Translations under genes and position numbers: made by a program
Notes under the pieces: model-generated
What the model saw: the letters and a program-made list of their open reading frames with translations, nothing else
Told to the model about the DNA's origin: nothing
The model's database searches: none
IMG/VR virus record: IMGVR_UViG_3300042988_000374
Span: 128,001 to 149,889 of that record
Reading direction: 5' to 3' (one strand)
DNA length: 21,889 nt
Source: a virus
Lineage: Duplodnaviria; Heunggongvirae; Uroviricota; Caudoviricetes
Part shown: positions 1 through 21,889 of the stretch, piece by piece
How positions within the stretch are numbered: position 1 is the stretch's first letter
How the letters are laid out: every line of letters begins with the position of its first letter

Positions 1-3000
1 TGCCACACGACCAATGATTTCGCCAGTGCTGATTAATTCTAAGCCTGCTGGTAATGAGCCTGCTACAATTCTGTAACGGGTGGTGGATGCGGTGTCAGCA
101 GGAATTGTAAACTGAGTTGATGCATCTAAGTAACTGATTGCGCCATTGTCAATTGTTCCAAAGTCTCCAATTACACTATTAACAGCAGCACTAGTTGTTA
201 GTGCGCCGCCGACAATGAATGACCAGCCAGAGTTACCAGTGGTTAGGTCTGCATTAATTCTGGCTGAGCCTTCGTGGAGCGTGAGTGTTAGATTCTTTGT
301 AGACATCAATGCGTTGACTCTGTTGCTGGTAGAGTCAACTGAGATAATATCTACCATGCGACCGGTAGTGTCGTTGATGTCACCAAGTAACAGATTACCG
401 ATATTACCAATATAGAATTGTGTATTCGCAGCATTACTTGTTAGAGATGCTAGATTACCAGTTAAGGTTATTGGTGTGCCCATAACATTAGCAGTGTAAA
501 AGGATAAAGTAGCAGTGGTGTTCACCGTATAATATCCATTGGCATCCGCAACGTTACCAACATCAACCACAGTAGTTGTCTTGCCGCCATCGGTTGTATA
601 TGTTGTGATATTACTCGATTGATAGCCAGCAGCTGTAGGATTCTTCAACAGTAGAGACTCAGTCAGTACGGGCGTGAGGCTGGCGACTTCATTAAATGTA
701 GTCGCCTTCAAAAACGGGGTGGTAATTCTGTCATCGGCGCCAAACTTGCCACCAAGAGTAATAATAGGGCTATTCTTTTTAAACGTGGCGCTTGTACTAA
801 ACGTACTAAACAAGTTTGGTGTACTGATGTCAGTGTTGAATCTGTATGTGGCGATACCAGTGTTAGCATTGGCAAGAGTACCATTGATCCAACCACCAGC
901 TGCTATGTCATTGATAGGAGTGTCTAGTTCATCAGTGCTGTAGGTAGTTGAACTACCACTAGCATTAGGCGTAGCGCTACCGTCTTTAATAGTAATTGTT
1001 TTACCATTAATACTTGCAATCTTATAGTTGACGCCAGCTATGATGACGTTGGCATTAGCGCTACCGATATTACCAGTGACGTTACTGGTAAAAGAGATGT
1101 TACCATCAACGGCCAAGCCAGTCGCTGATGAGAGTGTGACATACGCGGAAGTATTTGCAGTAGCAGGAGTAAAGCTAGCAGTGGCATTAGAAGCAAACGC
1201 ATCTTTAATGCCATATACTTTATAAGTTAAACCGTATTCACTGCCTTGCAACTCACTGGCATTAAAGTTGTGACCTACCAATTTATGCACCAGACGATCA
1301 GCACTCTTAAACTCACCAATTGAATTGCCAGATGTATAGTAACTATAGTAGGGGTCGTCTACACTCAAGTTAGCTAATGGTCGATTGTTCAACAAAGCAG
1401 GACGGCGTCCAGGGAATGTGATATCACCACGACCGCGCACAACACTCCATTCCCACTCTTGGTTATAAACAGCGATGCAGTAATTGGAGGTAGTGACGTT
1501 AGCAGCACTCACATTAGCGGTTGAAGATGAATTAGAAGTAAGCGCAACTGTAAAGTGCTTTAATGATGCAGTTGGTGTGCCAGAAGAGTCAATCAGTCCA
1601 CTTGCTGTTGGATATCCTGCAATTAATCCGTTAGCGTATAACTTTAAGCCATCTGGTAAATTACCACTAGCTATGCTGAAGTTAGCAGTGGTGCCAGGAT
1701 CTGTTGTTACATTCGCAGTTAATTGAGTGGCAAAGTACTCACTATCAGGTTGCGCCACTGCGATTGTAGTATTACCACTAATAGACTGAGTGTTGGAGAT
1801 ACCAATAGAGGTTGGTGTGACACCAGTACTCAGCATAAAGTCACCACTCAATTTAGCAGTGCCGTTGGCTAAGTTAACTTCACTCAAATAGAATCGGTTA
1901 TTGTTTAGCCCAGTGACATTACTACCAGTGATGTACACAAGCGATTTGTTGTACAGACCATAGTCATATGGATGCGCTACGCCAAATTGGACATAGACGT
2001 TGCTGGTGGTAACATTGTTACCATTACCGGTAACAGTGACCGTATCTTTAACAATCAACTTGTCAATCGTAGCAGCTGGTTTACTCGCGTTTTGATATCT
2101 ACTCATGTCACCTAACAATCCAGGAATAGTGTCAATTGCCTGACGAACAGTGTTAAGCACAGTGAGAGTAAATGTTCGGTCACTGCGCCCAATCACCACA
2201 GTTCCCTGCATCTGGGTAGCTCTGATTGTGAATTCATAAGTGGTATCTGCTGCTACAGCGCCTGGTTTACCAGATAGGACGTAATTACCAGAGACGTTGT
2301 TAAACAGCATACCAGACGGAATCTCTCCATTTAATAGCGAGTACTGTACCGTATGGAATCCAATCGCTGGACGGGCTCCTAATGCGTAGGAAGTGGTGTT
2401 TAACTCGTTACAAGATGGTAGCGCTGATGGAGTCGACCATTGAGGAGTTGCGCTTGCTAATACAGTGTAGCTAAAAGTTTTACTAATTGTAATTGTTTGT
2501 GGTAGCTTATTATCAATGAGATGTGCTTCATTTGGTTTAACCACGCTTATGGTAAATGAGCCAGCCGCATCAGTCACTAGTGTACCAGGGTTACCAGTTA
2601 ACTTTAAGCTAGGGAATACGTGACCATTTTGTGTGAAGGTAGATGGTACTAATTTTAGTGTGCCAATTTGTTTGAAGTCTGTTACCGTATACTGAACTGG
2701 TGGCGCAAAAGCCTCTGTTGGTGATACTGTAAACTCGATAGCTGGTATATCAACTGCATCCGCGAATAGACCTAAGTTCAGTGGTGGTGGCGCAATCCAA
2801 CTATCAACATGCAGGGTGAACTCTTTAGTAACACTCGACTTCAAGTCTGAACCTGAACTAGTCACCGCTTTTGCAGTTACCATAAACGTCTTCTTGTCTA
2901 CTGCGTAATTGGCATAGATGTCACCTATCAAAAGACCAGAAGGACTTAAAGTTAACCCTGGTGGCACATCGGCGCTCTCATATCTTATACCCCTGGCACC

Positions 3001-3087
3001 ATCAGTAGGAGTGGCGCTAAATTGATAATTGATATGCGAGTTGAATGTGCCTAAATCAGACGGCGAGTTCCAAATTGGTTCGTACAT
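1..3087 (-). CDS. Large virion structural protein with repeated putative Ig-like (He_PIG-type) domains; partial, runs off the left edge (>1029 aa)
   Basis: Not in the ORF track because it has no stop in the window. ATG at 3087 (MYEPIWNSPSDLGTF...) lies 2 nt after the endolysin stop. The frame was open wherever I read it. Repeated motifs: ADVPPGLTLSPSGLLIG, YSLLNGEIPSGMLF...LSGKP...YEFTIRA, FSIASGNLPDGLKLYANGLIAGYP, YRIVAGSLPAGLELISTGEIIG. Rich in T/S/N/G. Confidence 0.85.
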   Translation of the reverse strand, partial: MYEPIWNSPSDLGTFNSHINYQFSATPTDGARGIRYESADVPPGLTLSPSGLLIGDIYANYAVDKKTFMVTAKAVTSSGSDLKSSVTKEFTLHVDSWIAPPPLNLGLFADAVDIPAIEFTVSPTEAFAPPVQYTVTDFKQIGTLKLVPSTFTQNGHVFPSLKLTGNPGTLVTDAAGSFTISVVKPNEAHLIDNKLPQTITISKTFSYTVLASATPQWSTPSALPSCNELNTTSYALGARPAIGFHTVQYSLLNGEIPSGMLFNNVSGNYVLSGKPGAVAADTTYEFTIRATQMQGTVVIGRSDRTFTLTVLNTVRQAIDTIPGLLGDMSRYQNASKPAATIDKLIVKDTVTVTGNGNNVTTSNVYVQFGVAHPYDYGLYNKSLVYITGSNVTGLNNNRFYLSEVNLANGTAKLSGDFMLSTGVTPTSIGISNTQSISGNTTIAVAQPDSEYFATQLTANVTTDPGTTANFSIASGNLPDGLKLYANGLIAGYPTASGLIDSSGTPTASLKHFTVALTSNSSSTANVSAANVTTSNYCIAVYNQEWEWSVVRGRGDITFPGRRPALLNNRPLANLSVDDPYYSYYTSGNSIGEFKSADRLVHKLVGHNFNASELQGSEYGLTYKVYGIKDAFASNATASFTPATANTSAYVTLSSATGLAVDGNISFTSNVTGNIGSANANVIIAGVNYKIASINGKTITIKDGSATPNASGSSTTYSTDELDTPINDIAAGGWINGTLANANTGIATYRFNTDISTPNLFSTFSTSATFKKNSPIITLGGKFGADDRITTPFLKATTFNEVASLTPVLTESLLLKNPTAAGYQSSNITTYTTDGGKTTTVVDVGNVADANGYYTVNTTATLSFYTANVMGTPITLTGNLASLTSNAANTQFYIGNIGNLLLGDINDTTGRMVDIISVDSTSNRVNALMSTKNLTLTLHEGSARINADLTTGNSGWSFIVGGALTTSAAVNSVIGDFGTIDNGAISYLDASTQFTIPADTASTTRYRIVAGSLPAGLELISTGEIIGRVA

Positions 3088-3089
3088 GT

Positions 3090-3716
3090 TTATTGTGCTC
3101 TTAGGATAGCCAGCGCTTGTTCGTAGTGGTGTTGTCTGTCGGCTAAGCCAATATGGCCCCCATTAATGCGTTTTGTGAGCATAGCAAAGTCACCGCTATC
3201 ACAGTATTGATTTAAATTGTTTTGGTCCCAAAACCATCCGGCAGAACTTACCGCACCTGCTGGTGTCTCCATATATGCTACACACTCGTCGAGTGTTACG
3301 TCCAAGTCAGCAGCAAAGCGAGTGTAGTTACTCTTACCAGTTAATTGAATTAAACCACGACCACAGAATTTGTATCCGTCTCCCGACTCTTCTGGGCCAT
3401 TACCCATGCGATTAGCATACACGCGATTAGCAATCTTCTCTGGCTTGCGCTCATATTGTTTTGCCAAGTCTTCAGTAGGGAAATACTTTTTGAATGTAGT
3501 CATCAAACCCTTTGCACCGTAGGAAAGGTTCTCTTTTGTGAAGTTGAACGCCCCACTTTCGTGTGCAGTCTGTGCCAAGAAGGCAGCTAAACGTTCTGCT
3601 GACGTGTCTAACTCGTAATAAGCAGCGACTTCATTGAGTGGTTCAACATACTGTGCCAAGACAGCTTCTTTTGTTTTTGGGCATAATGCCTTTAAGATTT
3701 CTAGTGTTACTTGCAT
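3090..3716 (-). CDS. Glycoside hydrolase family 19 (chitinase-like) endolysin
   Basis: GH19 motifs FLAQTAHESG, ENL, IANRVYANRMGNG, GDGYKFCGRGLIQLTGKSNY, SAGWFW and TKRINGG. AAGGA SD upstream. Confidence 0.93.
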   Translation of the reverse strand: MQVTLEILKALCPKTKEAVLAQYVEPLNEVAAYYELDTSAERLAAFLAQTAHESGAFNFTKENLSYGAKGLMTTFKKYFPTEDLAKQYERKPEKIANRVYANRMGNGPEESGDGYKFCGRGLIQLTGKSNYTRFAADLDVTLDECVAYMETPAGAVSSAGWFWDQNNLNQYCDSGDFAMLTKRINGGHIGLADRQHHYEQALAILRAQ

Positions 3717-3726
3717 TTTAATTTCC

Positions 3727-4677
3727 TTAATCTTTAATATTTACCGTGCTGAAGTTCCAAGTTGTTGGTGCTTTGAGCGCTGCCAATACAACAGCATCAC
3801 TTGCCTCTCTTTTAGTTGAGTAGAATAGTGTGGTCAGACCTTCATATTCTCCACCCATACCTTTTGATACAAACTCAGCATCAGGGAACATGGTGTTATC
3901 AGTGAACACAACGTAATCAATTACGCCATCTGCCTTATGCTCAATGTGTGCGATTTCTTTTGGCGTCTCGTGACCACGAACTTCGATTACCGCGGGCGAG
4001 GTATGTGGTTCAAATTGAATCACCGACACTTTCGAACCAACTGTCATTTGCACTCTGCTACGACCGTCGATAGTTTTTAAATAACGCTGAAACTCAATCA
4101 AGTCGGCAATGGCGGTATGTTGGGATTCAAGTAATGTGTGTTCTGCTAACTGACGAAGAGTACTGCCCAATATATTGCCATCTCTGAATGGAATTCCAGG
4201 AGTATCTTTGCGCTCACGTTTGAATCTGGCGTAATACGCCGCACCAAAGTCTAAGATTTGATCACCAGTTACCATAAACTGGGCAAACTTCCAGTTACTC
4301 TCGTATATCGTTGCGTCACGTTTACCATAAGCCCGCATCATTCGTCCAGCCACCGCATTTGCTTCGTCTTCCACTGCGAGACGCTCTTCATCGTCCATGT
4401 CGTTGTGTGCGATTCCCTGTTCGAATTGCGAATGATGGACCAATTCGTGGGCCAGTGTACGACAGATATCAGCTACATTGCGATTGCCAACGTGTGTCCA
4501 GATTTCACCACGTGAGTTAGTGCTGCCAAATGTTCTGTTGGCTAACACAGGACCCATGTCATTACCGTACTCGATTTTTGGTGGATTCTCTATGCCCAAT
4601 TGTCCAATGGCCCAAGCTGCAAACTTCTTTACTTGCTGGACTTTATCGTTTAGGGTTTTAACTTCGTTGATGCGCAT
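3727..4677 (-). CDS. HEXXH zinc metallopeptidase-like domain with MRINEV leader, fused to a C-terminal domain of unknown function
   Basis: RTLAHELVHHSQ followed by EDEANAVAG (zincin pattern). The C-terminal part resembles the 152-aa and 165-aa proteins at 7477-7935 and 8515-9012. Confidence 0.75.
   Translation of the reverse strand: MRINEVKTLNDKVQQVKKFAAWAIGQLGIENPPKIEYGNDMGPVLANRTFGSTNSRGEIWTHVGNRNVADICRTLAHELVHHSQFEQGIAHNDMDDEERLAVEDEANAVAGRMMRAYGKRDATIYESNWKFAQFMVTGDQILDFGAAYYARFKRERKDTPGIPFRDGNILGSTLRQLAEHTLLESQHTAIADLIEFQRYLKTIDGRSRVQMTVGSKVSVIQFEPHTSPAVIEVRGHETPKEIAHIEHKADGVIDYVVFTDNTMFPDAEFVSKGMGGEYEGLTTLFYSTKREASDAVVLAALKAPTTWNFSTVNIKD
3738..3743 (-). promoter_or_regulatory. Putative T4-like late promoter (TAAATA) for the endolysin, inside the 3' end of the upstream gene
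   Basis: Minus strand reads TAAATA-TTAAAGATT-AAGGA-AATTAAA-ATG(3716). Confidence 0.5.
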
Positions 4678-4681
4678 CTAG

Positions 4682-4701
4682 TATTTATCTGCGACTAAAT
4701 A
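4682..4701. promoter_or_regulatory. Back-to-back divergent late-type promoters (TAAATA on - at 4682-4687, on + at 4696-4701)
   Basis: The 44-bp intergenic gap contains TATTTA-N8-TAAATA. The minus copy is 4 nt from ATG 4677. The plus copy precedes SD AAGGA and ATG 4722. Confidence 0.65.
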
Positions 4702-4721
4702 TGTGTTAAGGAACTTTAAAG

Positions 4722-5546
4722 ATGAAAAAACTACTATTAACGCTGCTCTTAGCAGTATCTACCGCAGCATTTGGTTGGACTCAACGACCACCATTAGCTG
4801 TTGAACAATGCCGTGTTCACGCACCATGGGGATTCCCAGTAACCTCTGGTGTTCAACCACTGTGCCAGCAAGCATATCTAGTTGGTTATGACGCACCAGC
4901 TAAATTGCCAAAGTTTGTCTCGTATGAGTTGCTGCCTAAGAATGCACTTGGTTGTGTACCACGAACCAATGCGTTTGCTACTAATCAATACATTCCTGGT
5001 GGCGCTACACCAGATGACTATGCTGCTACTGGATATGATCGAGGTCATATGGTACCAGATGGTGACCTATCATGGGATGTACAAGTTGAATTCGAGAGCT
5101 TCCTTATGAGTAACATGGCACCACAAGCTGGTTCACTCAATCGCGGTATCTGGAAATTACTGGAGACTAGTGTACGTGGCTGGGTAGTTCAGACTGGTCA
5201 ACCTTATGTGATTTATGCAGGTTCGGTATATGGACCTGGTGACAAAAAGATTGGTTCTGGAGTTGTAGTACCACATGCTTTCTATAAAGTGGTTGTTAAT
5301 GCCGCTACTGGTGAAGTTGCTGGCTGGTGGTTCCCGCATGTTGCACCATATCCGAACTTAGGTAACGACTTGACTAAGTTCCGTAAACCAGTTGCTATGA
5401 TTCAAAGTGAAGCTGGCGTGTCATTCTCATTCCCAGCAGGTGCTACTGAGTTACGTCCTGGCGCTGAATGGAAGGTAGACTACGGTAAGTTGACTAACCA
5501 AAAACGTGCGCGTTGTAAGAATCCAGCAGCCGACGCTAATGAGTAA
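4722..5546 (+). CDS. Secreted DNA/RNA non-specific endonuclease (Serratia NucA/EndoG betabetaalpha-metal family)
   Basis: Signal peptide MKKLLLTLLLAVSTAAFG; catalytic GYDRGHMVP; ESFLMSNMAPQAGSLNRGIWKLLE; VVVPHAFYKVV. This is the only credible plus-strand gene. Confidence 0.92.
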   Translation: MKKLLLTLLLAVSTAAFGWTQRPPLAVEQCRVHAPWGFPVTSGVQPLCQQAYLVGYDAPAKLPKFVSYELLPKNALGCVPRTNAFATNQYIPGGATPDDYAATGYDRGHMVPDGDLSWDVQVEFESFLMSNMAPQAGSLNRGIWKLLETSVRGWVVQTGQPYVIYAGSVYGPGDKKIGSGVVVPHAFYKVVVNAATGEVAGWWFPHVAPYPNLGNDLTKFRKPVAMIQSEAGVSFSFPAGATELRPGAEWKVDYGKLTNQKRARCKNPAADANE

Positions 5547-5562
5547 GATGGTAATTACCATG

Positions 5563-5589
5563 TAAAAAGGACCCAGTGGGTCCTTTTTA
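5563..5589. terminator. Bidirectional intrinsic terminator between convergent genes
   Basis: Perfect inverted repeat TAAAAAGGACCCA-G-TGGGTCCTTTTTA, giving a U-tract on both strands. Confidence 0.85.
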
Positions 5590-5904
5590 TTTCTTTGCTT
5601 GTTGTTTGATTCGTTCTTCAAGCACAGCTATGTGTTGCTTGTTCTCTTGAATCTGATCTCTGTTGACTTGAATTTCTTTTTCTAACTCTTGTCTAAGTTT
5701 TTCTCGTGCTAACTCACTACCTGTATTAGTAGCTTGCTTGTTGTCCGCGGTTACTACTAGACTTGCTTTTTGATTTAGTATTGTTACTTCGTGTTCTAGT
5801 CTACTTACTGCTGATAGTAGATAGCCTACGCCAGCAATTAGTAGTGGTAATAGAGCAAAGATTAACTTCTCAATAAACTGTCCCTTTTCGCTTTGATCAC
5901 TCAT
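5587..5904 (-). CDS. Single-TM protein with C-terminal coiled coil; unknown function (weak holin/antiholin candidate)
   Basis: Hydrophobic LIFALLPLLIAGVGYLLSAV followed by heptad-rich sequence. ATG at 5904 (MSDQ...) just after the upstream stop is preferred over 5916. Confidence 0.7.
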   Translation of the reverse strand: MSDQSEKGQFIEKLIFALLPLLIAGVGYLLSAVSRLEHEVTILNQKASLVVTADNKQATNTGSELAREKLRQELEKEIQVNRDQIQENKQHIAVLEERIKQQAKK

Positions 5905-5909
5905 AGTAA

Positions 5910-7379
5910 TCACCACTTACGACATGACCAGTAACGTGCTTTGGTACGTGGTCCGGGATTATCACAGTTGTGACGAGCGCGAAAGTTCTTACGACGACCT
6001 GGGTTAGATTTCTTAATCTTTGCTCCCTTTTGACCGAAGTTAACTTTCTTTACATTGCCTGTTGATGGGTCTTTGACGTATACTTTAAATTTAGCAACAT
6101 CGCCCTGCATAGGTTTGCCCAGTTGAACTTTGCGGCCTTGATACTCAGCTTCGTTTAGCATCTCTTCGTCGTACCATAGGTCGCCGTATGCTTCGTAGAA
6201 CTCGTCATCGTCGTGATATGTTTCTTCTAGCATACCTTCATTTGTTGGCTTCTTTTCTTTTTCTGCTTGAGCAATGTGTTGTTGAAGCATATCCCACAAT
6301 CTGTCGCTCTCAGATTTTTGCTGTTCTTTTTCTTTATCACTTAACTCCGCACGAGGGCGCTTACCGAATTCTGCTCTAGCAGTTTTAGTGTTTGCTTTTT
6401 TGGCTTCTGTTACCTTTTGATCTACATCTTGTTTGGCACGAGGGTCTTGCCAGTGATACACTAATCCATCTTTACCTAACACTTCACTCTTACTCATTAT
6501 GCCATCTGGTCTAGGTTTTCTTGGTTCAGGGAACTTACCATCATGTGCGCCAATACCGTGTTGTTGTAAGAATGCGTTACCTTCATCAACTTCATCCTTG
6601 TATTTGATGTTGGAAATCTTTTCTAGTTGTTCAGGATCAACATCACGCTGTGTTTTATATTGATAGCGATTCATACGGTCAATGAACATATTCATTGCTT
6701 TATCAATCACTGGATCACTTCCTGTACCTGGCAAACCACCGTGTACTGGTCCTTGTTTGTACTGATCTGCTTTTGCATTCCAATAAGCAACTTGTGAGTC
6801 GGTATATGCATCATCACTTCTTTGATGTCTATCTTGTTGATGCATTCTGGACTGATGAAGTCTATCCATATACTCACGGTGTTTTTGACGCTCGTTTTTC
6901 CTATCATCTTGTGTACCAAGGTAACCTTGATCGCCTAATTCATCTCTAACTCTGTTGAGTACTGAGCCTTCTGCTATACCTTCAGATAACTCTTGAGGTG
7001 TGAAGCCGATATAAGTATCACCATCTTCGTCACCGGCTTGAACTACAAAGCAGCCACCTTCTTCGCTTTCAAGAGGTCCAATTTCCCAACCAATGCTATC
7101 TAATGCCTGTTCAACTTTCTGTTTTACATTATCATCGCCTTGATACCACATACGAGCGAATTTAAGGAATTTATCATCGCTACCGCCATCTGCGGCGTAT
7201 TCATTCAATGCTCCCTCGTTAGCAGCCGCCTTAAAGTTTGCTGCCGTCGGAGCTCCTTTACTACCTGGCTTACGCATTTTTTCTCCACTGCCGGACTTGA
7301 TACGCTCCTGCTTAGCGTGAATGTTTGCCCACAAGCCTGGGCCTGTTTTGCCCTCGCCTAAAATTTCACTAATCTTCAT
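5910..7379 (-). CDS. Modular putative internal head (poly)protein with capsid-targeting-like leader and a conserved basic C-terminal phage domain
   Basis: Leader MKISEILGE; about 10 x-x-E|G/A-type junctions. The C-terminal AEYQGRKVQLGKPMQGDV...RRKNFRARHNCDNPGPRTKARYWSCRKW is a domain I recognise as widespread among T4-like phage hypothetical proteins. Confidence 0.75.
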   Translation of the reverse strand: MKISEILGEGKTGPGLWANIHAKQERIKSGSGEKMRKPGSKGAPTAANFKAAANEGALNEYAADGGSDDKFLKFARMWYQGDDNVKQKVEQALDSIGWEIGPLESEEGGCFVVQAGDEDGDTYIGFTPQELSEGIAEGSVLNRVRDELGDQGYLGTQDDRKNERQKHREYMDRLHQSRMHQQDRHQRSDDAYTDSQVAYWNAKADQYKQGPVHGGLPGTGSDPVIDKAMNMFIDRMNRYQYKTQRDVDPEQLEKISNIKYKDEVDEGNAFLQQHGIGAHDGKFPEPRKPRPDGIMSKSEVLGKDGLVYHWQDPRAKQDVDQKVTEAKKANTKTARAEFGKRPRAELSDKEKEQQKSESDRLWDMLQQHIAQAEKEKKPTNEGMLEETYHDDDEFYEAYGDLWYDEEMLNEAEYQGRKVQLGKPMQGDVAKFKVYVKDPSTGNVKKVNFGQKGAKIKKSNPGRRKNFRARHNCDNPGPRTKARYWSCRKW

Positions 7380-7485
7380 TTACCTGCTCCTTTGAATATT
7401 TGTTTTTGTATTTCATACCACTCGTTCCACGAATCGTTCTTAACTGCGCAGTCGTAGTGCGTACCGTAGTTGATAGTTACTGTAT
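7365..7485. repeat. Diverged 121-bp direct repeat, copy 1
   Basis: Ungapped match to 7921-8041 (offset 556), 19 mismatches by manual count (~84% identity). Confidence 0.92.
7376..7484 (-). pseudogene. Orphan 3' fragment of a second o-spanin allele (no start codon)
   Basis: Translates TVTINYGTHYDCAVKNDSWNEWYEIQKQIFKGAGK*, versus TVTLNYGAYYECAVKTDAWIEWYEIQKQIFEGAGK* in the intact gene. Confidence 0.85.
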
Positions 7486-7935
7486 AAAAGTTGGTAACGC
7501 TGTGTTAAAGCGTAACGACATCATTGTCTGGAACTCACTATAGGTATCTTTACTCGCAAAGGTGAATACGTAATATGTTGCTCTGGTAGTAATTACATCA
7601 TGCGGATATGTTTGTATCTTTGTTCCATCACTGAATTCTAATTGATCATTATTTTTACGAATGAACATCATAGTGCGTGGTGGGTCCAAAACCATAATCT
7701 TGTTATTCAATAAACACACCGGGACGACCATATATTTACCATTTGGTTCAGGAATGGCAGACATTTCGGTCAGACTCCTAAATTGACTTTCCGTCTCAAT
7801 GTCATTGGTTTCAAATAAATTAGACCCGTCATGTAGACTCTCAAAGAGCTCCATCCTATCAATGATACTAATTGATTCGGACAGCTCGGACCATCTCATA
7901 ACTGTTTTTTTAATGATTACTTCACTAATATTCAT
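7477..7935 (-). CDS. Hypothetical protein with MNISEV leader; paralogue of 8515-9012
   Basis: ATGA-coupled to the o-spanin stop. Shares NLFETND/TLFESND, GKYMV/KKYIV, TYPHD/TFPDN and FQTMMSLRF/FTTMMVLKY with the 165-aa protein. Confidence 0.8.
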   Translation of the reverse strand: MNISEVIIKKTVMRWSELSESISIIDRMELFESLHDGSNLFETNDIETESQFRSLTEMSAIPEPNGKYMVVPVCLLNNKIMVLDPPRTMMFIRKNNDQLEFSDGTKIQTYPHDVITTRATYYVFTFASKDTYSEFQTMMSLRFNTALPTFIQ

Positions 7936-8041
7936 TTACCTGCTCCTTCGAATATTTGTTTCTGTATTTCATACCATTCAATCCATGCGTCAGTCTTTAC
8001 TGCGCATTCATAGTACGCACCGTAGTTGAGCGTGACTGTAT
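7921..8041. repeat. Diverged 121-bp direct repeat, copy 2
   Basis: Matches 7365-7485. Covers the o-spanin 3' end plus the first five codons of the next gene. Confidence 0.92.
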
Positions 8042-8198
8042 TAGCAACATCACTTAATTTAGCATCTTCGTTCAACTTCTGAAGCTGAGGACACGCCACT
8101 TTAATTCGTGGCGGTGCTTCTGGGAATTTAGCGGTAACTGGCACAGCGGTAGTGCAGCCAGTTAAGATGATTGTTGCTAAGATTAATGCAATTCTCAT
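7932..8198 (-). CDS. Outer-membrane spanin (o-spanin, Rz1-like lipoprotein)
   Basis: Lipoprotein signal MRIALILATIILTG|C; Pro-rich linker with Cys (FPEAPPRIKVACPQL); NY..Y.ECA helix; lies downstream of an i-spanin. Confidence 0.85.
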   Translation of the reverse strand: MRIALILATIILTGCTTAVPVTAKFPEAPPRIKVACPQLQKLNEDAKLSDVANTVTLNYGAYYECAVKTDAWIEWYEIQKQIFEGAGK

Positions 8199-8513
8199 TT
8201 ACTTTCCCTTGCGCATTACCGGATAGTTTTGTTTATCAGGGCGACCTTCATTGCCATCACTACGATGAGTGCCTTCCTCGACACTCTGCTCATCATCCTG
8301 GAGCGACTGCTTAACCGCACGTGCAACATCTTGTGCCAAGGCAGTTGGATAGTTGTCGCCACCGTAGTTCAACACGTCCATGATGGCAGCATGTACCGTA
8401 CGTTCGTCAGCACGACGAGCCAAGTTAGGATAAATGCGTTCGAATTCACTGTAGATTTCGTTAGCTAGGTCCTCGTTGTCGTTTGATTCTTTAAGGATTT
8501 CGTTGATTCTCAT
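8199..8513 (-). CDS. Hypothetical acidic protein (104 aa) with MRINEILKE leader
   Basis: Start moved to ATG 8513, 1 nt after the upstream stop. Its stop abuts the o-spanin ATG. Internal SVEE|G site. Confidence 0.75.
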   Translation of the reverse strand: MRINEILKESNDNEDLANEIYSEFERIYPNLARRADERTVHAAIMDVLNYGGDNYPTALAQDVARAVKQSLQDDEQSVEEGTHRSDGNEGRPDKQNYPVMRKGK

Positions 8514-8514
8514 A

Positions 8515-9012
8515 TTAAACTTTCTGTTGGGATAATTGGTCGATGCCGATGATGTCTGCCTGTTTAACCACTCGCAGATCATATTTTAATACCATCATAG
8601 TGGTAAAGGCATCATATTTGTCTATTGATTCAAAAAACATTAGTAATGTCGCAACACGGGTGCTGAAGTGATTGTCCGGGAATGTTGAATGTGTACCATT
8701 AGCACGTTGAACACTCCAGCCATCTGGTGTTTTATCTAGTACAGTCATCACTTCTGGATGCTGGAATGACTGCACAGCATTGTTCATCATGCCGTACATG
8801 GCAACTATATATTTTTTATTGGTTACTGGCATGTCACCCGATTGTTGAATGTCTCTAAATTCTGCCAACTTATCGCTGTCATTTGATTCAAATAACGTGT
8901 TGTCAAATAGCAGAGCTTCCGCCAGCGTGATACGCTCCTGAGTAGTTAGACCTGGGAAGTCTGTCCACTGGAATGGCGTCTCATACTTCTTATCTAGCTC
9001 GTGCAACTTCAT
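8515..9012 (-). CDS. Hypothetical protein with MKLHEL leader; paralogue of 7477-7935
   Basis: ATGA-coupled to the i-spanin stop; aligns collinearly by eye with the 152-aa protein. Confidence 0.8.
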   Translation of the reverse strand: MKLHELDKKYETPFQWTDFPGLTTQERITLAEALLFDNTLFESNDSDKLAEFRDIQQSGDMPVTNKKYIVAMYGMMNNAVQSFQHPEVMTVLDKTPDGWSVQRANGTHSTFPDNHFSTRVATLLMFFESIDKYDAFTTMMVLKYDLRVVKQADIIGIDQLSQQKV

Positions 9013-9437
9013 TTAGTGGGCTCCGCTGCACTGTTGTGTGCCTTAATAAATGGTTGTGGGATGACGCATTGACTGTCATATTTGACGACTTCACGGTCAA
9101 TGTATTGTTTGACCACGATTGTTTTTTGTTGTACTTGTGCCTGTTTGCCAGCAACTCGGTCTGTAATCGCCGTATTTGCCTTAGCTGATTGCGCTTCTGC
9201 TCTAGCTAACTTGGCTTCAACTTCGAGGACACGCTCCTGCCATATCTTATTGTCTATGAGTGCACCTTCTAGCAGTATGGAGAGTGCTAGGATGAGCGCA
9301 CCGCCGACTTTAAGTAGGAGAGCATACTGTTTGATAGCTTTTACTCCGCCGAGCGTGGTGCCTACTATAAGTGCCAAGGCACTGGTAATGAGTAGTAGGT
9401 GAATGAACCAGTCTGGAGTGATAGAGAGAATGAACAT
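9009..9437 (-). CDS. Inner-membrane spanin (i-spanin, Rz-like)
   Basis: Two N-terminal hydrophobic segments, an Ala/Glu/Lys coiled coil, and C-terminal YIDREVVKYDSQCVIPQPFIKAHNSAA with a single Cys, typical of Rz-like proteins. Confidence 0.8.
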   Translation of the reverse strand: MFILSITPDWFIHLLLITSALALIVGTTLGGVKAIKQYALLLKVGGALILALSILLEGALIDNKIWQERVLEVEAKLARAEAQSAKANTAITDRVAGKQAQVQQKTIVVKQYIDREVVKYDSQCVIPQPFIKAHNSAAEPTK

Positions 9438-9440
9438 CTC

Positions 9441-9542
9441 TTATTTATCAGCGGAATCGTCCTCGGCAATATCTGGCTGACGGGCGGCTTGTCGTTCGGA
9501 TAATTCCCGTGCAATTTTAACGCTGTGATATTTTTCAGTCAT
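9441..9542 (-). CDS. Small hypothetical peptide (33 aa)
   Basis: MTEKYHSVKIARELSERQAARQPDIAEDDSADK*. ATGA overlap with the upstream stop; fills the intergenic gap exactly. Confidence 0.45.
   Translation of the reverse strand: MTEKYHSVKIARELSERQAARQPDIAEDDSADK
9442..9447 (-). promoter_or_regulatory. Late-type promoter TAAATA heading the spanin operon
   Basis: GATAAATA-AGAG-ATG(9437); same geometry as at 4682-4687. Confidence 0.6.
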
Positions 9543-9874
9543 GTATATTTCAACAGGTAATAGGTGTAGTCAACTTCTTTGAGCCTGGCAGTGATTGCGT
9601 ATTTGATGCCATAAGTTGAGTAGTCGTTGTTGCGATGCCACATGGGTGTCTCTACTGCGTGTTCCATAACCCATGCACCAGCTTCACTTTTTTCCCATTC
9701 CCACATCGGACCACTTGCATACATATCAGGGTCGTCAAGGTCAGATACCGTGAATTGATGCACGACTGAGTTAACCACCCGATGTGCTACATTATCAATT
9801 ACCAAGACACTAGGAGTGATCTCATTAGGGATCATTCCTAGATATCCTCGTTCTGGTGGGAATGAAGCTGCCAT
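9539..9874 (-). CDS. Hypothetical phage protein
   Basis: TAATG-coupled to thyA. Motifs DLDDPDMYA..P..EWEKSEAGAWVMEHA and YTYYLLK. Confidence 0.75.
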   Translation of the reverse strand: MAASFPPERGYLGMIPNEITPSVLVIDNVAHRVVNSVVHQFTVSDLDDPDMYASGPMWEWEKSEAGAWVMEHAVETPMWHRNNDYSTYGIKYAITARLKEVDYTYYLLKYT

Positions 9875-10785
9875 TAGACTGCCATAGGAGCTTTAATTGG
9901 TGGATGACATTCGTAATTGACTAGTTGAATGTCGTCCATGGTGAACTTGTCGATGTCTTTAATCTCTGGGTTTAACCATAAGACTGGTGCCTTCTTTGGT
10001 TCACGAGTCAGTTGTTCTTTAACTTGCTCGATATGATTTTCATAGATGTGAGTATCACCAGTAGATACGATTAATTCACCTACAGCTAGACCACATACTT
10101 GTGCAATCATGTGTGTTAGTAAGGCGTAGCTGGCATAATTGAAGGGGCTCCCAAGGAATGTATCCGCCGAACGCTGGTACATATGGCAACTCAGTCGGTG
10201 ATCTCTGCTAACATGGAATTGACTCATTACATGACATGGAACAAGGCACATCTGATTCAATTCACCTACATTCCAAGCAGAGATAATATGTCTGCGACCG
10301 TATGGGTCCGCTTTGATACCATCAATTAAGTTCTTTACTTGGTCAATCTCTTGTAGCGCAAGACCAGGGCCGCTATGATAGCTATTACCAAAATCGTCAT
10401 AGTATGTTCCTTCATTTTGTTGTGTTGTAGTGCGCCATTTGCGCCATTGTACGCCATAGACTCGTCCTAAGTCTCCTTCGAATTGTGCTCGAGGTTTCCA
10501 ATAAGGTGCAAGCGCATTTGGTGTCCAGATTGTGACTTTACCTTCGCTGGTACCATGTGTGATTTCTGCTAGACGGCGCTCATCTCCGGAGCCTTCCAAA
10601 AACCAAAGCAACTCTGCTTTACACGCATTGAATGCTAGTTTCTTTGTGGTAACTGCTGGGAATGAGTCTGCTAAGTTGAATCGGATTTGTTTGCCGAATA
10701 AGGCGCGTGTGCCTACACCAGTGCGGTCATCTCGTGTTTCACCAGTCTCTAGGACTTCTGTTAATAAATTTAAATAGTTTTGCAT
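9874..10785 (-). CDS. thyA: Thymidylate synthase
   Basis: DRTGVGT, TTKK, ELLWFL, DLGRVYGVQWR, RRHIISAWN, catalytic PCH, YQRSAD..LG.PFN and GDTHIYENH. The Asn in PFN indicates dUMP specificity. Confidence 0.97.
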   Translation of the reverse strand: MQNYLNLLTEVLETGETRDDRTGVGTRALFGKQIRFNLADSFPAVTTKKLAFNACKAELLWFLEGSGDERRLAEITHGTSEGKVTIWTPNALAPYWKPRAQFEGDLGRVYGVQWRKWRTTTQQNEGTYYDDFGNSYHSGPGLALQEIDQVKNLIDGIKADPYGRRHIISAWNVGELNQMCLVPCHVMSQFHVSRDHRLSCHMYQRSADTFLGSPFNYASYALLTHMIAQVCGLAVGELIVSTGDTHIYENHIEQVKEQLTREPKKAPVLWLNPEIKDIDKFTMDDIQLVNYECHPPIKAPMAV

Positions 10786-10791
10786 ACTTAA

Positions 10792-10819
10792 ATTTTAACA
10801 CCAAATAATTAACCGTCAA
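10792..10819 (-). promoter_or_regulatory. sigma70-type promoter for thyA, probably giving a leaderless mRNA
   Basis: TTGACG-16 nt-TAAAAT with extended -10 TG. ATG is 6 nt downstream and there is no SD. Confidence 0.6.
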
Positions 10820-10844
10820 TGCATTTTGGACACATTGACGGTTA
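10810..10844. terminator. Stem-loop with 12-bp perfect arms overlapping the thyA -35; probable terminator for the upstream genes
   Basis: TAACCGTCAATG-N11-CATTGACGGTTA, followed on the minus strand by ATTATTT. Confidence 0.6.
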
Positions 10845-10849
10845 TGGTA

Positions 10850-11149
10850 TCACAGACCTCTGAGTAATTCGTCAGTCTCTGGTTGAATAATCTCTGAGAT
10901 ACCTTCGATATCTAAGATAAACTCTACTGATACTGTCTGACCGTGATATTGCTCTAGCTTATCACTAATTACTGTCTCAACTTCTTCTGAGTCTAGACCT
11001 TGTTCAAATAAGAGTTGAACATTCACAGTTCGCTGGCGTCTGCCTTCCAGTTTCAAGATTAATTTCTTAATCACTTCCACTGGGATACGTTCTTTGGGAA
11101 CATCCTGAATGATATTTTCCCACTTGGTGAACTCGTCTTTATCGAACAT
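10850..11149 (-). CDS. Hypothetical acidic phage protein (99 aa)
   Basis: Start moved to ATG 11149 (MFDKDEF...), which has a GGAG SD. Confidence 0.75.
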   Translation of the reverse strand: MFDKDEFTKWENIIQDVPKERIPVEVIKKLILKLEGRRQRTVNVQLLFEQGLDSEEVETVISDKLEQYHGQTVSVEFILDIEGISEIIQPETDELLRGL

Positions 11150-11189
11150 GTTAACTCCATTCTTCTTGTTGCGGAGTATCATCATGATG

Positions 11190-11861
11190 TTACTCTGCTA
11201 CAGTATTTAGCTTGGAGCTCGTTCTTTTTGCACGGGTCTTCTTTACTGGTTGTGCTGCTGGTGCTGCTGGTAATAACGCCTGAGCTTCGCCACGGAGACG
11301 TTCACTTTCTGCCAATAAACCTTTTGCTTCATTTGCCATACGTTCAGCTTGAGCTAGTAATCCATTAGCGATTGAGTTATCATCTAGCGCACCCATTGAC
11401 ATATCGGTTGATGGTTGTTCGCCGCGCATACGACGAGCAACGTCAGCAGGGTCTTGGAGACCTCTGGAAGCGTCCATCTCTGCCATCTTGCGAACTGCTG
11501 CTTCGCCCTTTTCCATCTCGTCCAAGATGGTGTTTAACTCACTGAGCTTGATTTTAGTATTAGGTGTTGGTGTCATCATGACCAGGTCAGTGTTGACCTT
11601 CTTCATCATGCCTTCATGATGCAGGACCTGAAGAATGATTTTGCCGTCCATGGTATACGAACGATTGAGTTGGTCACCTAAGTCTTTAGCTGATTGACCA
11701 CTTGGACTCTCAATAGCGGTCATCATTGGGTCGTGAATATTTCTGTTGATCAGGTCGGTGTATACTACGATACACATATGTGGTTCGCCTGGTACCTCAC
11801 GGAAGATTACTGCGACTTTGCGGTCGCCCATTTTACCAATGTGTCTGAGGAAGTTTGCCAT
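11190..11861 (-). CDS. Hypothetical phage protein with C-terminal coiled coil and basic tail; probably late-translated
   Basis: Strong SD AAGGAGA; TAAATA upstream; globular N-terminal half, then LLAQAERMANEAKGLLAESERLRGEAQ and KKTRAKR. Confidence 0.85.
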   Translation of the reverse strand: MANFLRHIGKMGDRKVAVIFREVPGEPHMCIVVYTDLINRNIHDPMMTAIESPSGQSAKDLGDQLNRSYTMDGKIILQVLHHEGMMKKVNTDLVMMTPTPNTKIKLSELNTILDEMEKGEAAVRKMAEMDASRGLQDPADVARRMRGEQPSTDMSMGALDDNSIANGLLAQAERMANEAKGLLAESERLRGEAQALLPAAPAAQPVKKTRAKRTSSKLNTVAE

Positions 11862-11869
11862 TTTATCTG

Positions 11870-11911
11870 TCTCCTTGTGTTAGATAATTAAGAGTATTTA
11901 ACACATGGAGA
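11870..11911 (-). promoter_or_regulatory. RBS-sequestering hairpin with embedded late promoter (TAAATA, 11895-11900)
   Basis: mRNA TCTCCATGTGTTA...TAACACAAGGAGA pairs at 12 of 13 positions. The 3' arm contains the SD and TAAATA overlaps the end of the 5' arm. Confidence 0.75.
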
Positions 11912-11927
11912 TACGAGCAAAACTTTT

Positions 11928-12332
11928 TTATTCAGCAAGTCGGCGCAGCGTTTGGTAATTTTCCCATGCCTGCATCACACTCTCATTCGCGGAGTCGGGT
12001 GTAGGCACAACTTCCATCCAAATAGAGTAGTGCATGTCCTCGTGACCATACAATCCGTTGTCTCGGAAGTTCCGTGGTTGATGAATTTTGCCTTCAGCCC
12101 ATAACCATGTTGCCAATTTTTCCACATCTTCCCATTCGAATCCAGTGAAGTCGTAACCACTCCATTGCGCTGCACCTACATTACCATTGTCATAGTAGGA
12201 GCGTACCACAGAGATATAGCGGTCAATGGTAGCTGCGCGAGTGCGTGTGATAATGAGTGCCACGTCTTCAAGGTCGACCTCTTCTTTGAGGATACTTCGA
12301 AGACATCGTCCAAGACTTGTTCCAATTAACAT
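11928..12332 (-). CDS. Hypothetical phage protein
   Basis: SD AAAGG; motifs MLIGTSLGRCLRSI...IITRT, GKIHQPR and AWENY. Confidence 0.8.
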   Translation of the reverse strand: MLIGTSLGRCLRSILKEEVDLEDVALIITRTRAATIDRYISVVRSYYDNGNVGAAQWSGYDFTGFEWEDVEKLATWLWAEGKIHQPRNFRDNGLYGHEDMHYSIWMEVVPTPDSANESVMQAWENYQTLRRLAE

Positions 12333-12341
12333 ATTAAACCT

Positions 12342-12647
12342 TTATGCAGAATCGTAGATGAGGATACCAGATTCCCTGATCTCCTCTTTTGTTTTTGTGT
12401 CATCTTCATTGAATGCTTCCCAAATTTGATCAGCGCTCAACTCGGAATTCACCTGCCATATCTCATGGCTCCTTGAACCAGAAGATGCTGCCGTTACAAT
12501 CATACCGCGTACTGGGTCACCAAGATAATCAATACCGTTTTCCGATTGAAGTAACCGCAGTACCAGTTCTTGATCCCATACGGTGTAATCAAGCACTTGA
12601 TATACTGCGGAGTTACTCCACCAGACTATAAATGTGTGACTAGACAT
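12342..12647 (-). CDS. Hypothetical phage protein
   Basis: TAATG-coupled to the upstream VWA gene; ends IRESGILIYD. Confidence 0.75.
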   Translation of the reverse strand: MSSHTFIVWWSNSAVYQVLDYTVWDQELVLRLLQSENGIDYLGDPVRGMIVTAASSGSRSHEIWQVNSELSADQIWEAFNEDDTKTKEEIRESGILIYDSA

Positions 12648-13930
12648 TATTCCTCGTAATGAGCAGCAACACCAAACTCTTCTTTGAAGCTAGGGTTACC
12701 AAAGATTACCCAGGTCGTGTCACAATAATCCCGATCACCATGACCGCCAAAAAAGTAACCATCAGTAAACACAATCAATCGATTAGGCACAACGCCCTGT
12801 TCTTTAAGATAGTCAAAGATACAGTTTGGATCAGTGCCACCACCGCCACCTGGTACATACTCAGTGATACTCTCAAGGTTCTCAGATGTGAATTCTTGTT
12901 CAGCACTCACACCAGTATCCCATGAGAACACTCGGATTTTATAACCGGCAAATGAATCCATGATACCTTGAATCTCACCAAGGAAGATTTTTAATTCACG
13001 AGTGCCAATTGAACCAGAAGTATCAATCGCAATAGTAACTTCAACTTCTTCACCAGGAGTTTGTCCAGGCATAATAGCATCCATGTGCCAAGAGCGACGA
13101 GACGGGCGCATGAATGAGTAGTCTGTTTTAATGGTAGATGTCAAGTTAGCTTGAATAAGTTCACGCCATGGCATTTTAGGCTGTTCAATATCATCAACCA
13201 TACGAGCGACTTCACCAGGTAGAGAGTGTCCAGCATTCTTAGCAGCTTTAGCAGCGTTAATGATGTTCTCCTTCATCTCCTGACGAAGTTTATCACGCTC
13301 TTCTTGGGACATTTTACCAGGCTTCTTGCCATCAGTGCCATCACCTTCACCATCGTCGTCACCGCCATCTTCCATGTGTTCATCTAACAGCTGGTCAATC
13401 AAGCTATCAAGTGACATCTTAGTGGCATTTTGCATCAAGTCATCATAGATCCAGTCAGCAGCTTTACCATCATACTTGGTCTCGTATAAGCAAGGAACCG
13501 ATGTGATAAACGTGCCAACACGGTGACGCTTCAAATCAGCATTAACTGCATAGTCACAGGCGATGTTCCAGATTTGTGCATCACGATCACCGCGACGATC
13601 CATGTGTGCAAAACACACGTGAAGAATCTCATGACCGACTAGGAATTCAACTTCACCAGCAGACAGGGAGGTGATGAATTTAGCATTGTAATAAAAGTTG
13701 CGACCATCAGTAGCAGCTGTGCTTAACCATTCACTGGCATTGATTAATTTAAGACGAGTGGCTAAGTTGCCAAAGAATGAATGACGGAACAAGAGTCCTG
13801 TTCGCGCAATGATAAGTGCATCACGCGCGGCGTTGTCTTCGGCAGAGGTACTCTTGCCAAGAACATCTGGCATCATCTTATCTTTGTTGGCAGTTGTTTT
13901 TGATTTTGCTTTTGCTTCGATTGTGGTCAT
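12647..13930 (-). CDS. DUF2201-type putative metallopeptidase with C-terminal VWA domain
   Basis: TAATDG, HEILH zinc motif, WNIACDYAVN, acidic Gly linker, PWRELI, RPSRR, MIDAS IDTSGS, GGGGTD and VFTDG. Start moved to ATG 13930 (GGAG SD, promoter upstream). Confidence 0.9.
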   Translation of the reverse strand: MTTIEAKAKSKTTANKDKMMPDVLGKSTSAEDNAARDALIIARTGLLFRHSFFGNLATRLKLINASEWLSTAATDGRNFYYNAKFITSLSAGEVEFLVGHEILHVCFAHMDRRGDRDAQIWNIACDYAVNADLKRHRVGTFITSVPCLYETKYDGKAADWIYDDLMQNATKMSLDSLIDQLLDEHMEDGGDDDGEGDGTDGKKPGKMSQEERDKLRQEMKENIINAAKAAKNAGHSLPGEVARMVDDIEQPKMPWRELIQANLTSTIKTDYSFMRPSRRSWHMDAIMPGQTPGEEVEVTIAIDTSGSIGTRELKIFLGEIQGIMDSFAGYKIRVFSWDTGVSAEQEFTSENLESITEYVPGGGGGTDPNCIFDYLKEQGVVPNRLIVFTDGYFFGGHGDRDYCDTTWVIFGNPSFKEEFGVAAHYEE

Positions 13931-13946
13931 CTGATTCTCCAAAATA

Positions 13947-13989
13947 TGGTATTGTACTCTCACCCGGGTACCTTGTCAAGTGAGAGTAC
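13947..13989 (-). promoter_or_regulatory. sigma70-type early promoter with stem-loop
   Basis: TTGACA(13979-13974)-17 nt-TACAAT(13956-13951)-ACCA. The 10-bp inverted repeat GTACTCTCAC/GTGAGAGTAC (13954-13963, 13980-13989) encloses the -35. Confidence 0.85.
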
Positions 13990-13995
13990 CTTTTA

Positions 13996-15102
13996 TTAAC
14001 GCAAGGAGGCTGCTTTAATAAATTTGCCGTACTTTTCATTAAACTCCGTGAAGTTCTTCATCTTCATTGGATTCATGTTGATGCCATAAGATGTGAGTGC
14101 AGTCTTAGAGCCCATGATAACCAATTCAGTCTCAAAGTTCTTCATCATATAACCAAGGAAGTTATCTACCATCTTCATGAGGTCGTCCGGTTTGACTTCT
14201 GGATTCTTAGACGCATCGCGCAACTCATAGCACATAGCTACAGTGAGTGAGTACATGGCAGAGATTTCTTTAACATCAAGGTCAGTTACTTTACCAGAGA
14301 GGATATCTTCAGCTTTAGGCATACGATCAACGAACTTGCGGTGTGCCATAAACTTGGCAGCAAGACCTTCACCAACAGAGCCGGCGATAAGTGTGAAGAG
14401 TGTGTCGTAGTCAGTGTTGTCTTCATTCTTCAAGAGGTCAGACACAAAGCTCCATGAGCGTGGTGTAGCAAATGCTTTTGAAGATGACTTAGCGTCAAAT
14501 TCATACATATCAGATTTGGCATAAGATAGGTAACCAACAACGTCACGGTGCACATCGTTGTTGAGTGCCCATGATTGCCATGCGGCGAAGTCAGGCTTCA
14601 TTTCGATGTGAACAAAACGGTTAGCTAGTGGCATTGGCATACGGTAAGTAACACCTTTATCAGTGTCACGGTTACCAGCAGCAACGATCACTACGTTGTC
14701 TGGCAATTTGTATTTGCCGATGCGACGGTTAAGGATAAGTTGATAGCCAGCAGCTTGAACTGAGGGAGGTGCGCTGTTCATTTCGTCTAGGAACAGGACG
14801 ACGATTGGGTACTGGGAGGCGAATTCTTCGTCAGGGAGCTCCGCTGGGGCAGCCCAACTCATTTTGTTCTGCTCTTTATCGTAATATGGAATGCCTCGAA
14901 TATCGGTAGGCTCCATTTGTGCCATACGTACATCAAGTACGGCACCGCCTAGTTCCTCGGCGGTTTGTGCCACGATATCAGACTTGCCCACGCCTGGGGG
15001 TCCCCAAATAAAAACTGGTCGTTTTGCTGAGAATGCTGTGAATAGGGCTTTGCGTACTTGAGGGATAGTTACGCTGTGTTGATCTGATACTTTAGAGGTC
15101 AT
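13996..15102 (-). CDS. MoxR-like AAA+ ATPase
   Basis: Walker A GPPGVGKS, EPTDIRGIP, Walker B LFLDEMN, sensor AAGN, Arg finger PLANRF, sensor II TPRSW; adjacent to a VWA gene. Confidence 0.93.
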   Translation of the reverse strand: MTSKVSDQHSVTIPQVRKALFTAFSAKRPVFIWGPPGVGKSDIVAQTAEELGGAVLDVRMAQMEPTDIRGIPYYDKEQNKMSWAAPAELPDEEFASQYPIVVLFLDEMNSAPPSVQAAGYQLILNRRIGKYKLPDNVVIVAAGNRDTDKGVTYRMPMPLANRFVHIEMKPDFAAWQSWALNNDVHRDVVGYLSYAKSDMYEFDAKSSSKAFATPRSWSFVSDLLKNEDNTDYDTLFTLIAGSVGEGLAAKFMAHRKFVDRMPKAEDILSGKVTDLDVKEISAMYSLTVAMCYELRDASKNPEVKPDDLMKMVDNFLGYMMKNFETELVIMGSKTALTSYGINMNPMKMKNFTEFNEKYGKFIKAASLR

Positions 15103-15140
15103 GTTAAATTCCTTTAGTTTGGTTAAGAATGTTTAAGTGA

Positions 15141-15173
15141 TGGTAGTGTATTACAGGTTTTATGGTTTGTCAA
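15141..15173 (-). promoter_or_regulatory. sigma70-type early promoter for the AAA ATPase
   Basis: TTGACA(15173-15168)-17 nt-TACACT(15150-15145)-ACCA. The -35 contains the TGA stop of the upstream gene. Confidence 0.8.
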
Positions 15174-15433
15174 GCGTTTTCAAAAACATACATGGTAACT
15201 GATGGATCCAAACGCTTCAATTCATTAGCGGCAGCTGTCAATGCGCGATAACGTTTTTGAACTTCGGCACGTGGCAATTCACCATCACATGTGAGATTTT
15301 CTGGTGACAGCGCAGCATCGATGCTATCTGCCACACGTTGACGACCTGCGTGTGTGTCGAGCTGGAAGACTTCGCCACCAAAGAGGGCATTCCATTGATT
15401 CTTTTGAGTGATGTGGGCCGTGAGAGATTTCAT
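15170..15433 (-). CDS. Hypothetical early phage protein (87 aa, LSPENLTCDGE motif)
   Basis: Start moved to ATG 15433 (MKSLTAH...), which has a GGAG SD and its own promoter. Confidence 0.85.
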   Translation of the reverse strand: MKSLTAHITQKNQWNALFGGEVFQLDTHAGRQRVADSIDAALSPENLTCDGELPRAEVQKRYRALTAAANELKRLDPSVTMYVFENA

Positions 15434-15459
15434 GTGGTACTCCAGTTTTGTTGCAATAG

Positions 15460-15492
15460 TGGTATTGTAACAGTAAATCGGAATGTTGTCAA
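15460..15492 (-). promoter_or_regulatory. sigma70-type early promoter
   Basis: TTGACA(15492-15487)-17 nt-TACAAT(15469-15464)-ACCA, with extended -10 TG. Confidence 0.85.
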
Positions 15493-15495
15493 ATC

Positions 15496-15765
15496 CTAGG
15501 ACATTAGGGTTGCGAGTGTGATCCACTCTTGGAGATTGGCGATTGCTTCGTTGATTTGGCGGGCTCCATCTTTGCAGGCTATCTGGTAGCTGCCGCGATT
15601 ACCATGTTGACGTGCTAGTACTTCTGCTGATGACAGTTTATTTACCATGTGGGTGATATTGTACACCATTTTTCGCAGGTCGGCGTTGTATGGTAGTCTG
15701 TTCAGGTCTAGCATGATACGGTCGTGAAGGTCGGCCCAATCTAAACTAGTGGTAAGTGGCGTCAT
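15496..15765 (-). CDS. Hypothetical helical phage protein
   Basis: ATGA-coupled to the upstream small ORF; ends in TAG. Confidence 0.75.
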   Translation of the reverse strand: MTPLTTSLDWADLHDRIMLDLNRLPYNADLRKMVYNITHMVNKLSSAEVLARQHGNRGSYQIACKDGARQINEAIANLQEWITLATLMS

Positions 15766-15938
15766 CTTGGTGTGTTTCGTTGTCGTGGTTGCGGCTTATT
15801 GTACTCGTATCCGTAGGTTTTGTAAAGATATTCCACGAATTTTAACACTTCATCTTCCTGGAAGTCAGTGTGTAATCTATCTTCGTTATAGACTGTTGCT
15901 GCCTGTTGTACTCGTTCTAACCATTCTTTATCGTTCAT
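15762..15938 (-). CDS. Small hypothetical protein (58 aa), below the ORF-track cut-off
   Basis: MNDKEWLERVQQAATVYNEDRLHTDFQEDEVLKFVEYLYKTYGYEYNKPQPRQRNTPR*. GGAG SD; TAAATA at 15957-15962; ATGA overlap with the next gene. Confidence 0.75.
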   Translation of the reverse strand: MNDKEWLERVQQAATVYNEDRLHTDFQEDEVLKFVEYLYKTYGYEYNKPQPRQRNTPR

Positions 15939-15967
15939 TGTAATTCTCCATGAGATTATTTAGACAC

Positions 15968-15995
15968 AAACAAATAAGCCCACCGTAAAGTGGGC
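15968..15995 (-). terminator. Intrinsic terminator ending the tail-fibre block
   Basis: Minus strand GCCCAC-TTTACG-GTGGGC followed by TTATTTGTTT. Confidence 0.75.
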
Positions 15996-16021
15996 CCTAT
16001 TGTAGTTGAGTAATTGTGATG

Positions 16022-16180
16022 TTACTCGTCCGCTGGTAGAGGGTAGTTGCCTTCTGCTAGCCACTTGAGGTACTCTTGGTAGTCCGTGTTGGCTGGGTCG
16101 AATGGGATGAAGGCGTTGTCCGATAGTCGCTTAACTTGATCAGACTGTTCACCTGAATATTTCTTAATCTCTTGATACAT
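16022..16180 (-). CDS. Small tail-fibre-associated (chaperone-like) protein, 52 aa
   Basis: AFIPFDPANTDYQEYLKWLAEGN.P.PAD motif, commonly found after phage fibre genes. Start moved to ATG 16180, 2 nt after the upstream stop. Confidence 0.75.
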   Translation of the reverse strand: MYQEIKKYSGEQSDQVKRLSDNAFIPFDPANTDYQEYLKWLAEGNYPLPADE

Positions 16181-16182
16181 AA

Positions 16183-17274
16183 TTATAGCTCCGCTGCTGA
16201 ATAGAATGATGCTGAACCAGAAACGCCTGTCCAACCAGTACGAAGGGCATTAGGAGTTGGACTAAATGAGGCAGTTGATAAATTGACACCAAAGGCATCA
16301 ACAGTTGCGCCAAAACCTATACCAACTGTTCCAGTTTTACCCGACGTTGTAAAACCGGCCTGGGCTAGTCCCCATTGCGCGGTGTAATTAGCATCAGTAA
16401 TATTTGTAGTTACTGTCGGGGTTGCGCGTTTTGTGACTTTATATGAGAATCCAATCATAATGTAATTACCACTAACAGATACTGGCGTCATTTCGGATGA
16501 TGGATTGGTCACTTCGTAATACCGCTGACATAATGCCAACTCCAGACCATACGGACGGCACTCGAACGGTGTTGCTGTTGAACCTGCTTCTATTTGTACA
16601 CCGGTGATATAGAATTTAGCGCCGTTAGTCGCTGATACTGACACTGCGCCTGTAACGAACAAGGTACTACCCCATGTGTTAGCAGTACCTTGTTGATTGG
16701 TTCCGGAACCTAAGTTAAATGCTAAGCATAACCCACGCTCGTCGGTCCAAGTGCCGCCGGTGTCACCAGGAACAGTTACAGAAACATACTGCCATGTGTT
16801 AGCGGTCGGCACTGAATAAGTGAATCCATAATTTCTACCGAATCCGCCTGCGCCAAGTGCTGCTGAGTGTGTTCCAGTAACACTAGTGTATACCCAGAAT
16901 GACACAGTGACAGTTTTAGCATATGCGGTTGCCCATGCTAAGTCAGTCATATTAGTGCGTTCGATAATTTGTGTTAGGAATTGAAGGTCACCTGCAGCTG
17001 GCGTAGTAGCAGCTAGTGATGTTAGTCCTAGATAATTAGTGAATCCAGTTGGTGGCGTAACGCTGCCTGCATTTTGCTGATAGCTGAACTGGCTAGCCTT
17101 TGCGTAAACTGCCCAACGATCAAGAGTATAATAGTAAGTTGACCCACTAGCGATGGTTTTACTAGCAGCACTAGTACGCTGGTCAATGCGCATATCGCCG
17201 TTGATAATCTTATTTCGGAATGATGTTCCGCCCACTGATCCTAGTTGGGCTACCGATACTGCACGTGTTGTCAT
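16183..17274 (-). CDS. Tail fibre / receptor-binding protein with carbohydrate-binding-like jelly-roll domain
   Basis: FRNKIINGDMRIDQR...TLDRW...ITGVQIEAGSTATPFECRPYGLELALCQRYY...KRATPT signature of phage fibre proteins. Confidence 0.8.
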   Translation of the reverse strand: MTTRAVSVAQLGSVGGTSFRNKIINGDMRIDQRTSAASKTIASGSTYYYTLDRWAVYAKASQFSYQQNAGSVTPPTGFTNYLGLTSLAATTPAAGDLQFLTQIIERTNMTDLAWATAYAKTVTVSFWVYTSVTGTHSAALGAGGFGRNYGFTYSVPTANTWQYVSVTVPGDTGGTWTDERGLCLAFNLGSGTNQQGTANTWGSTLFVTGAVSVSATNGAKFYITGVQIEAGSTATPFECRPYGLELALCQRYYEVTNPSSEMTPVSVSGNYIMIGFSYKVTKRATPTVTTNITDANYTAQWGLAQAGFTTSGKTGTVGIGFGATVDAFGVNLSTASFSPTPNALRTGWTGVSGSASFYSAAEL

Positions 17275-17711
17275 TATTGTTGTTCCTTAGTTGGCCATTG
17301 GAAATTAACCTGAGCTAATTCTTCTACTGTAGTAGTTTCTGCGATTGCTGCTTCATTAGTCGCACAAGCAGTTCTAATAGCTAGACGTTCTGCTACTATC
17401 TCTGATGGTACGTCGGTACCAAATTCAGAGGCGCGAGTAACGTACCAGTCAGATTGTTGGAGTAGAGTGAACGCGGTTTGTTTGACTTGTGCGGTGAATT
17501 GGACTTTAAGCTCATCTAAGTCTCGTGGTAAATTAAGGTCACCGTTCCAGTAGAATCGGTCATCTGCTCTAACTGGGTCAGCTTCTTCTGTGATGCCGAT
17601 TGCTAGTTTGTCTTGTGGTGATGCTAGACGTAACCAGTTAGCTGGATACTGGATTTCGTTGTGGGTAAACGGTTGGTCTAGCGGTATTGTTCTATTGTCG
17701 AGTTTAAACAT
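17274..17711 (-). CDS. Tail-fibre assembly chaperone-like protein; paralogue of 21438-21869
   Basis: IQYPANWLRLAS...IGITE, DDRFYW, LLQQSDWYVTR and WPTK; follows a fibre gene. Confidence 0.72.
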   Translation of the reverse strand: MFKLDNRTIPLDQPFTHNEIQYPANWLRLASPQDKLAIGITEEADPVRADDRFYWNGDLNLPRDLDELKVQFTAQVKQTAFTLLQQSDWYVTRASEFGTDVPSEIVAERLAIRTACATNEAAIAETTTVEELAQVNFQWPTKEQQ

Positions 17712-17727
17712 TTGTTTGTCCTTGATG

Positions 17728-17733
17728 TATTTA
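17728..17733 (-). promoter_or_regulatory. Late-type promoter TAAATA
   Basis: CATAAATA-CATC-AAGGA-CAAACAA-ATG(17711) within a 27-bp gap. Confidence 0.65.
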
Positions 17734-17738
17734 TGCTA

Positions 17739-20666
17739 TTAACGAGCTAGACTGTACTTGAATGGGTGCTCTGCGAAGGCGGCGTAGATGTAGACATTGC
17801 TGCTGTCGTTACTGTCTGTGCCAGTTCCACGAATCTTAAATCCACTTGCTGTGAGGTCTATATCAAAGCCGCTTGTGTTTTCGGCGGGTAAATCATTAGC
17901 CCTAAGAGAGTTTACAGATAAGTTGTATGGGCTTCTTGCTGTATCAACCAATCGCCATTGAGAAGCAGCACTGGAGTTCTTAATCATCACATACCGAGGC
18001 CTAAACCCAAGATACACAAACGGCCCATCAGTCAACCCGTTACCAGTGTATGAGCCGAACTTGGAGAAGCCAGCGACTTCTGCGAAGCAGTAGGCTACAT
18101 AAGTGCCACCACTTTCGTTTGTATAAATGCTATTTCCGACTGTAAATACAGATGATGTTGGAGATGTGTTATTCCAAATTCCAGAATCAACAGAAGCCGC
18201 ATCTGTCTGGTTGAGAACAAGCCACTTTGTATTACCAAGCGATTGGTGATAAACAGCCCAAGCTCTAGCTGTGCCGCCTGTGCGCTTCTTGACGATCATC
18301 ATTGCTGGAGCAACACCAAGAGAATGAGCAAATGTCGTTGCGCTACCAGTAGCCGTATAGGTCACGATATCAAAGCCTGGAGTGGCGCCTTTCTTCCATT
18401 GCCAGGCAGCATAGGCATCAGTGCTTCCCACGTTGCCTGTAAAGCCGTTCGATACAAAGCCGTTTACACCGCCAGACCCAAACTCTGCGTTTGTCAGATT
18501 AGATGCCAATGCTGTGCCAGCACCGACTATACTGTTGAACAACTGGTGATTTCCAGATGCTGTTCTATCTTTAATCCAAACTAAGTCTGGCTGAAAACTT
18601 CCACCGTTTGTCACCGTTTGATTTGAGTTAGTTCCTGTGAAGGCAGTAGCATCAAAATACTTGTTGCCCTGTTTGATAGTAGGTTCAGGCAAGTTCTGCG
18701 TGTTCAGCGCCTTGAAGCCTGTGGGTGGGGTGTATGCGAAGGGGCGTTGACCGAAGTTGACATGAGCAGACATCCAGTAGCCAGCGTAAGCATAGAAGCT
18801 CAACGTGGTGTCGATGCCAGTGAACGCTGTGCCTTGTGAGGTGTTGTCCTTGTAGAACGTCAGTGTCCCGCTATCCATGTCCAGCGCCACGCCAATGACA
18901 ACACCGTTGCCATAGGTTGCTCCGTAGGCTGTGAACACAGCAGAAGTACCAAGGCCACCAAGCACCTTGTTGCCGTTGGCAAGATAGCCATACACCTTGC
19001 CCGTGGTTGAGTAGTGTCCATCTCCACCAGACGGGCCGTGTGCTGATACTGTGTCCATGATGCCGAAGCCGCCGCGAGACGCTGCTGCTGTTGGCACAGT
19101 GACAGTCGTCCACTCCCAGTACCACTTGCCTGAGTTTGGCACTGTCATTGTGCTGAGAACGGTGGAGTTGTTTACGCCTTCCGAGCCTTGAGCAGTAGTT
19201 GTCAGGTTGCCATTCGACACCGAGATGTTTGCAGTAGCGCCAGACTGAGATGTACCTAGCTTCCCGTTCAGCGGGTTGATGACGGGGTAATTCCCACGCC
19301 CATTCCCGCCATCAGCGTAAGGCGTAGGTGTATCCAGCATGGAGTCGTATGTATTGCCGTTAGTTAGAGAAATATTATTAACGACCCAATTGTTATAACC
19401 TGTACCGGTATCTGTGCCAATTTGTAGCGTAGATGATATAGCAGTGCCGTTAGTAGAGTAATAAGGACCAACCGAGCTATTTACTTCCATCTGAGTGCCC
19501 CATAAGTACACACCAGAAGCACCGTCGCCAGTATACGATGTAGCACCAGCAGTAGCACTTGACATCATATACACGCTACCACCGCAACCTGCATTGCCTA
19601 CACCACTGAGTGTTACTGAGCAGCGATACCAACCATTTCCAACTGAAGTCACAATAGCAGTAGCATCAGAACCCGTGATCACTGTGCCAGTTGATAAATC
19701 AGCGTAGCAGTACTTAGCAGTAGTACCGTTCCATATTTCAAGGGCTACTGCCGAGCGGCCAGCAGCCTTTACGTAGATAGAGTATGTGTATGCGGAGCCG
19801 TTCGTGAATGTTAAGTTATTGAAGTACCAACGATGTGTGTTACTAGCTGTAGTATCTTCTGTTAGTTTACTTGCCGTAGTACTACCGTTGGGAGCAGTGG
19901 TAGTATTTGCCGTGATTGTAGCGCGTTCTTTGTTATACATCGCATTAGTGTAATCTTGGCTATATAATACTAAGTTACCACTAGTTTGCGTGGTGTTATT
20001 TTTGAACGGTAGGAAGAAACCGTTATTACCGTATGTGCCGGTATATTTCTTTGCTTTCCATACTCCAGTGATGCTATCGGTTTCGCCGAATGAACTTGCG
20101 GTTAATGCTTGACCGTCGATGAAGTTGACTTCTGTGAGGTAGCCGTCGAAATAACTGTAACTCGCAGTCAAGTTACCGCTGATGATGTGAGCGTATGCTT
20201 GATTGATCGCATAGTCCGTGTTCAACGTTGGATCATTACTTGTTGAAAATGACGTAAGCTGAACACCGTTCACAAAGAGTTTTACTCGGTTTGCTCCCGT
20301 TGCTTGAGTGCTGTCAAATGCGAGAACGATGTGATACCAAGCAGATGGGTCACGGAAAACTGCCGACGACATACGCCAAACCGTGTTGTACCCCGTAAAC
20401 AGCAGTGCGTCAGTTGTCTGAAAACAAAGCGTATTCCATGTGGTATCAGCCGTTCCGTTCCCGCAAGAAAAAAGAAGTTGATTGGTAGATCCTCCAAGTG
20501 ATCCTCGCTTAACCCAACCGCTCCATGTCCAAGTTTTACGATTACCCGCAACAGCGGGTGTTCGGTTTAAATACGCAGACGCACTTGAGCGCAGACGCAC
20601 AGAACGCTCGATCTGGTAATCTCCACCAGCTGCCGCCATCAATGGAATTAAGTTATTAAAGCTCAT
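17739..20666 (-). CDS. Multi-domain virion/tail-fibre protein: concanavalin A/LamG-like domain, inserted CBM-like domain, SPRY/B30.2-like domain and C-terminal repeats
   Basis: WTWSGWVKRG...FRDPSAWYHIVLAFD...LFVNGV...FIDGQAL (LamG-like); SGKWYWE...IGVALDMDSGTLTFYKD...NFGQRPF..PPTGFKAL (SPRY); FQPDLVWIKDR, HSLGVAPAMMIVK and LGFRPRYVMIK repeats. Confidence 0.85.
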   Translation of the reverse strand: MSFNNLIPLMAAAGGDYQIERSVRLRSSASAYLNRTPAVAGNRKTWTWSGWVKRGSLGGSTNQLLFSCGNGTADTTWNTLCFQTTDALLFTGYNTVWRMSSAVFRDPSAWYHIVLAFDSTQATGANRVKLFVNGVQLTSFSTSNDPTLNTDYAINQAYAHIISGNLTASYSYFDGYLTEVNFIDGQALTASSFGETDSITGVWKAKKYTGTYGNNGFFLPFKNNTTQTSGNLVLYSQDYTNAMYNKERATITANTTTAPNGSTTASKLTEDTTASNTHRWYFNNLTFTNGSAYTYSIYVKAAGRSAVALEIWNGTTAKYCYADLSTGTVITGSDATAIVTSVGNGWYRCSVTLSGVGNAGCGGSVYMMSSATAGATSYTGDGASGVYLWGTQMEVNSSVGPYYSTNGTAISSTLQIGTDTGTGYNNWVVNNISLTNGNTYDSMLDTPTPYADGGNGRGNYPVINPLNGKLGTSQSGATANISVSNGNLTTTAQGSEGVNNSTVLSTMTVPNSGKWYWEWTTVTVPTAAASRGGFGIMDTVSAHGPSGGDGHYSTTGKVYGYLANGNKVLGGLGTSAVFTAYGATYGNGVVIGVALDMDSGTLTFYKDNTSQGTAFTGIDTTLSFYAYAGYWMSAHVNFGQRPFAYTPPTGFKALNTQNLPEPTIKQGNKYFDATAFTGTNSNQTVTNGGSFQPDLVWIKDRTASGNHQLFNSIVGAGTALASNLTNAEFGSGGVNGFVSNGFTGNVGSTDAYAAWQWKKGATPGFDIVTYTATGSATTFAHSLGVAPAMMIVKKRTGGTARAWAVYHQSLGNTKWLVLNQTDAASVDSGIWNNTSPTSSVFTVGNSIYTNESGGTYVAYCFAEVAGFSKFGSYTGNGLTDGPFVYLGFRPRYVMIKNSSAASQWRLVDTARSPYNLSVNSLRANDLPAENTSGFDIDLTASGFKIRGTGTDSNDSSNVYIYAAFAEHPFKYSLAR

Positions 20667-20667
20667 C

Positions 20668-21429
20668 TTATTTTGTGTCCGAGATCATTCTTGCGGTGAT
20701 TCGTGTAGCGCTCTCTACATAGTAAGCTAGTACATCAACTGCGCCAGCGGTTGTTGTTAATGATGGAGCAGTACCGCTGGCAAACTTCCAGTTACCGCCA
20801 TATGCTAATGTTCTACTACCTGTACCGTCTTGAGTAATGACAATAGCACCACTTTGACCAGCAGTCAAGTTAGTTGGGTTAGCTAATGTAGCATTAGTAT
20901 CTAAAGTCAAGTTAAAGTAGTTACCCAAACTAAAGTCTGGAGTAATTGTACTAGCACTAGTTAGAGTTACTGGAGTGCCAACCGCTGCTCGATTGAATAC
21001 AGCACTACCATTAAAGGTAGCATTTGCTGCGCTGTTATAAGTAACCGGTCCAGTGAATGTTCCGCCGGCTAATGGCATATCGCTACTATCAGTCACAGTA
21101 GTAATCTTGTATGATTCTACCATGATACTATCACCGGCAGCTGCCGCATCTGTTAACACAATAGTGCTACCACTAGTAGCAGTATAGTCACTAGAAGTTA
21201 ATCTGACACCGTTGCGATACACGTCTACGTAACCTACTGTATATGATAGTCCAGTAAATGTAGTCTGACCACTAGTAGCAGTGAAGTTAGTAGTAGTTCT
21301 GTAGTTGTATGGTTGAGTAGTTACTGCTGACCATTTGTCACTAGCAGAGTTGTACGTATACGTAATACTGCCTACTGTTGCGGTAGCGCCGTTTGCGGCA
21401 TTTGTTGGAAATAAAGCTGATAATGACAT
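20668..21429 (-). CDS. Short tail-fibre/adapter protein
   Basis: N-terminal FP...YTYNS...W motif; FTATSGQTTF...VDVYRNGVRL..DYTATSG repeat unit; LAGGTFTG; C-terminal TPDFSLGNYFNLTL...QDGTGSRTL domain. Confidence 0.75.
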   Translation of the reverse strand: MSLSALFPTNAANGATATVGSITYTYNSASDKWSAVTTQPYNYRTTTNFTATSGQTTFTGLSYTVGYVDVYRNGVRLTSSDYTATSGSTIVLTDAAAAGDSIMVESYKITTVTDSSDMPLAGGTFTGPVTYNSAANATFNGSAVFNRAAVGTPVTLTSASTITPDFSLGNYFNLTLDTNATLANPTNLTAGQSGAIVITQDGTGSRTLAYGGNWKFASGTAPSLTTTAGAVDVLAYYVESATRITARMISDTK

Positions 21430-21437
21430 TTGATTCC

Positions 21438-21869
21438 TTATTTAGTTGGCCAATTTTGATTGGAGACCGCGGTGATTAGTTGTTCTACCGTATCTGCTCC
21501 TAAGATCAGTGCTTCTAGTTTGGCCGCCTCTTTGATAACAGCGTCACGATAAACTTTAGTCTCGATTGGCACTTCGATATCTCGTTCTACTTGTCTGATA
21601 ATCATCCAATCAGATTGTTGGAGTAACTTGTTAGTAGTGTCTTTGATTTGAGAGGTGAATTGAACTTGAAGTTGGAGCAAGTCCTTTGGATGATTGGGTC
21701 CCCAGTAGAAACGGTCATCGTAGTGTTCTGGGTCTGCTACTTCAACGATGCCAGCAGCCGCGCGTTGTTCTGGCGTAGCGTGTCTGATCCAGCCGGCTGG
21801 GCGCTGAATACCATTGATGTCAGTGAACTGAGCGTCTGGTTGTATTGGTAATGATTTGATAGTGAACAT
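21438..21869 (-). CDS. Tail-fibre assembly chaperone-like protein; paralogue of 17274-17711
   Basis: IQRPAGWIR, YDDRFYW, LLQQSDWMIIR and WPTK. A TAAATA (21439-21444) overlaps its stop, upstream of the next gene. Confidence 0.72.
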   Translation of the reverse strand: MFTIKSLPIQPDAQFTDINGIQRPAGWIRHATPEQRAAAGIVEVADPEHYDDRFYWGPNHPKDLLQLQVQFTSQIKDTTNKLLQQSDWMIIRQVERDIEVPIETKVYRDAVIKEAAKLEALILGADTVEQLITAVSNQNWPTK

Positions 21870-21889
21870 TGTTTAGTCTCTGTAGTATT

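Follow-up and report, generated by a model that had tools for sequence, protein, structure and literature searches.

Five minus-strand genes interleaved with the lysis genes of an uncultured phage begin with closely similar short peptides, raising the question of what such a shared N-terminus might do. The genes lie in a window of 21,889 nucleotides that forms the end of a 149,889-bp contig (IMG/VR record IMGVR_UViG_3300042988_000374), itself a fragment of a ~350-kb jumbo phage genome and assessed by CheckV as 42% complete. The original prediction took the shared start to be a T4-style packaging tag and the locus to be an exchangeable set of head cargo. From comparison of sequences, we consider it slightly better than an even bet that the shared N-terminus is a propeptide of the T4 type, serving capsid targeting and processing, and that its bearers form a genome-wide set of cargo proteins exchangeable over evolution.

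Tagged genes of the window

The starts of the five genes are as first claimed, and the pattern M-[KRN]-[IL]-x-E-[ILV] that describes them is found at no further gene of the window. Four of the five belong to a translationally coupled operon headed by an ATAAATA late-type motif (9442..9448; this and all features below are on the minus strand), in which the genes follow one another in the order i-spanin-like, 165 aa, 104 aa, o-spanin, 152 aa and 489 aa. The first gene (9009..9437; phrog_4952) encodes an i-spanin-like membrane and coiled-coil protein, and its stop overlaps the start of the 165-aa tagged protein (8515..9012; M-K-L-H-E-L). The AF2 model of the latter (pLDDT 86) is a small beta-barrel with helices for which a comparison with the PDB gave no significant match. 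An acidic 104-aa protein follows (8199..8513; M-R-I-N-E-I-L-K-E↓S, the arrow marking the putative cut), without a match in Pfam and PHROG searches, whose tag has the same residue classes as the 10-residue peptide cut off T4 gp24. The stop of the o-spanin lipoprotein gene (7932..8198; Pfam LysC, phrog_456) overlaps, as ATGA, the start of the 152-aa protein (7477..7935; M-N-I-S-E-V), a paralogue of the 165-aa protein (28% identity, E 6e-18) with a ~135-aa domain that matches no Pfam family. The operon ends with a 489-aa modular protein (5910..7379; M-K-I-S-E-I-L-G-E↓G), in which phrog_16028 occupies residues 14-54, an I-A-E-G linker lies at about residue 135 and DUF5754/phrog_7595 occupies residues 408-489. 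Its end modules are common to at least 8000 metagenome homologues; among the best 120 of these, 54 have an M-K-I-x-[DE]-I type start and 32 a start resembling the T4 capsid-targeting sequence (CTS).

The remaining gene encodes a 316-aa protein (3727..4677; M-R-I-N-E-V) and is directly preceded by its own ATAAATA late-type promoter-like motif (4682..4688), 4 nt upstream of the ATG; a GH19-type endolysin gene (3090..3716) lies directly downstream. The N-terminal module of the 316-aa protein is HExxH metallopeptidase-like, with weak Pfam matches to DUF6782 and Peptidase_M78, and is elsewhere fused behind cytidylyltransferase-like or GNAT domains; the C-terminal half has no assigned domain. Most of its 25 homologues keep M-R-[ILF]-x-E-[IV]-K, and two lack the first ~8 residues.

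A shared N-terminus across the contig

The genome-wide motif scan proposed as a check of the original prediction found the motif far above chance, with 14 six-frame matches on the whole contig against 0.87 ± 1.0 (maximum 3) in 30 block shuffles; ~0.23 N-terminal matches are expected from position frequencies. All 14 stand at ORF starts, 0-38 codons past a stop and followed by 54-489 open codons. Since nine of these bearers lie elsewhere on the contig (contig positions 22272, 34628, 63145, 63995, 70234, 76490, 76651, 79097 and 100561), the motif is genome-wide and not specific to the lysis region. The notion of a special lysis-region locus must therefore be given up: the five genes belong to 14 strict or ~24 loose bearers across the contig, which are most densely packed in a late-type operon at 63-80 kb, beyond the limits of the window.

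All-against-all BLASTP of the 14 bearers shows them to be mutually unrelated except for two paralogue pairs, and their tag codons differ synonymously (Arg is encoded by CGC, AGA or CGA), which together indicate selection on the peptide and not on the DNA. The tag is appended to its bearers without intruding into known domains; the GGCT profile, for example, begins at residue 15. In this amphipathic peptide of 8-10 residues, Met is followed by a basic residue, positions 3 and 6-7 are hydrophobic and position 5 is Glu, and the peptide usually ends in a second Glu at positions 8-10 followed by Gly, Ser, Ala or Thr. This end is a feature independent of the pattern by which the tag is defined. Glu at residues 7-11 followed by a small residue ([GSAT]) is found in 10 of 14 bearers versus 7 of 228 other proteins (p = 1e-10), and [ILV]-x-E-[GSAT] in 7 of 14 versus 2 of 228. 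Within the window, the full [ILV]-x-E-small site at residues 7-11 is present in genes 7379 and 8513; genes 4677, 7935 and 9012 are without it and have just I/L-x-E at residues 3-5.

The claim that TAAATA lies upstream of all five genes holds only in part: ATAAATA heads their operons, but the window shows no enrichment of the bare hexamer (16 copies versus 14.5 expected). Of the 26 copies of ATAAATA on the contig, ~20 lie immediately before genes, tail-fibre genes among them. Operons headed by it hold 12 of the 14 tagged genes, a figure that describes sequence context and not transcript timing, and bearers 22272 and 34628 sit in an early-looking block.

Repeats and modular cargo

A direct repeat of ~124 nt brackets gene 7477-7935. 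The upstream copy (7920..8043) spans the genuine 3' end of the o-spanin gene together with the beginning of gene 7935, and the downstream copy (7364..7487) an o-spanin 3' end, ATGA and the first five tag codons; the two are ~84% identical on alignment. Thousands of metagenome proteins contain homologous cargo modules, joined by G-V-A-E-G linkers (65 occurrences in 45,000 residues of homologues), and the same modules are found in metagenomes behind this tag, M-R-A-x-E-F or M-x-K-T-F-K-D-Y-L-K-E. Metagenomic homologues of the cargo domains reach 600-1500 aa, with HD, NUDIX, GNAT, ParB_N or GH19 as partners. Because of the 124-nt repeat and the recurrence of cargo domains in many architectures, the description of the genes as exchangeable is upheld on an evolutionary scale. 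Among the homologous bearers are some nucleotide-metabolism enzymes, namely cytidylyltransferase-like proteins, a P-loop kinase and a deoxyribonucleotidase.

Comparison with T4 leaders and with relatives

After a shift of one residue, the window tags and the leaders of T4 gp24 (M-A-K-I-N-E-L-L-R-E↓S), of the internal proteins ipII and ipIII (M-K-T-Y-Q-E-F-I-A-E) and of Alt (M-E-L-I-T-E-L-F-D-E) give an identical class string. The first 10 residues of gp24 are removed by the T4 prohead protease (PMC9958956); gp21 cleaves after L/I-x-E, and in the IPIII CTS residues 4 and 7 serve targeting and residues 8 and 10 processing (PMC9026906). The closeness of the tag to a peptide that loads proteins into the T4 head and is then cut off makes it probable that the tagged proteins are head-packaged.

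The relatives of this phage comprise PA5oct and metagenomic genomes of 340 kb. Of the 241 proteins of the contig, 41 are shared with a relative of 342 kb (92% complete) and 33 with PA5oct, and each tested tag-rich metagenome contig is an 8-19% fragment of a ~350-kb genome. The search for a gp21-like protease suggested along with the original prediction returned no Peptidase_S77 protein on the contig, which is 42% complete and lacks the head module in its entirety, but such a protease is encoded by PA5oct, G001, G002, G004, G010 and G011 (E 1e-25 to 1e-27). A start of the tag type is found, in all four genomes examined (PA5oct, G001, G010 and G011), on the small conserved gene that follows the portal gene at the position of T4 gp67; this gene lies in the conserved portal-protease interval, and its PA5oct copy is a virion protein by MS. 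Tagged genes are far fewer in PA5oct and G001 than on this contig. The published ESI-MS/MS set of PA5oct virion proteins, which records detection of proteins only (PMC7318152), includes 6 of 10 annotated proteins starting with M-[KRN]-[ILV]-x-[ED]-[ILVF], against 93 of 461 overall (hypergeometric p = 0.006), although this pattern was widened after the data had been seen, the strict original pattern giving 3 of 6 (p = 0.10), and MS detection is biased towards abundant late proteins.

The reading of the leader as a T4-style packaging tag is thus supported by the T4 class match, the Glu-small end, the protease of the relatives, the gene in the portal interval and the enrichment in PA5oct virions, and is weakened by the three of five window genes without a full site. 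Against it also count the nucleotide-metabolism enzymes, which have no obvious need to be packaged, the scarcity of tagged genes in PA5oct and G001, and the two bearers in the early-looking block.

Alternative explanations

The tag might instead be recognised by another machine of the phage, such as a Clp or chaperone unfoldase, a translocase or a system of timed degradation, or might be a helix for docking into enzyme complexes, which we consider unlikely. We know of no published ClpX N-terminal motif class that the tag fits, and recognition by Clp would leave unexplained both the Glu-small end and the likeness to the peptides that gp21 cuts off in T4. Both the contig and its relatives do encode a set of ClpX, ClpA-like, ClpP, ClpS, DnaK and DnaJ proteins, MS places ClpP of PA5oct among the virion proteins, and jumbo-phage ClpA and ClpX have been speculated to be virion-assembly translocases (Iyer et al. 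2021, PMC7824862); yet tags are few in G001 and PA5oct, whose Clp set is the same. That several bearers are soluble enzymes would suit Clp recognition or enzyme docking. Enzymes and large multidomain proteins are, on the other hand, unlike scaffold proteins, and their presence among the bearers speaks against a slightly less probable alternative still, that the tag marks accessories of the prohead core or scaffold which are cut and expelled at maturation (like T4 gp67, gp68 and gp22), with no cargo or injection. Of all bearers, only the small gene that takes the place of gp67 beside the protease is indeed conserved across relatives, and their many E↓G joints give modular proteins a likeness to core proteins, which are processed to peptides (PMC9026906), but several tag-like proteins of PA5oct are found in mature virions.

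It is improbable, and the least likely of these alternatives, that the shared start is a feature of nucleic acid or expression, whether an A/T-rich, unstructured late start (partly on leaderless mRNA) or homology for cassette exchange, and that the peptide has no role. M-K-I is a common phage start, several ATGs lie just 4 nt from ATAAATA, and the repeat that brackets gene 7477-7935 ends inside the tag. However, the residues are kept through synonymous, non-adjacent codon changes (K/R through AAG, CGC, AGA and CGA), Glu and hydrophobic classes are conserved by position out to residue 10, and the full tag is absent from major late structural genes, these being fibre genes here and capsid, scaffold and portal genes in relatives.

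Proposed role of the tag

As a T4-type propeptide, the tag would attach proteins made late to the scaffolding core while the prohead assembles, and would be cut off after [I/L/V]-x-Glu by a gp21-type prohead protease of the phage. Modular polyproteins would also be cut at similar V/I-A-E↓G joints, and the mature protein or the polyprotein pieces would remain beside the DNA inside the head. On this view the five window genes are members of a cargo set that extends over the genome and is exchangeable in evolution. For this phage we infer docking, cleavage and retention, as well as any role in injection or counter-defence, from its genes and their relatives. A broader proposal, which we make tentatively and regard as rather doubtful, is that throughout a ~350-kb aquatic jumbo-phage clade interchangeable labels (M-K-I-x-E-I, M-R-A-x-E-F and T4-like M-K-T-F-x-D-Y-L-x-E), with V-A-E↓G joints, load dozens of swappable proteins (amidoligases, GGCT, metallopeptidase-like proteins, nucleotidyltransferases, HD and NUDIX) that are cut by the protease and, ready-made, delivered along with the DNA to act as an immediate-early proteome.

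Were the tag a head-loading address, a simple rule would suffice to tell from genome sequence which proteins are packaged, and perhaps injected, in a large clade of jumbo phages that is uncultured and common in the environment. Hundreds of families of unknown function, DUF5754, phrog_16028 and the new ~135-aa domain among them, would then be given a site of action, and the principle of the T4 CTS would reach far outside the T-even phages. The tags, short and natural, and the cleavable linkers could further be used to bring foreign proteins into large capsids.

Relation to known systems

The Dar proteins of P1 (DarA, DarB, Hdf, Ddr and Ulx) are a head-packaged set whose incorporation is tied to capsid morphogenesis (PMC9024508, PMC12810830). 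Their loading is an ordered, protein-dependent hierarchy for which no short common leader is known, and they have no homology to the tagged proteins. Polyvalent proteins are predicted to be delivered with DNA (Iyer et al. 2017, cited in PMC7824862), and the domain mix here is similar, with cargo fused to HD, NUDIX, GNAT, ParB-N, lysozyme, peptidase and nucleotidyltransferase domains. Unlike the giant polyvalent proteins, most bearers here are separate small genes with a tag each, those of the window (104-489 aa) not being very large, many-domain single proteins, and the accessible account of the 2017 work describes no shared tag or linker. The phages phiKZ, 201phi2-1 and SPN3US have many head-internal ejection or inner-body proteins, some of them paralogous, as here; their T4-related protease cuts after Glu (PMC9026906), at S/A-x-Glu, whereas the site here is aliphatic-x-E, and their propeptides are long, with no short common N-terminal address described.

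The nearest parallel is the T4 CTS of IPI-III together with the kindred leaders of gp24 and Alt, all of which gp21 cleaves off. In both systems a ~10-residue N-terminal peptide with hydrophobic residues at i and i+3, then [I/L]-x-Glu and a small residue, is carried by unrelated, fast-evolving proteins. The genes here, like those of T4, are probably late, T4 ipII and ipIII adjoin the endolysin gene e as tagged gene 4677 adjoins an endolysin gene, and a gp21-type protease is present in T4 and in the clade of this phage. The tag is, however, one residue shorter than the T4 CTS and degenerate, whereas the ipII and ipIII copies are identical; it has at least 14 strict and ~24 loose bearers, compared with 3-4 in T4; and, unlike in T4, several tag flavours occur on one cargo domain, and large enzymes and G-V-A-E-G-jointed modular polyproteins are among the bearers. 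This aquatic clade is only distantly related to T4, and its tag system is probably a previously undescribed variant of the T4 capsid-targeting system.

The tag marks a genome-wide set of genes

The five minus-strand genes at 4677, 7379, 7935, 8513 and 9012 of the window start exactly as originally predicted, sharing the N-terminal tag M-[KRN]-[IL]-x-E-[ILV]. A six-frame scan of the whole contig finds this tag 14 times. Every match stands at the start of an open frame of 54-489 codons, 0-38 codons past the preceding stop, and there are no matches inside genes. Block shuffles predict 0.87 ± 1.0 matches with a maximum of 3, and N-terminal position frequencies predict 0.23. The bearers are mostly unrelated to one another, all-against-all BLASTP linking just two pairs (63145/63995 and the window genes 7935/9012). 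The tag codons vary synonymously and lie more than one step apart (Lys AAA/AAG; Arg CGC/AGA/CGA; Ile ATT/ATC/ATA), indicating that the conserved entity is the peptide.

The tag has a second half. A Glu at residues 7-11 followed by Gly, Ser, Ala or Thr, a feature that played no part in defining the tag, is present in 10 of the 14 bearers versus 7 of 228 other proteins (p = 1e-10), and the fuller [ILV]-x-E-[GSAT] in 7/14 versus 2/228. These statistics imply a unit of 8-10 residues, composed of Met, a basic residue, an aliphatic residue, any residue, Glu, two aliphatic residues, any residue and Glu, then a small residue. Genes 4677, 7935 and 9012 keep the first half (I/L-x-E at residues 3-5) and lack the terminal site. 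The tag lies outside known domains as an extra element; the GGCT profile begins at residue 15.

A looser pattern retrieves about ten further starts in the same style, among them M-R-A-[KQ]-[EQ]-F, M-K-F-T-E-F, M-K-A-T-E-I, M-K-I-S-D-I and M-K-T-Y-E-F. Nearly all sit in a single late operon at 63-80 kb, whose products include four Amidoligase_2 paralogues, a gamma-glutamyl cyclotransferase and a lysozyme-domain protein. Since tagged genes occur genome-wide, the lysis-region cluster is one outpost of a larger set; the five tagged genes of the original prediction are present, but they are not a self-contained locus.

The densest tagged block on the contig is this late plus-strand operon (contig 60000-80500, locus L006 and the start of L007), which lies outside the window and in which nearly all genes begin with a tag variant. 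Its lysozyme-domain protein is phrog_181, its Amidoligase_2 paralogues are 645-890 aa long, and it also holds two 280-aa paralogues and 54-, 244- and 434-aa proteins of unknown function. The idea that the tag is a substrate mark of the co-encoded amidoligases was rejected because Amidoligase_2 occurs in only one of five tag-carrying relatives, leaving no tag-amidoligase linkage. In the 340-kb relative G010 an Amidoligase_2 domain (198822-199265) lies within a 1697-codon open frame, possibly encoding a giant polyprotein.

Genomic setting and the ATAAATA motif

The window covers bases 128001-149889 of an IMG/VR viral contig of 149,889 bp, which is 42% complete according to CheckV, implying a genome of ~350 kb. 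By DNA polymerase, its closest cultured relatives are the Pseudomonas jumbo phage PA5oct (50% identity), Atu_ph07 and Rak2-like phages. It shares 33 of its 241 called proteins with PA5oct and 41 with G001, a metagenomic phage of 342 kb that is 92% complete. A megablast search with the region matched nothing among cultured phages; searches for related loci found no relatives with the 316-aa protein of gene 4677 and one 20-kb relative with a piece of the DNA polymerase. The genomic context of metagenome homologues was taken from IMG/VR loci only.

The DNA polymerase is broken into at least three ORFs (contig 97384-99075, 95210-95788 and 93021-94133; L007), all matching the single 932-aa polymerase of G001; in PA5oct a Hef-like homing endonuclease interrupts the polymerase gene. 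Contig 23000-34000 and 112000-123000 (L004, L008, L009) encode a proteostasis set of ClpX, ClpP, ClpS-like, ClpA-like, DnaK, DnaJ and GroES-like proteins, identified by visual inspection of N-termini and through BLAST hits in G001 and PA5oct, and IF-1 is encoded alongside.

The window contains tail-fibre genes, a thymidylate-synthase homologue, a MoxR/VWA pair and, at 3-9.5 kb, the lysis region, with a GH19 endolysin (3090-3716), a second membrane and coiled-coil gene (5587-5916), an o-spanin (7932-8198) and an i-spanin-like gene (9009-9437). An Endonuclease_NS (NucA-like) nuclease with a signal peptide (4722-5546, plus strand; E 2e-36) is inserted among the tagged genes as the sole plus-strand gene of the lysis region.

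ATAAATA occurs 26 times on the contig, ~20 copies lying directly upstream of gene starts, including those of tail-fibre genes, the i-spanin-like gene and several tagged genes, and the operons it heads hold 12 of the 14 tag bearers. One copy (4682-4688) stands 4 nt before gene 4677, and another (9442-9448) heads a tightly coupled operon containing the other four bearers of the window. The original prediction had placed the five genes downstream of TAAATA promoters; ATAAATA does head their operons, but the bare TAAATA hexamer is not enriched in the window. Across the contig, ATAAATA(C) is often just 4 nt ahead of the ATG (ATAAATACTAG-ATG) without a Shine-Dalgarno sequence, which suggests that the late mRNAs are leaderless or near-leaderless. 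A papain-family (Peptidase_C1) cysteine protease gene (contig 107989-108849, minus strand; L008 8989-9849) has an ATAAATA motif of its own; the block it belongs to encodes a nucleotidyltransferase-like protein tagged M-K-I-S-D-I and a 1430-aa unknown, and includes a gene whose product begins M-K-T-Y-E-F.

Exchange and modularity of the tagged proteins

A direct repeat of ~124 nt, about 84% identical, brackets gene 7477-7935 and runs from the o-spanin 3' end through the ATGA overlap to the fifth codon of the tag. It is the trace of recombination at this junction, through which sequence was inserted or duplicated.

The 489-aa protein of gene 7379 has at least 8000 metagenome homologues, with only small end modules in common. 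Among the best 120 of these, 54 start M-K-I-[NQ]-[DE]-I-..-E-G and 32 start M-(x)-K-T-F-K-D-Y-L-K-E. G-V-A-E-G occurs 65 times in 45,000 residues of the homologues, and the 489-aa protein itself has I-A-E-G. Homologues P0002-P0120 use G-V-A-E-G almost invariably to join small cationic modules (DUF5754, Cys-rich knuckles and one of the G-L-W-A-N-I type). The proposal that tag flavour tracks lineage, with the T4-like tag confined to T4-like phages, fails because both flavours occur together on the same jumbo-phage fragments; they are thus alternatives within one system rather than lineage markers.

The ~135-aa domain common to 7935 and 9012 has 142 cluster representatives. Stand-alone members of ~150 aa nearly all begin with an M-K-I-x-E or M-R-A-x-E-F tag, and other members form part of 300-1500-aa proteins that also contain cytidylyltransferase-like, HD, NUDIX, GNAT, ParB-N, sigma-70 region 4 or GH19 domains. 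The domain is confidently predicted to fold into helices and a small beta-barrel (pLDDT 86). Foldseek found no significant match in the PDB (best E 0.05), and a wide VIA-align search returned weak small-beta-barrel matches alone (PWWP/Tudor/KOW-like, Z <= 4.4). A third copy in the C-terminal half of the 316-aa protein was unsupported by BLASTP (E 1.4).

The 316-aa protein contains an HExxH module with weak likeness to M78/DUF6782 peptidases. Elsewhere this module stands alone with a tag or follows cytidylyltransferase-like or GNAT domains in fusions; a protein Atlas search with the 316-aa protein returned viral hypotheticals and a weak Peptidase_M78 lead, and nothing else. The 104-aa protein of gene 8513 has no relatives in Pfam or PHROGs. 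A further family of ~55-70-aa proteins (contig 106182-106385; loci L014, L037 and L040; G001 59842) pairs a tag with the conserved motif A-G-x-[IV]-A-[ST]-V-A-x-P, also found at the head of many large members of the ~135-aa-domain family.

Prohead protease and virion proteins in relatives

The gp21-like protease sought by the original prediction is present in relatives but was not found on the contig, which lacks the entire head module: PA5oct and the metagenomic phages G001, G002, G004, G010 and G011 encode one Peptidase_S77 prohead protease each (E 1e-25 to 1e-27). The capsid and scaffold N-termini of these relatives bear L-[FL]-E with a Ser or Gly directly after it. All tag-rich IMG/VR contigs tested are 8-19% fragments (CheckV), again indicating ~350-kb genomes, and none is a small podovirus-type genome with the tag and without the protease. 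Thus, we found no tag-bearing phage that demonstrably lacks a gp21-type protease.

A conserved 66-81-aa gene occupies the T4 gp67 position in PA5oct, G001, G010 and G011: it directly follows the portal gene, and the genes for the prohead core and the protease come shortly downstream. The respective starts are M-K-I-N-D-I, M-R-Y-T-E-L, M-R-L-N-E-F and M-I-L-R-E-L, and the annotation of the PA5oct product (EST35_0150) lists it as a virion protein identified by ESI-MS/MS. Of the PA5oct proteins starting M-[KRN]-[ILV]-x-[ED]-[ILVF], a pattern widened after inspection of the data, 6/10 are MS virion proteins versus 93/461 overall (PMC7318152; p = 0.006); for the strict tag the figure is 3/6 (p = 0.10). 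This enrichment is supportive, not decisive. The PA5oct omics paper (PMC7318152) makes no mention of propeptides or a capsid targeting sequence (CTS).

Interpretation and comparison with T4

We lean, at slightly better than even chances, towards the tag being a targeting and processing peptide of the T4 type. Such a role explains why the tag is conserved as a peptide and ends in Glu plus a small residue, why a head-module gene is tagged, and why tag-like proteins are detected in virions. Against it we count the missing protease on the contig fragment, the smaller number of tags in relatives, and the nucleotide-metabolism enzymes among the bearers. The remaining probability is shared among three rivals. 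One is a scaffold-only role, without retained cargo, and another is recognition by a different system such as the phage Clp/chaperone set, the PA5oct ClpP homologue itself being annotated as a virion MS protein. The third, that the shared start is an expression or recombination feature, is opposed by the codon evidence. Our literature search found nothing on this tag or on CTS-like leaders in PA5oct/Rak2-like phages or the aquatic jumbo clade, and the literal tag strings gave nothing relevant.

The T4-type targeting peptide has a well-known precedent, T4 combining a CTS with variable sets of internal proteins (IPs). T4 ipII and ipIII, which share the start M-K-T-Y-Q-E-F-I-A-E, both adjoin the lysozyme gene e; in the T4 sequence gp24 starts M-A-K-I-N-E-L-L-R-E-S and Alt starts M-E-L-I-T-E-L-F-D-E. 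The prohead protease removes the first 10 residues of gp24 (PMC9958956). The protease, gp21, cleaves after L/I-x-Glu, and IPIII needs no more than its first 10 residues to be encapsidated, of which 4 and 7 matter for targeting and 8 and 10 for processing (PMC9026906). The residue-class string of the gp24/IP leader is the same as that of the tags of 7379 and 8513, shifted by one residue, and the M-(x)-K-T-F-K-D-Y-L-K-E start of the 489-aa-protein homologues matches the T4 CTS class for class.

Follow-up and report, generated by a model that had tools for sequence, protein, structure and literature searches.

In the classical Hendrix/Juhala model, mosaic joints in phage genomes reportedly arise from recombination between related phages. 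Small genes may also be gained as morons, each of which is inserted between two genes of a phage as an independent transcription unit. De Paepe et al. (2014, PMC3945230) ascribe mosaic joints to relaxed (homeologous) and illegitimate recombination between related phages, and quote minimal pairing lengths of 23-34 bp for Red-beta and RecA. In T4-type phages the PeSL motifs, each a promoter plus a stem-loop, occur in about 50 copies per genome and have been proposed to give rise to mini-circles (Arbiol et al. 2010, PMC2839356).

Here we compare these systems with a locus of a Caudoviricetes phage at which a small gene, p152, stands between the two copies of a diverged direct repeat, one of which is probably the scar of a single out-of-register crossover between two related genomes. 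The window is the 21,889-nt stretch at positions 128,001 to 149,889 of IMG/VR record IMGVR_UViG_3300042988_000374, a metagenome assembly of 149,889 bp that represents a fragment (42% complete) of a freshwater jumbo phage. A megablast of window positions 5500-9500 against 50,697 phage records returned zero matches. The genes of the locus, all on the minus strand, are as follows.

5910-7379, minus strand: p489, a 489-aa multi-module protein (profile searches, homolog contigs)
7477-7935, minus strand: p152, a 152-aa gene of an uncharacterised phage domain family of about 140 aa (homologs, family HMM, model)
7932-8198, minus strand: o-spanin, 88 aa, lipobox LTGC (sequence and profile searches)
8199-8513, minus strand: 104-aa gene, start MRINEIL; a longer 127-aa ORF begins at 8582
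8515-9012, minus strand: p165, a p152 paralog at 29% identity, ATGA-coupled to i-spanin
9009-9437, minus strand: i-spanin, 142 aa, N-terminal membrane helix and coiled coil (profile search)

The o-spanin gene is read as encoding the outer-membrane subunit of a two-component spanin (Rz1/LysC-like). Its product is a small lipoprotein whose N-terminal hydrophobic stretch ends in LTGC. It matches PHROG 2425 (4e-10) and the 'Rz-like spanin' PHROGs 456 (2e-5) and 812 (2e-3), scores 18.7 bits against Pfam LysC, under the 27-bit cut-off, and has some database homologs that carry PF23793. An i-spanin homolog ends 90 nt or less from the o-spanin start in 73 of 78 relatives and an endolysin homolog directly follows o-spanin in 33 of 80; in the window two genes, p165 and the 104-aa gene, stand between i-spanin and o-spanin. 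Two of the relatives (L228 and L229) also hold an HNH_3 gene, which is absent from this phage fragment.

The repeat that brackets p152 has the following parts, in which copy B belongs to the working o-spanin and copy A lies upstream of p489.

7921-8041, minus strand: repeat copy B, the last 35 codons of the working o-spanin, the ATGA stop/start overlap and MNISE, the first 5 p152 codons (repeat search, alignment)
7365-7485, minus strand: repeat copy A, the relic o-spanin tail, ATGA and MKISE, the first 5 p489 codons (repeat search, alignment, stop-to-stop listing)
7379-7483, minus strand: the relic tail within copy A, 35 codons, stop at 7376-7378, no start codon
7421-7485, minus strand: 5' part of copy A (65 nt), at 75% identity to copy B (7977-8041) and 83% to L232, with private changes Y62H (7459), A71S (7432) and I73N (7425)
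7365-7420, minus strand: 3' 56 nt of copy A, with spanin C-terminal codons, Shine-Dalgarno, ATGA and leader
7485-7486, minus strand: novel joint, where p152-specific sequence abuts spanin codon ~53, the p152 stop lying 7 nt inside the relic

The sequence-only reading had described 121-bp direct repeats that align without gaps at about 84% with 19 differences, each holding the last ~35 o-spanin codons, the ATGA and M-x-ISE, and repeat search and alignment bear this out in full: the copies are 121 nt long, gapless, 102/121 (84%) identical and spaced by 556 nt, and begin the next gene with MNISE in copy B and MKISE in copy A. The o-spanin stop TGA sits inside the ATGA overlap with the p152 start. 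Homology of the copies ends abruptly at both edges in a MAFFT alignment, and they form the sole such pair in the window, at E 2e-30 in a self-BLAST of the whole record, the remaining repeats of which are tandem paralogs. The repeat is mosaic in its turn: the 5' part has an identity of 49/65 (75%) and the 3' part one of 53/56 (95%), an uneven spread with a Fisher p of 0.005 and a breakpoint permutation p of 0.024. The longest identical run is 18 nt. Copy A also matches two environmental contigs, L232 and L233, at 54/56 in its 3' part, where its own private change is E84K at 7393.

The differences between the two tails look like those between alleles. Tails A and B differ by 10 synonymous and 8 non-synonymous changes (dN/dS 0.12), the probability of 8 or fewer amino-acid changes from 18 random substitutions being 0.005, which points to divergence mostly under purifying selection, and 12 of the 19 differences between the copies correspond to polymorphisms within a set of nine functional alleles. 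Tail A is of the D..N class, as in L228, L231, L232 and L233, and tail B of the E..T class, as in L230 and L235; the best match of tail A is L232, at 108/121 versus 102/121 for tail B. By these sequence comparisons copy A and the resident gene go back to different spanin alleles, and we regard the two allelic origins of the repeat as established. It is improbable that one genome duplicated its own spanin tail during an insertion or rearrangement of p152, the copies then diverging in situ, although over 121 nt the copies are 84% identical to each other and either is 74% identical to L088, a contig with a p152 homolog discussed below. Decay in place predicts that about 70% of the changes are non-synonymous and the observed share is too low for this (binomial P 0.02), the 12 shared states would all be homoplasies with other alleles, copy A in its 5' 65 nt is no closer to copy B (49/65) than to L088 (51/65), with L232 nearer than both (54/65), and the relic runs on without a break into an L232-type p489 start. 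The phylogeny of the spanin tails, suggested earlier as a check, is compatible with either origin, as a 107-nt ML tree leaves the grouping open and the AU test rejects neither A+B, a clade that in-place duplication would produce (p 0.25), nor A+L232/L233 (p 0.30).

Copy A is, in addition, a remnant under relaxed constraint that is now decaying. Of the changes private to its tail, 1 is synonymous and 4 are non-synonymous; the corresponding numbers in six functional tails are 21 and 8 (Fisher p 0.042). The tail statistics rest on 18-19 substitutions, and the Fisher tests are marginal (p 0.02-0.04). The four private non-synonymous changes fall at positions that are invariant in all nine closest relatives, so the tail is decaying, and the Y62H and E84K states occur in 0/49 functional tails. 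The sequence-only reading had taken the downstream copy for a second phage's allele with several conservative substitutions, of which the second allele stands and the merely conservative nature of the changes does not; its observation that the copy is start-less yet stop-free is reproduced by the stop-to-stop listing, where the relic frame runs for 42 codons in the -1 frame relative to p152 and contains no ATG, GTG or TTG. This openness is uninformative, since the frame would be stop-free by chance with a probability of 0.33. It is nevertheless what could be offered in favour of a tail that is still expressed, for example through a -1 frameshift that extends p152, or as a small peptide, and that acts on the spanin complex. 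We find this hardly credible, as the frame has no start, its chance openness is high, four otherwise invariant positions have changed, and the overlap holds no X XXY YYZ slippery heptamer and no significant RNA structure (z +1.1; the folds at the locus gave z-scores of +1.1 and -0.7 and no stem-loop). Furthermore, p152 has no signal peptide, so that a fusion of p152 with the tail would miss the periplasm, and a frameshift fusion was rejected on all these grounds.

Both gene orders from which such a repeat could be assembled exist in nature. In L232 and L233, two independent contigs from two samples, an intact o-spanin is ATGA-coupled straight to a p489-like gene, which is the empty site that the sequence-only reading had anticipated; tail A, the ATGA and ~170 nt at the beginning of p489 align colinearly with L232 at 90-97% identity, and the N-terminal module of p489 adjoins the relic exactly as it adjoins the spanin in these contigs. 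In L088, a syntenic 88.6-kb contig, and in L087, o-spanin is instead ATGA-coupled to a p152 homolog, the next gene follows 1-2 nt on and there is no relic. The earlier view of p152 as cargo that arrived at this site is therefore too strong, because a p152-family gene occupies the same slot in these two contigs without any repeat. The slot after o-spanin is a recurrent exchange point, in which no fewer than three types of gene occur; in close relatives, three gene types share the same leader directly after o-spanin. The spanins of L232 and L231 are 90% identical, yet from the leader on the genes that follow them are not related, which makes the junction between o-spanin and the next gene a recurrent mosaic boundary.

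We propose the following model for the origin of copy A, which we consider the probable scar of one out-of-register crossover between an 'o-spanin-p152' and an 'o-spanin-p489' genome. Two relatives within a single freshwater jumbo-phage clade would have recombined out of register, parent one carrying o-spanin, ATGA and a p152-family gene, in the order seen today in L088 and L087, and parent two carrying o-spanin, ATGA and a p489-like gene, in the order seen today in L232 and L233. The 3' end of p152 would have been joined illegitimately to about codon 53 of parent two's o-spanin, at a joint sharing no more than 7 nt. Sequence to the left of this joint, the working o-spanin and p152, would then come from parent one, and sequence to its right, the last 35 spanin codons with their native partner p489, the Shine-Dalgarno and the ATGA, from parent two. 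As a stop codon would have been available 7 nt into the relic, p152 would have stopped where its conserved domain ends. Indeed, the p152 stop TAA at 7477-7479 occupies repeat positions 7-9, so the repeat supplies the stop, as had been read from the sequence earlier, and the C-terminus of p152 aligns to the family-domain end, so the joint left the p152 domain whole. Gene p489 would keep a strong ribosome-binding site, while the truncated tail, having no start codon, would remain untranslated and decay. Translational coupling had been claimed for both genes; it holds for p152, whose start is ATGA-coupled to the working o-spanin, but not for p489, as 97 nt lie between the p152 stop and the p489 start further downstream and p489 therefore depends on the inherited Shine-Dalgarno rather than on coupling to p152. 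That the copies are 95% identical over the 3' 56 nt calls for an extra assumption, namely that the parents already shared the junction segment or that a later short gene-conversion tract homogenised the copies. We infer a single unequal crossover, microhomology at the joint and this conversion step from the arrangement as a whole. A close relative of the left-hand parent was not found, the nearest p152 homolog being 48% identical, nor was an allele closely resembling the 5' part of tail B. An exact scan of viral contigs for the 3' part of the repeat and a search of metagenome contigs with the back-translated spanin C-terminus gave no match, and the best 80 of at least 540 loci with the p489 N-terminal module, found by a reference-based search, contained no spanin.

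This is ordinary, well-documented phage mosaicism and not a new mobile element. The locus resembles other mosaic joints in the exchange between diverged relatives, the boundary at a gene junction, the truncated-gene remnant and the presence of both parental arrangements in the population. Mosaic joints are, however, usually visible merely as abrupt changes in similarity, whereas here the scar survives and retains an in-register 121-nt duplicate that feeds the ribosome-binding site of the next gene. The phage also differs from the lambdoid prophages of De Paepe et al., being a virulent-looking jumbo phage from metagenomes, and no recombinase was found in the 42%-complete fragment; profiles for RecA, RecT and ERF had no match in the 150-kb record, which at this completeness is uninformative. 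As both parental arrangements can be identified in environmental contigs, the order of events, divergence under selection, truncation and decay, can be read from the locus, which is a convenient natural marker for the shuffling of small accessory genes around the lysis cassette in uncultivated jumbo phages.

The record being a metagenome assembly, and both parental haplotype types occurring in similar freshwater samples, the repeat could in principle be an assembly chimera of two co-occurring strains. This is very improbable, and was rejected on topology: a mis-join via the shared repeat would result in loss of p152 or in swapped tails, it cannot create the adjacency of the p152 end with spanin codon 53, where the sequences share 7 nt or less, and no identical run exceeds 18 nt, which is under usual assembler k-mers.

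The conserved 3' part of the repeat could alternatively be a portable junction cassette, in which the last ~56 nt of o-spanin with the Shine-Dalgarno, ATGA and MKISE leader repeatedly serve as a 'linker' of homology, genes like p152 are inserted or excised by homologous recombination, possibly as mini-circles, and copy A carries its 5' 65 nt as baggage. We consider this rather unlikely. In its favour, identity among copy A, copy B, L232 and L233 is 53-56/56 over the 3' 56 nt but 75-85% in the sequence next to it, and the p152 leader in the window is closer to the p489 leader of L232 than to the leaders of the p152 homologs in L088 and L087. The leader common to the three gene types after o-spanin also starts 12 genes of the 150-kb record, and PeSL provides a precedent. 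However, the sequences upstream of the other MKISE genes are unrelated, the record holds a single repeat pair and no linker family around other genes, no second linker follows the p152 homologs of L088 and L087, the identical run is short, and a p152 protein search and scans of viral and metagenome contigs found no further copy. Like PeSL, the locus lies in a plastic region and has a short conserved expression signal directly ahead of small variable genes, with flanking copies that could recombine to give a gene deletion or a circle. In contrast to PeSL, the shared segment here is coding sequence with Shine-Dalgarno, ATGA and leader, is present in two copies and has no promoter or hairpin, the scan of 7200-8300 for promoters and terminators giving no signal above shuffles (sigma-70-type promoters only were scanned). 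The locus lacks the promoter/stem-loop motif and the many dispersed copies of a PeSL-type cassette. A related but broader suggestion, which is possible although doubtful, is that the o-spanin end (its last ~19 codons) with the Shine-Dalgarno, ATGA and five-codon MKISE leader is a dedicated exchange point for 'MKISE-led' modules in the clade. The modules in question, the p152 family, the p489 type and a 266-aa type, exist as stand-alone genes and also within fused multi-module proteins; if so, the window would have caught one exchange mid-way, in a coding-sequence analogue of PeSL cassettes.

The locus reveals no new mobility mechanism. Domain searches found no integrase, transposase or homing nuclease among the window ORFs, in agreement with the earlier statement that no integrase or nuclease is associated, the sole nuclease in the window being of the NucA type, secreted and encoded on the opposite strand. 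Direct repeats that bracket an inserted gene recall the target-site duplications of transposons, but these copies are 121 nt long and 84% identical, with no terminal inverted repeats and no transposase; transposon or IS insertion was rejected on these grounds and on the lack of an integrase domain, a search of 6000-9500 having found no inverted repeats. Insertion driven by a homing endonuclease was also rejected, as p152 has no nuclease domain in profile searches and no endonuclease lies inside or adjoining the insert. Like a moron, p152 is an extra small gene between two conserved neighbours; unlike one, it has no promoter or terminator of its own and is translationally coupled to o-spanin. 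A clean excision of 556 bp, envisaged by the sequence-only reading, is possible on paper but should be rare, since the 18-nt run is below the quoted 23-34 bp.

A word-index protein search with p152 returned p152 alone, and an alignment of three paralogs of the family had no match in viral contigs. The family HMM detects the p152 domain three times in the record but not in the C-terminal half of the 316-aa protein. A domain model from three sequences was unusable (pLDDT 44), and one from 51 sequences (pLDDT 83) predicts a family fold of helices, a small SH3-like barrel and a C-terminal helix. Foldseek found nothing in the PDB for this model at E 0.001 or better, and VIA-align gave generic SH3/Tudor-like barrels, with a best Z of 4.6, from which no function follows; the matches in BFVD are all uncharacterised phage proteins.

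The repeat pair noticed in the sequence-only reading is real: 7365-7485 (copy A) and 7921-8041 (copy B) align without gaps over 121 nt with 102 identities (self-BLAST E-value 2e-30), the sole repeat of its kind within the window. It lies in the following gene order.

9437-9009, minus strand: i-spanin
9012-8515, minus strand: p165, a 165-aa paralog of p152
8513-8199, minus strand: 104-aa MRINEIL gene
8198-7932, minus strand: o-spanin
7935-7477, minus strand: p152, a 152-aa protein
between p152 and p489, minus strand: relic spanin tail
7379-5910, minus strand: p489, a 489-aa protein
next after p489: 109-aa membrane/coiled-coil protein
after the 109-aa protein gene, plus strand: secreted NucA-type nuclease
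3727-4677, after the nuclease gene: 316-aa putative metallopeptidase
3716-3090, after the metallopeptidase gene: GH19-type endolysin

In copy B the genuine o-spanin end (tail B) leads into the ATGA and codons 1-5 of p152. In copy A an open 35-codon spanin tail (tail A, the relic), with no possible start codon in the spanin frame, leads into an identical ATGA and codons 1-5 of p489. The repeat supplies the p152 stop, as had been claimed, at repeat positions 7-9; since in the related loci L232, L233 and L231 these positions, read in the p152 frame, form another stop codon, a stop was probably present when the joint formed. The public call for this gene (window 7477-7935) is a 125-aa product from Met28; paralog and family alignments reach residue 1, supporting the ATGA-coupled 152-aa form.

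Over 35 codons, 10 of the differences between the two tails are synonymous and 8 non-synonymous (dN/dS 0.12); the expectation for 18 random substitutions is a mean of 12.7 amino-acid changes, and a count of 8 or below would arise in only 0.5% of cases. For 12 of the 19 sites that differ, both states segregate among the nine closest functional o-spanins, found via the protein database, four states being private to A and three to B. Tail A is of the D..N type seen in L228, L231, L232 and L233, and tail B of the E..T type seen in L230 and L235. The low dN/dS and the segregating sites bear out the proposal that the downstream copy is a second allele and not one decayed duplicate; duplication in place, with one copy then drifting neutrally, predicts about 70% non-synonymous changes, against the 8 of 18 observed (P 0.02). 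The states private to tail A are all non-synonymous (Y62H at 7459, A71S at 7432, I73N at 7425 and E84K at 7393), each at a position that does not vary among the nine close relatives, and H62 and K84 occur in none of 49 distinct functional tails. Counted by codon, private changes number 1 synonymous to 4 non-synonymous in tail A versus 21 to 8 in six functional tails (Fisher p 0.042), a pattern which indicates that the tail evolved within a working gene and later lost constraint; the relic is decaying. A tree of 107 nt gave no supported clade for the allele assignment, and the probable assignment rests on linked polymorphisms, L232 colinearity and substitution patterns rather than on such a clade.

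An empty site, with o-spanin coupled directly to a p489-like gene, had been predicted and was found in L232 (JGI 3300043410) and L233 (JGI 3300047560), short contigs from different samples in which an intact o-spanin (77% protein identity with that of the window) ends in a stop that overlaps the start of the p489-like gene. Tail A shares 108 of 121 positions with L232 versus 102 with tail B, and its similarity to L232 extends without a break into p489, staying at 90-97% across the ATGA and some 170 nt of that gene and then dropping to 60-70%, which indicates that the relic is still joined to its native downstream partner. p489 itself fuses in one protein modules that elsewhere form separate genes or occur in other combinations (compared with L088:4271-4693 and 5477-6160, L232:323-739 and L147:3927-4895). 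The L088 form, of 227 aa, consists of just the N- and C-modules, and between the two L088 spanins lies an independent 140-aa gene equivalent to p489 residues ~315-392; the L232 form has 138 aa, and at least 540 metagenome loci contain the N-module by itself.

That p152 is a new arrival at this slot was not upheld. In L088 (88.6 kb), which is syntenic with the window between thymidylate synthase and endolysin (57-94% protein identity), o-spanin is followed by an ATGA-coupled p152 homolog (48% identity) and, after a 2-nt gap, by a short homolog of p489, and a duplicate spanin tail is absent after the p152 homolog; the homolog in L087 is coupled to o-spanin in the same way. In other close relatives the slot holds a 266-aa MKISE-led protein in L228/229, L231 and L234 and nothing comparable in L230 and L235-237, and endolysin directly follows o-spanin in 33 of 80 loci, from more distant relatives. 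The spanins of L232 and L231 are 90% identical and the genes unrelated from the leader onward. With at least three alternative types of occupant, the o-spanin 3' junction is a recurrent mosaic boundary, and among the compared loci the duplicated-tail scar is kept only in this genome. Different genes after o-spanin in relatives open with the same MKISE-type leader, as do twelve genes in the 150-kb record (M-[KRN]-[IL]-x-[ED]-[IVL], mostly MKISE), five of them starting in the window at 4677, 7379, 7935, 8513 and 9012 (minus strand). Upstream of these twelve genes the DNA is unrelated, and what they have in common is thus the opening five or six codons themselves. Two paralogs in tandem, of 282 and 280 aa, with MKIKEV/MKISEV starts and membrane segments (record positions 63145-64837; L082:1146-2838) explain a 90-nt, 77% direct repeat at 63144/63994.

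Identity is uneven along the repeat. Over the first 65 nt, copies A and B match at 49/65, A and L088 at 51/65 and B and L088 at 48/65; over the last 56 nt, A and B match at 53/56, both match L232/L233 at 53-54/56, and both match L088 and L228 at 39-48/56 (65-nt versus 56-nt heterogeneity, Fisher p 0.005; permutation over breakpoints p 0.024). Either the parents already had a common junction segment or a short conversion tract later homogenised it. An HNH_3-type endonuclease gene lies between the secreted nuclease and peptidase genes in L228 (7946-8386) and L229 (2415-2855) and is absent from the window; such a nearby homing nuclease could promote gene conversion locally.

The locus is a clear recombination scar that fits the standard picture of phage mosaicism, and relaxed homologous recombination, likewise between diverged relatives, is documented for lambdoid phages (PMC3945230). 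The most likely mechanism is a single out-of-register crossover between an o-spanin-p152 genome and an o-spanin-p489 genome, which would have joined the p152 end to spanin codon ~53, the two sequences sharing no more than 7 nt at the joint; an equivalent route, matching the arrival with a replacement spanin tail first offered, would be a homologous crossover upstream plus this illegitimate joint at the p152 end. The product would have retained a working spanin, a p152 ending at the edge of its conserved domain and a p489 with its strong ribosome-binding site. A PeSL-like cassette mechanism (PMC2839356) would require features absent here, as there is just one repeat pair, no promoter or hairpin at the locus, and no second linker downstream of other p152 homologs. 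An assembly chimera cannot yield the adjacency of the p152 end to spanin codon 53. Spontaneous excision by recombination between the repeats, also proposed, should be infrequent, since the longest identical run is 18 nt, shorter than the minimal pairing lengths that PMC3945230 gives. The original observation is confirmed and its interpretation borne out in part only.

The p152 family is an uncharacterised domain (179 clusters at 50% identity) occurring alone (~150 aa) or within multi-module proteins of 300-1,500 aa; a scan of ten long members gave one with an SLT transglycosylase domain and one with a DUF6321 domain. In the record the domain occurs three times, as p152, as p165 and inside a 490-aa protein (L082:2835-4307; record positions 64834-66306), whose N-terminal module is followed by a leader-like RISKL and the domain, then by a linker and, at the C-terminus, by a part that, read by eye, resembles a GH19-type lysozyme domain. 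This protein looks polyvalent or virion-associated. A confident family model (pLDDT 83) has helices, a small SH3-like barrel and a C-terminal helix, and structural searches with it gave no informative neighbour. Repeated siting beside spanins, together with fusion to wall-degrading domains, may point to a role associated with the envelope or virion.

The window is the final 21.9 kb of a 149,889-bp IMG/VR virus record (CheckV completeness 42%), and relatives on contigs of up to 374 kb indicate a fragment of an aquatic-metagenome jumbo phage; the window region showed no DNA-level resemblance to any isolate in the phage collection. The putative metallopeptidase has homologs of just 130 aa in L228 (8568-8960) and L229, which makes its C-terminal ~190 aa a separable module, one without a match to the p152-family HMM (E above 1). 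The i-spanin and o-spanin adjoin or overlap in 73 of 78 relatives and are split in the window by p165 and the MRINEIL gene (8199-9012); inserts at this junction also occur in L088, L228, L037, L045, L048, L056 and L072.
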